This document shows, one piece after another, positions 1 through 64,000 of a DNA stretch of 64,000 nt. Source of the stretch: Deinococcales bacterium (GTDB lineage Bacteria; Deinococcota; Deinococci; Deinococcales; JAAFIG01). The notes beneath the pieces are model-generated. The model ran no database searches and was not told the origin of the DNA. It was given only the letters and a program-made list of their open reading frames with translations. Within the stretch, counting starts at the first letter, position 1. Each line of letters begins with the position of its first letter. A program made the position numbers and the translations under genes. The stretch lies in assembly GCA_031414595.1 (NCBI GenBank), contig JANNVX010000033.1, positions 5,276-69,275 on the forward strand, in the 5' to 3' direction.

Positions 1-1035
1 CGGTTCGGAGGCGGGTTGCAATTGGCTAAAAATTTGTTCAAATTCTTTTTTGTAATCGCTCGAAAAGAAAATATTATGATGCTCTAAACCAACCGTCTGA
101 CCCTTTACACCCAGCAGCATCACAAAACCAGAAATGCTCGGCTCGAGTTTGGTTTTTTGTGGGTCAAGGGTTTTATTGAGTAGTTCTTGGTAAAGGTGGC
201 TGGCATCGGCATTGCAAACAATTGCATCACAGTTTATAACGTCGTTGTTGTCGAGTTGCACGGCTTTGACGACTGCATTTTCGGTCTGAATTTTTGCGAC
301 GCTGGTGTTAAAACTAAATTCCACCCCAAGTTTAAGGGCTAGTTGTTCTAGGGCTTGGGCGATGGTGTACAACCCGCCGCGCACATACCACGCGCCGTAG
401 GCATACTCGGAGTACAAAACGGTGCTGAGTGTACCCGGTGCGCGGTACGGACTCGAGCCAGTATAAGTGGCATAACGCCCAACAAATTGTTGCAGGCGAG
501 TATCCTTAAAGTAACGCCTGGCTAAACCATGTAAGGTTGGAATTGGTAGCAGTGCGGTTAAATCTGTCCAAGGAAGACCATTTTTAATAAAGTCTAAGGG
601 ACTCGAGATGCTGCTTTCTAAAAAGGGCTTGCGACTGCCCCGCCACGCCCGAGCCGCATGACCAAAAAAGGCATTGAAATCCTGCCCTGAACCAGCACTG
701 AACTGCTCTAAGTTCTGCATCATGACTGGCATGTCGGCACTGGCATCAAAACCCGTGCCATCAGGGTAAAAGTAGCGGCAAACTGGCTCGAGCCGAATCA
801 GATCAAGCCAATCGGAGAGCTTTTCGCCTGCTGCTGCAAATAAATCCTCAAAAACCCAAGGCAGCGTTACTAAACTTGGACCTGTATCAAATCGGTATCC
901 AGCCTCCTCAAGCAGATTCAGTTTGCCACCCGCATTGGGTAGCCGCTCGAGAACCCGTACTTTAACCCCTTTGGCGGCAAGACGAATGGCAGCACTTAAG
1001 CCCCCAACACCTGCGCCAATCACAATCACATTCAT
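1..1035 (-). CDS. Phytoene desaturase-family (CrtI/CrtD-like) carotenoid oxidoreductase, 3' end outside window
   Basis: Not in ORF track. Manual translation from ATG 1035 gives MNVIVIGAGVGGLSAAIRLAAKG...GYRFDTGPSL (FAD-binding GxGxxG, CrtI-type N-terminus) and GRYATYTGSSPY. Frame is open to the window edge. Confidence 0.85.
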   Translation of the reverse strand, partial: MNVIVIGAGVGGLSAAIRLAAKGVKVRVLERLPNAGGKLNLLEEAGYRFDTGPSLVTLPWVFEDLFAAAGEKLSDWLDLIRLEPVCRYFYPDGTGFDASADMPVMMQNLEQFSAGSGQDFNAFFGHAARAWRGSRKPFLESSISSPLDFIKNGLPWTDLTALLPIPTLHGLARRYFKDTRLQQFVGRYATYTGSSPYRAPGTLSTVLYSEYAYGAWYVRGGLYTIAQALEQLALKLGVEFSFNTSVAKIQTENAVVKAVQLDNNDVINCDAIVCNADASHLYQELLNKTLDPQKTKLEPSISGFVMLLGVKGQTVGLEHHNIFFSSDYKKEFEQIFSQLQPASEP

Positions 1036-1223
1036 GGGTAAAGCATAACTTACTTACTTGAGGGTCATTTAGCTTCTAGCGGCTGATTTTTAGCTGCTAG
1101 TTGGTACGTTCTGAACCCATTTCTCGAGAATTTCCAGTAGCCTTTTTTACCCATGCCAAGCGTAATACCCACCTTGGTTATAGACATGGTTAAAATCGGC
1201 AGGTTCAAGGGTCATGATAAAAA

Positions 1224-1574
1224 TTAAGCTAAAACTGCTTGGATTGCCAGCAAAAATTCGTCCTCAGCAGCCCTTACGCCGTCTACCTTGAGAACCGCTT
1301 GGATTTCTTGGAGCGCTCCGAGTCGAGTATCAGGTGTGTCAAAAACAGCGCAGAGCCGAAGCGCCTGTTCAACCCGAGCAGGCGCTTTTAAGCCCCGAAG
1401 ATTGGCGTAGCTGCTGTTGATAAAGCCACTTAAGCCAATTCCACTCGTCCAAGGTAAGGACTCGAGATGGGTACTGAGGGCATCATCCTCGAGTGTGGTT
1501 GTGCCATTGTCGGTCAGGGTAGCGATGAGCAGCAGTTGTACCAGATTCTCAGATTGGGTTTGAGTCAAAGTCAT
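1224..1574 (-). CDS. Hypothetical protein, possibly TerB-like fold
   Basis: 116-aa ORF; TDNG...LE and VDGVRAAEDEFL segments resemble TerB-like acidic motifs. Confidence 0.5.
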   Translation of the reverse strand: MTLTQTQSENLVQLLLIATLTDNGTTTLEDDALSTHLESLPWTSGIGLSGFINSSYANLRGLKAPARVEQALRLCAVFDTPDTRLGALQEIQAVLKVDGVRAAEDEFLLAIQAVLA

Positions 1575-1667
1575 GCTTTATTGTACGCTGGTTTTGCCTT
1601 GCAAGTTTCTTTTGCTCCTGTTTTTTTTACGTTTGCCTGTTAGGATGCAAAGCATGAAGGTTTTACT

Positions 1668-2315
1668 ATGATTCGTTTACTTGAAATTATGCGCCGTTTA
1701 CGCGCCCCTGATGGTTGCCCGTGGGATATTGAACAAACCCACCAGTCACTGCGCCCGTATTTACTCGAGGAAGCTGCTGAGGCAGTTGATGCGGTCTCGA
1801 GTCCAGACCCTTTAGAACTGGCTGCCGAACTTGGTGATGTGTTGCTTCAGGTGGCGTTTCATAGTGTGATTGCCGAGGAAGAAAAAACTTTTTCCTATGA
1901 AACGGTGGAAAATGCGATTGTTGAAAAACTGATTCGTCGTCATCCGCATGTCTTTGGCGATGTGGCTGTCTCTGGTGCAGCACAAGTGGTGCAGAATTGG
2001 AATGAAATTAAGGCAGCTGAACGAATCGGTAAACCCGAACTTCATCCAGCCCAACGGGTTCCCAAGGCACTTGGCGCACTGGCACGAACCCATGAAATCC
2101 ATAAGGCACTCGAAGTCGGACAAGGCTCGAGACGGGCGGTGATTGCTGCCCTAGAAAACGGGGACGATGATGCCAGCAGTGTGGCGGCGGTACTCGAGGC
2201 AGTCGTGGCTTGGGCGCGGTCTACAGGGGTGAATTCCGAAGTGATTCTGCGTGAGCGTTTAGAAGCCCAAGTTCAACATGCCGTGGCTCAGTCCTTAAAA
2301 CAAACCAATGCTTGA
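1668..2315 (+). CDS. mazG: MazG-family nucleoside triphosphate pyrophosphohydrolase
   Basis: LRAPDGCPWD, EEAAE, ELGDVLLQV, KLIRRHPHVFG motifs. Confidence 0.92.
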   Translation: MIRLLEIMRRLRAPDGCPWDIEQTHQSLRPYLLEEAAEAVDAVSSPDPLELAAELGDVLLQVAFHSVIAEEEKTFSYETVENAIVEKLIRRHPHVFGDVAVSGAAQVVQNWNEIKAAERIGKPELHPAQRVPKALGALARTHEIHKALEVGQGSRRAVIAALENGDDDASSVAAVLEAVVAWARSTGVNSEVILRERLEAQVQHAVAQSLKQTNA

Positions 2316-2329
2316 TTTATTGGTAATCC

Positions 2330-2902
2330 ATGCTTGACTTGACTGTTCTCGAGAATAAATTATTGAATCATCCTCGGCGAATTCTCGAGATTCCAGGTTT
2401 TCGCCGTGCGGCGGTGCTGGTGGCAGTGTTGCTTGAACCCGAACCCAGTTTAATTTTAACCAAGCGCACCACCAACCTCAGTACCCATTCTGGACAAATT
2501 GCCTTTGCAGGAGGTAGTTTGGATGTAGCCGAAACCCCGACCCAAGCTGCCCTGCGCGAAGCCGATGAAGAAATTGGTCTCGAGCCAAAGCATGTGCGGG
2601 TACTGGGTTTAATGAGTGATGTCTGGACTCCAGTCGGTTTTCATGTCACTCCAGTGGTTGGGTTGGTCTCGAGTTTAGCGGTTTTGCAACCCAATCCTGC
2701 CGAGGTTGCCAAGTTGCTTTTTGTTCCTTTAGCCGATTTAGGCTTAATCAAACCCACCTTTGAGCAAAAAATCTTACCCGCTTCGGCTCGAGTACCCACC
2801 TTTGAAAGCCGTGAACGGGCGATACCGCATTATCTTTGGCAAGGCATAGACATTTGGGGAATGACGGCTTTTGTGATTCAAGAATTTTTAGAATTGGTGT
2901 AA
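2330..2902 (+). CDS. Nudix CoA pyrophosphatase (NudL-like)
   Basis: LTKR...HSGQIAFAGG, ALREADEEIGL Nudix box, IWGMTA. Confidence 0.9.
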   Translation: MLDLTVLENKLLNHPRRILEIPGFRRAAVLVAVLLEPEPSLILTKRTTNLSTHSGQIAFAGGSLDVAETPTQAALREADEEIGLEPKHVRVLGLMSDVWTPVGFHVTPVVGLVSSLAVLQPNPAEVAKLLFVPLADLGLIKPTFEQKILPASARVPTFESRERAIPHYLWQGIDIWGMTAFVIQEFLELV

Positions 2903-2943
2903 TTGTTGTTTTTTCCCACCTGTCAATTTGTTACAGTGCGTTC

Positions 2944-4419
2944 ATGAACCCCCAGCCGAAAGTCATTACCTTAGAGCATGTCTCTTTGGATTTTAACGGG
3001 CGGCGTGTCCTCGAGAATGTCTCTTTATCGGTGGCAGAAGGCGAATTTATTGCTGTGCTTGGCTCGAGTGGTGGCGGTAAAAGTACCTTGTTGCGTTTAA
3101 TTGCAGGTTTACTAAAAGGTACAGGTAAACTCGAGGTCACAGCCGCCACAGCCATGGTCTTTCAGGATTATCGTTTGCTGCCGTGGCGGACGGTGCGTCA
3201 GAATGTCTTGTTGCCGTCCGAACTTGGAGGGGCGGGCATGACCCCCGAAGAAGCCCTGACCTTGGTCGGAATGAGCAGTTTTGCTGCCCTCTATCCGCAT
3301 CAGTTGTCTGGCGGAATGCGGGCGCGGGTGGCGATAGCTCGGGCTTTAGCCCAAGATGCACCGATTTTATTGATGGATGAACCTTTTGCGGCGCTTGATG
3401 CCTTGGTGCGTGAGCGTTTTAATTTAGAACTTAAAAAAATCCATGAAAAAACAGGTAAAACCATTTTATTTGTGACCCACAGCATCCGCGAAGCCGTCTA
3501 CTTGGCGGATCGGGTGGTGGTGATTAAAAACGGACGGATAGAACTGATTCTGACGACCAAAGGGCAAGGCAGAATCACAGCTTTTACCGAACCGCTCGAG
3601 GCACAATTGCGTGGTTTACTCGGGGTGGCAGATTCTACCCACATCGAAGTGCCAATCCCAGCCTTACGTTTCCCGTGGGAGATTCTGGGTGTGTTGGGCA
3701 TGATTGTGTTACTTTTACTGACTTGGAATTTCTTTGTGCCAGTCCCAACTCCGTTTACGCCAACACCAGGCTTGGTCTGGCGCACCATCTTTGAAAAGTC
3801 CGATGTGCTGCTGCCCGCCGCCCTCGAGACCTTAAGAATTACGGGCTTAGGCTTGTTGTGGTCGCTGGTTATTGGTATTGGCGCGGGTTACACCATGGGC
3901 AAACTGCGTATTCTCGAGCGGATATTCTCGCCGTTTATTGTGGCGCTGCAAGCCATTCCCGTGATTATCATTGCGCCGATTCTAGTAACCCTGATTGGTT
4001 TTACCGATGCTTCAAGGGTCTTAATTGCTACCCTAATCAGTTTATTTCCAATTCTAACCGCCACGATGGTGGGGGTGCGAGAAGTTGACCTTGTGTTCCG
4101 CGAGGTCTTCCAAACGATGCGTTCAAGTTTCTGGGGAGTTTTAAGTAAACTCGAATTCCCCGGGGCGCTGCCTGTGATGCTTGGCGGTCTTCGCAACACG
4201 GTTAGCCTTGCCTTAATCGGCACAGTTGTAGCTGAATTTACCTTCCCTAGCAGCAGTTCTGGACAAAATGGCTTAGGCGCTCTTGCCCAAAGCGCTCGGG
4301 TTTCTTTTAACAACGAATTTTCTTATGCGGCGGTTTTTATGCTTGTTTTTATTGGTTGTTTTTTGTATTTGCTGGTTTTTCTGCTCGAGACATGGGTGCT
4401 AAGCTACCGAAAAAAATAA
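2944..4419 (+). CDS. Fused ABC ATPase + permease (NitT/TauT family), probable riboflavin importer
   Basis: Walker A GSSGGGKST, LSGGM, DEPF, then a 6-TM TauC-like permease. Start moved to ATG 2944, preceded by TACAGT-N6. Confidence 0.85.
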   Translation: MNPQPKVITLEHVSLDFNGRRVLENVSLSVAEGEFIAVLGSSGGGKSTLLRLIAGLLKGTGKLEVTAATAMVFQDYRLLPWRTVRQNVLLPSELGGAGMTPEEALTLVGMSSFAALYPHQLSGGMRARVAIARALAQDAPILLMDEPFAALDALVRERFNLELKKIHEKTGKTILFVTHSIREAVYLADRVVVIKNGRIELILTTKGQGRITAFTEPLEAQLRGLLGVADSTHIEVPIPALRFPWEILGVLGMIVLLLLTWNFFVPVPTPFTPTPGLVWRTIFEKSDVLLPAALETLRITGLGLLWSLVIGIGAGYTMGKLRILERIFSPFIVALQAIPVIIIAPILVTLIGFTDASRVLIATLISLFPILTATMVGVREVDLVFREVFQTMRSSFWGVLSKLEFPGALPVMLGGLRNTVSLALIGTVVAEFTFPSSSSGQNGLGALAQSARVSFNNEFSYAAVFMLVFIGCFLYLLVFLLETWVLSYRKK

Positions 4420-4496
4420 AACTGTTGAGGCGTTCCTCATGAAGTCACAGTTTGTTTCTCACCGTTAAAAAGTTAAACTCTTTTCCGAGCTTAGGC

Positions 4497-4660
4497 TCAA
4501 CCTTTCAGGGCGAGGTGCAATTCCTCACCGGCGGTGAAGACGCTGTTTATTGGCGTATTAGTCCGCGAGCTTCGAGAAATTTTTAACTCGAGGTTGAGGC
4601 AGTAAAAGCTGCCACCGACAGTATTTGCTTTTAGCATCAGTCTGGATGAAAGAAGGGGTA
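4497..4660 (+). ncRNA. FMN (RFN) riboswitch
   Basis: CTTTCAGGGCGAGGTGCAATTCCTCACCGGCGGT...AGTCCGCGAGC...CCGACAGT...AGTCTGGATGAAAGAAGG. The 3' P1 strand overlaps the SD of ATG 4664. Confidence 0.92.
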
Positions 4661-4663
4661 AAT

Positions 4664-5683
4664 ATGAAGTATAAATTTGGCTTTTTGGCTGCGGTTTCCT
4701 CATGTGCGTTGCTGGTTGGTTTAGCTAACGTTTCGAGCGCCCAAACGAACTTAACGACTGTTCGCTTGGGTTTAGGTTACATTCCCGATGTGCAATTTGC
4801 GCCGTTTTATGCGGCTCAAGAAGCTGGCTATTACAAAGCCAAGGGCTTGAACGTGACTTTTCAACATGGCTTTACTTCCGAACTCTATCCGCTTCTGGCT
4901 TCTGGCAAGCTCGATTTTGTGGTTGGTGATGCTGAGGATGTAATTTTATTGCGAACCAAAGACCCCAAAGCCACACCGTTTAAGTACCTGATGGCGCTCT
5001 ACCAAGTCACACCCAATGCACTGTTTAGTAAGCGCGAAAAGAACATCACCAAATTAGCTGACTTAAAGGGTAAATCAATTGGTATTCCCGGTAAATTTGG
5101 TAGCTCATGGACAAGCCTGCAAGCACTTTTAGCCGGAGCAAACCTCAAAGAAACCGATGTCAAAATTGTTGAAGTCGGCTTCACCCAACTCGAGGCGCTA
5201 ACCGCTAACCGCGTAGATGCGGTCATGGGCTTTGTCAATAACGAAGCCGTGATTGCCGAAGCAAGGGGTTTGAAACTGAACATTTTCTCGGCAGCCGTGG
5301 TCAATAAAAGCCCAAGTAACGGTGTAATTGCTGTAGACGACACCCTAAAAAACGAAGCCTTGGTCAAAGGTTTTCTCGAGGCTTCACAGCGCGGGGTTAA
5401 ATTAACCATTGATAACACCAAGCAAGCCTTTGACTACGCCAAGAAATTTGTACCGAACATGAGCGGAGACCGCCTTAAAATTCTCGAGAAAAGCGTTAAG
5501 CTCTACCAAAGTAATTTTAGCAAAGCCGATTCGCAAGGCATTGGTTTTTCTAACCCCAACAACTGGGAATACGCCTTGGCGCTCTTAAAAAGCCTAGGGC
5601 GAATTGACAAAGATGCCAAACTCAAACGCAGCGAGTTTTACACCAATAAGTACCTGACTTCTGGAATCCAAGCAGCTAAGTAA
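4664..5683 (+). CDS. NMT1/THI5-like ABC substrate-binding protein, probable riboflavin-binding RibY
   Basis: Signal peptide, LGYIPDVQFAPFY motif, directly downstream of the FMN riboswitch. Confidence 0.85.
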   Translation: MKYKFGFLAAVSSCALLVGLANVSSAQTNLTTVRLGLGYIPDVQFAPFYAAQEAGYYKAKGLNVTFQHGFTSELYPLLASGKLDFVVGDAEDVILLRTKDPKATPFKYLMALYQVTPNALFSKREKNITKLADLKGKSIGIPGKFGSSWTSLQALLAGANLKETDVKIVEVGFTQLEALTANRVDAVMGFVNNEAVIAEARGLKLNIFSAAVVNKSPSNGVIAVDDTLKNEALVKGFLEASQRGVKLTIDNTKQAFDYAKKFVPNMSGDRLKILEKSVKLYQSNFSKADSQGIGFSNPNNWEYALALLKSLGRIDKDAKLKRSEFYTNKYLTSGIQAAK

Positions 5684-5694
5684 AGACCGAGAAA

Positions 5695-5727
5695 AGAGGA
5701 AGGAGGAAGTTTATTTCTCCTTCCTCT
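5695..5727. terminator. Hairpin terminator between convergent genes
   Basis: AGAGGAAGGAG...CTCCTTCCTCT inverted repeat. Confidence 0.7.
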
Positions 5728-6202
5728 AGGCTTTTATCTCGAGGACTTTGTATTTCAGTTGCCCTTTTGCACCTTCGACCATAAAGACTTCGTTTTTCTT
5801 GCGTCCAAAGAGTTTCTGCCCTAATGGGCTATCATCCGAAACTTTGCGGATTGAACCGCCGGGGACACTGGCTTCTGCGCCAGAAACCAGTTGAACTTCG
5901 AGTTCTTTGCCACTTTTTTCTTCTTTGAGTTTAATGATTGTGCCAAAACCAATCGCTTTGCCACCCTCTGCGCCCTCGAGAACCACGGCTCTGGTGAGGG
6001 TGTCCTCGAGTTCGTCTATGCGGGTTTCGATGTTCATTTTTTCGCGTTTGGCTTCTTCTAAGCCCGAGCCGTCGTAATCGTCCGAATCTTCCATCTGTTC
6101 TTGTAAAATCGCAGTGGCTTCGATGAGGCGTTGACGCTCGAGGTCGAGTTGTTTTTGCAGGCGTTCAAAGCCTTCTTTGGTTAATTTAATTTCGCGTGAC
6201 AT
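5726..6202 (-). CDS. gfh1: Gre-factor homologue Gfh1 (transcription inhibitor)
   Basis: MSREIKLTKEGFERL...EDSDDYDGSGLEEAK acidic tip matches Thermus Gfh1 rather than the GreA GDLxENxEY motif. Confidence 0.85.
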   Translation of the reverse strand: MSREIKLTKEGFERLQKQLDLERQRLIEATAILQEQMEDSDDYDGSGLEEAKREKMNIETRIDELEDTLTRAVVLEGAEGGKAIGFGTIIKLKEEKSGKELEVQLVSGAEASVPGGSIRKVSDDSPLGQKLFGRKKNEVFMVEGAKGQLKYKVLEIKA

Positions 6203-6375
6203 TGGTCTCCTAAATTTAGTAGTTCATCCTCTTGTCAGATGATGTTTATTTGTGTACACTCTTTCGGCTGCCTCGACATTTATTGTCGTAAGGTAAAGCT
6301 GTAGTGAACGCGCCGTGATTATAGCACCTTCAAATGGTCAATCGCTGTGCGCTCCGCCTACGCATAAGGGGTATT

Positions 6376-6768
6376 ATGAAGATCAACCGTGGAGCAATCC
6401 TCAAAAGCGTCGAACAAGCACATTTGCGTTCTGACATTCCCGATTTCCAACCCGGAGATACCATTCGTGTGGATTACAAAGTCACCGAAGGGACTCGGAC
6501 TCGCGTTCAAGGTTTTGAAGGTGTTTGCATTGCGATTAACGGCAAAAGCACAGGCAAGAGCTTCACTGTTCGTAAAGTTGCTTTCAACGAAGGTGTAGAA
6601 CGTATTTTTCCGTTTAACACCCCGTTAATTGATAAAATTAGTGTGATTGAACGCGGCAAGGTTCGCCGCGCTAAGTTGTACTACTTGCGTAAATTGCGCG
6701 GTAAAGCCAGCAAGATTAAAGCTGACCGTGGTCGGATGCAAAAAGCCAGCGACGCAGCCAAGGCATAA
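6376..6768 (+). CDS. rplS: 50S ribosomal protein L19
   Basis: [32 protein letters not shown]; start at ATG 6376 after AAGGGG. Confidence 0.97.
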
Positions 6769-6780
6769 TTTTTTTAGGGC

Positions 6781-6809
6781 GAAGGGACTTGTTTGTAGCA
6801 AGTCCCTTC
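6781..6809 (+). terminator. Hairpin after rplS
   Basis: GAAGGGACTT...AAGTCCCTTC followed by ATTTATT. Confidence 0.65.
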
Positions 6810-6818
6810 ATTTATTCT

Positions 6819-7235
6819 ATGGACATCAAACAGCTTTTAGAACAGCAACTCGAGCGTGAACATCAACGCCATGCAAGCCCAACTCGAGCCAGCGAAGGGC
6901 TGTACGCGCTTTGTATGGACAATCAGTTCGCACCTAAAATGGTATTGCGTGAACTCGAGACGATCAGTATTTACCCAGAAACGATTGCGGCAACCCAAAG
7001 ACTTTTTTTGGAAAACGAAAATCTTGAAGTCCTGACCAGAGAACGCTTACTAGCAAGGCGCAGTTTCCCTCGAGCCGATGCGCTCAGCCTTGCTCGAGCT
7101 TTGGATACCGAGGGCTTACGGCGCGTAACAGGCAAGGATTTACAACTTGGACTGCGGGCAGCTTCGGTCTTAGAAGCCAAACCGATGATTGAAGCCTGGA
7201 ATGCTTTATCGGTCTATGAGCAGACTCGAGGCTAA
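6819..7235 (+). CDS. Hypothetical protein
   Basis: Open frame with host-like composition; likely start ATG 6819. Confidence 0.55.
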   Translation: MDIKQLLEQQLEREHQRHASPTRASEGLYALCMDNQFAPKMVLRELETISIYPETIAATQRLFLENENLEVLTRERLLARRSFPRADALSLARALDTEGLRRVTGKDLQLGLRAASVLEAKPMIEAWNALSVYEQTRG

Positions 7236-7239
7236 GTTT

Positions 7240-7656
7240 TTAAGAACTTGGGTCAGACATGGTGATGATTGTGCCTAAAGCAGTGGCACAACATTTCTCT
7301 GTGTCTGCAATAATTGCAAAGACATCACAGCGCACCACAGCTTGACGCTTGCCCGAGTACAATACTGTAGCTCGAGCTTGTAGATATTCGCCTTTGGCAG
7401 GGCGCAAATAATTAATTTTGTATTCACTGGTAAGGACACTTGCACCAAGCACACTGCCACCTGCAAAAGTCAAGGCGTTATCTACCAAATAAGAAATAAC
7501 GCCGCCGTGTGCAAAGCCATTTTGTTGCGACATATCGGCTCGCAACACTAACTCGAGGGTGATGCCTTGTGCCGAAATGCTGTGAATGGTTGTGCCAAGT
7601 AAACGGCTAAATGGTTGAGCATCAAGCACCGTTTGGGCAAGGGTAAGCATATCCAT
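7240..7656 (-). CDS. PaaI-family thioesterase
   Basis: QQNGFAHGGVISYLVDN hotdog motif. Confidence 0.9.
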   Translation of the reverse strand: MDMLTLAQTVLDAQPFSRLLGTTIHSISAQGITLELVLRADMSQQNGFAHGGVISYLVDNALTFAGGSVLGASVLTSEYKINYLRPAKGEYLQARATVLYSGKRQAVVRCDVFAIIADTEKCCATALGTIITMSDPSS

Positions 7657-7786
7657 AAACTCAGATTACAGCTTAAAGTTATTGTAGACAAGAAAAACAA
7701 ATTTTGTTAGACTAAGTACAAGAATTTTAGTTTTCCCTCGAGTTTCACGGCTTTTGCGTCATGCTGCTCGAGTACAGGAGGTACTT

Positions 7787-9568
7787 ATGATTGCTGAACG
7801 CCCCGAAGCCATAAAAACAGTCAAACCCGGTGGTACGTTTTTACTTGAAGCCGCCACACCATCTGATGTTTACACCCCCGAAGATTTCACCCCAGACATG
7901 CGCGAGATGTTTCGTGCCGTTGAAGAATTTGTCAAGGCTCGAGTTGTGGCAAACCAAGAAAGTTTGGAGCATCACAACAACGAACTCCTCAAAAAAATAC
8001 TGCATGAGTGCGGCGAACAAGGTTTTTTCTTGGTCGAAGTCCCAGAAGAATTTGGTGGCTTAGACTTAAGTAAAGCAATGGCTTGTTATGTAGGCGAAGC
8101 GCTCTCGAGGGGCGGCGGGTTTGCGGTTTCGTTTGGCGCTCATGCCAGCATTGGGATGCTGCCTTTGGTTTATTTTGGTAGCCAAGAAACCAAAGAAAAA
8201 TACTTGCCAGACATGGCAAATGGCAAGTTGATTGGGGCGTACTGCTTGTCTGAACCCGGTAGCGGCTCAGATGCCCAAGCTGCCAAAGCCAAAGCGGTGC
8301 TGTCCGAAGATGGCAGCCATTATGTGCTGAATGGTACAAAAATGTGGATTTCCAACGGTGGTATCGCCGATATGTTCACAGTGTTTGCCCATGTGCCAAC
8401 GCCCGATGGCAATAAATTTAGTGCTTTCTTGGTCGAACGGGCTTTTGAAGGTGTAAGCATAGGCAAAGAAGAAGAAAAACTTGGTATCAGGTTGTCCAGC
8501 ACCACCCAACTGATTCTCGAGGATGTCAAAGTTCCCGTGGCGAATTTACTTGGTGAGGTTGGTTGGGGCGCAAAAATTGCCTTTAATATCCTCAACATCG
8601 GGCGCTACAAACTTGGTTCGGGCGGGGCGGGTGGCAGTAAAGTGATTCTTGAACACAGTGCCAAGTACGCCAAAGAACGCCATAGTTTTGGTAAGCCGAT
8701 TGCCAGTTACGGCGCTATTCTCGAGAAATTAGGGCAGATGGCAACCAGTATTTTTGCCGCCGAAACCATTACCTACCGCGTAACAGGGGCAATTGATGCG
8801 GCGGTGGAAAAAGGCATGGATAAGTTAAAAGCCATCGAAACCCACCGTGTCGAAGCCAGTATGGTTAAGGTTTTTGCCACCGAGGTACTGTCCATGTGTG
8901 CCGATGAGGGCTTGCAAGTCTTTGGTGGTTTTGGTTACTCCGAAGAATATCCAATGGCAAGGGCGTACCGTGATTCCCGTATCAACCGTATTTTTGAAGG
9001 CACAAACGAAATTAACCGAATGCTGATTCCGGGCGAACTCTTAAAAATGGCGCTCAAGGGCGAATTGCCACTGCTCAAAGCGGCACAAAAACTCCAAGCT
9101 GAACTGCTCGAGCCTAGTTTTGAGATGGACGAATCGGATGCCCCGTTAGCTGTTGAGACCAAAGTCGTGGCAAACCTCAAAAAAGCAGCCTTGGCTGTGG
9201 CGGGAAGTGCGGCGCAGAAATTTGGTCCTAAGCTCGGCGAAGAGCAAGAAACGATGATGCGAACTGCTGATATGATTATCCAAGCCTATGTTGCCGAAAG
9301 TGCTGTGGTGCGGGCGCAAAAAATTATCTCAAGCGGCAAAAATGCCAGTCTTGCAACCGCAATGGCACAAATTCTGGTGGCGCAAGCCGCCGATAAAATC
9401 ATGAGCGCTGGACGTGAAGCGATCTCGAGTTTTTTGGAGGGCGATGATTTCCGCATGACTTTGGCAGCCTTAAAACGCTTTACCAAAACAGATTCAGTCA
9501 ACATCATTAAGTTGCGTCGTGAAGTAGCCGCCGCCGTTCTCGAGGCAGACGGCTATCCGTTAAAATAA
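7787..9568 (+). CDS. Acyl-CoA dehydrogenase (long form with C-terminal extension)
   Basis: YCLSEPGSGSDA, NGTKMWISNG, GGFGYSEEYP, RIFEGTNEINR; GGAGG SD before ATG 7787. Confidence 0.93.
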   Translation: MIAERPEAIKTVKPGGTFLLEAATPSDVYTPEDFTPDMREMFRAVEEFVKARVVANQESLEHHNNELLKKILHECGEQGFFLVEVPEEFGGLDLSKAMACYVGEALSRGGGFAVSFGAHASIGMLPLVYFGSQETKEKYLPDMANGKLIGAYCLSEPGSGSDAQAAKAKAVLSEDGSHYVLNGTKMWISNGGIADMFTVFAHVPTPDGNKFSAFLVERAFEGVSIGKEEEKLGIRLSSTTQLILEDVKVPVANLLGEVGWGAKIAFNILNIGRYKLGSGGAGGSKVILEHSAKYAKERHSFGKPIASYGAILEKLGQMATSIFAAETITYRVTGAIDAAVEKGMDKLKAIETHRVEASMVKVFATEVLSMCADEGLQVFGGFGYSEEYPMARAYRDSRINRIFEGTNEINRMLIPGELLKMALKGELPLLKAAQKLQAELLEPSFEMDESDAPLAVETKVVANLKKAALAVAGSAAQKFGPKLGEEQETMMRTADMIIQAYVAESAVVRAQKIISSGKNASLATAMAQILVAQAADKIMSAGREAISSFLEGDDFRMTLAALKRFTKTDSVNIIKLRREVAAAVLEADGYPLK

Positions 9569-9601
9569 TGACCACAGGCTAAACCCGTTAGAATATGCTT
9601 T

Positions 9602-10762
9602 ATGCAAAGTTTTGATGCAATTGTTATCGGGGCTGGGGCGGCGGGCAGCAGCAGTGCCTTAGCCCTAGCCAAAGGCGGTAAAAAAGTCTTGCTGCTCGAG
9701 CAGTTCAGTGTGCCGCACGAACGTGGTTCTTCGCATGGGCATTCGAGAATTTTTCGTTTTGCCTACGACGACCCAGATTATGCGCGTTTAGCGATGCGTT
9801 CCTTGGCAGCATGGCGTGAACTCGAGGCAGACACAGGGCAACGGATACTGGATTTATTTGGCGGTTTGGATGTGGGAAACAGTGGTAACGCCAGTTTAGA
9901 ACGAACTGCCCAAGCCATGATCGAGGTCGGCGCAGCCTTTGAACGTCTCGACTCGAGTACCTTAAAAGAGCGTTTCCCACAGTGGCGTGTGCCGAATGAT
10001 TGGGTTGGTTTGCACAGCCCAGACGCTGGGATTGTGATGCCGTCGCGGGGGGTGGAATTGATGGTGGCGCAAGCTCGAGTCTTGGGTGTGACCCTGCTTG
10101 AACACTGCAAAGTTTTGCAAATTGATGTGACGCAGAACATGGTCAAAACCAATCAAGGGGTTTTTGTGGCGGAACAAATTGTGATTGCCGCAGGTGCATG
10201 GTTGCCAAAACTTGTACCAGCCTTAGCCCTGAAACTCGAGGTGACTTTAGAGAGCGTGATGTATTTTGCGCCAAAAGACTTGGGCTTATTTATGCCTCAA
10301 CACTTCCCAATTTTTATTGACCACAACAGTTTGGTCTATGGTTTTCCGGTGCAGGGTTTACCGGGGGTCAAACTTGGGTATCATCAAAGTGGAGATGTCA
10401 CCAATCCCGAAACTCGAGAATTTACAGTGCCACAAACCACGATTACGCAAGCCCACAACTGGCTAGAGACACATCTGCCTAAGCAAAATTGGGCGTTGAT
10501 TCAAGCCCGAACCTGTTTATACACCAACACCCCAAGTCATGATTTTATACTTGACAATCACCCAGACTCGAGCCAAATCATGCTGGTTAGCCCGTGTTCG
10601 GGGCATGGCTTTAAGTTTGCGGCATACATTGGGCAAATCGTCGCCGATAAATTAAACGGTATTCAAAACGAATTTGATTTACCGCGTTTTAAGCTAACCA
10701 AGGCGCTGCAAAAAGGTACGGCTAAATTGTTATCTCGAGAAACTCTGCAAGGGCATATGTGA
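9602..10762 (+). CDS. solA: N-methyl-L-tryptophan/sarcosine oxidase family FAD oxidase
   Basis: GAGAAG, GSSHGHSRIFR, CLYTNTP, CSGHGFKF. Confidence 0.85.
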   Translation: MQSFDAIVIGAGAAGSSSALALAKGGKKVLLLEQFSVPHERGSSHGHSRIFRFAYDDPDYARLAMRSLAAWRELEADTGQRILDLFGGLDVGNSGNASLERTAQAMIEVGAAFERLDSSTLKERFPQWRVPNDWVGLHSPDAGIVMPSRGVELMVAQARVLGVTLLEHCKVLQIDVTQNMVKTNQGVFVAEQIVIAAGAWLPKLVPALALKLEVTLESVMYFAPKDLGLFMPQHFPIFIDHNSLVYGFPVQGLPGVKLGYHQSGDVTNPETREFTVPQTTITQAHNWLETHLPKQNWALIQARTCLYTNTPSHDFILDNHPDSSQIMLVSPCSGHGFKFAAYIGQIVADKLNGIQNEFDLPRFKLTKALQKGTAKLLSRETLQGHM

Positions 10763-11541
10763 AAGCCCGCTCAAGTCTATTTACGATTTTTGGAGAATTT
10801 GTCCATCCCAGAGGCGATTTGGTTTGGGTTGGCACAATTATTACTTGGATGGAGGCACTTGGTTTCTCCGAAGGTGCAGTTCGTGCGGCGGTTTCGCGTA
10901 GCTGCCGCACAGGTTGGCTAGAAGTTCAAAAACGTGGACGTAAATCATACTTTGCCCTAACCCCAGAAGTTCGCTGGCGGGTTCATCGGGCGGTTGGGCG
11001 CTTATACCAACCGCTCGACCGAATTTGGGATGGTCAGTGGCGGGTGCTGACCTACTCGATTCCAGAAACCGCCAAAGAAGCCCGTGATAACTTACGCAAA
11101 GAACTTTTAATTCTTGGTTTTGGGGCATTACAACCCGGCGTTTGGATTAGCCCGAATCCGCTTGTCCAAGAAGCCCTTGCCCTTGCTAAAGCGTATCATC
11201 TCGAGCAGTATGTGGATGTTTTTGAAGCAAAACATTTTGGACGCAGCAACGCTGAACTTGTCAAAGCCACATGGGATGTCCCAAGCCTCAACCAACAATT
11301 TGAGGGGTTCTTAGAACAGTTTAAGTCAAAAGCCGCCCCAGAAAACCCTAGGGCGGCTTTTGGGATGTATGTGACGATGCTCCATGCCTACCGCAAATTC
11401 TTATTCTCAGACCCAGATTTACCACTCGAGTTACAACCTCATGTTTGGCGCTCTCGAGAAGCAGCCCTGCTGTTTCGGGAACAACGCACTGCCTTTGAAC
11501 CAATGGTCACTGAATTTGTACACGAAACCTTTGTGCATTAG
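10759..11541 (+). CDS. PaaX-family transcriptional regulator
   Basis: ARSSLFTIFGE, AVRAAVSR, WDGQW, YRKFLFSDPDLP. Confidence 0.9.
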   Translation: MKARSSLFTIFGEFVHPRGDLVWVGTIITWMEALGFSEGAVRAAVSRSCRTGWLEVQKRGRKSYFALTPEVRWRVHRAVGRLYQPLDRIWDGQWRVLTYSIPETAKEARDNLRKELLILGFGALQPGVWISPNPLVQEALALAKAYHLEQYVDVFEAKHFGRSNAELVKATWDVPSLNQQFEGFLEQFKSKAAPENPRAAFGMYVTMLHAYRKFLFSDPDLPLELQPHVWRSREAALLFREQRTAFEPMVTEFVHETFVH

Positions 11542-11650
11542 ATTGGCTCTTGCCTTACAATTATGGTAAACTGATGATTCCTCGCACAACGCATCCAAAA
11601 GTTCTAAGCATTGTGGCAGCAGGAGCGGAAAATGTCCGTTTGGAGAGTTT

Positions 11651-11866
11651 ATGGCACAAGAAACAGGTACAGTCAAATGGTTCAACGCTGAAAAGGGCTT
11701 TGGTTTTATTGCTCGAGAAGGCGGAGCAGACGTGTTCGTGCATTACAGCGCGATTAGTCAAGCTGGTTTCCGCAAACTGCTTGAAGGACAAAAAGTCAAC
11801 TTTGATGTTGAAAATGGTAAAACGGGCAAAGGTCCGCAAGCCATTAACGTCAGTGTCGCACAATAA
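11651..11866 (+). CDS. Cold-shock protein
   Basis: [24 protein letters not shown]. Confidence 0.96.
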
Positions 11867-11878
11867 GTCTGAATAGAG

Positions 11879-11906
11879 ATAGCTCGAGTCAAGCGGCTCG
11901 AGTTAT
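11879..11906 (+). terminator. Hairpin after the cold-shock gene, built from two CTCGAG sites
   Basis: ATAGCTCGAGTC-AAGC-GGCTCGAGTTAT followed by TCTTT. Confidence 0.55.
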
Positions 11907-11914
11907 TCTTTGTT

Positions 11915-12151
11915 ATGGACTGGACAACCAAAGAAGGCGAATTTAGCATTTGGTGCGAACTAGAAACCCCAGATACTTTGCTTTGGCTCGAGTGGAACGA
12001 ACGGGTTTTTGCTTACCGTTGTGGCGTTTCTAAAAATGGAGCAGCCGGACAATCGCACTTAGGCTACGCCGATTCGCTCGAAGATGCCCAGAGTATTGCT
12101 TTTGAATTACATCTGCAAAGCCCACAAGCGCACCCGAGCCGCGACCCGTAA
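11915..12151 (+). CDS. Small hypothetical protein
   Basis: 78-aa ORF, protein-like composition, fills the gap before the recQ end. Confidence 0.5.
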   Translation: MDWTTKEGEFSIWCELETPDTLLWLEWNERVFAYRCGVSKNGAAGQSHLGYADSLEDAQSIAFELHLQSPQAHPSRDP

Positions 12152-14656
12152 AAAACCAGCCTCAGCACTCGAGGCGAGCGTTTCGAGTTGCGTAATGTTC
12201 TTTGAAACCCGCAACACCGCCAAACGCACCCGAGGGCGAGAATCTTCAAGCATAAAATCCATCTCAAAGTCTGGGTCAAGCACTGCCAAGGCTGATACCG
12301 CCGCCGCCGCTACCGATTCTCTTGGGTCGTCTAAAAATGGTCGCAAGACGGCAAACTGCCCACCGAGTTTAGCCAGAGTTTCCAGCGCTCGAGGTAACTG
12401 CGCTTCGGGTAGGGCTGCCAAGTGTGCCTCGAGCAACGCAGGAGTAAACACTATCCCTTGAGCCGCCGCCTCGAGCAATTCGGCTGCATTTTTGAAGGAA
12501 TGTGCCATGTTTTTTTGTAGGGGAGATGTCCGAAGGACAGAGGGGTCTCGCCCTGTGACTGATAATTTTGTTTGATTTTCTGATTTGGTTACGGATGTTT
12601 TAGGTGGGGAAATAACATTTTGGGGCAAGGGCGAGGCATGCCTCGCCCCTACGGTTTTTTGATTGGGTTGATGATGTCTCGAGACAATTTCTAATAAGAC
12701 TTGACCGTACTTCTCGAGCATGACTTTACCAATGCCTTTGATGCTGGCTAGGTCGGCTAAACTTTTTGGCATGGTTTGGGCAATACTTTCTAGTACGGCA
12801 TTACTAGCGATTAAAAAAGCACTGATTCCCGAGGCTCGAGCAATTTCACGTCGCCAAGTCCAGAGGTCTTGTACCAGTGGTTCACTGGGTTCGGGTTTTT
12901 TTGTGGTGTCTCGAGTATCTGTTCGAGCCGAAGAAAAGACCAAATCTTCTTCTTTAGGAATTGCCTTTTTGACTTCTCGAGGTTCTGTTTTAACAGCGCT
13001 GACATTGCCATGCAGTATTCGCAATTCGCCTTTTTCAATCATCTCGAGCATCACATCACGAATAACTTGCCGCCCAAAGCGTTTAAGATTGCCGTGCATC
13101 GGGTGCTTGTGTAGACCTTTACTTTCTATTGCCGAACTGCTCGAGCCGACCAACAGCGCGGTCACGTCGCGTGGTTCTAAGCTGTGGCTCGAGAGGAGTT
13201 TTTGCAGCCCAGCCTTAATAGATTCTTTTTGTGTCGGACTGGCGCGTTTTTGGCTTGCCACCACTGGGCGGATACTCAGGTCGCCAATGCTCGAGTCGCA
13301 AGCATCACAGCGTTTACAGGGCGGAATTCGTTCACCAAAATGCCCAATTAAAAAAGCCCTGCGGCAGGCTCTGGTTTGGGCATAGCCGACCACTTTTTCT
13401 AAAGCCGTATCCTCGAATTTGCGCCTTCGGTACATGCTGCTAAAATCCACGGTCTTACGTGCATCCACCACCTGAAAAGCCCCACCAATAGCTTCTAGGT
13501 TGCCATTCTCGAGCAATAACTTGACCGCCACGTTTATCGGGGTGGTGTCAAAACTCATTCGGGCAGCCACATCCGAAGCGCTGCCGGGCGTATTCTCGAG
13601 ATTCTTAAGCACCGCTTGGACAACTTTTTCAGGTGGATAATTTTTCTCCATGATGCTTTTGCGGGTCATCAGGTCTTGTGGGGCATACAGCAGTGCCGCA
13701 TGAGCAGGTTCACCGTCGCGTCCCGCCCGTCCAGCTTCTTGGTAATAGGCTTCGATGGTGCTGGGCAGCGAATAATGCACCACAAGGCGCACATCGGGTT
13801 TATCCACCCCCATGCCAAAGGCAATCGTGGCACAAATGCAGTCAAGCTCACCACTTAAAAAAGCGTCTTGAACATCAGCACGGTCTTTGTCGGGCATCCC
13901 CGCGTGATATGCCCTTGTGCCGAGAATATCGGCGATTTCCTCGGTGTTTTTACGGCTTAAACAATAAACAATACAAGCCCCCGGATGTTTAGCCCGCAGT
14001 GCATGAAGCGCCTCGAGTTTGGTGGCTTTGGTCGGGGTGTAATGGCTGCTAAAGGTCAGGTTCTGACGGTCAAAACTGCCAACTTGGATAAGCGGTTCGC
14101 GCAGCAGCACCCGAGCGATTTCTTCACGGACTTTTGGTGTGGCGGTGGCAGTTAAAGCCAAACGCGGCGCACGTATACCTTCGAGTAAACTGCCTAGACT
14201 TAAATAATCTGGGCGAAAATCATGCCCCCACTGGCTAACACAATGGGCTTCGTCCACCACCACAAGACTGGCTCGCTCGAGTAAGCCACGGCTGGCACGG
14301 GCGCGTTCTGGGGCGATATAAACCAGTTTGTACTCGCCGTTACGAATTCCAGCAAAACGCTGGCTGGCTTGGAGTTCGGTCATGCCACTGGCTAAATAGG
14401 TGGCTGGAATACCTTTTTTAGTCAGGGCATCCACTTGGTCTTTCATCAGGGCAATTAACGGACTAATCACCACGGTTGTTCCCTCGAGAAGTGAGGCAGG
14501 TAATTGATAGGTTAAAGACTTGCCACCGCCAGTGGGCAGTACGGTTAGGGCATCACGTTTTTCTAAAACTGCTTCTATCGTCTCGAGTTGCAGCGTGCGA
14601 AAAGACGTGTGTCCAAAGCGTTTTAGGGCAGTAGAAATAGCGGCACTCGAAATCAC
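12107..14656 (-). CDS. recQ: RecQ-family helicase with HRDC domain, in-frame REP insertion and C-terminal HEAT-like segment
   Basis: LPTGGGKS, DEAHCVSQWGHDFRPDY, ATIAFGMGVDK, YYQEAGRAGRDG, CRR...C..CD.C Zn site, HRDC (LWTWRREIA...IKGIG). Confidence 0.92.
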   Translation of the reverse strand: MISSAAISTALKRFGHTSFRTLQLETIEAVLEKRDALTVLPTGGGKSLTYQLPASLLEGTTVVISPLIALMKDQVDALTKKGIPATYLASGMTELQASQRFAGIRNGEYKLVYIAPERARASRGLLERASLVVVDEAHCVSQWGHDFRPDYLSLGSLLEGIRAPRLALTATATPKVREEIARVLLREPLIQVGSFDRQNLTFSSHYTPTKATKLEALHALRAKHPGACIVYCLSRKNTEEIADILGTRAYHAGMPDKDRADVQDAFLSGELDCICATIAFGMGVDKPDVRLVVHYSLPSTIEAYYQEAGRAGRDGEPAHAALLYAPQDLMTRKSIMEKNYPPEKVVQAVLKNLENTPGSASDVAARMSFDTTPINVAVKLLLENGNLEAIGGAFQVVDARKTVDFSSMYRRRKFEDTALEKVVGYAQTRACRRAFLIGHFGERIPPCKRCDACDSSIGDLSIRPVVASQKRASPTQKESIKAGLQKLLSSHSLEPRDVTALLVGSSSSAIESKGLHKHPMHGNLKRFGRQVIRDVMLEMIEKGELRILHGNVSAVKTEPREVKKAIPKEEDLVFSSARTDTRDTTKKPEPSEPLVQDLWTWRREIARASGISAFLIASNAVLESIAQTMPKSLADLASIKGIGKVMLEKYGQVLLEIVSRHHQPNQKTVGARHASPLPQNVISPPKTSVTKSENQTKLSVTGRDPSVLRTSPLQKNMAHSFKNAAELLEAAAQGIVFTPALLEAHLAALPEAQLPRALETLAKLGGQFAVLRPFLDDPRESVAAAAVSALAVLDPDFEMDFMLEDSRPRVRLAVLRVSKNITQLETLASSAEAGFLRVAARVRLWALQM
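12517..12652. repeat. GTAG-REP doublet (REPIN-like) inside recQ
   Basis: GTAGGGGAGA...TCTCGCCC at left and inverted GGGCGAGGCATGCCTCGCCCCTAC at right; translates as VGARHASPL...TSPLQ. Confidence 0.8.
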
Positions 14657-14759
14657 AGTTTATATTACGTCAAAAACAGAGAAAATTGATAGGATTTTGT
14701 AGGCTCAATTCCTCATCTAGCTAGAAAGGCGCTCTCATACCCATACCCCAAACTAAAGC

Positions 14760-16010
14760 ATGAAAATAATTCAAGCTCTGCTGGTTGGACTTTTTTTCGC
14801 CTCAAAGACGCTTGCCAGCCCAGCTACAGAACTATTTCGTGAAGCCAGTTTTTACATGAGTTTTCATTATCATGGGTACTCGAGTGTCAAACCCGAAGAA
14901 CTGAGTAAAAGCCTAGGTAAGCAACTCGAGGAAGCCTGTCAGCCCAAAGGTGAGGCTTGTGGTTTTAGCGATGCCCGCCCGTACATTGAACGATTCGCCC
15001 AAGGAATGCGTGATGGTCACACCTATTATCTATCACCCAGCACCTACCGCACCACTTTAAGCCAATTTACTGGTATCAACCCTAACCCTAACCCGTTGTA
15101 TGGCATGAGTTTTGGCAACCTCAACTCGAGAAATGAAATTGCTGTGTTGGATGTCATCGCCGATGCACCCGCGTTTAAGGCTGGAATTCGCCCATTTGAC
15201 CGCATTATTGGCGCAAATGGCAAACGAGTTACTAACCTTGCCGATTTACGCAGCAGCTTAAACACCAATGCCCCTGTGCAACTCGAGATTTTACGCGGCG
15301 AAGCCACTAGCCCCGTGCGTTTTGAAACCAGTCTGCAACGCGCTCGACTCGAGAAAACCAATTTGCCATTCTTGTACCAACCACCAAATGCACCTGCGGG
15401 CGTGGTTGCCTTAAGAATCCCAACTTTTGTTGGCAGCAACGACATCGCCCCAAAAGTCCATGAATTGGTGGCGCAAGCCCAATCCCAAAATGCCAAAACC
15501 ATAATTATAGATGTTCGCAACAACGGCGGCGGCGAGGAGACCGAATGTTATGGGGCTGCCAGTGCTTTTATCGGCAAGGCGGTCAACATCAATGAAACCC
15601 GTTTGGTCAGGGTCAATGTTGGTTTTGATGGTGGAACATTTATTGGCAATGACCCTAAAGACTTAGGTCGTTACGAGATTGCTAAACCTGCCTTGTGGAC
15701 TGGCAGTGTTTCGGTGCTGGTCAATTCTGGGACTGCCAGTTGCGGCGAATTACTGGCTTACCTGATTCAATATGCCAAACGTGGCATGGTGATTGGCGAA
15801 AGTACAGTTGGTGTTTTAGACACCGCCACCGAATTCTGGCAACTTGTCGACCAAAGCGCCCTTGCGATTACCTATGTCCGCACCCTCAACCCCGATGGCA
15901 CTCGAGTACCCGAGCGCGTCACCCCAGACATCAGCGCTCGAGACGACCCCAACACGGCTTTTGAATCTGGACGCGACCCATTATTTGAACGGGCTTATAA
16001 ATTGCCATAA
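14760..16010 (+). CDS. S41-family peptidase with PDZ domain
   Basis: Signal peptide, PDZ (APAFKAGIRPFD), IIDVRNNGGG, TASCGE. Confidence 0.88.
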   Translation: MKIIQALLVGLFFASKTLASPATELFREASFYMSFHYHGYSSVKPEELSKSLGKQLEEACQPKGEACGFSDARPYIERFAQGMRDGHTYYLSPSTYRTTLSQFTGINPNPNPLYGMSFGNLNSRNEIAVLDVIADAPAFKAGIRPFDRIIGANGKRVTNLADLRSSLNTNAPVQLEILRGEATSPVRFETSLQRARLEKTNLPFLYQPPNAPAGVVALRIPTFVGSNDIAPKVHELVAQAQSQNAKTIIIDVRNNGGGEETECYGAASAFIGKAVNINETRLVRVNVGFDGGTFIGNDPKDLGRYEIAKPALWTGSVSVLVNSGTASCGELLAYLIQYAKRGMVIGESTVGVLDTATEFWQLVDQSALAITYVRTLNPDGTRVPERVTPDISARDDPNTAFESGRDPLFERAYKLP

Positions 16011-16013
16011 AAA

Positions 16014-16040
16014 AACCCAACAGCCTAGGGCTGTTGGGTT
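16014..16040. terminator. Hairpin terminator downstream of rpsT
   Basis: AACCCAACAGCC-TAG-GGCTGTTGGGTT, with an A-tract giving a U-tail on the minus strand. Confidence 0.75.
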
Positions 16041-16050
16041 GAACCAAAAC

Positions 16051-16401
16051 TTAAGCGGCTGCGGCGACAACGGCGGCTTTGGAACGGTTAATGGCTTTAG
16101 CCAAACGGCTTTTTTTACGTGCGGCGGTGCGTTTGTGCATTACACTGCCCTTGGCAGCTTTGTCAATTAAACTTTCGGCGCGTTGGGTCAGGGTAACAGC
16201 TTCGGCTGCACCTTCGGTATTGGCGACCAAGGCTTTTTTTACAAAAGTCTTGATTGTGCTTCTGACCGCACGGTTGGCGGTGCGGCGTTTAAGGCTTTGA
16301 CGGTGACGCTTTTCTTGTGCCATACCACGACGCTTAGATTTAACAACCTTGCGTTCCTTACGGGTCTTGGGCTTTTTGACTGCTGGTGCTGCTCCTGCCA
16401 T
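16051..16401 (-). CDS. rpsT: 30S ribosomal protein S20 with basic N-terminal extension
   Basis: [34 protein letters not shown]; GAAGGAG SD before ATG 16401. Confidence 0.95.
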
Positions 16402-16568
16402 AATTACTCCTTCGCGCTTAAAAAAGCGGCGGACAAAAGATTGCCCGAAGCGAAATTTACCAAGTCTTAGCAAATCCGCACCCGAGGTGACTCGAGTACC
16501 ACAAACTGGGTTTGACCAATTTGGGCTTGGGGAGCTTAGCATAAGAATGAAGACTTGTATACTGACTT

Positions 16569-17018
16569 ATGAATTACTGGCTCTTAAAAACCGAACCTGA
16601 TGTTTTTTCCTACACCGACTTAGAACGCCTTGGCTCGAGTCCGTGGGACGGAATACGCAATTACCAAGCCCGTAATCACTTACGAAGTATGAAATTAAAT
16701 GATTTAGCCCTGATTTACCACAGCAGCACCAATCCACTCGGCATTGCTGGAATTGCCAGAATCATAGAAACTGCCCACCCAGACGAACTTCAATTTGACC
16801 CAGAAAGCCAGTATTTTGACCCCAAAAGCCCAAAAGAAAACCCACGTTGGAGTCAAGTTATTCTCGAGCCAGTGCGCCAACTGCCCTTTCTCGAGTTAAG
16901 TGTTTTACGTGCCGAACCAAAACTCGAAGGAATGCTGATTCTACGAAAAGGCAATAGGTTATCAGTCACACCAGTCGAAAAAAAGCATTACCAGCATATT
17001 TTAGCAATGGCAAAATAA
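16569..17018 (+). CDS. EVE domain protein
   Basis: YWLLKTEP, WDGIRNYQARN, RLSVTPV. Confidence 0.93.
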   Translation: MNYWLLKTEPDVFSYTDLERLGSSPWDGIRNYQARNHLRSMKLNDLALIYHSSTNPLGIAGIARIIETAHPDELQFDPESQYFDPKSPKENPRWSQVILEPVRQLPFLELSVLRAEPKLEGMLILRKGNRLSVTPVEKKHYQHILAMAK

Positions 17019-17023
17019 ACTTC

Positions 17024-17065
17024 GCCTTTTGCCTTTTGCCTTTTGCCTTTTGCCCTTTGACCTTT
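17024..17065. repeat. Tandem heptamer array (GCCTTTT)n
   Basis: GCCTTTT x4 + GCCCTTT + GACCTTT. Confidence 0.9.
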
Positions 17066-17092
17066 CCTACTTTTTCGCTTACGCTCTTAGCC

Positions 17093-17407
17093 ATGAGCCA
17101 AGCCATCTTAGAAAACCTAAGCAACAAACTTACCCCAGAAATCAAAGCCGACCTAAATGCCGTGATTGGATTAGAATTTGATGGCGTGCCGTACACCTTC
17201 GATGCCCGCAAAGAAGGGACTGGCTTACTGGATGGCGCACCTGTTATCCACGGACTGACCCCACGCATCAGCATCAAAGCCTCGAGCAGTGACTTTGCTA
17301 AAATCATGAGCGGTGAACTGAACCCAATGATGGCTGCCATGACAGGTAAACTCAAAATAGAAGGCGACATGGGCTTTGCAATGCAACTCACCAAGTTGTT
17401 CGGTTAA
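17093..17407 (+). CDS. SCP2 sterol/lipid-binding domain protein
   Basis: GELNPMMAAMTGKLKIEGDMGFAM; start at ATG 17093. Confidence 0.88.
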   Translation: MSQAILENLSNKLTPEIKADLNAVIGLEFDGVPYTFDARKEGTGLLDGAPVIHGLTPRISIKASSSDFAKIMSGELNPMMAAMTGKLKIEGDMGFAMQLTKLFG

Positions 17408-17410
17408 ACC

Positions 17411-18133
17411 ATGCTGATTTACGGACGTAATCCCGTACTCGAAGCCCTGCAAAGTGGCGCGGTGACTCGAGTCTACGCGGCTAACGGCATCGAACGCGCT
17501 TTTGCTAAAGAACTCGAGCAATTGTGCCAAACCGCCGATATTGGCTTGGAATGGCATCCACGAATCGAACTTGACCAAGCGGTTCAAACCACCCAACACC
17601 AAGGTGTGGTGGCAGAAATCGAAGAAACCCAGTGGTCAGAACTCGAGGACTGTTTTGAACTTGCCCAAACTCGAGGTGAAGAACTGCTGTTGGTACTGCT
17701 CGATGGTATTACCGACCCGCACAATTTTGGTGCAATCATCCGCAGCGCCGAGGTTCTTGGGGCGCATGGTGTGGTCGTCGAAGAACGCCGCAGCGCACCG
17801 TTAAGTCCAACCGTGGTTAAAGCCAGTGCGGGGGCAACAGCCCATTTGCCTTTGGTGCAAATCAAAAACCTACCGCGTTTAATAGATGAGTTAAAAGAAC
17901 AAAATATTTGGGTTTATGGGGCTGCCGGCGAAGCCAAAAGTACAATTGCCAAACTTGATTTTAACCGCCCAATCGCTCTGGTTATCGGTTCAGAAGGCGA
18001 TGGTTTACGCCGTTTGGTACGTGAAAAATGCGATGAGTTACTCAAAATCGAAACTCGAGGTAAAGTCCAATCCTTAAATGCCAGTGTTGCCGCCGCGATT
18101 CTGATTCACGAGATTGTCTCGAGGCGCATATGA
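17411..18133 (+). CDS. rlmB: 23S rRNA (G2251-2'-O)-methyltransferase
   Basis: IYGRNPVLEAL, HQGVVA, LDGITDPHNFGAIIRSA, SLNASVA. Confidence 0.93.
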   Translation: MLIYGRNPVLEALQSGAVTRVYAANGIERAFAKELEQLCQTADIGLEWHPRIELDQAVQTTQHQGVVAEIEETQWSELEDCFELAQTRGEELLLVLLDGITDPHNFGAIIRSAEVLGAHGVVVEERRSAPLSPTVVKASAGATAHLPLVQIKNLPRLIDELKEQNIWVYGAAGEAKSTIAKLDFNRPIALVIGSEGDGLRRLVREKCDELLKIETRGKVQSLNASVAAAILIHEIVSRRI

Positions 18134-18639
18134 AATGGTTTGAGCGCAGCTTCCCAAGTAACACGCCAGCTTGGATGTACCCAAGTCTGCTCGAGCGCTT
18201 ACGCGGCACACCCGCCCGACTCGAGGAACGTATGAAAAGCATCCCCAATTCGTATTACATTATTAAACTCGAGGATAAATGGTCAATTCAAGAAAACCTT
18301 GGGCATTTACTTGACCTCGAGCCACTTTGGAGCAACCGGATAGATGATATTTTACTCGGACACGAAACACTCCGACCGACCGACCTTGCTAATAGTGCCA
18401 CCGACCAAGCCAATCACAATGCCCAAGCAGTACAGGGTTTACTCGAGAAATTCCGTACCGCCCGAAGCGCTTTTGTTGCTAAACTCGAAGCCCTCGAGCC
18501 GACCCAATTTGATAAAACTGCACTTCACCCACGGTTAAATACACCTATGAGTATCTTGGATGTTATGTACTTTGTCGCCGAACATGACGACCATCACCTT
18601 GGGATGATGACAAGAATTCATAAAAAACTCGAGACTTAA
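18130..18639 (+). CDS. DinB-family protein
   Basis: WSIQENLGHL, HDDHH metal motif. Confidence 0.88.
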   Translation: MKWFERSFPSNTPAWMYPSLLERLRGTPARLEERMKSIPNSYYIIKLEDKWSIQENLGHLLDLEPLWSNRIDDILLGHETLRPTDLANSATDQANHNAQAVQGLLEKFRTARSAFVAKLEALEPTQFDKTALHPRLNTPMSILDVMYFVAEHDDHHLGMMTRIHKKLET

Positions 18640-18641
18640 GA

Positions 18642-19292
18642 TTACTTTGGTGCGTGACGTTTCTCGAGTTCGTGCTGCACATCGGTCAGGCTCACACCGA
18701 CCTCTGCCATGACCCACATGGTATGAAACAATAAATCGGCAGCCTCGAGGGTCAGTTCGGCTTTATCGTGGTTCTTGGCGGCAATAATCACTTCGCCGGC
18801 TTCTTCGCCAATTTTTTTAAGGATTCGGTCTAAACCTTGGGCGTGTAGTTTAGAGACATAACTGCTTTCTGTTGGGTTTTCGATGCGGTCTAGGATGGTG
18901 GCGTAAACCTCGGCGGTAATACTGCCAAAACTCGAGATTGGCGCAGTTCCCTCGAGACTATTGTGAAAACACGAGTGCTGATTTGGCTGATGGCAGGCAT
19001 CCCCGGTTTGCTCAACTGTGTACAGCACCGCATCACCGTCACAATCGAGCGTGACTGCTACAACTTTTTGCGTATGCCCAGACTCTTCGCCTTTGACCCA
19101 AAGCGCTTGGCGCGACCTCGAGAAGTATGTGCCGCGTTTGGTTAAAAGGGTCTGCTCGAGGGCTTGGCGGTTGGCGTAAGCAAGCATCAGTACACGCCCA
19201 GAAGCGGCTTCTTGGGCGATTACGGGGACTAAGCCGCTCGAGTCGAATGTGATGGAGTTGATGGAAAACGGAGCAGTAATATCTTTGGGCAT
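18642..19292 (-). CDS. hisIE: Bifunctional phosphoribosyl-AMP cyclohydrolase/ATP pyrophosphatase
   Basis: [35 protein letters not shown]. Confidence 0.95.
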
Positions 19293-19305
19293 GGTGTACC
19301 TTTTG

Positions 19306-19561
19306 GCTCTGAGTTTGAGCTATGAACTATGAGGAGAGGGTTTAAGTTTTCTCGAGAAAGTAATATCCTTCGGCGATATTAGCGGGAATTGAACTTGCAG
19401 CCCGACGAACCTGTGATGTAAGTCCATACAGTTCTGACTTAGGGAAATCTCTTGTTATTTGATAAATTTCTAGTGTTAAATGATGTCCTTTTTGCCAAAC
19501 GATTAACTCCTGAAAATCACGCACACGACCTCCTCATAGCTCAAGACCCATAGCTCATAGC
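19306..19561. mobile_element. Four-helix-bundle cassette bounded by inverted heptamer arrays
   Basis: Left arm GCTCTGA-GTTTGA-GCTATGA-ACTATGA-GGAG (19306-19336); right arm read on minus strand GCTATGA-GCTATGG-GTCTTGA-GCTATGA-GGAGG (19529-19561). Confidence 0.55.
19342..19524 (-). pseudogene. Truncated four-helix-bundle (23S rRNA IVP/bAvd-like) protein
   Basis: FQELIVWQKG...FPKSELYGLTSQVRRAASSIPANIAEG is the family N-half; it stops at 60 aa, about half the normal length. Confidence 0.85.
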
Positions 19562-19563
19562 CT

Positions 19564-20325
19564 TTATAACCTCACCGAAACCCCTCGAGAAGCCAAATAC
19601 TCCTTGACCTCCCGCACCGAGTACGTTCCAAAATGAAAAACACTGGCTGCCAGTGCAGCATCGGCTTTTCCAACAGTCAGGACATCATAAAAATCCTCGA
19701 GCGTCCCAGCCCCACCCGAAGCCACGATTGGCAAATCCACTTCGGCTTTGACCGCCGCGCATAACTCGAGGTCATAGCCTTTTTTTGTGCCATCACCATC
19801 AATGCTGTTCAGCACAATTTCCCCAGCCCCGAGGCTCTGCGCTCTTGCCGCCCACTCGAGCGCATCTAAGCCAGTCGGTTCACGTCCGCCTTTAATAAAG
19901 GTTTCCCAGCCCTTACCATTGGCGCGGCGCTTGACTTGCATACTTAAGACCACGCATTGACTGCCAAAATGCTCCGATGCGGCTCGTATCAGGTCTGGGT
20001 TTTTGACTGCACCTGTGTCTATGCTGACCTTGTCTGCTCCTGCCAAGGTCAATTTACGAAAATCCTCTAAAGTGGTCACGCCACCACCCACAGTTAAGGG
20101 CATAAAGATACTCTCGGCAACTTCTGTCAGCGTCTCGTAAATCAGTCCGCGTCCGTCTGAACTGGCGGTAATATCGTAGAACACCAGTTCATCCGCCGAT
20201 TGCGCGTCATAACGCCTGCATAACTCGAGCGGGTCGCCAACATCGCGGACATTTTGATACTGCACGCCCCTTGTGACTTTTCCTTGGTCAATGTCGAGGC
20301 AGGGGATGATACGTTTATAAATCAC
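19564..20325 (-). CDS. hisF: Imidazole glycerol phosphate synthase cyclase subunit
   Basis: [42 protein letters not shown]. Confidence 0.96.
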
Positions 20326-20401
20326 GGGTCAATTCTAACAAGTCAATACGGTAATTTGCCTATCTGCTAAAAGCTAATTTAGGCGTATAATTCTGTTTAG
20401 C

Positions 20402-21058
20402 ATGAAACCAGATTCTAAGACACATCTATCCATGACCAAACTCGAGTATCCTAAACATCAGATGTTTACCTCCAGTTCACAGTCAGGTCGCTATTCGGCT
20501 CGCGCCTTGAATGTGGGCGGTGGAGTGGTTGACTTGACCGCAGGGCTAAGGGCTGCCGCCGAGGACATTGTGGCTCGAGTCCCAGAACTTGGACATATAG
20601 ACCTTGAACGGGTGCATTTTGCGGTCTTTTACTCGAGACACGCCAAACGAATCCTGACTTTTGCCCGTTGCTACCCTCTGCCAAGCGGAACTCGGAAACG
20701 TGGACGTTACACTTACCGACTCGAGACAGTCAACACCGAGTACGGTAAAAAAGCCCGTTATATTGTTGCCTTTGCTTGGGAGCGTTTCTGGGGACTAAGC
20801 CCCCGAGACCGCCTCGAGACGCTTGTACACGAACTGTTTCATATCTCTCCAGCCTTTGATGGTACGTTGCGGCAATTTGGCGATAAGGTTCACGGCAGGG
20901 GGCTTGAATGGTTTGACACCATCGTTTATGCCCTGTCCGAACTCTATTTACCGCACGGCACGGAACTCGAGCATCAAGCGTTAAGCCTGGAATTAAAACC
21001 CGGACTTGAAGTGACTTTTAATAAACTCAAACCCCCACGCTGGTTGGCAGAGCAGTAA
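20402..21058 (+). CDS. Putative zinc metallopeptidase (HExxH)
   Basis: ETLVHELFHISPAFDGTLR; start uncertain. Confidence 0.7.
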   Translation: MKPDSKTHLSMTKLEYPKHQMFTSSSQSGRYSARALNVGGGVVDLTAGLRAAAEDIVARVPELGHIDLERVHFAVFYSRHAKRILTFARCYPLPSGTRKRGRYTYRLETVNTEYGKKARYIVAFAWERFWGLSPRDRLETLVHELFHISPAFDGTLRQFGDKVHGRGLEWFDTIVYALSELYLPHGTELEHQALSLELKPGLEVTFNKLKPPRWLAEQ

Positions 21059-21061
21059 AGG

Positions 21062-21118
21062 GCTATGGGCTATGAGTCTTGAGCTTTGAGGGTTTTGCCT
21101 TTTTCCCCTTTTCCCCTT
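21062..21118. repeat. Solo heptamer arrays (GCTATGA-type followed by GCCTTTT-type)
   Basis: GCTATGG GCTATGA GTCTTGA GCTTTGA ... GCCTTTT TCCCCTT. Confidence 0.7.
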
Positions 21119-21129
21119 AGACTGCTCTT

Positions 21130-22071
21130 ATGAAGCACTCTTTTAAGGTGGCGACGGCATTCTGCGCGGTTTTACTTCTGCTTATGGCAGCAACTTTAGC
21201 CCAGACAACGACTTACCCAATGGTGGTTAAGCATGATGGGGGCGAAGCCAAAATAGCCCAACGACCACAAAAGATTGTGGTCTTGGGTGCAATTTCGCTC
21301 GAGGTGGCTTTGGCTTTGGGGTTACAACCGGTTGGTTATGGCAGCACCCCGCCGTATGTGCCGGAAAATGCCGAGCTTGGCAAGCCCATCGAGAGTATTC
21401 CCGCTTATGCCAAACTGATTAAAACCATGCCTGTCTTGGTTGGTTCTTCGAGTAATCCTTCGCTCGAGGCAATCAAAGCCCTTGGTGCAGACTTAATCAT
21501 CTCAGATGCTAGGTTCACCGAACTGAACACCAAATTAGATGACCTTGCTCCGACCCTTGCTTTTAATTTCTCGAGTGTCGGTTCTTCACAACGCGCCATG
21601 GATGCCCTTGGACTGGCGACAGGGCGTTCGGCTCGAGTGGCGGAAGTCAAACGCAACTTGGAGCGCACCGTGGCAATCAACAAAGCCTTATTGCAAGATG
21701 TGGTGACAAAAGGCAAACGCATGAACATTTTTTTTGTGACCACCGATTCGGTCTTTCGGGGTGGTGTGGCATCCGACACAGGGCGGCAAATGACCTCTTT
21801 GGGATTTGAAGTGGTTGGCGTTAATAAGGATTCTAATTTGGATAAGGTTTCGCTCGAGTCGCTACCGTTACAACGGGCAAATGTTGGTCTAATCATCATG
21901 AGCGCGATTGCCCCAGAAACCCGTAAAGCTCAAGTGCTGGGCTTACTGAAAAAAAGCAGCATCACCAAATTATTTCGTTATGATTTACGGGCAGACCGTT
22001 TAATCACTGGTCCAATTTCCGAACCACTACTGCTTGACGAATACACTAAATTACTGCGCGGAGGCTCTTGA
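21130..22071 (+). CDS. Iron-siderophore/cobalamin-type ABC substrate-binding protein
   Basis: Signal peptide, PQKIVVL, ALGLQPVG, PSLEAIKALGADLII. Confidence 0.82.
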   Translation: MKHSFKVATAFCAVLLLLMAATLAQTTTYPMVVKHDGGEAKIAQRPQKIVVLGAISLEVALALGLQPVGYGSTPPYVPENAELGKPIESIPAYAKLIKTMPVLVGSSSNPSLEAIKALGADLIISDARFTELNTKLDDLAPTLAFNFSSVGSSQRAMDALGLATGRSARVAEVKRNLERTVAINKALLQDVVTKGKRMNIFFVTTDSVFRGGVASDTGRQMTSLGFEVVGVNKDSNLDKVSLESLPLQRANVGLIIMSAIAPETRKAQVLGLLKKSSITKLFRYDLRADRLITGPISEPLLLDEYTKLLRGGS

Positions 22072-22109
22072 TGCGTCCTTGGTTGTTGTTGCTCTCGAGC
22101 CAAATAAGT

Positions 22110-22559
22110 TTAGTACCAATTGTGTGATGCCACCGCCACACCAACCCCAAGCAAAAAACCGACAAAAACCTCAAAATAGGTATGCCCCAAAAGCTCCTTT
22201 AAGGGCTTAGGCGCAAAACCCTCACGCAGCACCGCCTCGAGTTCCTGAACCAAGTCGTTTAAGACCTCGGCTTGCATTCCACTGGCACGGCGAATCCCTG
22301 TGGCATCGTACATTACAATACTGCCAAAAATTGCCGCAATTGCAAAATATCCACTTCCCCAACCAAACTCAAGACCACACATCACCGCCAGAGCCGCTAC
22401 CGAAGCGGTGTGTGACGAGGGCATTCCGCCTGTCTCGAGGAAACGCTCTGGTATCCATTTGCGTTCGCTTAAAAGAATCAGCAGAACCTTTAAGACTTGG
22501 GCTAAAGTCGAGGCAAGAAGGGCAGTCCAAAGCACTTGGTTACTCATTAGGGCTTGCAT
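22110..22559 (-). CDS. Divergent PAP2 family (DUF212) membrane protein
   Basis: GGMPSSHTA, VMYDATGIRR, LKELLGHT. Confidence 0.92.
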   Translation of the reverse strand: MQALMSNQVLWTALLASTLAQVLKVLLILLSERKWIPERFLETGGMPSSHTASVAALAVMCGLEFGWGSGYFAIAAIFGSIVMYDATGIRRASGMQAEVLNDLVQELEAVLREGFAPKPLKELLGHTYFEVFVGFLLGVGVAVASHNWY

Positions 22560-22631
22560 GAACAACAGTCTACCAAGTTATGGCAGCCAGCAACACCAGA
22601 CCAGCCTGTACAAAACAAAACCATCAAACAA

Positions 22632-22657
22632 AGAAGCCCCTTTATCAGGGGCTTTCT
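22632..22657 (-). terminator. Terminator after tRNA-Asn
   Basis: AAGCCCC-TTTATCA-GGGGCTT hairpin. Confidence 0.65.
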
Positions 22658-22659
22658 CT

Positions 22660-22734
22660 TGGCTCGGAAGGTAGGGATCGAACCTACGACCGATCGGTTA
22701 ACAGCCGATTGCTCTACCGCTGAGCTACTTCCGA
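22660..22734 (-). tRNA. tRNA-Asn(GTT)
   Basis: TCGGAAG-TAGCTCAGCGGTAGAGCA-ATCGGCT GTT AACCGAT...GTTCGATCC...CTTCCGA-G-CCA cloverleaf. Confidence 0.96.
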
Positions 22735-22884
22735 ACACGGTAACGCGTTTGAAAATTTATCATGACTTTTTGAAAAACGCAATACCCCCCGTTTAAGGTG
22801 TGAATCACAGCTTCTCGAGTTTTGGCTTTTATTTGGGTACTTGACGTTGGGCTTAATAGCGTGTATCTTTTGTTGCCCGCGAGT

Positions 22885-22971
<87 letters not shown>

Positions 22972-22997
22972 CCTTGACCACGACTTGGATTTGTTTT

Positions 22998-24797
22998 CTA
23001 AGTCGTGGTTTGCCCCACCAAATCGCAGAATTCATCTACTCGAGACCGAATCTGATCTAAGCTCGAGCGCCAGAAATCTGGGGTGCGGAGGTCAATGCCA
23101 AAACCACTGGCAAGGGTGGCAGCGTCTGCCAGTCCAGTAGATGAAAGCAGGGTGTCGTACTTGGTTTTGAAGCTTTCTGGGTTCTGTTGGTACTGAGCGT
23201 ATAACCCAAGCCCAAAGAGCAGCCCAAAGGTGTACGGATAATTATAGAAACTCAGTCCAGCGCTGTAATAATGCCCTTTGACTGCCCACATATATGGGTG
23301 ATAGGTGCTGGCATCTAAGCCGTCGCCGTAGGTCTCGAGTTGTGCCTCGAGCATCAGGTTTTTAAGTTCGGCGACCGACAATTCACGCGCTTCGCGAGCC
23401 TTAAAAACCCGACTTTCAAATAAGAATCGGCTGTGGATGTCCACCACAACTTGGGTTTGTCCTTGCAGTTCAGTGTCTAAAATGTAGAGCTTCTCTAATG
23501 TCTTGGCTTCTTTTAAGGCAGCGTTAGAAACAATTGTTTCACAAAAAATACTAGCGGTTTCGGCAAGGGTCATCGGGGTTTGGCGTTGTAGGGGCGCACG
23601 GTCTTTTAAGCAGAGGTTGTGGTAGCCATGTCCGAGTTCATGGGCAAGGGTGGATAAACTGTCTAAGCTCGGTTCAAAATTCATTAAGATACGGCTTTCG
23701 TCATCGCGTACCGACATGCAGAACGCCCCATCGCGTTTACCGGGGCGCGGGGCAGCATCTATCCAGTTCTCACTTAAACTGCGCCGTGCAAAAGCCTCGA
23801 GTTTTGGGCTGTACGTTCCAAACTGCGTCGCAATAAACTCTGAACCTTCCGCCCATTCCCATGACTTACCGGGTTCACCAACAGGAGCAAGCATGTCGTA
23901 CCAATTTAAGGCATTCGAGCCGAGCAATTTGGCTTTGGCTTTTAAGTAGCGCCTAAAGTCTGGAAAAGACTCGGTACAGGCTTGGTGCATGGCATCTAAG
24001 GTCTGACGGTCTATGTTGGCGCTGTGCAGACTTGGTGTGATGGCATCGCTAAAGCCTCGTCTGGCATTGACCACACCTACTTCGCCTTTGATGCTGTTTA
24101 ACGCGGCGGCTAGTGGCACTTCTACGGTTTGCCACGCCTCGAGTTCCGCCGTGTATGCAGCTTTGCGCCGCGCCGTATCGGGGCTTCGGGCGGCGGCTCG
24201 AGTGGCACTCATCGGGATGGATTCATTCTGCACCATCACTTCTAAACGACTGACGATGTTGCCATGTAATTTAGCCCAGGCACTCGAGGCACTGGGGCTT
24301 AAACTGCTGCGTAAATCCTCTTCTTCTGGACTCATTTGGTGTTTAGCCGCAAACTGCATTTTCTGCAAGGCAAAGGTGTACTCCCTTATATTTGCAGAAA
24401 ACTGAAAAGTGCCATCCAAGTCTATACTGCCAATCCAAGCTGCCAAGCGCGTGTACAACTTATTTTGACGCACATAAAAAAGTTGTAACTCAGAAGCCTT
24501 GGCTTGGGCAAAGTCGTTTCTTGAATTGGTGCTGGTAAAACAATGAATATAGGCAGACACCAAACGCACTTTTTCGGCTAAAGAATTGAGGCTCTGTAAC
24601 ACCATCTCGAGTGACTGAGCAGCCTCGGCTGGCTTTGGGCTGGTCTCGAGTTTTTTAATTTTCTGTTGCTCGAATAGCGCCTCGAGTGCCGTTAAATCGC
24701 TAAACAACCCTACAAAATCAGTCGTAAATTCGGCGGAATCAAGGGCTGGATAAAAGGCAGTCGTGTTCCATTCGGGCAGGGATTGAATTTGGCTCAT
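22998..24797 (-). CDS. M3B oligoendopeptidase F
   Basis: GKRDGAFC, TLAHELGHGYH, LAETASIF, FYNYPYTFG. Confidence 0.93.
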   Translation of the reverse strand: MSQIQSLPEWNTTAFYPALDSAEFTTDFVGLFSDLTALEALFEQQKIKKLETSPKPAEAAQSLEMVLQSLNSLAEKVRLVSAYIHCFTSTNSRNDFAQAKASELQLFYVRQNKLYTRLAAWIGSIDLDGTFQFSANIREYTFALQKMQFAAKHQMSPEEEDLRSSLSPSASSAWAKLHGNIVSRLEVMVQNESIPMSATRAAARSPDTARRKAAYTAELEAWQTVEVPLAAALNSIKGEVGVVNARRGFSDAITPSLHSANIDRQTLDAMHQACTESFPDFRRYLKAKAKLLGSNALNWYDMLAPVGEPGKSWEWAEGSEFIATQFGTYSPKLEAFARRSLSENWIDAAPRPGKRDGAFCMSVRDDESRILMNFEPSLDSLSTLAHELGHGYHNLCLKDRAPLQRQTPMTLAETASIFCETIVSNAALKEAKTLEKLYILDTELQGQTQVVVDIHSRFLFESRVFKAREARELSVAELKNLMLEAQLETYGDGLDASTYHPYMWAVKGHYYSAGLSFYNYPYTFGLLFGLGLYAQYQQNPESFKTKYDTLLSSTGLADAATLASGFGIDLRTPDFWRSSLDQIRSRVDEFCDLVGQTTT

Positions 24798-24851
24798 GGG
24801 GAAGAAGTATAAAACATCTCAACTTTAAGAATCAGGGGGTAATGATGGTTA

Positions 24852-25748
24852 TCAGGTTTCTTTGCGTCCTGTAAAAATCGAAAGTAACCTTTGATGCCAT
24901 GGGACTTTATGATGCTGCACAAAACTCTGGGTGGCGACTTTAGAACCCACATCCTGTCCGTAGTGCTGACTTAAATTAAAGCGGTGATCCATCATAAAAA
25001 TATATAAATCGGCTTCGGTGCGGTTTGGGAAGCTCTCCAAGGCATTGACTTCACGCATTTCGTCCACCATACGTTTGTAAAGTCTCGAGTACCAGCTTTC
25101 TACGGCTTCGGCTTGGCTAATATCACGTTTTAAGTTTAAGCCCAAAAAATACTGGCGCTTTTCGATGTGGTCAAGCAAAATATCGTAACGTCCGGGCGTG
25201 GTAAAGCGAATTTCTTCGTGGTCTGGGACAATTTGGGGCAAATTTGTGCTTTGTAAAAACTGGGCATATTCGCCTTTGATAATAAAATCCTTGATGTCAT
25301 CGCCTTTTTCGGGGGCAATCGGCACATCAAGTTCAATCACCTCGGCATCAATAAATTTTTGCCCCTCGAGATGCCCAACACTGACGCGGTGGTTTCCGTC
25401 TTTGACAAAGTAGGTTTCGCCGACCTTATAGACTTGAATGGCGGGCATTTCTTTACCCTCGAGTTTTAAGCGCCGAATGTTTGTCCAACGTTCTTTTAAG
25501 TGGTCGGCTCGAGGAAAAAAAGCCTCATCAAAATCACGATACCGGTCTACACTGCCAATGATTTGGTCTATGGCGATGGTCTGAATCCCTCGGTAATGCT
25601 CGGCGGTTGGATGTAGATGTTTGACGGCATCAAAAGGCAATAAGTCGTTGTCTTCGCCACGTAACCAGGCGCTTAAATCGGCTAACCACGATTTTCGGCG
25701 TGCGGTTTTTAAGTCGTGTTCTGCTTGTTGTTCAAACCATCCCATCAA
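24852..25748 (-). CDS. ParB/Srx-fold protein (DUF4032-like C-terminus)
   Basis: IIGSVDRYRDFD, YFVKDGNHRVSV, FPNRTEADLY. Confidence 0.7.
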   Translation of the reverse strand: MMGWFEQQAEHDLKTARRKSWLADLSAWLRGEDNDLLPFDAVKHLHPTAEHYRGIQTIAIDQIIGSVDRYRDFDEAFFPRADHLKERWTNIRRLKLEGKEMPAIQVYKVGETYFVKDGNHRVSVGHLEGQKFIDAEVIELDVPIAPEKGDDIKDFIIKGEYAQFLQSTNLPQIVPDHEEIRFTTPGRYDILLDHIEKRQYFLGLNLKRDISQAEAVESWYSRLYKRMVDEMREVNALESFPNRTEADLYIFMMDHRFNLSQHYGQDVGSKVATQSFVQHHKVPWHQRLLSIFTGRKET

Positions 25749-25814
25749 TGCACCTTACAAGAAAAGCGTGAACCAAACATCAGCTTAGGTTGTGAAACCC
25801 TTTCACGACCCTGC

Positions 25815-26540
25815 TTAATCTGCTAAAACCGACGTGTCCGACGCAAAAACACTGGACTGAGGATTTGCTTTGAGACTCGAGCCAGCCGAACTTTGTGCAT
25901 TTGGCAATTCGAGTTCAAGCACCGTATAACCATAAGCATTGACAATTTTAGAACCGAAATCGGTCTGGTACTCGACTTTTTTGCCTTCATAGGCATGGAC
26001 ATGCCCATGTACCATCAGGGCTGGTTTATGGCGATTTAAGAACTCACCAATTTCTTTGCAACCTCGGTGGGCATGGTCTGTTCCCGCGTGTCGACCCGGC
26101 GGCGGGGCATGGGTTAAGAAAATATCAAAGGGCGTGGTTTTACGGCGTTTCTCGAGCCATAAACCCCATTCGAGTCTGCCCAGCCCCAGTTTGACTTGCG
26201 CCCCTGTGTACTGCCCGCCATCATTGCGTTCGTTGTAGCGCGGCGCACCACCCCAACCGATAATTCTAAAATCACCTGCCCTGATAAATTTACCATGGGC
26301 GTTGATTGCCCCGCCCGGGTCCACCATTTGCCCAAGATAATCCTTGACTTTTTCTTCGCCATGATTGCCATGCACAAAGACCACTGGACAAGTGCAACGG
26401 GTGGCAATAAATTCGATGTAATAGCCCGGTAAGTCCCCAGCAATCAAGACCAAATCAAGCGGCTCGAGACCACTTGGGAAGGTATCGCGGTAGATATACG
26501 GATGAACCATATCCGCCACCGCCAAAATGCGTTTAAGCAT
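25815..26540 (-). CDS. Metallophosphoesterase (calcineurin-like)
   Basis: AVAD, AGDL, HGNH, THAPP, HGHVH; likely start ATG 26540. Confidence 0.88.
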   Translation of the reverse strand: MLKRILAVADMVHPYIYRDTFPSGLEPLDLVLIAGDLPGYYIEFIATRCTCPVVFVHGNHGEEKVKDYLGQMVDPGGAINAHGKFIRAGDFRIIGWGGAPRYNERNDGGQYTGAQVKLGLGRLEWGLWLEKRRKTTPFDIFLTHAPPPGRHAGTDHAHRGCKEIGEFLNRHKPALMVHGHVHAYEGKKVEYQTDFGSKIVNAYGYTVLELELPNAQSSAGSSLKANPQSSVFASDTSVLAD

Positions 26541-26565
26541 ACGAATGACTGGTATTGTAACCCAC

Positions 26566-26608
26566 GCTGCTGACATTGCCAAGTCTTGTGCTGCTGACAT
26601 TGCCAAGT
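26566..26608. repeat. Direct repeat GCTGCTGACATTGCCAAGT x2 (period 24)
   Basis: Identical 19-mers at 26566 and 26590 in a divergent intergenic region. Confidence 0.85.
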
Positions 26609-26652
26609 GCGAATCTGAAACAAAAAACAAAATTTAGGTCTACACTATGACC

Positions 26653-27585
26653 ATGAAAAATTTGCAAACCTTGCTGTTGGGACTGCTTCTCACTTCGAGT
26701 TTGGTCTTGGCACAAAGTCTGCCCAGTGGCATAGAAGCCCAAATTGGGCAGCAATACCAAGCTGGAACTCGAGTCAACATTGCTAAACATGGTTTGTCAT
26801 TTATTGTTCCAAGCGCTTTTACGGGAACAACCGTGCTGAGTGCGGGCAGTCAAATCACCGTCTTGTCTCGAGCGCAAGATATTTCGGTGCTGGTTTGGGC
26901 TTTTTCTGGTCTCGAGCCTAGGGAAGCTGCCGTATGGCTGGCTTATCCAATTGAAATCAGCCAGAACCTCAAATTTCAACTTCAAGCCCCGCCAGTGACG
27001 CAAAATAACTTGGTTTATGCCTATCACACCAGCCCGCAACTCGATAGTCTAACCGTAATTGCTTTTGGGCAGAATAACGCGATTGGTTTTACAATTATCA
27101 GTGCCAAAAGCGCCAGCCAAGAATTATCTAGCATTGCCAATACCTTACTTGGCAATTTAGCCTTTGCCCCAAGCCCTACTTTTGAGACGGTACAACAACT
27201 TCGCCAAGGTTTAGGCGGCTTATACATGCTGCACTATTCGTTCAAGGCAGTTGGCTCAAGTGGTTTTGGCGGCACAGAGAACAAACGCCAATGGGATTTA
27301 TGTTCTAACGGCACATATGCTTATTTTGGTCGGGTCGAAAGCAGTTACACCACCAATAACCCCTATGCGGACACCAGTTTATCGGTTTTTAGCACCAGTG
27401 GAGCAAATGAAGTCGGCGTTTGGCGGGTTTTTGCAGTGAATGATGTCTACACCCTGCTGACCATTTCTAACCAAGGGGTCTTAGATTCGCATATTTTAAG
27501 TAATCTTGAACGAGCAAATGGAAAACTCCCATTCTTAAACGGCAAAGAACTTGGGGCGTTTGGACGCAGTAACGTTTGTCAGTGA
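26653..27585 (+). CDS. Secreted hypothetical protein (paralog 1)
   Basis: Signal peptide; TACACT-N6-ATG start; shares GGTENKRQWDLCSNG...GRVESSY with the next gene. Confidence 0.8.
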   Translation: MKNLQTLLLGLLLTSSLVLAQSLPSGIEAQIGQQYQAGTRVNIAKHGLSFIVPSAFTGTTVLSAGSQITVLSRAQDISVLVWAFSGLEPREAAVWLAYPIEISQNLKFQLQAPPVTQNNLVYAYHTSPQLDSLTVIAFGQNNAIGFTIISAKSASQELSSIANTLLGNLAFAPSPTFETVQQLRQGLGGLYMLHYSFKAVGSSGFGGTENKRQWDLCSNGTYAYFGRVESSYTTNNPYADTSLSVFSTSGANEVGVWRVFAVNDVYTLLTISNQGVLDSHILSNLERANGKLPFLNGKELGAFGRSNVCQ

Positions 27586-27593
27586 GGTCAAGT

Positions 27594-28937
27594 GTGAAAA
27601 AAATAATGATGCTGATTGTCGGTTTAGCGCTTCTAGTCTCGAGTTTTGTCTTGGCACAAAGCCTAAGTGGAACTTGGACACTTCGCACCCCAGAAGGACA
27701 AACCATCACCCTGAGCCTACAAGATTCAAATAGGCAAATTATCGGCAAGCTCAGCAACGGCGCAAACGTCTATGCTTTGCAAGGAAATTCGAGTGGTTCA
27801 AAAGCCGAAGGTTTGTATGAGGGGGCTGGAGAACAAGGTTTTTTTAGCCTGAGTGTCCAAGGTAATACCCTGAATTTTATTTTTGGTCAACTTGATGCCA
27901 ATGGACAAGCCAACACCAGCACCGCGCAGCAAGTGGTGTTTACTCGAGTTGCGGTCAGCAGCAAACCACCTGTTGCAGCCAGTAGCAAACCACCAGTCAC
28001 CGCCGCAAAACCAAGCAGCCCAAGCACCAATACCTCGAGCAGCATTACCCGAAGCCCCATTGCTGCCAAATTACCCAGTGGTACAAGCGCCCAAGCAGGT
28101 GCAAAATACACGGCGGGTACTCGAGTCAACTTGGTTAATCATGGGGTTTCTTTTGTTACCCCGAAAGGTTTTACTGGGCAAACAACGGCTACCGCCAATG
28201 GCAATGTGACGCTGTTTAGCCAAGGCAAAACCGCCAATATTTTCATTTGGGCATTTACGGGTTTAGAACCCAAAGATGCCAGTGCATGGCTTGAGTACCC
28301 GTTAGAATTGGATGCCAACCTAAAACTCGAGCCGCTTGGCACACCAAAAGTTGTTGGTGGGGTCTTGAGCGCCCGTCACACCCATCCTCAACTTGAATCA
28401 CAAACCAGTATAGTTTTTAGCAAAAGCAGCGCCATTGGCTTTACCGTCCTGACCAGCAAAGCCAGCCAAAACCAACTCGAGGGCATCAGCAAAAGCCTGA
28501 TTCAGACCAGCAAATTTGCCCCAAGTCAACTGGGGGATACCGTCAAGCGCTTAAAACTTGGTTTAAGTGGGCGGTACTTACTGCATTATTCTTTTACTGG
28601 CGCGGGAAGTGGTAATGTTGGCGGCACAGAAAATAAACGTCAATGGGATTTATGTTCAAACGGACAATACGCCTATACTGGCAGGGTCGAAAGCAGTTAC
28701 AGCAGCAATAATTACTGGGCTGGAACAAACACCAGTTTTTTTAGCAGCAACGGCGCAGACCAAGTTGGAGTCTGGCGGGTCTTTGCAATCAACGACCTGT
28801 TTTCATTGTTGACCATCTCGAGCCAAGGCACACTGGACTTGCGTTTATTGAGTAATCTTCAGGGTGCAGGTGGAAAATTACCGTTTTTAGATGGTAAAGA
28901 ACTTGGGGCTTATGGCAAAAGTAATAAATGTACCTAA
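27594..28937 (+). CDS. Secreted hypothetical protein (paralog 2, extra N-terminal beta domain and S/P/T linker)
   Basis: Signal peptide, LSGTW beta domain, SSKPPV linker repeats, C-terminal region homologous to paralog 1. Confidence 0.8.
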   Translation: MKKIMMLIVGLALLVSSFVLAQSLSGTWTLRTPEGQTITLSLQDSNRQIIGKLSNGANVYALQGNSSGSKAEGLYEGAGEQGFFSLSVQGNTLNFIFGQLDANGQANTSTAQQVVFTRVAVSSKPPVAASSKPPVTAAKPSSPSTNTSSSITRSPIAAKLPSGTSAQAGAKYTAGTRVNLVNHGVSFVTPKGFTGQTTATANGNVTLFSQGKTANIFIWAFTGLEPKDASAWLEYPLELDANLKLEPLGTPKVVGGVLSARHTHPQLESQTSIVFSKSSAIGFTVLTSKASQNQLEGISKSLIQTSKFAPSQLGDTVKRLKLGLSGRYLLHYSFTGAGSGNVGGTENKRQWDLCSNGQYAYTGRVESSYSSNNYWAGTNTSFFSSNGADQVGVWRVFAINDLFSLLTISSQGTLDLRLLSNLQGAGGKLPFLDGKELGAYGKSNKCT

Positions 28938-28963
28938 TAAGCGCAACCCTGTGCTTAAATTGC

Positions 28964-29674
28964 CTAACTGATTATCCGCCAACCACGTTCTTTTGCGACT
29001 ATTTCTAGGGTGCTGTCACCACTGGCAACAATTGCTTCTGCTGCCAATTCAAGCATGGGAATATCTGGCATCGTGTCGCCGTAGGCTATGGTTAAAACCT
29101 GCCCTGCTAAGAAATTCTCGAGTCCAAGGCGTTTTTCTAAACCCACCCGAATTTCGCCAATCACCAGCCCTGTAAGCCTCCCATTTTGTGTGGCAATCGG
29201 TGTACCAAGGGCTTCAAAGCCAAAAGGGGCAGCAAACGCCTCGAGGACTGGTTGGTATGTACCACTGGCAAGAATCACTTGGAAACCATTTTTTTTGGCT
29301 GTCTCGAGTTCTTGTAAAACACTGGGTCTGATTTTTGGCAGCAATTCATGTTCGGCAACCCAAGTGGCAACCTGCTTAAATTCTTCAACGCTTATGCCGG
29401 CAAAAAGCCGCATGATATTGGCTGTCCAACGGTTCTGAAATTCACGTTTGGAAATCAGACCGAGCTTGCTGCTTATAAATTGTGGCAACTGACTTACAAA
29501 AAATAACCAAAAATCTGTTTTGCGATTGTGCTGCTCTAAATAGGCTCGAATTCCACGCCAAGTTTCACCGACTGTTAGCGTTCCCTCGAGGTCAGAGGCA
29601 ATAATGATTTGACCAGATAGGCTCATGTCTCGATCAAAAGTACCGTTCATGTCTTGATCAAAAGTACCGTTCAT
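28964..29674 (-). CDS. HAD-IB family hydrolase
   Basis: SDLEGTL, LASG, AYGDTMPDIPML; start (29674, 29650 or 29626) ambiguous because of the tandem repeat. Confidence 0.85.
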   Translation of the reverse strand: MNGTFDQDMNGTFDRDMSLSGQIIIASDLEGTLTVGETWRGIRAYLEQHNRKTDFWLFFVSQLPQFISSKLGLISKREFQNRWTANIMRLFAGISVEEFKQVATWVAEHELLPKIRPSVLQELETAKKNGFQVILASGTYQPVLEAFAAPFGFEALGTPIATQNGRLTGLVIGEIRVGLEKRLGLENFLAGQVLTIAYGDTMPDIPMLELAAEAIVASGDSTLEIVAKERGWRIIS

Positions 29675-29680
29675 GTCTTG
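29623..29680. repeat. 24-bp tandem repeat (~2.4 copies) at a stop/start junction
   Basis: TCATGTCT(C/T)GATCAAAAGTACCGT x2 + TCATGTCTTG. Confidence 0.9.
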
Positions 29681-30063
29681 GTAATCGCCATGGTGCATCT
29701 GGAAACACAGACCAATTTACTGGCTTCATCGGTAATTTGGATATCCCAAACATGGGTACTTTTGCCTCGGTGCAAAGGTGTGGCTGTGGCTGTCACAAAA
29801 CCATCGCGTTTAGGACGAACATGATTGGCGTTAATTTCGAGACCAAAAGCATTTTCGCCGTTTTCGACAACATTTAAGTATGCGCCAACACTGGCGACTG
29901 TTTCGGCTAAAGCCACCGAAGCCCCACCATGCAAAAACCCAAACGGCTGCGAGACTTTGGGCTGGACGGGCATTTTAGCGACCACTCGGTCTTTTGTAGC
30001 CTCGAGTATTTCTATTTCTAAGGTTTGAACCAATGTTTGCTGCAAAGCGCTTAAATCATTCAT
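29671..30063 (-). CDS. Hotdog thioesterase (MenI/YdiI-like)
   Basis: QPFGFLHGGASVALAET, GLEINANHVR. Confidence 0.92.
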   Translation of the reverse strand: MNDLSALQQTLVQTLEIEILEATKDRVVAKMPVQPKVSQPFGFLHGGASVALAETVASVGAYLNVVENGENAFGLEINANHVRPKRDGFVTATATPLHRGKSTHVWDIQITDEASKLVCVSRCTMAITKT

Positions 30064-30111
30064 GTTTGCCTCCGGGCTTAAAAAAATGTACCACTGCCAT
30101 TTTGCGCTGCT

Positions 30112-30726
30112 CTAACCCCCTGCGTACAAGTATGGGCGAACTTCCAAGCCATCAATTTGTAACTCGAGAAAACGCAGTACCCGTTCAATATGCACCGGGT
30201 CACGGTACATTTTAGAAAGCATCACTGCGCCTTCTAAGGATGCCAGCATCACGCTCGAGAAACTTTCGGGGTCTAGGTCACGGCGTAGTTCGCCGCGAGC
30301 AATGCCCCGCTCAAGAATCCCTTTGATGGCGGTTCGCCAGCCCTCAAGCGCTCGGCGCACACTCGGACGCAGGGCAGGCAAGGCATCATCGGCTTCGATA
30401 GCGGCGTTAAGCATTGGGCAACCACCACGCACTGGCGGGTCGGTTAAAAAACTCTTGAAGACCTCGAGAACTGCATAAAGCCGAGAACGTGAATCGCGGC
30501 GTTCCTCGAGCAAGCTGTTATAGCGCGTTTCGACTTGTTGGACGGCGAACAAAAAGGCTTCTTGCATCAAGGCTTCTTTGTTGGCAAAATGATTGTAAAT
30601 CCCGCCTTTCTCGAGTTTGGTGGCTGCCATGATGTCCGATAAACTGGTACTGGCATAGCCTTGTTTGTTGAACAAAGCTGCGCTCTGCTCGAGAATAAAT
30701 TCTTTAGTTCGTTCGCCTTTACGCAT
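30112..30726 (-). CDS. TetR-family regulator (LmrA/YxaF-like)
   Basis: TetR HTH (KGGIYNHF), GGCPMLN. Confidence 0.92.
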   Translation of the reverse strand: MRKGERTKEFILEQSAALFNKQGYASTSLSDIMAATKLEKGGIYNHFANKEALMQEAFLFAVQQVETRYNSLLEERRDSRSRLYAVLEVFKSFLTDPPVRGGCPMLNAAIEADDALPALRPSVRRALEGWRTAIKGILERGIARGELRRDLDPESFSSVMLASLEGAVMLSKMYRDPVHIERVLRFLELQIDGLEVRPYLYAGG

Positions 30727-30739
30727 TTTAATCCTTGTA

Positions 30740-30761
30740 AAAAAACCATTCGGTCTTTTTT
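30740..30761. promoter_or_regulatory. Probable TetR autoregulatory operator
   Basis: Imperfect palindrome AAAAAACCATTCGGTCTTTTTT just upstream of the TetR start. Confidence 0.5.
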
Positions 30762-30916
30762 AAGGTACAGCAAGAAATAAGCAATTGTCAAGTATCAAGT
30801 TATGTGCAGCCTGTGTCTTGTGGACTCGAGCAGCCCAAGACCTAAATCCCTATATTTTGTACGGATTTTACGTGTTAAACTAGGAATGATTCTCAGTTCT
30901 ACCCAGAGGTGTACCC

Positions 30917-31402
30917 ATGTGGATTTCAACCAAAGCTCAGTACGGACTTCGCGCCCTTGTCGAAATTGCCAATGCAGACGGTCAATCTGTGGCATTAAAA
31001 TACGTTGCCGAACGCCAAGACATAAGCCAGCATTACCTAGAACAGATTGCTTCTAATTTGCGCCGTGCTGGTTTTATTCGCAGTGTCCGTGGTGCTTTTG
31101 GTGGCTATAAACTGGCTCGAGCGCCCGAATTGATCTCTGCCCTTGAAGTGGTTGAAGTGATGGAAGGCAGTATTGCTCCGGTTTCTTGTATCGAGGACTC
31201 GAGCAGTTGCAGCCATGCAAATTCTTGCGGCACAGAAAGCCTTTGGCGGCGCGTGGACAGTGCCATCCGCGATGTCTTGGGCAATGCCACCCTCAAAGAC
31301 CTGATGCTCGAGGCTCAGATGATAGATGCCACCAGCAAAGCTCGATTACTGGCAAACCCCGCCACCCAAAGCGGAATCGCCTTGCCAATGGCAGGGGATT
31401 AA
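30917..31402 (+). CDS. Rrf2-family regulator (IscR/CymR-like)
   Basis: ISTKAQYGLRAL, YLEQI, SVRGAFGGYKL, three Cys; upstream of cysteine desulfurase. Confidence 0.9.
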   Translation: MWISTKAQYGLRALVEIANADGQSVALKYVAERQDISQHYLEQIASNLRRAGFIRSVRGAFGGYKLARAPELISALEVVEVMEGSIAPVSCIEDSSSCSHANSCGTESLWRRVDSAIRDVLGNATLKDLMLEAQMIDATSKARLLANPATQSGIALPMAGD

Positions 31403-31440
31403 GAGCAATAAAGTAGGGGTTTCCCCTGTCTAAGTCTTTT

Positions 31441-32574
31441 ATGCGTGTTTATTTAGATTTTGCAGCCACCACGCCACTTGACCCAGATGTCGAAGTGCAG
31501 ATGCGACCATACCAATTTTTATTGGGCAATGCCTCGAGTGTCCATCGGGAGGGTTCGGCAGCTAAAGAAGCACTCGAGGCAGCACGAGAACGGCTTTCTC
31601 GAGTGCTTGGGGTGCTGAGTCAGGAATTGGTCTTTACTTCGGGTGGGACAGAAGCCAATAATCAAGTTTTATTTTCGGTGATGCTTACAGGTGGGCATAT
31701 TGTCACCACGGCGGTAGAACACAGTGCGATTCTTGCGCCGCTCCGGGCTTTGGTAAATATGGGTCGGGTTACAGCCACAATTCTTAGCCCAGACGAATTT
31801 GGCATGGTCAGTGCGGCTCAGGTACGCCAAGCAATTACTCCCGAGACTAAACTGATTTCTGTGCAGCATGTCAATAACGAATTAGGGACGATTCAACCGC
31901 TTGGCGAAATTGGGCGGATAGCCAAAGAATTTAAGATTCCTTTTCATGTGGATGCGGTGCAGAGCCTTGGGCATGTGCCGCTTGATGTCAAGGACTTGGG
32001 TTGTGATTTACTATCGGTGGCTGCCCACAAGTTTTATGGACCCAAAGGGATTGGAGCGCTGTGGGTCTCAAGGGAACTCGAGAAGCACGGATTTGTCCTC
32101 TCACCTATTTTGTATGGCGGACAGCAAGAACGTGGTTTTCGTGGCGGAACTCAAGATGTTCCCGCGATTGTTGGCATGGGTTTAGCTGCCGAAAAAGCGG
32201 CTGCATTGCAAGAATCTGAATCTGCACGGCTCGAGCCAATGCGCGATTGGTTGGCGGGGGAACTGACCAGTATTGATGGGGTAAGCCTAAATGGGCATCC
32301 GACCAAGCGCAGTCCAAGACACATCAATATTACCGCCGCAGGAGCAGATGGCGAAGCGCTTTTAATGAACCTTGACCTTGAAGGAGTGGCTGCCAGTTCT
32401 GGCAGTGCCTGCAGTTCTGGGACGCTCGAGCCGAGCCATGTACTGCTGGCAATTGGCAAAAGTAAAAGTGATGCTCGAGCCAGTTTGCGGTTCTCGCTTG
32501 GGCGCAGCAGCACCCAGAATGACCTCGAGTTTGCAGTTGGGGCGTTCAAAAAAGCCTTGAAACGCTCAAGGTAA
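31441..32574 (+). CDS. iscS: Cysteine desulfurase (IscS/NifS-like)
   Basis: YLDFAATTP, AHKFYGPKG, SSGSACSSG. Confidence 0.9.
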   Translation: MRVYLDFAATTPLDPDVEVQMRPYQFLLGNASSVHREGSAAKEALEAARERLSRVLGVLSQELVFTSGGTEANNQVLFSVMLTGGHIVTTAVEHSAILAPLRALVNMGRVTATILSPDEFGMVSAAQVRQAITPETKLISVQHVNNELGTIQPLGEIGRIAKEFKIPFHVDAVQSLGHVPLDVKDLGCDLLSVAAHKFYGPKGIGALWVSRELEKHGFVLSPILYGGQQERGFRGGTQDVPAIVGMGLAAEKAAALQESESARLEPMRDWLAGELTSIDGVSLNGHPTKRSPRHINITAAGADGEALLMNLDLEGVAASSGSACSSGTLEPSHVLLAIGKSKSDARASLRFSLGRSSTQNDLEFAVGAFKKALKRSR

Positions 32575-32640
32575 TGTTAAGTTATTGGTCTGGCTGTGAG
32601 AAGTTGTGGTATCCTCGAGTAGGTAAACAGGAAAAATCCT

Positions 32641-34107
32641 ATGAAAAGTAATCCTTTGCTGCCTTTGATTGCCTTGTTGCTGCTTGGATACGGTGGATTC
32701 ACCTTGTATCAGCGTGGTCAGTTGAACTTACCGGGTTTACCGCCGCGAACAACCTCGAGTAATGCGCCTAGCACACCGACTACACCCACCGCGCCGCCAG
32801 TCACTACGCCAACCACGCCAGTCACTACGCTAACCACGCCGCCAGCCAATACCACCTCGCTCGAGATTGAACCAGCCTTGTTTGTGCGGGCAGAATTAAA
32901 AACCTTGTTCGATTTTTACAATAAAAAGGATTGGGCGAATTTACTGACCAGTTCTGACACCTACCGTCGTAAAAACCCAACCGATGCCATGGCGGGTTTG
33001 CTGCGTGAAGAAGCAATTCTAAAACTCGCCAAGTCCGACAACTACCGAATTGGTGTTTCTGCGCCATTAACAGGCTCGTTACGTCAAGTTGGCGAGGCTT
33101 TTTTACAAGGTGTCTATTTGGCAGTCAAAGAAGTCAACGACGATGGTGGTTTTTTACGTAACCAAAAAGGCGATAAAAACAAAATCAGTGTGCGAATCCT
33201 CAACGACGCAGGAGACCGCACCACCGCCATTAAAGTGGCTTCGGAAATGATTAACGATCAGTACATTTGGGGCGTAGTGGGTCCGTACTCGAGCAGTACG
33301 CTGCTTGCCAGTGCGCCGATTTACAATGCGGCTTCGCCAGGAACACCGATTATTGCCCCAGCCGCCACCAACCCTAAAATTACCACTGCTGGCAGAATGA
33401 TTTACCGCGTTGCACCGTCAGACAGCACCCAAGGCGCGGCGTTAGCCCGCCTTGTCAAGTCTCGAGGTGCAAACAGTGTGGCGGTCTTATTTGACGAAAA
33501 TGATGCCTATTCTTTGGGGTTAGCCCAGACTTTCAAAGCCGAAGCCGGAAAGATTGGTTTGACCACTTCCGATATTCCTTTTGTGCTAAATTCAATCACC
33601 CAAGCCAAGGTCGGTAATTTTGCAGTGGACGCGATTTTTGTTTCTGGCTATACTGCCGATGTTGCAGCCGCCGCACGGGTCGAAAAGCCTTTTAATAAAC
33701 CAATTTATGCAGGCGACGGGGCATATGGACAAGACCTAATTGCCCAAGGTGGCTCGAGTGTCAACGGGGTGATTGTCACCAGTTTTTGGCACAGCACCCT
33801 GACCGATAAGAACTCGGTGCGTTTTACCAAGCGTTTTCAGAATTTATTTGGTGGTGGCACACCAAACGCCAACGCCATGCAAGCCTACGATGCGACTCGA
33901 GCCATGATTGAAGCCATGCGGCGAATGCGAGCCAAGCCCGAAAATGGCGAAGGAATGCGCCTTGCCCTCGAGACTCTGCGCTCTAAACCCATAGACGGGA
34001 TTACTTCACCGATTCGGTTTGACATCAACGGCGATATGAATGACCGCCCGTGGGTGGCAATAGCTATCGAAAATGGGAAATTCAAAGCCGTGGGGTATGC
34101 CAAATAA
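32641..34107 (+). CDS. Membrane-anchored branched-chain amino acid-type (LivJ-like) periplasmic binding protein
   Basis: N-terminal TM, P/T linker, IGVSAPLTG, VVGPYSS, AYDA. Confidence 0.8.
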   Translation: MKSNPLLPLIALLLLGYGGFTLYQRGQLNLPGLPPRTTSSNAPSTPTTPTAPPVTTPTTPVTTLTTPPANTTSLEIEPALFVRAELKTLFDFYNKKDWANLLTSSDTYRRKNPTDAMAGLLREEAILKLAKSDNYRIGVSAPLTGSLRQVGEAFLQGVYLAVKEVNDDGGFLRNQKGDKNKISVRILNDAGDRTTAIKVASEMINDQYIWGVVGPYSSSTLLASAPIYNAASPGTPIIAPAATNPKITTAGRMIYRVAPSDSTQGAALARLVKSRGANSVAVLFDENDAYSLGLAQTFKAEAGKIGLTTSDIPFVLNSITQAKVGNFAVDAIFVSGYTADVAAAARVEKPFNKPIYAGDGAYGQDLIAQGGSSVNGVIVTSFWHSTLTDKNSVRFTKRFQNLFGGGTPNANAMQAYDATRAMIEAMRRMRAKPENGEGMRLALETLRSKPIDGITSPIRFDINGDMNDRPWVAIAIENGKFKAVGYAK

Positions 34108-34146
34108 GCGTGATGGGTTACGCCAAATAGGGTATACTCCGTCCGC

Positions 34147-35154
34147 ATGAAACGGGTTTTTAGTGGCATTCAACCAACTGGCGAGATTCACATTGGCAAT
34201 TATCTTGGGGCAATTCGCAATTGGGTAAAAATTGGTGAGCAGATTGGTAAAGAAGCCATTTTTTGCATTGTGGATTATCATGCCATCACCATTCCACATG
34301 ATGCGGTCAATTTAGGGCGTTTAACCTTCGAGGCAGCCCTAGCAAATATGGCGGCTGGGCTTGACCCGAATAAAATTACGCTTTTTGCCCAGTCGCATGT
34401 GCGTGAACATGTTGAACTCGGTTGGGTTTTTACCACCCAAACTCCTTTGGGCGACCTCGAGCGGATGACCCAATTCAAGGATAAGTCCGAACAGCACAGT
34501 ATTTTGTCTGGCTTACTGATGTATCCAGTGCTGCAAGCCGCCGATATTCTCTTGTATAAAGCCGATACTGTTCCCGTTGGCGAGGATCAAATTCAGCACA
34601 TCGAACTGACCCGAGAAATTGCACGGCGTTTTAATTACCGTTTTGCCCCAGACAAACCAATTTTCCCAGAACCAAAAGCCAGTATTGACCAGAATGCGGC
34701 TCGAGTTCCGGGTTTAGATGGCGCGGGTAAAATGAGTAAGTCCAAAAACAACACAATTGGGGTTCTCGAGCCAAAAGAGACGATTTGGCAAAATATCCGA
34801 GTTGCCCCAACTGACCCACAACGGGTACGCCGCAACGACCCCGGCAACCCAGAAGTTTGCGTCATTTTTGCTTACCATAAGCTCTTCTCGAGTTTAGAAA
34901 GCATCGAAATGGTGGACACCGAATGCCGCAGGGCTGGGATTGGTTGTGTAGACTGCAAAAAACTTTTGATGGAAGGCATTTGGGCGACCTTAGAACCGAT
35001 TCAAGCCAAAGCCGCCTATTTACGCCAGCATCCGTCGGAAGTGACCGATGCACTGGTGTCTGGGGCGGATTATTGCCGTGCGATTGCCCAAGAAACCATG
35101 TCGGAGGTTCGTGAAGCGATTGGGCTGCTTGGTTTGGACAGCCGCAACCCATGA
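34147..35154 (+). CDS. trpS: Tryptophanyl-tRNA synthetase
   Basis: SGIQPTG.IHIGNYLGA, VPVGEDQ, KMSKS. Confidence 0.97.
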   Translation: MKRVFSGIQPTGEIHIGNYLGAIRNWVKIGEQIGKEAIFCIVDYHAITIPHDAVNLGRLTFEAALANMAAGLDPNKITLFAQSHVREHVELGWVFTTQTPLGDLERMTQFKDKSEQHSILSGLLMYPVLQAADILLYKADTVPVGEDQIQHIELTREIARRFNYRFAPDKPIFPEPKASIDQNAARVPGLDGAGKMSKSKNNTIGVLEPKETIWQNIRVAPTDPQRVRRNDPGNPEVCVIFAYHKLFSSLESIEMVDTECRRAGIGCVDCKKLLMEGIWATLEPIQAKAAYLRQHPSEVTDALVSGADYCRAIAQETMSEVREAIGLLGLDSRNP

Positions 35155-35876
35155 TTTTTGAAACCACCTTTGTGGCGCGTTTTGCTGGCTTTGAAGGCAC
35201 ACTGCCCGAGCTTGCCGCTGCCCTGCGCTCCGAACATATTCTGCCCAGTGCCGTGCCTCTGCTCGAGTTGACTCGAGCCGTGCTGCTGCGTTACACCCAA
35301 GTCAAGGCGGTTTTACCACCCGATGAAGCGCTTGAACTGGCTTCGGAGGCATTGCCGCATTTGTCTGGGGTGATTGAATTAAAAGCGCGGTTGTTATTGC
35401 CAAAAGCCCCTCGGGTCATTCTCGAGGATGATGCCGACAGCGCCGACAGCAGCCTTGAAGATGTGCTTGAAGGGGTGCAAGCCCTTGCCAAACTTGAGGG
35501 GGCAATTTCTTTTCTAAAAGACCAACGGGCTTGCCAGTCTTTGGTGATGCTGCCCCGTGTTCCCGAGATTCGTTTGCCACGCAAGTCCAAACCAGTCTCG
35601 AGTGGACTTGGAGCGCTTTTAGAAGCTGCCAGACGACGCATCCGTGCTATAGATTTTTTGGACTTGGCATTCGAGCGCCTGACCATGCCGCTTGCTTTGG
35701 CTAGAATTCGCCAGTTTGGAGCTTTGGTGAAGAACTTTTTTTTTCATCAAGTCCCTGCCGAGGATTGGGGTGAACGCACCGTTTTATTTTCGGCACTGCT
35801 GGAAGGGGTGCGTGACGGAACTTTTGAAGCTGTCCAAGAAGTGGCGTATAGCGAGATTGACGTGCGGTGCGTCTAG
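35151..35876 (+). CDS. scpA: Segregation/condensation protein A
   Basis: FEGTL, ELKARLLLP, FSALLE...Q...YSEI. Confidence 0.75.
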   Translation: MIFETTFVARFAGFEGTLPELAAALRSEHILPSAVPLLELTRAVLLRYTQVKAVLPPDEALELASEALPHLSGVIELKARLLLPKAPRVILEDDADSADSSLEDVLEGVQALAKLEGAISFLKDQRACQSLVMLPRVPEIRLPRKSKPVSSGLGALLEAARRRIRAIDFLDLAFERLTMPLALARIRQFGALVKNFFFHQVPAEDWGERTVLFSALLEGVRDGTFEAVQEVAYSEIDVRCV

Positions 35877-35944
35877 CCCTAACGGGTTTTTACACAGTCG
35901 CAGACACCAAAAGATGTTACGATAAGTTTTAGTTCGGTGATTTT

Positions 35945-38368
35945 TTGATTGACTCTTTTTACCCTGTTCTTGATGCACTTGGCGAAGCGGCTTTGCTGAC
36001 CGATGCCGAGTTGAACTTGGTGATGCTCAATACGGCGGCTGAATCTTTGTACGAAGTTAGTCACCGCAAAATGTTGGGACGTAAATTGGTGGATTTAATC
36101 GGCTCGAGTGTCAGCGCTTCTCAAGATGAAGGTTGGGCAACGGTTTTAAGCGGTGATGTCTGGCGCGGGGTGGTTTGGCATCAAAAACCAAATCGGCAAC
36201 GTTTCAGGGCAGAGGTCAGTGTTCGGGCTGTGTTTGATAATAACAATGCGCTTGAGGGCATTATTGCGATTATCAAAGATGTCACCGAGCGCGAAGCCGA
36301 ACTGATTAGACAACGTATTTTAAGCCGCTCTTTGCGTGCCATTGGTGATGCCACCACCAGCGACGATTTGTATCAAGTGATGCTCGAAGCCTTAACTTTA
36401 GATAATGGGGCTGACGGTGCGGTTTTCCGGATTAAAGAAAACAATGGCTACCGAATTTTAGCTGTTTCTGGGGTCAATAAAGAACTGCTTGAACCAATTC
36501 GGATAGGCGATTTCACCGAAGAAGAACCAGCTTTTTTGCGTGGTGAAACCGTCAGGGTTGTTTTTGCCGAACCCCGAATTCATCGTAAATACAAACTGAT
36601 CGAAAGCCTTGGTTTCCGCGAAGCTCATCTGGTTGGTCAACGGGTGGCGGGTGAGTTAATTGGCAGTATTGCCCTGATTTACCGCTCAGCCCCTTGGGTA
36701 GATTTACGTCCTATTTTGCCAGAAGTGGCGGCGGCGCTTGGCGCAAGACTCGAGCGTGAACGCACCCATATGCGTTTAGAGCGCGAACGGGCAGCTTTAG
36801 AAGCTCTCGCCCAAGTTTCGATGGTTATGCGTCAAGCCCAAACCCAACAAGAACTTTACCGAATCTCGACTGAATTTGCCTTAAAAGCCACCCATGCCTC
36901 GAGTGCCTCGGTGCTGCTTGCAAATCCGGACCGCTCACAAATGCGTCCCGCTTGGTGCAGTGGCATGTTAGCTGAAGAAACGATTCATCTGACGCTGACC
37001 AGAGAACGCGGCTTGTCTTGGCGGGTGCTTGATACTGGACAACCACGGGTCGAAGAATTCGCGGCGCAACTGCCCGAGGCGTACACTATGCGTACTTTAG
37101 CGCAAGGGGCGTACATTGGTGCGCCAATCCGTCAAGATACAAGCACCCAAGTTATCGGGGTTTTATGTGCTGATACTTTAGGCGATAGAGACCGGTTACT
37201 ACCCGTGGATTTAGATATTTTAATCGCCATTGCCGAAGCCTTATCCAGTGCTTTGGTTCGTTTGGAAGCGCTACAAACCGCCCAGCAACGCGCCGATGCC
37301 TTTGCAAAACTGGCACAACTTTCCAGCGACCTCGAACAACTCGATGATGAACAAGCCATTGCCACCCTAGGAATGCAAACCTTACTTGATTTAACGGGTT
37401 TAGAAGCGGCGGTCTATTTTGCCCTAGATGGCGAAATGGTCAGACCACTGGCAGTCTTGGGGGAAGTGCCAGAAGGGTTTTTATTGTACCGCCAGAACAT
37501 GCCAGTATCGGCGCAAGGTATTTTTAATTCTGCGATTATGTCTGGTCAAATGGTCTTACTGAGCGACTACCAAGTATTAGCCGATGCCAAACCAGAGTTG
37601 CAAAAATTTGGTTTTCGCACAGGTTTACTAGCCCCTGTTCACTTGGGTGGTCGGGTTCGGGCTTTTTTAAGTGCCGCTAGTTTTTCTCATCCCATGCCTT
37701 TTCCTGCCAACACCCGCGAAATTGCCGAATTTATTGCGGGGCGTTTAACCCGTGCGATGGAACGTGCCGAGGCGATTCAGGAAGTGCTGAACACCCGAGC
37801 GCAGACTTTTAGAACCCTAGGACTTGCCCTCGAGATGCGCGACTTTGAAACCAAAGGTCATACTGACAGGGTTTTAGAACTCGCCATGCGCTTTGGTAGG
37901 GCGCTGCATCTCGAGGAGAACCAACTCCAAGCCCTAGAATGGGGTGCTTTGCTGCACGACATTGGTAAGGTGGCTGTGCCAGACCATGTGCTGCTCAAAC
38001 CCGGTCAACTTTCGCCGGACGAATGGCTTTGGATTCGTCAACACCCAACCATCGGTTTTCAAATGCTCCAAGGCTTAGAATTCTTACCCAAAGCCACCTT
38101 GGATATTGTCTTGTACCATCAAGAACGCACCGATGGCAGTGGCTATCCCGAATGCTTAAGGTTGGAGCAGATACCATATTTAGCCCGTTTATTTGCGGTG
38201 GTGGATGTCTTTGATGCCCTGACCAGCGAACGTCCATATAAAAACGCATGGACAACCCAAGCCGCGATTCTCGAGTTACAACGCCAAGCAGGGAGTACCC
38301 TTGATGCCCTGTTGGTGGATGTTTTTTTGCAAACCCTAAACGAAACCAGCTTACTCAGTCTTGTCTGA
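35945..38368 (+). CDS. PAS-GAF-GAF-GAF-HD-GYP cyclic dinucleotide phosphodiesterase
   Basis: N-terminal PAS, GAF-like repeats, LLHDIGK, HQERTDGSGYP, DVFDALTSERPYK. Confidence 0.9.
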   Translation: MIDSFYPVLDALGEAALLTDAELNLVMLNTAAESLYEVSHRKMLGRKLVDLIGSSVSASQDEGWATVLSGDVWRGVVWHQKPNRQRFRAEVSVRAVFDNNNALEGIIAIIKDVTEREAELIRQRILSRSLRAIGDATTSDDLYQVMLEALTLDNGADGAVFRIKENNGYRILAVSGVNKELLEPIRIGDFTEEEPAFLRGETVRVVFAEPRIHRKYKLIESLGFREAHLVGQRVAGELIGSIALIYRSAPWVDLRPILPEVAAALGARLERERTHMRLERERAALEALAQVSMVMRQAQTQQELYRISTEFALKATHASSASVLLANPDRSQMRPAWCSGMLAEETIHLTLTRERGLSWRVLDTGQPRVEEFAAQLPEAYTMRTLAQGAYIGAPIRQDTSTQVIGVLCADTLGDRDRLLPVDLDILIAIAEALSSALVRLEALQTAQQRADAFAKLAQLSSDLEQLDDEQAIATLGMQTLLDLTGLEAAVYFALDGEMVRPLAVLGEVPEGFLLYRQNMPVSAQGIFNSAIMSGQMVLLSDYQVLADAKPELQKFGFRTGLLAPVHLGGRVRAFLSAASFSHPMPFPANTREIAEFIAGRLTRAMERAEAIQEVLNTRAQTFRTLGLALEMRDFETKGHTDRVLELAMRFGRALHLEENQLQALEWGALLHDIGKVAVPDHVLLKPGQLSPDEWLWIRQHPTIGFQMLQGLEFLPKATLDIVLYHQERTDGSGYPECLRLEQIPYLARLFAVVDVFDALTSERPYKNAWTTQAAILELQRQAGSTLDALLVDVFLQTLNETSLLSLV

Positions 38369-38371
38369 CCA

Positions 38372-38564
38372 AGGATTTGTCCGTAAATAACTTCCCTATT
38401 TGGAAATGATGAAACATTGTTTCCTAGCAGGACAGACACAGGGGTCTGTCCCTACAAAATCCATAAAAATACGTTAGGTAGGGGCGGACCCCCGTGTCCG
38501 CCCTGTGACCAATTGTCTGTTTTTGGTCTATTTGAAATCAGGAAGTTATTCTTGGACAGTTCCT
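38372..38564. mobile_element. MITE/REP element copy A
   Basis: 24-bp imperfect TIRs (AGGATTTGTCC...AATAACTTCC, 19/24 match) enclosing two GTAG-hairpin REPs at 38430-38455 and 38478-38503. Confidence 0.75.
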
Positions 38565-38622
38565 AAGAAGCGGTCAAACTGTCACTTTAGCCGTCCCTGC
38601 TCCTTCTTAACTCTTAAACTTC

Positions 38623-39513
38623 TTAATAACATTTCCCATTGCCACCATCTTTGAAATCCGAGCCTTTGGCTGCCAAAAACTCCCAACTGTACCCATTTGG
38701 CTCGAGAACAAATTTGCTTACGCCTAGGCTCGAGTTTTGCTTGACTTGGCTGTGCGGGTGCGGGTTGGTAAAAGCGTATAAACTACGTCCACCCGTACCA
38801 ATCACAAAAGAACGAATCCCTTTGAGGTCAGGTTTTCCATTCGCGCCTAGCGGTGCAAAGCGTTCATAGGTATGGTCATGTCCAGCCAGAACAAGTTCTA
38901 CACCAGCTTTTGCCAGTACCGCCCAAATATCCTGCATAAAGGGCGTGTTGCCATGTCGTCCACTCGAGAACCGAGGGTGATGCCAGTACGCCAAGCTGCA
39001 CTGACTTGGGTTGGTCAGCAGCGTTTGTCTTAACCATTTGACTTGAGGGCTGTTAGAATCGCAGCCGCCAATGTAATTACAATTGCTGTTCAGAGCATAA
39101 ACCCGCCAGTTGCCAAGTTTATAGGTGTAATAGCCAAGTTTAGGGTTTCCTGCTCGAGTACCAAAATACTTGTAGTAGCCGCTTGCATTTGGGGTGTAAT
39201 ACTCATGGTTGCCGGGGGATGGATAAGTTATATCCTTAAATTGCCCATAAGCTGCGTCATAGCACTTAAATTCTTCATCCGTGCCGCGTTCATAAGCTAT
39301 ATCGCCAAGTATTGCCAGTTTGCTGTTTGGGTGCTTCCCCAGTTCTTTTTGAATAATTCCCGCCGTGACAAATGCCCCAAGATTGCCGCAAGTGGCAATG
39401 TCGCCAACCGCCAGTAAAGTCGGACTCGAGGCAGACAAACTCACCACGCTCAAGACAGACAAACTCAAGGCGCTTACGATAATCACGAGGCTTAGAATCA
39501 AAGGCTTTTGCAT
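38623..39513 (-). CDS. Secreted metallophosphoesterase (purple acid phosphatase-like)
   Basis: Signal peptide, GDIA, GDIAY, GNHEY, HHP, GHDH; start ATG 39513. Confidence 0.88.
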   Translation of the reverse strand: MQKPLILSLVIIVSALSLSVLSVVSLSASSPTLLAVGDIATCGNLGAFVTAGIIQKELGKHPNSKLAILGDIAYERGTDEEFKCYDAAYGQFKDITYPSPGNHEYYTPNASGYYKYFGTRAGNPKLGYYTYKLGNWRVYALNSNCNYIGGCDSNSPQVKWLRQTLLTNPSQCSLAYWHHPRFSSGRHGNTPFMQDIWAVLAKAGVELVLAGHDHTYERFAPLGANGKPDLKGIRSFVIGTGGRSLYAFTNPHPHSQVKQNSSLGVSKFVLEPNGYSWEFLAAKGSDFKDGGNGKCY

Positions 39514-39543
39514 TGTTCTCGAGTATACGCATAGAATTGTCAG

Positions 39544-40488
39544 ATGCAAATTTTGATGCCCGATTCTGTGCCGTTGTCCCTCGAGAATTTTCCGCTTGAA
39601 GTGGTTCGTTTTGGTTCTCAAGATGATTTAACCGCTCTGAATACCGATGCGCTGATTGTTTGGGGTTTTTCCAAAAAGATTCTCGAGCCATTGTTGCAAA
39701 TGCCAAATCTAAAGTATATTCAGACCCTCTCGGCGGGGGTAGATCATGTGCTGAATATGTCACCTCGAGACGAAATCCTGATTTCTAACGGTAAGGGTCT
39801 GCACGATGCCCCCACCGCAGAATTGGCGGTCAGTTTATTGCTGGCTGGCGTGCGCCGTTTGCATCATTTCCGCGATTCCCAAAAACAAGTTTCTTGGGAT
39901 AGAGGCGCGTACCAACACGCCCTAAGCAGCAGGCACTTTCTGACCCTCGAGTCCGCCAAAGTCCTGATTGTTGGTTTTGGCAGCATCGGCTTAGCCATTG
40001 CCCAACGCCTCAGCCCATTTGGTTGTGATATGGAAGGGGTTGCCCGTTCAAGCGGCTTACGAGGCGGCTACACGGTGCATTCACTGGATAACATAGACAA
40101 CCTCCTACCCGATTTTGACGCGGTGATTCTGGTCTTGCCAGACACCCCAGACACCCACGGTTTTTTCTCGAGTGACCGCCTAGCAAAAATGAAAAAAGGC
40201 GCATGGCTGGTCAATGTCGGACGCGGCAGTGCGATTACCGAACCGGATTTAATTGCCGCCCTCGAGTCTGGGCATTTAAGTGGTGCAGCCCTCGATGTCA
40301 CCCAAACCGAACCTCTGCCCGAAGATTCACCTTTGTGGAAACTCGAAAACCTGATTTTAACGCCGCACATTGCCGGCGGAGGACCTAATTTTTACCGCAA
40401 AGCTGTAAGTCTACTGCGTCGCAATGCCGAGAATTTTGTGTCTGGCGCACCGCTCGAGAATCTGGTGGATAGGGAAAAAGGGTATTAA
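39544..40488 (+). CDS. D-2-hydroxyacid dehydrogenase
   Basis: SAGVDH, GFGSIG, VNVGRG, LDVTQTEPLP, TPHIAG. Confidence 0.92.
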   Translation: MQILMPDSVPLSLENFPLEVVRFGSQDDLTALNTDALIVWGFSKKILEPLLQMPNLKYIQTLSAGVDHVLNMSPRDEILISNGKGLHDAPTAELAVSLLLAGVRRLHHFRDSQKQVSWDRGAYQHALSSRHFLTLESAKVLIVGFGSIGLAIAQRLSPFGCDMEGVARSSGLRGGYTVHSLDNIDNLLPDFDAVILVLPDTPDTHGFFSSDRLAKMKKGAWLVNVGRGSAITEPDLIAALESGHLSGAALDVTQTEPLPEDSPLWKLENLILTPHIAGGGPNFYRKAVSLLRRNAENFVSGAPLENLVDREKGY

Positions 40489-40501
40489 AGAATTGGCATT
40501 T

Positions 40502-40721
40502 AATAACTTCCCGATTTCAAATTCATAACCATACAATCAGTTACAGGGAGGACACGGGGGTCCTCCCCTACGGGTGAATTGTGTATGAGGCAGAACACCC
40601 GTAGGGACAGGCGACCATGCCCGTCAGGTGCATCTTATGGTCAAGAAACCCCTGTGTCTGTCCTGCTTAGAGATAATTGTGTATTGTTCCCAAATCGGGA
40701 ACTTTTCTCTGGACAAATCCT
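40502..40721. mobile_element. MITE/REP element copy B (inverted relative to copy A)
   Basis: Reverse complement aligns to copy A: TAGGATTTGTCC...GCAGGACAGACACAGGGG and GTAGGGGAGGACCCCCGTGTCCTCCCTGT...GGAAGTTATT; about 37 bp inserted in one REP hairpin. Confidence 0.75.
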
Positions 40722-40772
40722 AAAGGCGAAGGTTGTTTACTTTTGCCCTTTGCCTAAGCTGTTTAGCTTAGC

Positions 40773-40801
40773 TTGCACAATTGTGTTTGGCTTAGTACAC
40801 T
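40773..40801 (+). promoter_or_regulatory. Sigma70-type promoter
   Basis: TTGCAC-N17-TACACT. Confidence 0.6.
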
Positions 40802-40858
40802 TGGCGTACTCAAATCTGCCTAGCCCAATCTGGGGCAGAAAATCCAAAAGGAGCGTGA

Positions 40859-40954
40859 ATGCACATGGTCAACAATTTATTCATCCAACCCAGCGCACTC
40901 AAGGCTCGAGGTTTTCGTCTGTCCACCGATTTTGTTTTTGCCGAACCCATCTAA
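40859..40954 (+). CDS. Candidate small protein (31 aa)
   Basis: AAGGAG SD 5 nt upstream; MHMVNNLFIQPSALKARGFRLSTDFVFAEPI; lies between a promoter and a terminator. Confidence 0.45.
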   Translation: MHMVNNLFIQPSALKARGFRLSTDFVFAEPI

Positions 40955-40971
40955 GTGTTTACTTATAGATG

Positions 40972-40998
40972 ACCTCGGCTTCCACGCCGAGGTTTTTT
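40972..40998 (+). terminator. Intrinsic terminator between two small ORFs
   Basis: ACCTCGGC-TTCCAC-GCCGAGGT-TTTTT. Confidence 0.75.
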
Positions 40999-41027
40999 GT
41001 TATTCCCTAGTTTCAAAGGAGCTTGTC

Positions 41028-41168
41028 ATGACCAATAGAGAATTCGCCGCCCAAGGTTGCAATGCAGCCAAACACCGTCCCTTTGTTCTCCACCGCGCTG
41101 CGCTCCGCGTCTCTGAGCCAATCCGACACCATGACAAAGACTTTAAGAACAATCACAACTGCCCCTAA
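41028..41168 (+). CDS. Candidate small protein (46 aa)
   Basis: AAGGAG SD 6 nt upstream; MTNREFAAQGCNAAKHRPFV...NHNCP. Confidence 0.45.
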   Translation: MTNREFAAQGCNAAKHRPFVLHRAALRVSEPIRHHDKDFKNNHNCP

Positions 41169-41247
41169 ACCCGAAACCCGCGCTGTTCTCGAGGCTGTGC
41201 GTTGCGAGAGCAAAAACGCTTGGAGTTTAACCAAAACCAAGCCAGAG

Positions 41248-41286
41248 AAAAAAAGTGGCGCATCGCTTTGATGCACCACTTTTTTT
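41248..41286. terminator. Bidirectional terminator
   Basis: A7-GTGGCGCATC...GATGCACCAC-T7. Confidence 0.8.
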
Positions 41287-41294
41287 GTTGGACT

Positions 41295-42485
41295 TTAATG
41301 CCCAAGGGTGGCTTTGCGAATACTCCGCAGGTCAGAAGCAGATTTTGCCCAACTGGTCAGGAGTTCCGAAACGCCCCAACCGATTAAGGGCAGCAGCAAT
41401 CCCCCAAAAAACGAAACAATAATTAACGCCCATTGACTTAAATTAGGCGAAAACTCGCTTTCGATTAAAAGCGAAGCAGGTAAGACTGAGCCGACAAATA
41501 AGTAAATCACCGAAAGTATTCTGAGCCAACGGGCGATGCTTTCAATGCCAGCCGTGGGATCACCCAAACGCATGGTTTGCCCTTTGCCACTCTTTTGCGG
41601 TTTGGAGTCTAGGGCGGTGCTGGCATCCATAATCTCGCCGCTCCATTCTCCACTGGCACTCGAGGGTACCATCACGGCGGTGGGGCTATTATCGGGTTTT
41701 AGGTTAATCGGGGCGGCATTGGGGTTGCCCCAATCATCGCCACTATTTGAACGATTCCCAGAATTTTTGGCAAGGTCGGCAAATGGGTCTATCGGCGGCT
41801 TGGCTGTAACTGGCGCTGGGTTTGGAAAAACTGGGCTGGGCGGGGGAATCATGGCGGAGGCATTCAAAAACCCGGGGGTACTGCCCGATTTGGCTGGGTT
41901 CAGTTCAGATTCTAAATCTGCCCATGAGTCTTTTTCTGGTTTTTGGGTAATCGCATCAGGTCCAACTTCAAAGGTTTGCTTTTCGGGCATCCAAGTGTTT
42001 GGCGGCGAGGCTGGTGTGGCATCCCAAGAATTGGCTGGAGGCGGGGTGCTGTCCCAAGTTGAGGTGGGTGGTGTATCCCAAGCACTGGCTGGGCTGCTGA
42101 CTGGAGCAGCTTGCCAAGGGGCAGCAACTGGGATTGGTTCTGGACTCAGGGCTTTAGGGGCTGGGAAGTCTGTGCCTGTGGCACTGGCTTTGGCTCGAGC
42201 AATTGCCCCTTTGACATTCTCAAAAAAGAACTTTAATTCGGCTAAATCAAAGCCTTTGATGCTGCCTTCAATCAGGCTCTCCGTTGGGGATTTAACGGTT
42301 AGCTCACCTGTTTTGGCGGTTTTAACATTGACGATTTCCCGAAGTCGTCCGCGTTGTAAACGCGAATCTTCGTAATACATCAGTTCACGGGCGGTGATAA
42401 TCAGGGCTTTACCACCCTGACCATCAAGCCGTGTTTCGATGTCCTCGAGTTGAATTCCGGCTTCACGTAAGACTTGATCAATCAT
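41295..42485 (-). CDS. Hypothetical protein: N-terminal globular domain, Pro/Trp-rich linker, two C-terminal TM helices
   Basis: 396-aa ORF with GGAG SD, repeated (S/T)WD(T/S/A)PP-like motifs, hydrophobic C-terminus. Confidence 0.75.
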   Translation of the reverse strand: MIDQVLREAGIQLEDIETRLDGQGGKALIITARELMYYEDSRLQRGRLREIVNVKTAKTGELTVKSPTESLIEGSIKGFDLAELKFFFENVKGAIARAKASATGTDFPAPKALSPEPIPVAAPWQAAPVSSPASAWDTPPTSTWDSTPPPANSWDATPASPPNTWMPEKQTFEVGPDAITQKPEKDSWADLESELNPAKSGSTPGFLNASAMIPPPSPVFPNPAPVTAKPPIDPFADLAKNSGNRSNSGDDWGNPNAAPINLKPDNSPTAVMVPSSASGEWSGEIMDASTALDSKPQKSGKGQTMRLGDPTAGIESIARWLRILSVIYLFVGSVLPASLLIESEFSPNLSQWALIIVSFFGGLLLPLIGWGVSELLTSWAKSASDLRSIRKATLGH

Positions 42486-42561
42486 GATGGACTCCCCATA
42501 CGATTCTTAGGTTTACTAACATAAGCACAGTATAGCCCCAAAACATGGGTTACAATCCAGT

Positions 42562-43257
42562 GTGACTCTTTTACTGGCTCATCGGGGTGCAAATCGGGTG
42601 CATTTGGAGAATACCATGCCCGCATTTGAGGCAGCATTACAAGCTGGACTGCATGGCATTGAACTGGATGTGCAACGCACTAAAGATGGCGTTTTGGTTG
42701 TGCATCACGGCTTTCATTTACCAGATGGTCGTTTGATTGCATCCCTTGACTTTGCTCAGTTGTGCCTACCAGAGCCGTACACCATTCCAAAACTCGAGGA
42801 AGTGCTGACGTGGGCAAAACAAACTGGCGCATATCTCAATATCGAAATTAAACTCGAGACTTTTGCCACCGACGGACGTGAAAAAGAAGTGGCTGCCTTG
42901 GTCGAACGAAGTGGGATTGGCAATCAAATCATCATCTCGAGTTTTAACCCTGTTTCTTTATGGCGAATTAAACGCCTTGCTCCAGCCCTCGAGACCGCCC
43001 TGCTTTTTTACAACACCAAAAAGAATTGGTTACTTGACCACGGTTACTTAGCTCCTTTTTTGGGAATCAGCGCCTTGCATCCGCACCACAGTCAAGTCAG
43101 CTTAGACATGGTGTTAATGGCACACCGCATGGGTTGGAAAGTCAATGTTTGGACAGTCAACGAACCCGAAATCGTGGCTAAATTGCTCACCTTGGGTGTA
43201 GACGGAATCATTGGCGATGTTCCAAATGTTCTGCTCGAGCGCCATGACACGCGGTAG
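42562..43257 (+). CDS. Glycerophosphodiester phosphodiesterase
   Basis: AHRGA, ENT, IELDVQRTKDG, NIEIK, WTVN, GVDGII. Confidence 0.93.
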   Translation: MTLLLAHRGANRVHLENTMPAFEAALQAGLHGIELDVQRTKDGVLVVHHGFHLPDGRLIASLDFAQLCLPEPYTIPKLEEVLTWAKQTGAYLNIEIKLETFATDGREKEVAALVERSGIGNQIIISSFNPVSLWRIKRLAPALETALLFYNTKKNWLLDHGYLAPFLGISALHPHHSQVSLDMVLMAHRMGWKVNVWTVNEPEIVAKLLTLGVDGIIGDVPNVLLERHDTR

Positions 43258-44299
43258 GCACAAAATTTATTTAGGCATGGCGGCTGGTGTCGGTAAAACC
43301 ATGCGGGCATTAAACGAAATCCGTGATTTACGCGCCGATGGACTAGACGCAATTATTGGTTTCCTCGAGACCCATAAACGCAAAGATACCGTAGCCGCCG
43401 CCCAAGACCTACCGCTTTTTCCTCGGCTCGAGATTTTATATAAAGGTACGACCCAGACCGAACTCGATGTGGCGGGGATTCTCGAGCGCCGCCCCGAATG
43501 GGTGATGGTGGACGAATTAGCGCACAGCAATGTCCCCAATTCCAAGCACCCAAAACGCTACTTGGATGTTGAAGAGATTTTAGAAGCCGGAATCAACGTT
43601 ATCAGTACCCTCAATATCCAACATTTAGAAAGCCTGAACGATGAAGTCGCCCGTCTGACATCGGTGCGGGTGCGTGAGCGCGTGCCAGACCAAGTGGTGC
43701 TTGAAGCCGACGAAGTGGTGATTGTTGATATTTCGCCCGAGGCACTGCGTGACCGCCTTGGGGCTGGAAAAATCTATGCTAAAGAAAAAATTGACCAAGC
43801 CCTCAACAGCTTTTTTACAACCGAAAATCTGGCGGTGCTGCGTGAATTGGCACTGCGACGAACTGCCGATGTGGTCGAAGAAGAACCAATGAACCCAGCC
43901 GAAATTTTAGGGCGTGGGGTCAAAGAACGGATTGTCGTGGCGGTTCGCGCTGAACAACACGATGCTCGTTTGATACGCCGTGGGGCGCGAGTGGTGCAGC
44001 GCTTGAAGGGCGATTTACTGGTGGTGCATATCAAAAATCGTGCTTATAAACAAGTCGAATTTGATGTCCTGAACGAACTCGAGAATCTGGCTAGGGAATT
44101 TAGGGCAACTTGGACAGTTTTAGATGGCACAGACACCGCCTCGAGTCTGGTGGCGTACTTAAAAGCCGAACACGCCACCCAAATTATTATTGGTGAATCG
44201 CACCGCCCAAGGTTTAAGGAAATTATCTCTGGGTCGGTGGTCTTAGAAATTTTGCGCCGCAGCACAGGCATAGATGTGTACATTATTGCCGATGATTGA
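43244..44299 (+). CDS. kdpD: Stand-alone KdpD N-terminal sensor + Usp domain (no TM, no kinase)
   Basis: KIYLGMAAGVGKT, VDELAHSN, STLNIQHLESLND, LRELALR, Usp domain; ends without TM or HisKA. Confidence 0.9.
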   Translation: MTRGRHKIYLGMAAGVGKTMRALNEIRDLRADGLDAIIGFLETHKRKDTVAAAQDLPLFPRLEILYKGTTQTELDVAGILERRPEWVMVDELAHSNVPNSKHPKRYLDVEEILEAGINVISTLNIQHLESLNDEVARLTSVRVRERVPDQVVLEADEVVIVDISPEALRDRLGAGKIYAKEKIDQALNSFFTTENLAVLRELALRRTADVVEEEPMNPAEILGRGVKERIVVAVRAEQHDARLIRRGARVVQRLKGDLLVVHIKNRAYKQVEFDVLNELENLAREFRATWTVLDGTDTASSLVAYLKAEHATQIIIGESHRPRFKEIISGSVVLEILRRSTGIDVYIIADD

Positions 44300-44306
44300 A
44301 CCACCT

Positions 44307-44373
44307 AGAGTCACTTGACCGACCCGCATCACTCGAGTGACCGATGGTGCATATTGAACCAAAAAAATAGACT
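44307..44373 (+). promoter_or_regulatory. Putative response-regulator-dependent promoter (site 1)
   Basis: GTCA-CT-TGACCGA-N15-TGACCGA, then -10 TAGACT 30 nt after the start of the second heptamer. Confidence 0.65.
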
Positions 44374-44379
44374 CTTGGC

Positions 44380-44553
44380 ATGAATCTTGTGCTGCTAACT
44401 TGTGCAACGGTGACCGGTTTTTTCGCCATGTTTGGTTTTATGGCAGGAATTCGTCGGGAAGAATATGAAAAACCAAATCTGACCCAATGGTACATCAGTG
44501 GCTTGGTTGGATTATGGGTTGCTGCAATGGTACTTTCTTTATTCCGAACTTAA
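44380..44553 (+). CDS. Unannotated 57-aa two-TM membrane protein
   Basis: MNLVLLTCATVTGFFAMFGFMAGIRREEYEKPNLTQWYISGLVGLWVAAMVLSLFRT; leaderless TAGACT-N6-ATG. Confidence 0.65.
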   Translation: MNLVLLTCATVTGFFAMFGFMAGIRREEYEKPNLTQWYISGLVGLWVAAMVLSLFRT

Positions 44554-45176
44554 ATCATGCCGCGCCGTAGGGCTTTAACCGCCGCTTGGGTACGGTCAGA
44601 AACACTCAAGCGCAGCAAAATCTCTTCAACATGGGTTTTAACCGTACTTAAACTAATCTCGAGCCGCAAGGCAATATCTTTATTGCCTAGCCCATCGGCA
44701 ATTAAGCGCAGCACCTCGAGTTCTCGGGGCGATAGAACCGCACCGTCTTGGTTGATTGGTGTAATACGGTTTAAGACCACATGGGCAATTTGTGGGTCGA
44801 GGTACGCGCCACCCATTGCCACGGCTTGCACCGCTAAGCGTAAACTCGAGGGGTCGGTGCTTTTTAAGCAGTACGCATTAGCACCACTTGCCAAGGCTGC
44901 CAATACTTCCTGCTCGAGTTGATGGACGGTCAGCATCACGACTTTAAGGTTTGGATACAGGGTTTTTAAGCGTTTGGTGGCTTCGATGCCATCTATGCCC
45001 GGTAAGCCAATATCCATGACCACCACATCGGCTAAAAAGTTCGGGTACTGCTCTAAGGCTTCTTCGCCGCTTCGGGCTTCGCCAACCACTTGTAAATTAG
45101 GATCGCGTTGCAATGCCACCCGCAAGCCATCTCGAGTAAAAGCGTGGTCTTCAACTAAAAACACACTGTAGGTCAT
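44550..45176 (-). CDS. NarL/LuxR-family response regulator
   Basis: LVEDH, VMDIGLPGIDG, LSPRELEVL...TVKTHV...DRTQA. Confidence 0.95.
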   Translation of the reverse strand: MTYSVFLVEDHAFTRDGLRVALQRDPNLQVVGEARSGEEALEQYPNFLADVVVMDIGLPGIDGIEATKRLKTLYPNLKVVMLTVHQLEQEVLAALASGANAYCLKSTDPSSLRLAVQAVAMGGAYLDPQIAHVVLNRITPINQDGAVLSPRELEVLRLIADGLGNKDIALRLEISLSTVKTHVEEILLRLSVSDRTQAAVKALRRGMI

Positions 45177-46642
45177 GCTGCACCCGCCTTGGGTAACTCG
45201 AGCCAGAAAACACTGCCGCCGCCAACCCGAGGATGATAGCCAATCCGTCCGCCGTGGCTTTCGGAAATGCGCTTGGACAAATATAAGCCCAAGCCTGTAC
45301 CGCCACCAGCTTTGCCGCTCGAGAAACGCCCGAATAAACGCGGTTCGAGTTCGACTGGCACACCCTGCCCTCGGTCTGAAACTTCTAGCCGTACTGCATT
45401 TTCGCTTACCCCGAGTTTAATTTCAATTTGGCTACTGGCAGGGCTGTACTTAGCAGCATTCTCGAGTAAATTCTGAATGATTCGTCGTAAATCGGCTGGA
45501 TTACCAAGCACTGTTGTTTCACCGCTTATTTGCCAAATAAAATGGCTTTGTGGCAACCTTGCAGCACTTGACCGCGCTGCATTCTCGAGATTGACCGCTT
45601 GGGGTGTACTCTGAATTTGTTCTGACTCGAGTTTAGCCAACACCAACAACGAATCAGCAAGGGTCAGTAAATCCTCATTGGCTTCGATACCATTGTGGAG
45701 TGTCCGCAAATAGGCTTCGGGCAGTTCACCAAATGCCCCCTCGAGTGCCAAGCGCATATTCATCCCGTTAGCAACCAAAGGCGTGCGGAGGTCGTGGCTA
45801 AAAGCATAGACCAAATCTCTGATAACTTCGGCACGGCGCTCGAGTTCAGTGCGGTTGCGCTGCAAACGCTGGCTCAGTTCGGCACGTTCCAAAGCATCAC
45901 GCAGGGTCGGCAATAAAGACTGCAACGACTCGGTATGATTCTGCGGCTCGAGCAGTGCCAACAGCATTGGCGCATGACCCGCCCATTCAAAACCAGCAAT
46001 TAAGGCATGATTGGCATTTAAGCCAAATTCACTCGGGGTCTGAGCCAGAATTGTTTGCGTTGGCGGCGCACCAAGCAAGCGCGAAGGAATCGGGCTACCA
46101 ATGCTCCACGCGCTTTGGGTAGCTGGAAAAGCTGTTCTCGGTGCAGAAAACTGACTCATCCCAGCACTGGACAGCAGCACCCCTCGAGCTTCAAAAGACG
46201 CTGCCAAAACCTCGGCAGCTTTATGCAGGGCAGCCTCGAGCGAAGGTTCTTGACCAATTGCCGCAATTCGTTCACGGTCACGCTCCCGACGCAAACGCGC
46301 CTCCTCGAGCCGAGCCTTTTCGAGCCGACTCGAGAATTGGGTTAATTGCACCGTCATAAAACCAACCAAAATAAACGAAGCCGCCAGTAAAACACGGTTC
46401 AGCACACTAATCGAATCTACACCACCTTCTGACGAGGCGTTCAGCAGCCCAGCCACGACGTTCATGGCTACTGCCACGACCACCAAAGCAAAGGTAAAAC
46501 GGCGTTTAAGCACCAAACCAGACAAGGCAATTGGGATATTCAGTAAAATTGCGGCAACCAAGCGTTGCGGCGTTAATAAATCCAAGGTAACAATAGCCAC
46601 GAACAACAGCACCGAAGTCAAAACCAGCATGGGGACTTTCAT
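45173..46642 (-). CDS. Membrane sensor histidine kinase
   Basis: N-terminal TMs, SHDLRTPL, NLLENAAKY, DRGQG, GTGLGL. Confidence 0.95.
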   Translation of the reverse strand: MKVPMLVLTSVLLFVAIVTLDLLTPQRLVAAILLNIPIALSGLVLKRRFTFALVVVAVAMNVVAGLLNASSEGGVDSISVLNRVLLAASFILVGFMTVQLTQFSSRLEKARLEEARLRRERDRERIAAIGQEPSLEAALHKAAEVLAASFEARGVLLSSAGMSQFSAPRTAFPATQSAWSIGSPIPSRLLGAPPTQTILAQTPSEFGLNANHALIAGFEWAGHAPMLLALLEPQNHTESLQSLLPTLRDALERAELSQRLQRNRTELERRAEVIRDLVYAFSHDLRTPLVANGMNMRLALEGAFGELPEAYLRTLHNGIEANEDLLTLADSLLVLAKLESEQIQSTPQAVNLENAARSSAARLPQSHFIWQISGETTVLGNPADLRRIIQNLLENAAKYSPASSQIEIKLGVSENAVRLEVSDRGQGVPVELEPRLFGRFSSGKAGGGTGLGLYLSKRISESHGGRIGYHPRVGGGSVFWLELPKAGAA

Positions 46643-46678
46643 CGGGGCTAATTCTAACGGTTAGAAGTGAAAACGGGG

Positions 46679-46694
46679 TCAGTCAGATGACCGA
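46679..46694. promoter_or_regulatory. Putative response-regulator site upstream of the HK-RR operon (site 2)
   Basis: TCAGTCA-GA-TGACCGA 7-2-7 inverted repeat; the minus-strand heptamer starts 29 nt upstream of -10 TAGAAT. Confidence 0.6.
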
Positions 46695-46762
46695 TAGCAG
46701 AATAGTTTTCTCGAGCATAATTTTATCTTTGCAAAAACCAGTTTTTATGGCACAATACGAAC

Positions 46763-47023
46763 ATGAGCCTCGTAGAAATGAAAACTGCTGCACTGCAATT
46801 ACCATTTGCCGAACGAGGTGAATTGGCAAAAGCACTGCTTTTAAGTATGGAGCAACCCTCAGAAGCCGAACTCGAGCGAGCCTTAGAAGCCGCTCAGTAC
46901 GCCCATTTGGACGAAGCGACCCGAAATGCAATTCTTAGTGCGCCGATAACCACTTGGGAAGAGATGATGCAAGATACCGACCCTGACGCACCAGAATTTG
47001 ACATTCCAGAGGATAAGCAATGA
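46763..47023 (+). CDS. Putative antitoxin (addiction-module component-like)
   Basis: ALQLPFAERGELAKALLLS motif; acidic tail; ATGA overlap with the PIN gene. Confidence 0.7.
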   Translation: MSLVEMKTAALQLPFAERGELAKALLLSMEQPSEAELERALEAAQYAHLDEATRNAILSAPITTWEEMMQDTDPDAPEFDIPEDKQ

Positions 47024-47418
47024 CTCCACAAGCTGTTTTAGTGGATACCAATGTGATGAGTTACCTGTTCCGAAAAACACCAAAAGCCGAACCGTTCCGC
47101 CTTTTACTTGAGGGTAGACGAAAAATTATTTCTTTTCAAACTCGAGCCGAATTGATGCTTTGGTCAGCGTACTGGTCAAAGTCCAATCAAGCTAAGTTAG
47201 AACGCTTTCTTGTCAATCAATTTGGTTATTTACCGCACACTGAAGCTGTAAACGTAGCATGGGTAGCAGCAATGAAGAGCGCTAAAAAGAATGGCTACCC
47301 AATTTCTGCGGCGGATGCTTGGATAGCTGCGACTGCTTTAAGCTCTGGGTTATTGCTACTGACGGCTGATAAAAACGATTTTCTGGGCGTGGAAGGTTTG
47401 AAACTGTTAAGCGTGTAA
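47020..47418 (+). CDS. PIN-domain (VapC-like) toxin
   Basis: VLVDTNVMS, AEL, DAWIAATA, LLTADKNDF. Confidence 0.9.
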   Translation: MTPQAVLVDTNVMSYLFRKTPKAEPFRLLLEGRRKIISFQTRAELMLWSAYWSKSNQAKLERFLVNQFGYLPHTEAVNVAWVAAMKSAKKNGYPISAADAWIAATALSSGLLLLTADKNDFLGVEGLKLLSV

Positions 47419-47486
47419 TTTGGTTTTCCGTACTCTAGCGGGAAGTAAGATAAAGTTTTAGATTTTTTTATAAAAAGGAGGGTTTT

Positions 47487-48779
47487 TTGTCTAAAAGCAA
47501 AAATTCTGATATGGTCGAAAATAGAATACAAAACACGGCTTTATCACAACTCAATTGGCAGAACAAACTATCAGGAAAACCCGAATTGGGTATAATCGAA
47601 TACCCACTCTTTTGTGATGCTCAAATTACAGGAGATTTTGTCAGTGGATTAGAACCATATAGCTTCCTAAATACTGTACCTATTACTGACGGAACTAATG
47701 CAGTGGTTGCTCCTTTTGTTTTACGAATTGCAGTCTACTTAGAAGAACACAAACCAAATTTTAGTAAAACTGATGAATCCCTTTACCACGGTGGAACTTT
47801 AGTTGATGAAATAGCTGCTCTAACTTCTGTTGCACTTGGGGTTCGCATTCGTGCTGGTGGGGAGACACGGCGGTTTGAGCTAGGAAAAGACCCATATGGT
47901 CGACCTAGTGCGTGGCATGATATTCCAAGACCTACTGTGCAGATTAAAAGAAATCGACCAATACTACCTTCGGTTTTGGGAGAACATTCAATGAGTAAAT
48001 TAGAAGTATTGAATTTAGTACCTAAAATTGACACAAAGCGATACATTAGTTTGATTCGTGCTTGCAGATTATACCAAGATGCACTTTGGATTGTTGAATC
48101 TGATCCAAATCTTGCATGGCTTATGCTCGTTTCGGCTCTTGAAACCGCAGCCAACGACTTTATGGCATCAGACAATGACTTAACTGAACAATTAAAACTT
48201 TCATTACCTAGACTTGCCTCACTTCTCGAGAAGTTTGGTGGTAATAGTCTTGTTGAAGCAGTAGCAGACGAGATTGCTCATACCTTAAAAGCAACTAAAA
48301 AATTCATTGATTTTACCATGCACTTTCTTCCTAATGAACCAACGGAACGACCTGAAACTGATTGGCTTCGGCTTGATTGGTCAAAGTTGAAGAAAATCTT
48401 GAGCGTGGTTTATGAGTATCGCTCACGTGCTTTACACACTGGACTACCATTTCCTGCTCCAATGCTCCATTCACCGTTTTATTTGCACCCCTCGAAAATA
48501 CCATCAGAAGTACCCCTGATGGGACTAGCAGCACATTCATTGGGAGGTACTTGGATGCCAAAAGATGTACCAATAAACCTGCATTTTTTTCACTATATTA
48601 CACGCGGTGTACTGCTTAGGTGGTGGCAAGAAGAGCTTGCCACCACTGAAAGTATTCAACAAACAACCAATCCTCGACTCGAGTACCCTGTCATGACCAG
48701 CTTAGGAATTGCTGAAAGTGATTGTGACGCTGCAACCAACGAATGGGTTAGCACCAGTAAAATTAGAGTTCTGCCGTAA
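47487..48779 (+). CDS. HEPN-domain protein (ApeA-like), putative defence RNase
   Basis: AWLMLVSALE helix plus YEYRSRALHTG (R-x4-H); AT-richer than neighbours; AAGGAGG SD before TTG. Confidence 0.65.
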   Translation: MSKSKNSDMVENRIQNTALSQLNWQNKLSGKPELGIIEYPLFCDAQITGDFVSGLEPYSFLNTVPITDGTNAVVAPFVLRIAVYLEEHKPNFSKTDESLYHGGTLVDEIAALTSVALGVRIRAGGETRRFELGKDPYGRPSAWHDIPRPTVQIKRNRPILPSVLGEHSMSKLEVLNLVPKIDTKRYISLIRACRLYQDALWIVESDPNLAWLMLVSALETAANDFMASDNDLTEQLKLSLPRLASLLEKFGGNSLVEAVADEIAHTLKATKKFIDFTMHFLPNEPTERPETDWLRLDWSKLKKILSVVYEYRSRALHTGLPFPAPMLHSPFYLHPSKIPSEVPLMGLAAHSLGGTWMPKDVPINLHFFHYITRGVLLRWWQEELATTESIQQTTNPRLEYPVMTSLGIAESDCDAATNEWVSTSKIRVLP

Positions 48780-48819
48780 TTTTTCTGCTCGAGCAATCTG
48801 CTTTGGCTTAAATTCGTTT

Positions 48820-49239
48820 TTATTTTCTTAAATCAAGCTGAGTCGCGCTTGAACCAAACTGTAATCCTTGTACCCTCGAGAAGTGCGTGTCAAAAGTAAA
48901 AAGTGGGTTCTGATACTGGATTGCCATGGCTGCAATCCAAAGGTCGTTGGTTGGTACTATTTGCCCTGCTTGCCCTAGTGCTGCATTGATGCTCGAGTAA
49001 GTAAAAGCGGTTTCTTGGTCTGGGAAAATCAGTTCTACTCGAGGTAAAGCTAAGAATTCCTCGAGCTTAACTAGGTTTTGAGTGTACCGATTACCGCCCC
49101 GAAAGCCACTGAGTAATTCTGCCATGACGATGATTGGCATGGCGATTCTTGGTGATAAACGCAGCACTTCGATACAATCGGGTTGACCTCGAAACAAGTT
49201 GCTGTACGCATTGGTGTCAAAGATTACTCGTGTGTTCAT
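48820..49239 (-). CDS. PIN-domain VapC toxin
   Basis: IFDTNAYS, MAEL, NDLWIAA, TFDTHF. Confidence 0.92.
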   Translation of the reverse strand: MNTRVIFDTNAYSNLFRGQPDCIEVLRLSPRIAMPIIVMAELLSGFRGGNRYTQNLVKLEEFLALPRVELIFPDQETAFTYSSINAALGQAGQIVPTNDLWIAAMAIQYQNPLFTFDTHFSRVQGLQFGSSATQLDLRK

Positions 49240-49466
49240 CGTTCATGAACCGTATCTAATTGTTCAAATTGTTTGGTGTGTAGTAGAAAATCTTGGTATT
49301 CGGTTTCGTTCCAAATTCCAATTAGGAAATCAGCATCATGGTGCAAAATTGGTACAAATGAATTTTGTAATGTTTCAAGGGCTATTTCCTCGGGTTTCAG
49401 ACCACGTTTTGTCGCTTCCTCGAGTAACCGAGCTTCTAATTCTGGATTCTCAAGGGTTAATGTCAT
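49236..49466 (-). CDS. Putative VapB-type antitoxin
   Basis: 76 aa, RHH-like N-terminus, acidic tail, ATGA overlap with VapC. Confidence 0.75.
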   Translation of the reverse strand: MTLTLENPELEARLLEEATKRGLKPEEIALETLQNSFVPILHHDADFLIGIWNETEYQDFLLHTKQFEQLDTVHER

Positions 49467-49498
49467 AGGTCAATTGTACAAGATTTTCTTGGCTTAAT

Positions 49499-49565
49499 TT
49501 CGTCAACTGACCGACCCCTCAAAACCATCTGACCGATGCCCGAATGCCATTCTCGAGCCTAGGCT
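49499..49565 (+). promoter_or_regulatory. Putative kdp promoter/operator (site 3)
   Basis: GTCA-AC-TGACCGA-N15-TGACCGA, then -10 TAGGCT 30 nt after the start of the second heptamer; same spacing as site 1. Confidence 0.7.
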
Positions 49566-49583
49566 TCTAAGCGGAGGTCTTTT

Positions 49584-49667
49584 ATGCTTTGGGTTCTACT
49601 GATTCTGGCGGTTTTGTTGGTTGTCTACTTGTTCTATGCACTCCTTCGACCAGAGGCATTCCAATGA
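49584..49667 (+). CDS. kdpF: K+-transporting ATPase subunit F
   Basis: MLWVLLILAVLLVVYLFYALLRPEAFQ (YL.YALLRPE.F signature); GGAGG SD. Confidence 0.9.
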   Translation: MLWVLLILAVLLVVYLFYALLRPEAFQ

Positions 49668-49741
49668 TTGGCGGCTTGCTGATTTTACTTGGTTTATTTT
49701 TGTTGTGCGCTGCTTTTATTGGCGCTGTTGAGAGGCTCTAA
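49664..49741 (+). CDS. Second small hydrophobic kdp peptide (25 aa)
   Basis: MIGGLLILLGLFLLCAAFIGAVERL; ATGA overlap with kdpF, stop abuts the kdpA ATG. Confidence 0.75.
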   Translation: MIGGLLILLGLFLLCAAFIGAVERL

Positions 49742-51487
49742 ATGGATATTTTCTTTTCGTATGTTCTGCTGTTCGCGCTTGCATTGCCACTTGGTTGGTA
49801 TATGGCACGGGTGTTCTCGAGTCAACCCACTTTTTTAGACCCTATTTTTAATTGGCTCGAGCATCTGATTTTTAGGGTGCTGCGGGTTAATCCGCGTCAG
49901 GGCATGACGTGGCGCGGCTATGCCTTGGCACTGCTTTTTAGCAATATCCCAATTGGTGTATTGGCGTACCTGATTTTTGTTTTTCAGGGCAGTTTGCCAC
50001 TGAACCCAGACAACATTCCAAGTATGTCATGGGATTTAGCCCTGCACACGGCGGCTAGTTTTATCACCAATACCAATCAGCAGCATTATTCTGGTCAAGC
50101 CCAACTCTCGTATTTTTCGCAGTTAATCGCCATTGTCACAATGATGTTTGTGACTCCTGCGGCGGGTTTAGCGGCAATGGTGGCGGTGCTGCGTGGCATT
50201 ACTGGCGGTCTGCGACCTGAAGGCAGCATTGGTGCAATTCCAGTTGCCAATCTGGGTAATTATTATGTGGATGTCACCAAGGCATTAACTCGAGTCTTAC
50301 TGCCATTATCGTTTGTGTTGGCACTGATTTTAACGTGGCAGGGCGTTCCAAGTACCTTCGACGCGGCAAAAACCGCGACCCTTCTCGAGCCAAACGCAGA
50401 AATCACCACTCAGACCATTCCAGTCGGACCTGTCGCGGCAATGGTGGCAATTAAGCAACTTGGTACAAACGGCGGTGGTTGGTATGGACCTAACAGCGCT
50501 GTGCCGCTCGAGAATCCCACGCCGCTCAGTAATTTGTTGCAAATGCTGAGTATTTTGTTGATTCCAATGGCAAGTATTTTTATGGTTGGGTTTTTTACCA
50601 AGCGCCCAAGTTTTGGAATCTCGGTCATGGGAATTATGGTGCTTCTGAGTGCAACCTTAACATTGTTAATTGTGCCAGCCGCATTAGCTCCTAATCCTGC
50701 TTTTACAGGTTTAGCAGTTCAATCCCCAAATCTCGAGGGGATCGAACAGCGTTTTGGTACAACCCTTTCGGCACTCTGGGCAACGTGGACAACCCAAACC
50801 AGCAACGGCAGTGTCAATGCAATGCACGACAGCCTCAATCCACTAGCTGGGCTTGTGCCGCTTGTGGGGATGTGGCTGAACATGACCTTTGGCGGTGACG
50901 GCGTGGGTTTTTTGAACTTTTTTATTTATTTAACGATTGCGGTCTTTATTGCTGGTTTGATGGTCGGGCGTACCCCAGAACTCTTTGGGCGTAAAATCGA
51001 GGCTCGAGAAATGAAATTGGCTTCGATTGGTATTTTGATTGCCCCAGTTTTAATCCTTGTCCCAAGTGCTTTAACCCTTGGAATTCCGAGTTTAACCGCC
51101 AATTCCAACCCTGGTTTTCATGGATTAAGCCAAGTGGTTTATGAATTCTCGAGTGCCACCGCCAATAACGGTTCGGGTTTTGAGGGCTTGGGCGACAACA
51201 CCGTGTGGTGGAACGTCATGACTTCGGTCTGTTTGATTCTGGCACGGTTTATTCCGATGATTGTGCCGCTCGCCATTGCGGGTTTTCTGGGGGCTAAAAA
51301 AGCTGCGCCAGCCAGTGCTGGAACGTTGCGGGTGGACACACCGATTTTTGCGGTCACAACCCTAAGCGTGATTCTGATTGTCGGGGCGTTATCATACTTT
51401 CCCTTAGCGGTCATGGGTCCAATTGCCGAACATCTGACCCTTGGGCAACCCCTGCCGCAACCTGTTCCACTTGAAGGTGTGAAATAA
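49742..51487 (+). CDS. kdpA: K+-transporting ATPase subunit A
   Basis: [41 protein letters not shown]. Confidence 0.97.
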
Positions 51488-53529
51488 TGCAACAAACTGT
51501 TAAGAATCGCCGTGCTGCGGCAATTATTCCCGAAGGTAAACTTGGTGGCTTAATTGTTGAAAGCGCCAAAAAACTCAATCCGATTTATTTAGCCAAAAAC
51601 CCTGTGATGTTTATTGTGCTGATTGGCACAGCCGTGACGCTTTTTCTAACCCTCGAGAAATTATTTTCAAGTCAAACTTTTGCCTACGAATTGGTCATCA
51701 CGGTGCTATTGTTGCTAACCGTACTTTTTGCCACTTTTGCCGAAAGTGTCGCCGAGGCTCGGGGTAAAGCCCAAGCTGCCAGTTTGCGTTCGGCTCGAGC
51801 CGACACGCCAGCCAATCGGTTGCTGGGCAACGGACAAACCGAGGTTATCTCGAGTACCAGCTTAAAACAAAACGATTTGGTGCTGGTCTCTGTCGGGCAA
51901 CTGATTCCAGCCGACGGCGAGATTGTGACTGGTCTAGCAATGGTGGACGAAAGCGCCATCACGGGCGAATCTGCGCCTGTACTGCGTGAAGCTGGCGGTG
52001 ATTTCTCGAGCGTGACAGGTGGAACAAAAGTCATTTCTGACCAGATTACGGTTAAAATTACCAACTTGCCCGGCGAGAGTTTTTTAGATCGCATGATTGC
52101 TTTGGTCGAGGGCGCAAACCGCCAAAAAACCCCAAACGAAATTGCACTGGGGATACTGCTGGCGGGTTTTACCCTAATTTTTGTGCTGGTGGTCGTTACC
52201 CTGCTGCCGTTAGCAGCTTTTATTGGTGTACGGCTCGAGGTCACAACACTGGTGGCGCTGTTGGTTTGCTTGATTCCGACTACAATTGGTGGTTTATTAC
52301 CCGCGATTGGTATTGCTGGTATGGACAGGGCGCTGCGTGCCAATATCATTGCTAAGTCTGGGCGAGCCGTCGAAGTGGCTGGCGACATTGACACCTTACT
52401 TTTAGATAAGACTGGCACGATTACCCTTGGCAACCGCCAAGCGACGGCATTTTTACCTGTGTCGGGCGTAACCGAAGAGCGCCTCGCTAAAGCCGCTCAT
52501 TTATCCAGTTTAGCCGATAACACCCCCGAAGGAAAAAGCATTGTCGAACTAGCCATTCTGCGTGGCTCGAGGGTAGATGCTGGACTGCGCGATGTGGCAG
52601 AGTTTATTGAATTTACGGCGCAGACCCGCATGAGTGGGGTCAACATCCCAGATGGTAAACAAATTCGTAAAGGCGCACCAGACCGCATGATGCGCCTCGT
52701 CAAAGATAGTTTTCATACTGTTCCCAAAGAACTGCAAGATGATGTCGAAAAAGTGGCTCGAGGTGGTGGTACACCCTTAATTGTTATCGAGGACGGCGAA
52801 GCGCTTGGCGTGGTGGCACTCTCGGACATTGTTAAAAAAGGCATTAAAGAACGCTTTGCCCAGTTGCGTGCCATGGGTTTACGCACCGTCATGATTACCG
52901 GCGATAACCCACTGACCGCTAAAGCGATTGCCGAAGAAGCTGGCGTAGACGATTTTTTAGCCGAAGCCACACCCGAAGATAAAATGCGCCTGATTAAAGC
53001 CGAGCAGCAAAAAGGCAAATTGGTGGCGATGATGGGCGACGGCACAAACGACGCGCCCGCCCTTGCTCAAGCCGACGTTGGGCTTGCCATGAACAGTGGC
53101 ACACAAGCTGCTAAAGAAGCCGGCAACATGGTGGATTTGGATTCTGACCCGACCAAACTGCTCGAGGTTGTGGAAATCGGTAAGCAGCTTTTAATCACAA
53201 GAGGCGCATTAACCACTTTTAGCATTGCCAACGATGTCGCCAAGTATTTTGCGATTATTCCCGCGATGTTTGCTGGCACAATTCCAGCCATGAAAGCCCT
53301 TGATATTATGCAACTCTCGAGTCCAGAAAGTGCGATTCTAAGCGCCGTGATTTTTAATGCGGCTGTCATTCCACTGCTGATTCCAGTTGCCCTGCGTGGT
53401 GTCTCGTACCGCCCCATGAGCGCCGATGCGATTCTGACCCGCAACTTACTGATTTACGGACTTGGCGGCGTGATTGTGCCATTTATTGGTATCAAAGCCA
53501 TAGATTTATTGGTTGGATTGGTTTTTTAA
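51487..53529 (+). CDS. kdpB: K+-transporting ATPase subunit B
   Basis: [29 protein letters not shown]. Confidence 0.97.
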
Positions 53530-53537
53530 GGAGATTT

Positions 53538-54164
53538 ATGCGGAATATCAAAATGCTAGAACCAGAACTCGACTCGAGGGGCGGTAACATTGGTACTTGG
53601 CTGGGCTTTACAATCATCATGACGATTTTCTTTGGTTTGATTTACCCAGTGGTCACAACATTTCTTGGACAGATACTTTTCCCACTTCAAGCCCGTGGTT
53701 CTTTGCTCGAGAAGAACGGTACTGTGGTTGGCTCGAGCCTGATTGGGCAATCTTTTAGCGGCGCAAAATACTTTATTGGGCGACCGTCAAGCGCTGGTAA
53801 GGGATACGACCCAACCAGTGCCAGTGGCAGTAACTTAGCCGTTAGCAATCCAGCTTTACGCCAACGCGCCACAGCTACTGCCCAAGAAATTGCGGTTCGA
53901 GAAGACATACAACTCGAGCAAATTCCAATGGATTTAATCACCGCCAGTGGTTCAGGTTTAGACCCGCACATCAGTACAGCAGCCGCCGAAATTCAAATTA
54001 CTCGAGTTGCCAAGGCGCGTGGTATAAGCCAAAACTTGGTGCGTCAGGCAGTCCAAAAACAAACCGAACAGCCCTTGTGGGGGGTGTTCGGTTTGGCTCG
54101 AGTTAATGTGCTTAAACTCAATTTAGAACTTGATAGACTATCGCCTACCAAGTCTGGGACGTAA
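53538..54164 (+). CDS. kdpC: K+-transporting ATPase subunit C
   Basis: GSSLIGQSF, GRPS, TASGSGLDPHIS, VNVLKLNL. Confidence 0.96.
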   Translation: MRNIKMLEPELDSRGGNIGTWLGFTIIMTIFFGLIYPVVTTFLGQILFPLQARGSLLEKNGTVVGSSLIGQSFSGAKYFIGRPSSAGKGYDPTSASGSNLAVSNPALRQRATATAQEIAVREDIQLEQIPMDLITASGSGLDPHISTAAAEIQITRVAKARGISQNLVRQAVQKQTEQPLWGVFGLARVNVLKLNLELDRLSPTKSGT

Positions 54165-54183
54165 TTTTATGTGCGTCCCATTT

Positions 54184-55383
54184 TTAGAATTTGATAGGCA
54201 GTGCTTTTAATCCCCGTGGTACAAAACTTCTTGCCCAACGCAGTTCTTCGGGTTTAACTGCCAATGTTAAGTTCGGTAAACGCTCAAATAGTACACTAAA
54301 TGCCACACTCGCCTCGAGCCGAGCAAGGGGCGCTCCAACGCAGTAGTGCATTCCCATCCCAAAACCAAGATGTTTGTTGTTCTCACGGTCTAGCATCAGG
54401 TTTTGCGGATTTTCAAAACGCTGTTCGTCGTGGTTGGCAGACCCCAGTCCAGCATAGACCACATCGCCTTGGCGGATGCTTGTACCAGCAATCTCAACGT
54501 TCTGGGCGGCATAGCGTGGTGTGGCAATCATGATTGGGGCGGTAAAACGCATCAGTTCTTCGATGGCGGGCTTCATCAGACTCGGTTCGGTTTTTAGGCG
54601 CTCGAGTTGCTCGGGGTTGGTCAGTAGTGCTAATGCGCCATTGCCAATCAGGTTAGCCGTGGTTTCTTGTCCTGCCGAAAGCAGCAATCCAGCCATGCCA
54701 AGCAGTTCATCTTGGCTTAAGCTCGAGCCGTTTTCTTCGGCTTTTAAGAGGGCTGATGTTAAGTTATCTCGAGGATTCTGGCGGTGTTCTTGGAATAAGC
54801 GTTTTAAGTATTGTGCCAATTGGTAAATACTTGGTAGGGCAGTAATTCCATCGAGCGGTGCGCTGATGCTGACCATTTTTAATGACCAATGATGAAAATT
54901 AAGGCGATCTTTTTCTTGCACACCAAGCATTTCGCTGATAATCGTCATCGGGATTTGGGCAGCGAAATCTTTGATTAAATCCATTTCGCCTCTTTGAATG
55001 GCTTGGTCAATTAACTGATGCGAAAGTTTGGTCACATGGTCGTGCATTTGGGCAATTAAACGCGGCATAAAGGCTTGATGCACCAAGCCGCGCAAACGGG
55101 TGTGGTCTGGTACATCGGTCTCGAGCATATTGGTTTGTAGTGCTTTGATAAAACTTGGCATTGGGATTTGGCGTTGATTTAGGCTGCGTTGGTTTTTGAC
55201 AAATCGCGTATCGTCTTTAAGTAAATTCTCGACATCGTTATAGCGTGTCACCAACCAAGCTCGAGAGGCGAGCATATCGCGGATGGGAACAACAGGGGTT
55301 TGCTCGCGCCACTGCTTAAACATGGGGAACGGGTTAGCACGAAAACTTGGGTTGCTGATGTCTATTGGTTTCATTTGCGGCAT
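54184..55383 (-). CDS. Cytochrome P450 (CYP107-like)
   Basis: HTRLR, AGQETT, EELMR, HLGFGMGMHYCVG. Confidence 0.95.
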   Translation of the reverse strand: MPQMKPIDISNPSFRANPFPMFKQWREQTPVVPIRDMLASRAWLVTRYNDVENLLKDDTRFVKNQRSLNQRQIPMPSFIKALQTNMLETDVPDHTRLRGLVHQAFMPRLIAQMHDHVTKLSHQLIDQAIQRGEMDLIKDFAAQIPMTIISEMLGVQEKDRLNFHHWSLKMVSISAPLDGITALPSIYQLAQYLKRLFQEHRQNPRDNLTSALLKAEENGSSLSQDELLGMAGLLLSAGQETTANLIGNGALALLTNPEQLERLKTEPSLMKPAIEELMRFTAPIMIATPRYAAQNVEIAGTSIRQGDVVYAGLGSANHDEQRFENPQNLMLDRENNKHLGFGMGMHYCVGAPLARLEASVAFSVLFERLPNLTLAVKPEELRWARSFVPRGLKALPIKF

Positions 55384-55404
55384 AAGGTGTTTCTCCGAAG
55401 AATT

Positions 55405-56622
55405 CTAAAAACTAAGTGTAAGCCCAAAGCGAATTTGAATTCCAAACGCCCCGCTTGGATTGAGGCTCGAGCCTAACGCACCGTAATTCAAGCTGGCATT
55501 GGTCTTGAAACTCAGTCCATCGGCGAGGGTATAGCTTAAATTGGGTGCAAAAACACCACTGCCATCAGTCAGGCTTTGTACCCAAGCGGCACTGAGGCTG
55601 GTGCGGTTATCAAGCGCATAACTGGCAATCAGCGCAGCGTTCACGCCAAACGTATCCTCCAGACCCATTTCGCCTTTTTGCCAACGAAAGTTAAGTAATC
55701 CTGTCAGACCAATCTCAGAGACTCGAGTTTCGGCTTGAACAGTAAACGCAAAAGCATGATTGCCGATTTCGGGATTCGTGCCATTTGGGTCTTGGGTGAA
55801 GGTATATGAAGTCTCGGCACGAATCGCAACTTCGTTAAGGCTGATGTTGGTTTCTAAACCAAGCACATGAATCCAGTCGTAATTCAGCACAGGCTGAGCA
55901 ATAAATTCGCCAGCTTTGGCAGTCGGTAGTAAACGCACGGTTGGGGTTGGCGTGTGCCGATAACCCCTGTAAAAACTGATACTAAAATCTGCACCGTCAA
56001 AAATATCGAGGTTGCTCGAGAAGCGCAGACCATACTGGGTATTCTCGAGCCGAGCGGTTGGGCGGTTATCTATTGGGGCGTTCTGTCCGACAATCGTTAT
56101 CCCGGGCGGTGGGGTTGGGACTAACAGGGCAAAAACGGGCAAGACACTGGGCGTAAAACCGGGTGCAAGCAGACCCTCGAGCCTTGCAGTATCGGAAAAA
56201 TTCCAAACTGCCCGTAAGACTGGTATGGCAAGGCGTTCTTGGCTGGTAAAATCCTGTGGGTTGACATTGCTGACCGAACCCAATAAATCCACTGCGCCCC
56301 AATTGACCAACAAATTCCCTGCACTCAGGTCAAAATCTCCAAGGTAAGCAGTGATAAACGTTTCGCCCAAAGTCACTCGAGTTGTGCCGGTTGCGGCATC
56401 AAAACCAGACTTGAGATTGGCGGCAAAGGCAGCACTCGGGGCTTCTTCTGTGCCAAGCGAACCCGAAAATTTAAGCGTAAAAGCTGTGTTTCCTAAAACT
56501 GCACCGCTCGAGACCAAACCAAACTGCGCCTCGAGAACGCCACCGATTGAAAAACGAGAAGTTTGAGCCAAGCCACTCGAGCCAAGCAGCAGTGCAATCA
56601 AGATTAAAATAATTTTAGGCAT
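55405..56622 (-). CDS. Putative outer-membrane beta-barrel protein
   Basis: Signal peptide, amphipathic strands, SAGNLLVNWG..D motif, C-terminal Phe (FGLTLSF). Confidence 0.7.
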   Translation of the reverse strand: MPKIILILIALLLGSSGLAQTSRFSIGGVLEAQFGLVSSGAVLGNTAFTLKFSGSLGTEEAPSAAFAANLKSGFDAATGTTRVTLGETFITAYLGDFDLSAGNLLVNWGAVDLLGSVSNVNPQDFTSQERLAIPVLRAVWNFSDTARLEGLLAPGFTPSVLPVFALLVPTPPPGITIVGQNAPIDNRPTARLENTQYGLRFSSNLDIFDGADFSISFYRGYRHTPTPTVRLLPTAKAGEFIAQPVLNYDWIHVLGLETNISLNEVAIRAETSYTFTQDPNGTNPEIGNHAFAFTVQAETRVSEIGLTGLLNFRWQKGEMGLEDTFGVNAALIASYALDNRTSLSAAWVQSLTDGSGVFAPNLSYTLADGLSFKTNASLNYGALGSSLNPSGAFGIQIRFGLTLSF

Positions 56623-56629
56623 GGCATCC

Positions 56630-57379
56630 TTAGGGTTGTTTCAAAAATCGTTCGGTGAAGACGCTATCAGCAATTTCAACATCCATTTCCATAGCCGTTT
56701 GCTTAAAGGTGCTTTTTGAGCCTTGCGAGACGGTTTCCATCGAAAGGGTTTTAATCAGGTTGTAGCCTTTAATCACCCCAAACTCGAGGGCGCGAAGGGT
56801 CTTAAAAACCTTATCGCCTTTGTAGTAGTCGGTTTTTAAGGTGTTCAGGGTTTTCGCCTCTATTTCGTAAATAATTTTGTCGTAATTGCTGTTCTTTTTG
56901 GCTTTGGCTTCAATGATGTATTTGCCGTTGTCGCTCGAGGTCAGGCTGTAATTAAAGTCCTTAGTGTCGGAGCGCCCAAGGTCGCAGTAACTAAAATCCG
57001 AACCAAAAAACGCCCCATCGCAATCGCTCGAGTCTGAGCCACCAGTCGCCAGTCGGCGGGTGCGCCCAAGGGCTGGAAGGTAGAGCAGGGTTTCGGTCAG
57101 ACCATTTTTCTTGATACTGAGGATTCCACTGCCTTTAATATCGGCTGGGGCAAGAAATTTGACAAGACTGCGGTCATTGCTTGCCCATGATTTCATGGTG
57201 CGCGATAAGGTCTGCCCGTTTTTGCTAATCTCGAGGTTGATTGTGCCAATACTTGACTTTGGGGTTGGGCGGTCAAGGGTGGCTTGCATCACTTCTAAAC
57301 CAGTTTTATACATTTGGTTCTGAGCGAGGGTCAGCGCTCCAAGTGCAACGACGATGATACTGAATATTATTTTTTTCAT
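56630..57379 (-). CDS. Outer-membrane lipoprotein-sorting (LolA-like) periplasmic protein
   Basis: FLAPADIKG, LYLPALGRTRR, FFGSDFSY.DL, FTERFL. Confidence 0.85.
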   Translation of the reverse strand: MKKIIFSIIVVALGALTLAQNQMYKTGLEVMQATLDRPTPKSSIGTINLEISKNGQTLSRTMKSWASNDRSLVKFLAPADIKGSGILSIKKNGLTETLLYLPALGRTRRLATGGSDSSDCDGAFFGSDFSYCDLGRSDTKDFNYSLTSSDNGKYIIEAKAKKNSNYDKIIYEIEAKTLNTLKTDYYKGDKVFKTLRALEFGVIKGYNLIKTLSMETVSQGSKSTFKQTAMEMDVEIADSVFTERFLKQP

Positions 57380-59634
57380 AAGGTTGCTCCTTCATTGGTA
57401 CTCGAGGTCAGGACAGGTTTTTTAACTGGGTCACGCAAAAATTGTAAACACATGGCAGGCAGTAAAGTCAGGCTCGAGAGACCAACCGCCAGTACCGTAA
57501 AAACCATCATTTGTCCAAGGCTGGCAACGGGTTGCAACTGGCTAAAAGACAGGGCTGCAAACCCAGCCCCAAGGGTTAAAGCCGTAAACAAGATGCTGCG
57601 TCCACTGGTGACAATTGTGTTCTCGAGGGCTTGTTCTGGGGTCTGACCAAGGCGGCGTTCCTCGAGAAAGCGCACCGTCAGATGAATCGCATAATCGCCC
57701 ACGCCAATTGCCAGAGCGCCAAGCAGCATCGTCGAGATGTCCAAGTCAATGCCGAGCCAACCCAATAAGCCGTACTGCAAAATCACGGTCATGATTAAAC
57801 TCGAGATGGTGACCAGTGCGGCTTTGAAGCTGCGAACAAAACTATCAATAATCACCACCAAAACAATCGCCAGCGACAAACTAATAACAAAGTCGTGAAT
57901 CATCACATCCTCGAGTGCCAAGCCGCTCAGGGCTTGTCCGCCGACCTTGACAGTCGCAACACCCTTAAAAACTTCTTCAGAAAGGGCTTTTATTTGATTG
58001 TAATAGCCTCTGGTGTTGCTGGTATTTTCAAGTGGAATGCCAACCTGAATGATTGTTTGTTGCTGATTTAACGACAATTGCTGAGTAATCGCACTGGTGT
58101 CGCTGCTAGACTGGTAAATCAGGAGTTCCTGAGCCACTTTCTCGCGGCTGGCTGGAATTTGGCGCTGTCCCGTAAATAAGTGATTTAAGGTCATGACGGT
58201 ATCGCTGATGCTGATGGTGTTGCCGACTCCTGAAATTTCGGCTTTGGCTCGAGTCGTGAAGGTCTGGATGGTGTTCAGGATTTTTGGCTCGAGAATATCG
58301 CCCTCAATAAGCACAGAGATGCTGCTTGAACCACCAAAGAGTTTATCCACTTTGGCAATGTTTTTTACGGTTTGTGAGTTCTTAGGAAAAAAACTCAGAT
58401 ACGAGGTATTGGGTTGAATTCGGGTTGCCCCAATCAAACCAAAAATCATTAAACCAACTGCCGCCATCATCACGATTGTGCGGTGTGTGACGACATATCC
58501 TGCCAAGGCTTTAAGAATACCAGTAAGAGCGCCGCCTTGTGGTTTAACCCGCACTTTTGGAACTGGCAAAACGTTTATCAGGGCTGGCAACAAAAAAACC
58601 GCTCCAGACAACGCGCCAATAATCCCAAAAATAATCAGCGTACCAAGGTCGCGCAGCGTACCAATATCGGATAGCCACAAAGTCATCATTGAGGCAATAA
58701 TTGCAATCGCACTAATCACCACCCCTTGGGCTGTCTCGGAAAATGTGGCTCGCAGCGCATCGGCTTTGTTTTTGCCATGCAAAAGTTCAGAATAAAAGCG
58801 CCCGAGTAGATGCAGCGAAAAACTACTGCCAACAGCCAGCACCGCAATAATGCCAATCGCGGTCAGTGCGCCAAACGTCCCAGAAATCCAGCCGTACAAG
58901 CCCATACTCCAGACCAAGCCCAGCACAACTTGAATCAGTGGCAAAATGACTCCATGAACCGAACTAAAGTTCAGAAATAAAAATAGTAAAATCAGTCCAA
59001 GGGCAATCAAACCAACCACTTGTATATCGTTGACCAAAGTGCGGTTGACTTCGGCAATCACAAATGGCGCACCCGCCATGGCTTTTTCACCAGTCCAGCC
59101 GACATTGACGGCGTTACTGACTTCTGTGCCAAATTTTTGTTGGTCTACACCAGACTTCATTTCGATAATCACGACCGTGTTCTGACCATCTTTGGTGACC
59201 AAACGGGTTTGCTCTTGGTCAATATAGGCTCGAGCCGAGGCGATTTCTGTACTGGTGGGGATATTATTTTTGAATAACTTGGTGCTTTTAATAAAGCCGT
59301 CGTCTTCCTCGAGTTTAGAAAAATTGGCTAGGGAGGTGACTTTAGCCACACCGTAAACCGATTCTAATTTGCTGGTCAAAACCCGCAGTTCGTTGATTCG
59401 TAATGCGGTGTAAATATCACCACCCAGCACGGCAATGATATTTTCAGCCGAGCCAAAAGTTTTTTTAATCTCGTCAGAAATTGTCAAAAGTGGATGATGG
59501 TCTGGTTGAATCACACCCGTGGTATCACTGATTTTGGCTCGAGGTGTGCCGCTCATAACCAGTAGTGTGACCACTAAAAAGCCAATAATCACCAGCCAGC
59601 TTTTTTTGAGAATAAATTCGATTAAGGGTTTCAT
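57376..59634 (-). CDS. MMPL/RND-superfamily transporter
   Basis: Two repeats of periplasmic loop + TM bundle; GVGDYAIH in the second half. Confidence 0.9.
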   Translation of the reverse strand: MKPLIEFILKKSWLVIIGFLVVTLLVMSGTPRAKISDTTGVIQPDHHPLLTISDEIKKTFGSAENIIAVLGGDIYTALRINELRVLTSKLESVYGVAKVTSLANFSKLEEDDGFIKSTKLFKNNIPTSTEIASARAYIDQEQTRLVTKDGQNTVVIIEMKSGVDQQKFGTEVSNAVNVGWTGEKAMAGAPFVIAEVNRTLVNDIQVVGLIALGLILLFLFLNFSSVHGVILPLIQVVLGLVWSMGLYGWISGTFGALTAIGIIAVLAVGSSFSLHLLGRFYSELLHGKNKADALRATFSETAQGVVISAIAIIASMMTLWLSDIGTLRDLGTLIIFGIIGALSGAVFLLPALINVLPVPKVRVKPQGGALTGILKALAGYVVTHRTIVMMAAVGLMIFGLIGATRIQPNTSYLSFFPKNSQTVKNIAKVDKLFGGSSSISVLIEGDILEPKILNTIQTFTTRAKAEISGVGNTISISDTVMTLNHLFTGQRQIPASREKVAQELLIYQSSSDTSAITQQLSLNQQQTIIQVGIPLENTSNTRGYYNQIKALSEEVFKGVATVKVGGQALSGLALEDVMIHDFVISLSLAIVLVVIIDSFVRSFKAALVTISSLIMTVILQYGLLGWLGIDLDISTMLLGALAIGVGDYAIHLTVRFLEERRLGQTPEQALENTIVTSGRSILFTALTLGAGFAALSFSQLQPVASLGQMMVFTVLAVGLSSLTLLPAMCLQFLRDPVKKPVLTSSTNEGATL

Positions 59635-59732
59635 AAGGACTCCTAGGGGTGTAAAAAACCGTAAACAACCTCTTTAGCTGCTCGAGTGTGTTTTATAAAC
59701 AATCAGTTAGTTATTATTTGAGTAAAAAAAAA

Positions 59733-60317
59733 CTAGCCCTCCTTCGGGTCAAGCCCACGCCAAAAGACCAAAATAAAATCCTCGAGAAAACCACTTGCAC
59801 CAAACTGTCCAGCCACCGACTGGGTGGCTTTACTCATTGCAAAACCAGCCGCCGTGTGTAGCAGCGTCAAAGCTGGCACAGTTGGGTCGCCACGAATAAT
59901 TCGTCCTAGTGCCATTTCACGGGCTAAATAAGCAGTCAGTGCCGCGAAATCGTTATCTACTGGTGGGGGTAAAGGAAACCCAGATTGTTGTCGTGCCGAC
60001 ATCAGCAACATCATACTAGGCAAAATTTCGGCAATATAGGCATCTATGCGCCTTGCAATCAGCAATAAATCGGCTTTTGGGTCGCCATGACCAATGGCGG
60101 CGGCAAGTTCGGCTGTCCAAACAGGTTGGCGCGGTGGTAGCGACATCGCGGCAAAAAATAAATCTTCTTTGGTTGCATAGTGCTTAAAAATACTGGCACT
60201 CGAGATGCCGGCTCGCTTTGCCACATCCACGGCTGTGGCATTTGCGCCCTGCTCGAGAAAAATGGCTCGAGCAGCCTCGAGAATTTGGGCTTTAGAAATG
60301 GTGGCGGTACGTCCCAT
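59733..60317 (-). CDS. TetR-family regulator
   Basis: ILEAARAIF...VAKRAGISSASIFKHYATKEDL. Confidence 0.92.
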   Translation of the reverse strand: MGRTATISKAQILEAARAIFLEQGANATAVDVAKRAGISSASIFKHYATKEDLFFAAMSLPPRQPVWTAELAAAIGHGDPKADLLLIARRIDAYIAEILPSMMLLMSARQQSGFPLPPPVDNDFAALTAYLAREMALGRIIRGDPTVPALTLLHTAAGFAMSKATQSVAGQFGASGFLEDFILVFWRGLDPKEG

Positions 60318-60320
60318 AAA

Positions 60321-60342
60321 ATAATAATAACTGACCAGTTAC
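60321..60342. promoter_or_regulatory. Possible TetR operator, with a related copy at ~59697-59718
   Basis: AATAACTGACCAGTTA near-palindrome; AATAATAACTAACTGATT on the minus strand upstream of the MMPL gene. Confidence 0.4.
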
Positions 60343-61460
60343 TAATTGTCAAGCAGCCGCGCCACTTCACCAAATGGAAACTGCTCCGACTCGAGACCAC
60401 CGGGGGTGACCACCCACAAGACTGGAATACTCGGCAGCAAAGACGGAAAATCGCCAAAGCCATCAGTTAAATAGACCACCACGCTATTTTCCAAGTTCAG
60501 TGTTTCCAAATGCTTAAAGAACGGCTGAAAATCCGTACCACCGCCACCGATTGGGTCAAGCCATTCATTCTCGAGGTCAAACCCACCGTACAAGGCAGCA
60601 TCGGCATAAAAAACCTGAATTTTAGCTTGCGGATAGGCTCGAGAAATCCCGCGAAGTTCATTCATAAAACTTTGCATTTGCGCGTCCTCGACACTCCCAG
60701 AGGTATCAATACAAGCAAAAACCCGCACTGATTCTGAATCCAGTGCCTCGAGATACTGACGCTGATACAAAAAACGTCGGTCAAAATGGGTAAAATCGGT
60801 TGGGGTACGGGTCAAAAAACGCCACAGCAAGGTTTTCCAATCGAGTTGGGCATTTTCTAACGCACCGATTGCCCGCAGTAACCCTGATGGCAAATCCCCT
60901 TTTTGTTGCCCACGCGCCACACCAGCCGCTTGCGCCAACGCCTCCTTCCAGTACCGCTCGAGTTCCTTGGCTTGAGCTTCGCGCAACACCCCAGAAACGG
61001 GTTTAGCAGCTTGCCCAGAATCGGCTGGCTCGAGTAAATCTGGGTTCTCGAGTTCACGCGGGGCTTGTTTGGCAAGAATCGCGTAAACTTCTTCGACACT
61101 GTACTTTTGCAATTCTGGGTCGTGAATTGTGCCTTCGGGTAAGCTAAAACCACTCTGGTCAAGGATGCCATTAACCACAATATCGGCGGCGATATTAAAA
61201 CCTTTTGGGTTACGCCACGCCCGTCGCGTGACGTGTAGCAGTGCTGCGTGTAGTAACTCATGCAGCAGCACACCATCTACTTGCTCAACCGGTAAGGACT
61301 CGAGAAATTCTGGATTGTAAATCACTTCGCGCCCGTCCGTCGCCGCCGTGGGATGCGAAGGGTCGGCTCGGAAGGTCGCAAAAAGCGCGAGGGTAGCAAG
61401 GAACGGGCTTTTGCCGCGTAAGCGCAGTAGACTGCCTCGGACTCGTTGTTCGCCCATCAT
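60342..61460 (-). CDS. Metallopeptidase + vWA protein (DUF2201-type)
   Basis: TAATDG, LLHELLH, NIAADIVVN, IDTSGS MIDAS, GGGTDF, YLTDG. Confidence 0.88.
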   Translation of the reverse strand: MMGEQRVRGSLLRLRGKSPFLATLALFATFRADPSHPTAATDGREVIYNPEFLESLPVEQVDGVLLHELLHAALLHVTRRAWRNPKGFNIAADIVVNGILDQSGFSLPEGTIHDPELQKYSVEEVYAILAKQAPRELENPDLLEPADSGQAAKPVSGVLREAQAKELERYWKEALAQAAGVARGQQKGDLPSGLLRAIGALENAQLDWKTLLWRFLTRTPTDFTHFDRRFLYQRQYLEALDSESVRVFACIDTSGSVEDAQMQSFMNELRGISRAYPQAKIQVFYADAALYGGFDLENEWLDPIGGGGTDFQPFFKHLETLNLENSVVVYLTDGFGDFPSLLPSIPVLWVVTPGGLESEQFPFGEVARLLDN

Positions 61461-64000
61461 GGGGACACCTTCTTTGCCTCGAGTTTTTGCTGGGCAGTGG
61501 AACGTACTGTTCGGTGTGCGTCTTGGCTTAACTGCTCGAGAATCGGCTGTGGAGTGCTTGGGTTATTTGCCACAGCTAAACGTTCGCGCCACTCGAGACT
61601 ATTGGCATTTTTTCGTTTACCAAGTTCCGAGATTCTGGTGCTTAAAGATAAAGCAAAAATACGATTGAGTTTACTGGAACGTAGACTTTCATCGAGAATT
61701 AAACGCTGGGCAATGCCGCGTAGACTTGGCTCGAGACGCGGGTGACTAAGGGCAGTCCGACGTACCAGAATGTCGGTGTCCTGCATTAAAACAGTTAGCA
61801 TTTCTGGGGTGACATTGTTGTGCTTGGCAATCTGGGCGCGAACGTCACGGTCTGGGTCAGACAGCAATTGCTCGAGTTGAAGCACAGTGCAATGAATGTT
61901 TTGAGCCGCCGCTAAGCGCACTTGCCAGACTTCGTGATTTAAGTACATTTCGATATTGGGTAACTTCACGGTTTTGGGTAAGTGCTGCATTACAAAAGGA
62001 ATTTGGCTACTGAGTAATGCCCCCAGTTCAACTGGCTCTAAAGGGGTTCTGGTCTCGAGTTTACGGCGCAAGGTTAAATACTTGGCTTCCACGCAGTCCA
62101 GTACGGCATCATCATCATCCCAGCACAAAATTTCGTGTGCCACACCACGTTGCGCCACGGCGATTCGCACTGCCGAATCGGAGTCGGTGGCTAAGGCGCT
62201 TAGCATGGTTTCAGAGGTGCTTGGATGATACGCCACGGCTTGACGCACATCACGGTCATCATCCAAAGCCAGTTTCTCGAGCAGCGCTACAGGTAAACTC
62301 GGATTACCGACCAACGCCAAACGAATCTTAAAATCAGTTTGACTTAAAAACCAAGTCATGATTTCTGTACCGAGGTTGATGTGACCAGCCACCAGACGCT
62401 TGGCGAGGTCATTGCCGCGCCGTGCCACAAACTCGAGCCAACTGGCACTTAAATTCAAATCCTGAGTCTCGAGTTGCTTTAGAACTTGCGGTAAACGCAA
62501 TTCTACCCCCAAGGCATACAGTGCCACCAGTGGGTTGGCATTTGGGTTGCGAACAGTGGCTTCTCGCACATCTACATCGGTGTCTTGGGCGAGGAGTTCG
62601 AGCATCAGATTCGGACAACGCGGATGGGCGGCGACATTGCGCCGTACTTGCCAATTGGAATTTTTAGACAGCAACTCGAGTAAAGACTTAGACAATCCCA
62701 AATGAGCCGATACCCCCTCCAGCACTCGAGAATCCGAATGCTCTGCCAGTTGTACCAGCACCGCATCTGGTAAATTTGTACGAATTAGCAGCGCCAGTAC
62801 CACATCCACATCGGCATCAAGTGCCAGAACCTCGAGTAAACGCTGTGAGGTACGCGAGTTGGCTGCCACGGCTGCCCGAACACTTGAAACTTCGTTTTTG
62901 GCAAAGGTCTCGAGTAAATTTGCACCAGCATTGGGATGTGCCGCCGCCAGTGCCGCCATCCAAAGCGGTAATGACTCGAGTTCTAAGAGGGTCGGGTCTT
63001 TTTGCTCCAAGCGATTCAGTAAGCCCACTGTTCCTTGTGGTGCATTGGGACTGACTCGAGCCGCCAAATGCACGGCTTCATGTAAATCAGACAGTAAAAG
63101 CTCTAAAATACTGGGGCTGGTGCTTGGATTATTTGCGACAGCTTGACGCACATCACGGTCATAATCTGCGGCTAAACGCGCCAAAACTGGCATTGGGGTT
63201 TTGATATGCCTCGCCACCAATTGCCGCACTTGCCAGTCATCATCAGTAGATAACTGCTTTAATAACTTCTTAGAGATGGTGTTGTGCTGGGCTGCTAAAC
63301 GTCTTGCCTTGGCTTTTCCCAAAGCCAATTTATTCAAATCTTTAGGGCTGCGTAGTGCTAAATTCTGGGCTTGTTCGACAAATACCGAAGTACAATACTG
63401 CTGTGCTGCACAAGCCACCGATTCTTCCTCATCAAGTGACAAGGACTCGAGAATGTTGGGTGGCAAATCCAAACGTTGCGCCACCAGCGCCCGCAATTCC
63501 GAATCAAAATCGGCGGCTAAAACTGCAAAAATATCTGTGTCCATCGGCAAGCCAGCCACCAGTGCATCCTTAAATAATTCATTGTTGCGCTCAAAATCTT
63601 GCAAGGGTAATAAATCGGCGTTGTTAGAGTTTGCCATATGACCCAGTAACGCATCGTTGACTCGAGCATCGGCTTGAACAAACCAATCATCTAAAATTTT
63701 TGCCTCGAGAAAGGGATTACGCAGTGCTGCCAATTGCGAATCTACACCCAGCCGCCCAGCCGTCTCGAGCCAGCCCGACGGACATGAATTCACGCCCAAC
63801 AAAGCAAAACGCGCAAAATCTGGCAGTTCCTCAAACCAAGCTGGATTTAAGAAACGCAACCACTCGAGCAAAGGATTTTCAAGCACTGCCTCTGGATATA
63901 GGGCAGCTAAACGCGGCAATAAGAACTCTGGGATATTCGGATTTTTGGTGACTGCCATTCGCACCGATTTATCCTTACTGCACGCCAGTTTCCCCAGCAG
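61457..64000 (-). CDS. Leucine-rich-repeat-variant/HEAT repeat protein, 5' end outside window
   Basis: Many L..LA.D.D.DVR.AVA.NP.T repeats; frame stays open to 64000 (LLGKLACSKDKSVR). Confidence 0.85.
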   Translation of the reverse strand: MLGKLACSKDKSVRMAVTKNPNIPEFLLPRLAALYPEAVLENPLLEWLRFLNPAWFEELPDFARFALLGVNSCPSGWLETAGRLGVDSQLAALRNPFLEAKILDDWFVQADARVNDALLGHMANSNNADLLPLQDFERNNELFKDALVAGLPMDTDIFAVLAADFDSELRALVAQRLDLPPNILESLSLDEEESVACAAQQYCTSVFVEQAQNLALRSPKDLNKLALGKAKARRLAAQHNTISKKLLKQLSTDDDWQVRQLVARHIKTPMPVLARLAADYDRDVRQAVANNPSTSPSILELLLSDLHEAVHLAARVSPNAPQGTVGLLNRLEQKDPTLLELESLPLWMAALAAAHPNAGANLLETFAKNEVSSVRAAVAANSRTSQRLLEVLALDADVDVVLALLIRTNLPDAVLVQLAEHSDSRVLEGVSAHLGLSKSLLELLSKNSNWQVRRNVAAHPRCPNLMLELLAQDTDVDVREATVRNPNANPLVALYALGVELRLPQVLKQLETQDLNLSASWLEFVARRGNDLAKRLVAGHINLGTEIMTWFLSQTDFKIRLALVGNPSLPVALLEKLALDDDRDVRQAVAYHPSTSETMLSALATDSDSAVRIAVAQRGVAHEILCWDDDDAVLDCVEAKYLTLRRKLETRTPLEPVELGALLSSQIPFVMQHLPKTVKLPNIEMYLNHEVWQVRLAAAQNIHCTVLQLEQLLSDPDRDVRAQIAKHNNVTPEMLTVLMQDTDILVRRTALSHPRLEPSLRGIAQRLILDESLRSSKLNRIFALSLSTRISELGKRKNANSLEWRERLAVANNPSTPQPILEQLSQDAHRTVRSTAQQKLEAKKVSP

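Follow-up and report, generated by a model that had tools for sequence, protein, structure and literature searches.

How is a kdp operon controlled when its kdpD gene encodes only the cytoplasmic part of the sensor and no kdpE lies nearby? This question is raised by a kdp locus of a Deinococcales bacterium, contained in a stretch of 64,000 nucleotides, here called the window (Table 1). The original prediction was that a NarL-type response regulator replaces KdpE and activates kdp and its own operon through shared TGACCGA sites, while the free KdpD-Usp protein signals to the adjacent histidine kinase in trans. We consider it quite probable that the locus represents the kdp regulon in its Deinococcota form and works by the full mechanism proposed below. 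A split KdpD sensor with a NarL-type regulator controlling kdp is already known from Deinococcus; the likely operator, a third target (a 57-aa membrane-protein gene, small57) and a toxin-antitoxin insertion are new here.

Table 1. Features of the kdp locus (window coordinates)
Feature	Position	Strand	Remarks
kdpD-N	43244..44299	+	cytoplasmic KdpD domain and Usp domain; without membrane or kinase part
small57 putative operator/promoter	44307..44373	+	left half 44307-13, TGACCGA 44316-22, N15, TGACCGA 44338-44, -10 TAGACT 44368-73
small57	44380..44553	+	57-aa two-helix membrane protein
NarL/FixJ-type response regulator	44550..45176	-	REC and GerE helix-turn-helix
membrane histidine kinase	45173..46642	-	equivalent of the KdpD C-terminal half
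kinase-regulator putative operator/promoter	46651..46694	-	7-2-7 palindrome 46679-46694, -10 TAGAAT 46656-46651, ATG at 46642
inserted toxin-antitoxin cassette	46763..49466		outside the regulon
antitoxin-like ORF	46763-47023		in cassette
PIN	47020-47418		in cassette; Pfam PIN
430-aa ORF	47487-48779		in cassette
PIN	48820-49239	-	in cassette; Pfam PIN
76-aa ORF	49236-49466	-	in cassette
kdpF putative operator/promoter	49499..49565	+	left half 49499-505, TGACCGA 49508-14, N15, TGACCGA 49530-36, -10 TAGGCT 49560-65
kdpF through kdpC	49584..54164	+
kdpF	49584-49667	+
second hydrophobic ORF, 25 aa	49664-49741	+	between kdpF and kdpA
kdpA	49742-51487	+	NCBIfam score above cut-off
kdpB	51487-53529	+	NCBIfam score above cut-off; TGES at 159-162 with Ser162
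kdpC	53538-54164	+	NCBIfam score above cut-off

Sensor chains and regulator

The product of kdpD (KdpD-N, 362 aa) is indeed the cytoplasmic part only: the domain search finds just KdpD (Pfam PF02702, 1.3e-86) and Usp (PF00582, 8.2e-06, 26.9 bits, cut-off 24), with the Walker motifs GVGKT and VDE present. The NCBIfam model KdpD_non_kinase aligns over residues 11-361 (2.2e-116), but its 389 bits stay below the cut-off of 550. The longest open reading frame starts from a TTG at 43211; the upstream GDPD gene ends in an overlap with the ATG at 43244. The KdpD domain occurs as a single copy in the assembly (94% complete). An OmpR-type kdpE is missing from the window, as had been stated; the Trans_reg_C domain has no match on the window's contig and 20 matches elsewhere in the genome.

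The predicted kinase and NarL-type regulator pair adjoins kdpD-N, the two genes lying next to each other on the minus strand. The regulator consists of a receiver (Response_reg PF00072, 1.5e-25), whose Asp D55 is invariant in the alignment, and a GerE output domain (PF00196, 5e-19), without an OmpR-type winged-helix Trans_reg_C. Over 98% of its length, it shares 58.8% identity with the regulator of D. radiodurans MP1. Its putative role as functional stand-in for KdpE is supported by these domains, together with a D. radiodurans orthologue required for kdp induction.

Residues 7-486 of the kinase align to positions 407-883 of 895 of the NCBIfam KdpD model (E 1.4e-27), the only model aligned full-length, to the C-terminal half of KdpD. 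HATPase_c reaches 98.5 bits, and HisKA 25.0 bits, under the Pfam cut-off of 26.9. In the structure model, four predicted N-terminal membrane helices (3-23, 27-44, 47-72, 77-131) are followed by a small alpha/beta domain at about 135-236. A GAF domain has no Pfam match in the kinase even at E 5, and the best Foldseek matches cover the DHp-CA core only. Fold matches are to HK853-type kinases (E ~1e-14), with a HisKA-type H-box. Judged from its sequence, the kinase is the missing C-terminal half of KdpD.

By analogy to D. geothermalis, where KdpD/Usp is a c-di-AMP-stimulated serine kinase on KdpB Ser162 (Silberberg 2024, PMC11018627), the free KdpD-N/Usp is most likely a c-di-AMP-controlled atypical serine kinase on KdpB rather than an input to the kinase. 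The genome encodes one DAC domain (diadenylate cyclase); of the adenine pair described in the literature, Trp/Arg, the Trp was not located. The serine kinase activity weakens the originally predicted signalling, in which KdpD-N is an input module to the membrane kinase in trans; alone or alongside an action on KdpB, such an input appears unlikely. KdpD-N and the kinase together amount to a complete E. coli-type KdpD, and the kdpD-N gene stays beside the kinase-regulator pair in the window's family. Heermann et al. reportedly found in 2000 that a separately expressed N-terminal domain of E. coli KdpD complements truncated KdpD. However, the only biochemistry on Deinococcus KdpD/Usp, as far as the accessible text of PMC11018627 goes, is kinase activity on KdpB, and the same text treats the separate KdpD chains as two independent activities. 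As a serine kinase, KdpD-N/Usp would switch the pump off through phosphorylation of Ser162 when K+ is plentiful. In the window's family kdpD-N lies outside the kdp operon and without an operator, unlike in Deinococcus, and its regulation, possibly also its role, may therefore differ from that in Deinococcus.

Operators and promoters

The element GTCA-N2-TGACCGA-N15-TGACCGA occurs at 44310-44344, upstream of small57, and at 49502-49536, upstream of kdpF; these are the only matches in the window with up to two mismatches, compared with none in 100 shuffles. TGACCGA has 15 copies in the window (mean 5.36 and maximum 11 in 100 shuffles). Throughout the 4.49-Mb assembly, TGACCGA-N15-TGACCGA is confined to the two window sites, and exact GTCA-N2-TGACCGA is found five times, three of these at the kdp locus. 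The two remaining matches, as well as one palindrome with a single mismatch, are located inside long ORFs. The kinase promoter has a palindrome, TCAGTCA-GA-TGACCGA, one mismatch from perfect.

All three sites stand 29-30 nt ahead of a TAnnnT -10, with spacings that reproduce those originally given: TAGACT is 30 nt from heptamer start 44338 (small57), TAGGCT 30 nt from 49530 (kdpF) and TAGAAT 29 nt from 46685 (kinase, minus strand). None of these promoters has a -35 hexamer, the proximal heptamer being at its position, and none was called by a sigma-70 consensus scan. A leader with GGAGG is present downstream of the kdpF -10. The reading of the element as inverted heptamers holds for the kinase palindrome, but only partly at 44307 and 49499, where the left half matches TCGGTCA at 4/7 and 5/7 positions, respectively. 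The element is a NarL-type 7-2-7 operator by its layout, i.e. inverted heptamers 2 bp apart in the target promoter, and a candidate for binding by the regulator.

Further regulon members were sought genome-wide, and the remaining near-matches are intragenic and no commoner than in the control. Near-matches with up to two mismatches number 24 (49 for the reversed control), and a second count gave 78 (132 for the control). Since near-matches are not enriched, the regulon, if any, is tiny.

A motif search upstream of Deinococcota kdp orthologues, suggested with the original prediction, was positive. Among the 52 loci that combine sufficient upstream sequence with a regulator of at least 55% identity, 40 carry the core palindrome RGYCA-N2-TGRCY no more than 450 nt upstream of the kinase, a count to be read with the degenerate core having been widened after the Deinococcus sites were seen and with related genomes not being independent. 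The palindrome is absent in 12 loci (L068, L071, L073, L075, L080, L081, L082, L087, L100, L105, L109 and L112). The rest of the same loci contains 35 core matches in 800,675 nt, a background of 0.021 per 480 nt. In the window's family, the order heptamer, 29-33 nt, TAnnnT, 5-8 nt, start codon is kept in 18/22 kinase and small-ORF promoters, and perfect palindromes are present in relatives. Wherever a palindrome was detected at a locus whose regulator has a K-T-H recognition helix (16/16), it reads TCRGYCA-N2-TGACYGA; at the centre of its left half, 15 of these loci have T and L063 has C. For K-L-H/Y regulators the sequence is mostly YTGGCCA-N2-TGGCCAR, and for K-F-H regulators CTGGYCA-N2-TGRCCRG, with CTGGTCA in three of four loci. 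A single recognition-helix residue of the regulator covaries with the putative operator sequence and tracks the half-site, a natural specificity series. An operator readable from sequence and conserved across the phylum is likely. No described operator for this system was found in a literature search with subscription journals mostly outside its coverage.

That another factor binds the heptamers, or that the adjacent regulator represses from them, seems very improbable. The sites are predictions, and a proximal site overlapping the -35 position would also fit repression; however, the motif varies with the recognition helix of the adjacent regulator, the promoters lack the hexamer and were missed by the consensus scan, and a D. 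radiodurans regulator mutant is unable to induce kdp (PMC5716572). Activation of kdp and of its own operon by the regulator via TGACCGA sites, as originally predicted, is very probable, given the orthologue's role in kdp induction and the fact that the orthologue is induced as well.

Deinococcus, Meiothermus, Truepera and the window's family all have the kinase-regulator pair divergent from kdp. Outside the genus, the kinase gene of relatives is an immediate divergent neighbour of kdpF; here the 2.8-kb cassette lies between kdpF and the kinase operon. To the right of the kinase palindrome, 26/38 positions are identical to the proximal kdpF promoter, and therefore a duplication occurred. That the repeated element is a mere remnant of a duplication accompanying cassette insertion, without regulatory role, can for practical purposes be dismissed despite this identity, since the sites are also found in insertion-free genomes, other genera and other families, and the small57 promoter carries them independently.

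Proposed mechanism and small57

As homology suggests, the KdpD C-terminal-half membrane kinase would sense K+ limitation and phosphorylate the NarL-type regulator. The phosphorylated regulator would bind tandem 7-2-7 sites with the consensus TCGGTCA-N2-TGACCGA, the second site lying 22 bp downstream with only its promoter-proximal half matching the consensus. The proximal heptamer would take the place of the -35, and the regulator would be a class-II-type activator because the promoters lack this hexamer. Three targets are predicted, namely kdpF-(small ORF)-kdpABC, the kinase-regulator operon by positive autoregulation, and small57. The last two transcripts are probably leaderless, the distance from -10 to ATG being 8 nt for the kinase-regulator operon and 6 nt for small57. 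The pump would consequently have two independent control layers, one transcriptional (kinase and NarL-type regulator) and one post-translational (KdpD-N on KdpB).

The small57 gene is convergent with the regulator gene and overlaps the stop codon of the latter; a promoter/terminator scan found no terminator between the two. It is kept in 12 of 15 loci of the window's family, and 8 of the 10 small-ORF promoters in this family share the operator/promoter layout. The protein has no Pfam or NCBIfam match, and the homologous-protein search returned nothing. A profile search among 1.84 billion proteins found 12 representatives, and a protein atlas only unnamed clusters at 0.91. By its promoter and distribution, small57 is a predicted third regulon target, restricted to the uncultured Deinococcales family of the window, and would add a family-specific micro-protein to the kdp regulon. 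We tentatively raise, as a rather doubtful reading, that K+ limitation may induce small57 as a feedback element, with the micro-protein acting on the kinase (cf. MgrB on PhoQ) or on the pump, or with its transcript reaching antisense into the kinase-regulator operon. Paralogous kinase/regulator/small-ORF sets by an APC-type permease would, if this were true, be a second use of the module. The PDB contains no sequence relative of this APC-type permease, which in relatives lies divergent to the paralogous kinase; its orthologue in the window's genome lacks an operator.

Comparison with known systems

A truncated KdpD and a separate kinase-regulator pair beside kdp were published for D. radiodurans in 2017 (Dani et al., PMC5716572), and the novelty implied by the original prediction does not stand. 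There, kdpBAC-kdpD-N (DR_B0083-88) is divergent from kinase DR_B0082 and regulator DR_B0081; deletion of DR_B0081 abolishes kdp induction under K+ limitation, and the regulator itself is induced (PMC5716572). Both loci have a truncated KdpD-N, a separate C-terminal-half kinase and a regulator of ~209 aa, the two regulators being 58.8% identical. In contrast to D. radiodurans, where kdpD-N ends the kdp operon, kdpD-N of the window is located downstream of the regulator, and the window adds small57 as well as the cassette between kinase and kdpF. The half-site is TGACCGA in the window and TGGCCAA/G in D. radiodurans. In 18.6 kb of strain R1 the core matches just twice, at sites that are 21 bp apart, lie between kdpB and the kinase and show the same heptamer/-10/ATG layout as in the window. 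Both lie inside the long probe published as EMSA-positive, according to our mapping of the primers of PMC5716572. The accessible text of that paper proposes a T-rich 38-bp site and names neither the NarL family nor a palindrome; a shift was also reported with a 38-bp probe without the palindromes, as were a KD of 3.6 uM and a lack of cooperativity. The site of the Deinococcus kdp regulator, previously only guessed as a T-rich stretch by analogy to KdpE, is now a concrete candidate, i.e. a tandem 7-2-7 replacing the -35.

D. geothermalis KdpD/Usp is the same two-domain protein as KdpD-N; KdpB Ser162 in TGES and a diadenylate cyclase are also present in the window's genome. Unlike in D. geothermalis, kdpD-N of the window is separate from transcription of the pump genes. 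Nanatani et al. are said to have reported in 2015 that the Hik20-Rre19 pair controls kdp in Synechocystis, which has a truncated KdpD. Hik20-Rre19 consists of a KdpD-like kinase and a NarL-subfamily regulator (PMC7090099). A regulator match on an Oscillatoria plasmid (41.5% identical), the one cyanobacterial match examined, is not beside kdp.

E. coli has the same pump genes, and its KdpD has the same sensor domains as the two chains of the window summed. Its sensor is a single chain with an OmpR winged-helix KdpE, whereas the window has a split sensor and a GerE regulator. NarL sites of E. coli are inverted heptamers 2 bp apart, bound by a GerE-type dimer; the heptamer sequence of the window differs from that of NarL, and the kinase H-box is HisKA-type instead of the HisKA_3 usual for NarL partners. 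The E. coli KdpE operator consists of AT-rich direct repeats (PMC3264566), in contrast to the inverted heptamer pair of the window.

Locus layout and the divided KdpD

The kdp locus of the window contains a truncated kdpD (kdpD-N), a response regulator with its membrane histidine kinase, a small ORF and the pump genes, separated from the kinase by an inserted cassette. Kinase residues 7-486 align with positions 407-883 of the 895-position NCBIfam model of full-length KdpD (E 1.4e-27), which is, among the models listed, the only one to align across the entire kinase. In its AlphaFold model (mean pLDDT 78), four helices at the N-terminus are followed by a small alpha/beta domain and by a DHp-CA core, which in this predicted structure matches HK853-type kinases. 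KdpD-N and the kinase together are one E. coli-type KdpD, divided into two proteins. The assembly (4.49 Mb, 94% complete) has a KdpD domain count of one, and a domain search finds no OmpR-type output domain on the window's contig, in agreement with the original observation that the window lacks an OmpR-type kdpE.

Features of the kdp locus in window positions
Feature	Position	Strand	Description
kdpD-N	43244-44299	+	KdpD and Usp domains only
Small ORF	44380-44553	+	57-aa two-helix membrane protein
Overlapping stop codons	44550-44553		small ORF and regulator
Response regulator	44550-45176	-	NarL/GerE
Histidine kinase	45173-46642	-	membrane protein
Kinase palindrome	46679-46694		7-2-7 site upstream of the kinase
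Region before the cassette	46688-46762		cassette promoter TTGCAA-N16-CACAAT and stretch resembling the kdpF promoter
Cassette	46763-49466		2.7 kb; two PIN toxin-antitoxin pairs and a 430-aa ORF
430-aa ORF of the cassette	47487-48779	+	no Pfam match
kdpF, 25-aa ORF, kdpA, kdpB, kdpC	49584-54164	+
25-aa ORF	49664-49741	+	hydrophobic, between kdpF and kdpA

The closest loci belong to uncultured Deinococcales. The usual order in the loci compared, which cover Deinococcus, Meiothermus/Allomeiothermus, Truepera and the uncultured Deinococcales family of the window's organism, is kdpD-N<-kdpC<-kdpB<-kdpA(<-kdpF), divergent from kinase->regulator. The family departs from it in that kdpD-N lies on the far side of the regulator, with the small ORF in between. 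In the window's genus, the toxin-antitoxin cassette is furthermore inserted between kinase and kdpF. The cassette's own promoter is located 6 nt before the antitoxin-like ATG. Between it and the kinase palindrome lies a stretch identical to the proximal kdpF promoter at 26 of 38 positions; this stretch, which is a relic or else a duplicate promoter, has a TAATTT at a distance of 30 nt from the start of the heptamer. The 25-aa ORF overlaps the kdpF stop codon (ATGA) and may be an unannotated Kdp subunit. In a crude screen, two such tiny ORFs precede kdpA in 20/28 Deinococcota loci, and their order is reversed in kdpBAC-ordered Deinococcus loci. No hexamer is commoner in the assembly than CTCGAG, whose 23,235 copies amount to 21 times the hexamer mean; in the window it occurs e.g. 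at 44331-44336, 46710-46715 and 49552-49557; its density in kdp-region loci is 5.96 per kb in the family, 2.66 in Meiothermus, 2.17 in Truepera and 0.02 in Deinococcus.

The small ORF is kept as a protein in 12 of the 15 family loci, with invariant G, F, W, S, G, V and L positions. Tblastn of the compared loci found it within the family only, and a profile search recovered 12 representatives among 1.84 billion proteins. Its gene converges with that of the regulator, and the overlap of their stop codons is shared by several family members (distance -1). No terminator-like site was found between the two genes, so their transcripts should overlap. A feedback micro-protein and a control by convergent transcription are the leading ideas for its role.

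A predicted operator at three promoters

The composite motif GTCA-N2-TGACCGA-N15-TGACCGA occurs in the window at exactly the two sites originally reported, and in none of 100 shuffles. These are the only copies of TGACCGA-N15-TGACCGA in the whole assembly. Exact GTCA-N2-TGACCGA is present five times, three of them in the kdp locus; the other two sites, and a palindrome with one mismatch on a different contig, lie within long ORFs. The distances to the TAnnnT hexamers of the small ORF, kdpF and kinase-regulator promoters are 30, 30 and 29 nt, respectively, as first described. Compared with a reversed-pattern control, the rest of the genome shows no enrichment of near-matches. If the motif is the operator, the regulon in this genome would consist of these three promoters only. 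The operator element first noticed is real, and its binding by the regulator is predicted.

Among family kinase and small-ORF promoters with sufficient sequence, 18 of 22 have a common layout, in which the proximal heptamer is followed after 29-33 nt by TAnnnT and the start codon lies 5-8 nt past this -10 hexamer. In small-ORF promoters the two distances are exactly 30 nt and 6 nt in eight of ten. With the -10 so close to the start codon, the mRNAs of kinase operon and small ORF are predicted to be leaderless; kdpF retains a leader with GGAGG. A sigma-70 consensus scan called none of these promoters, as expected if an activator substitutes for the -35 element. Family members without the cassette possess a single intergenic region common to kinase and kdpF, consisting of TCRGTCA-N2-TGACYGA, 15 nt, TGACCGA, about 23 nt and the kdpF -10, where the palindrome also serves the opposite-facing kinase promoter.

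Conservation and covariation in Deinococcota

The footprint set comprises 60 loci, the window included, with regulators at least 55% identical. Eight were excluded: four with a cut upstream region, one without a kinase match and three whose kinase was not scored as adjacent by the script, two of which (L059 and L062) do contain a palindrome. The motif search upstream of Deinococcota kdp orthologues, suggested along with the original prediction, was positive: the core RGYCA-N2-TGRCY is present at most 450 nt upstream of the kinase in 40/52 loci, a count for related genomes and for a core broadened to R/Y once the Deinococcus sites were known. The remainder of the same loci contains 35 matches in 800,675 nt. 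The core was not found upstream of the kinase in 12/52 loci (L068, L071, L073, L075, L080, L081, L082, L087, L100, L105, L109 and L112).

The half-site covaries with the residue that follows the conserved V-K in the regulator's predicted recognition helix, a position that would correspond to a base-contacting residue of NarL. K-T-H regulators (the family and Meiothermus) pair with TCRGYCA-N2-TGACYGA in all 16 of their loci where a palindrome was detected; the left half has T at its centre in 15 of these and C in one (L063). K-L-H/Y regulators, found in most Deinococcus, have mostly YTGGCCA-N2-TGGCCAR. K-F-H regulators have CTGGYCA-N2-TGRCCRG, with CTGGTCA in three of four loci and CTGGCCA in L078, and the sole K-A-H regulator has ATGGTCA-N2-TGACCAA. 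The predicted operator extends across Deinococcota, with protein-DNA covariation.

Five loci of relatives (L046-L049 and L054, in genomes G012, G016-G018 and G007) contain a paralogous set of kinase (43-46% identical), regulator (67-75% identical, recognition helix unchanged) and small ORF, which is accompanied by a perfect TCGGTCA-N2-TGACCGA and transcribed divergently from an APC-type permease of 642-662 aa. No KdpD domain was found in G012, G017 and G018 (79-87% complete). The window's genome possesses this permease, without operator or paralogous kinase.

KdpD-N and comparison with known systems

Silberberg et al. 2024 (PMC11018627) showed the KdpD domain to be an atypical serine kinase, whose phosphorylation of KdpB Ser162 inhibits KdpFABC. 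In D. geothermalis the two-domain KdpD/Usp protein has this activity, stimulated by c-di-AMP and not by K+, and in D. radiodurans-type species transcription falls to a separate two-component system (PMC11018627). In the window's KdpB the TGES motif has its Ser at position 162; KdpD-N possesses Walker A and B motifs, and the genome encodes one diadenylate cyclase domain. Given these features and the published work, the role of KdpD-N with the better support is that of a brake that acts on the pump post-translationally; signalling in trans to the kinase, as originally proposed, may be an additional function. Unlike in Deinococcus, kdpD-N of the window is located outside the kdp operon and without an operator, its start overlapping an upstream GDPD gene.

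In D. radiodurans, as described by Dani et al. 2017 (PMC5716572), kdpBAC-kdpD-N is divergent from a sensor kinase ("C-terminal half of E. coli kdpD") and a regulator, whose deletion abolishes KdpB induction at low K+ and which is itself induced. This regulator shifts a long intergenic probe and a 38-bp T-rich probe (KD 3.6 uM, no cooperativity); the sections consulted make no mention of the NarL family or of a palindrome. In the 18.6 kb of the R1 megaplasmid scanned, the core matches only twice, at sites 21 bp apart in the stretch from kdpB to the re-annotated start of the kinase. The proximal heptamer lies 30 nt before TACGCT, which is followed after 7 nt by the ATG. The "38-bp intergenic region" of PMC5716572 reflects an older kinase start (R1 MP1, L137 7303-7443); the RefSeq start is now about 100 nt further downstream, so both palindromes fall in intergenic DNA, and given this start the R1 kinase mRNA is probably leaderless. 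As read from the printed primers, the 38-bp probe lies beside the palindromes and the long probe includes them. The literature searched, with subscription journals largely uncovered, contains no published description of this operator, which is to that extent undescribed. The system itself is ordinary in kind, a Deinococcota split-KdpD/NarL-type kdp regulon: its regulator is 58.8% identical to that of D. radiodurans, and the D. radiodurans kdp architecture, as described in PMC5716572, is exactly the split-KdpD/kinase-regulator type of the window.
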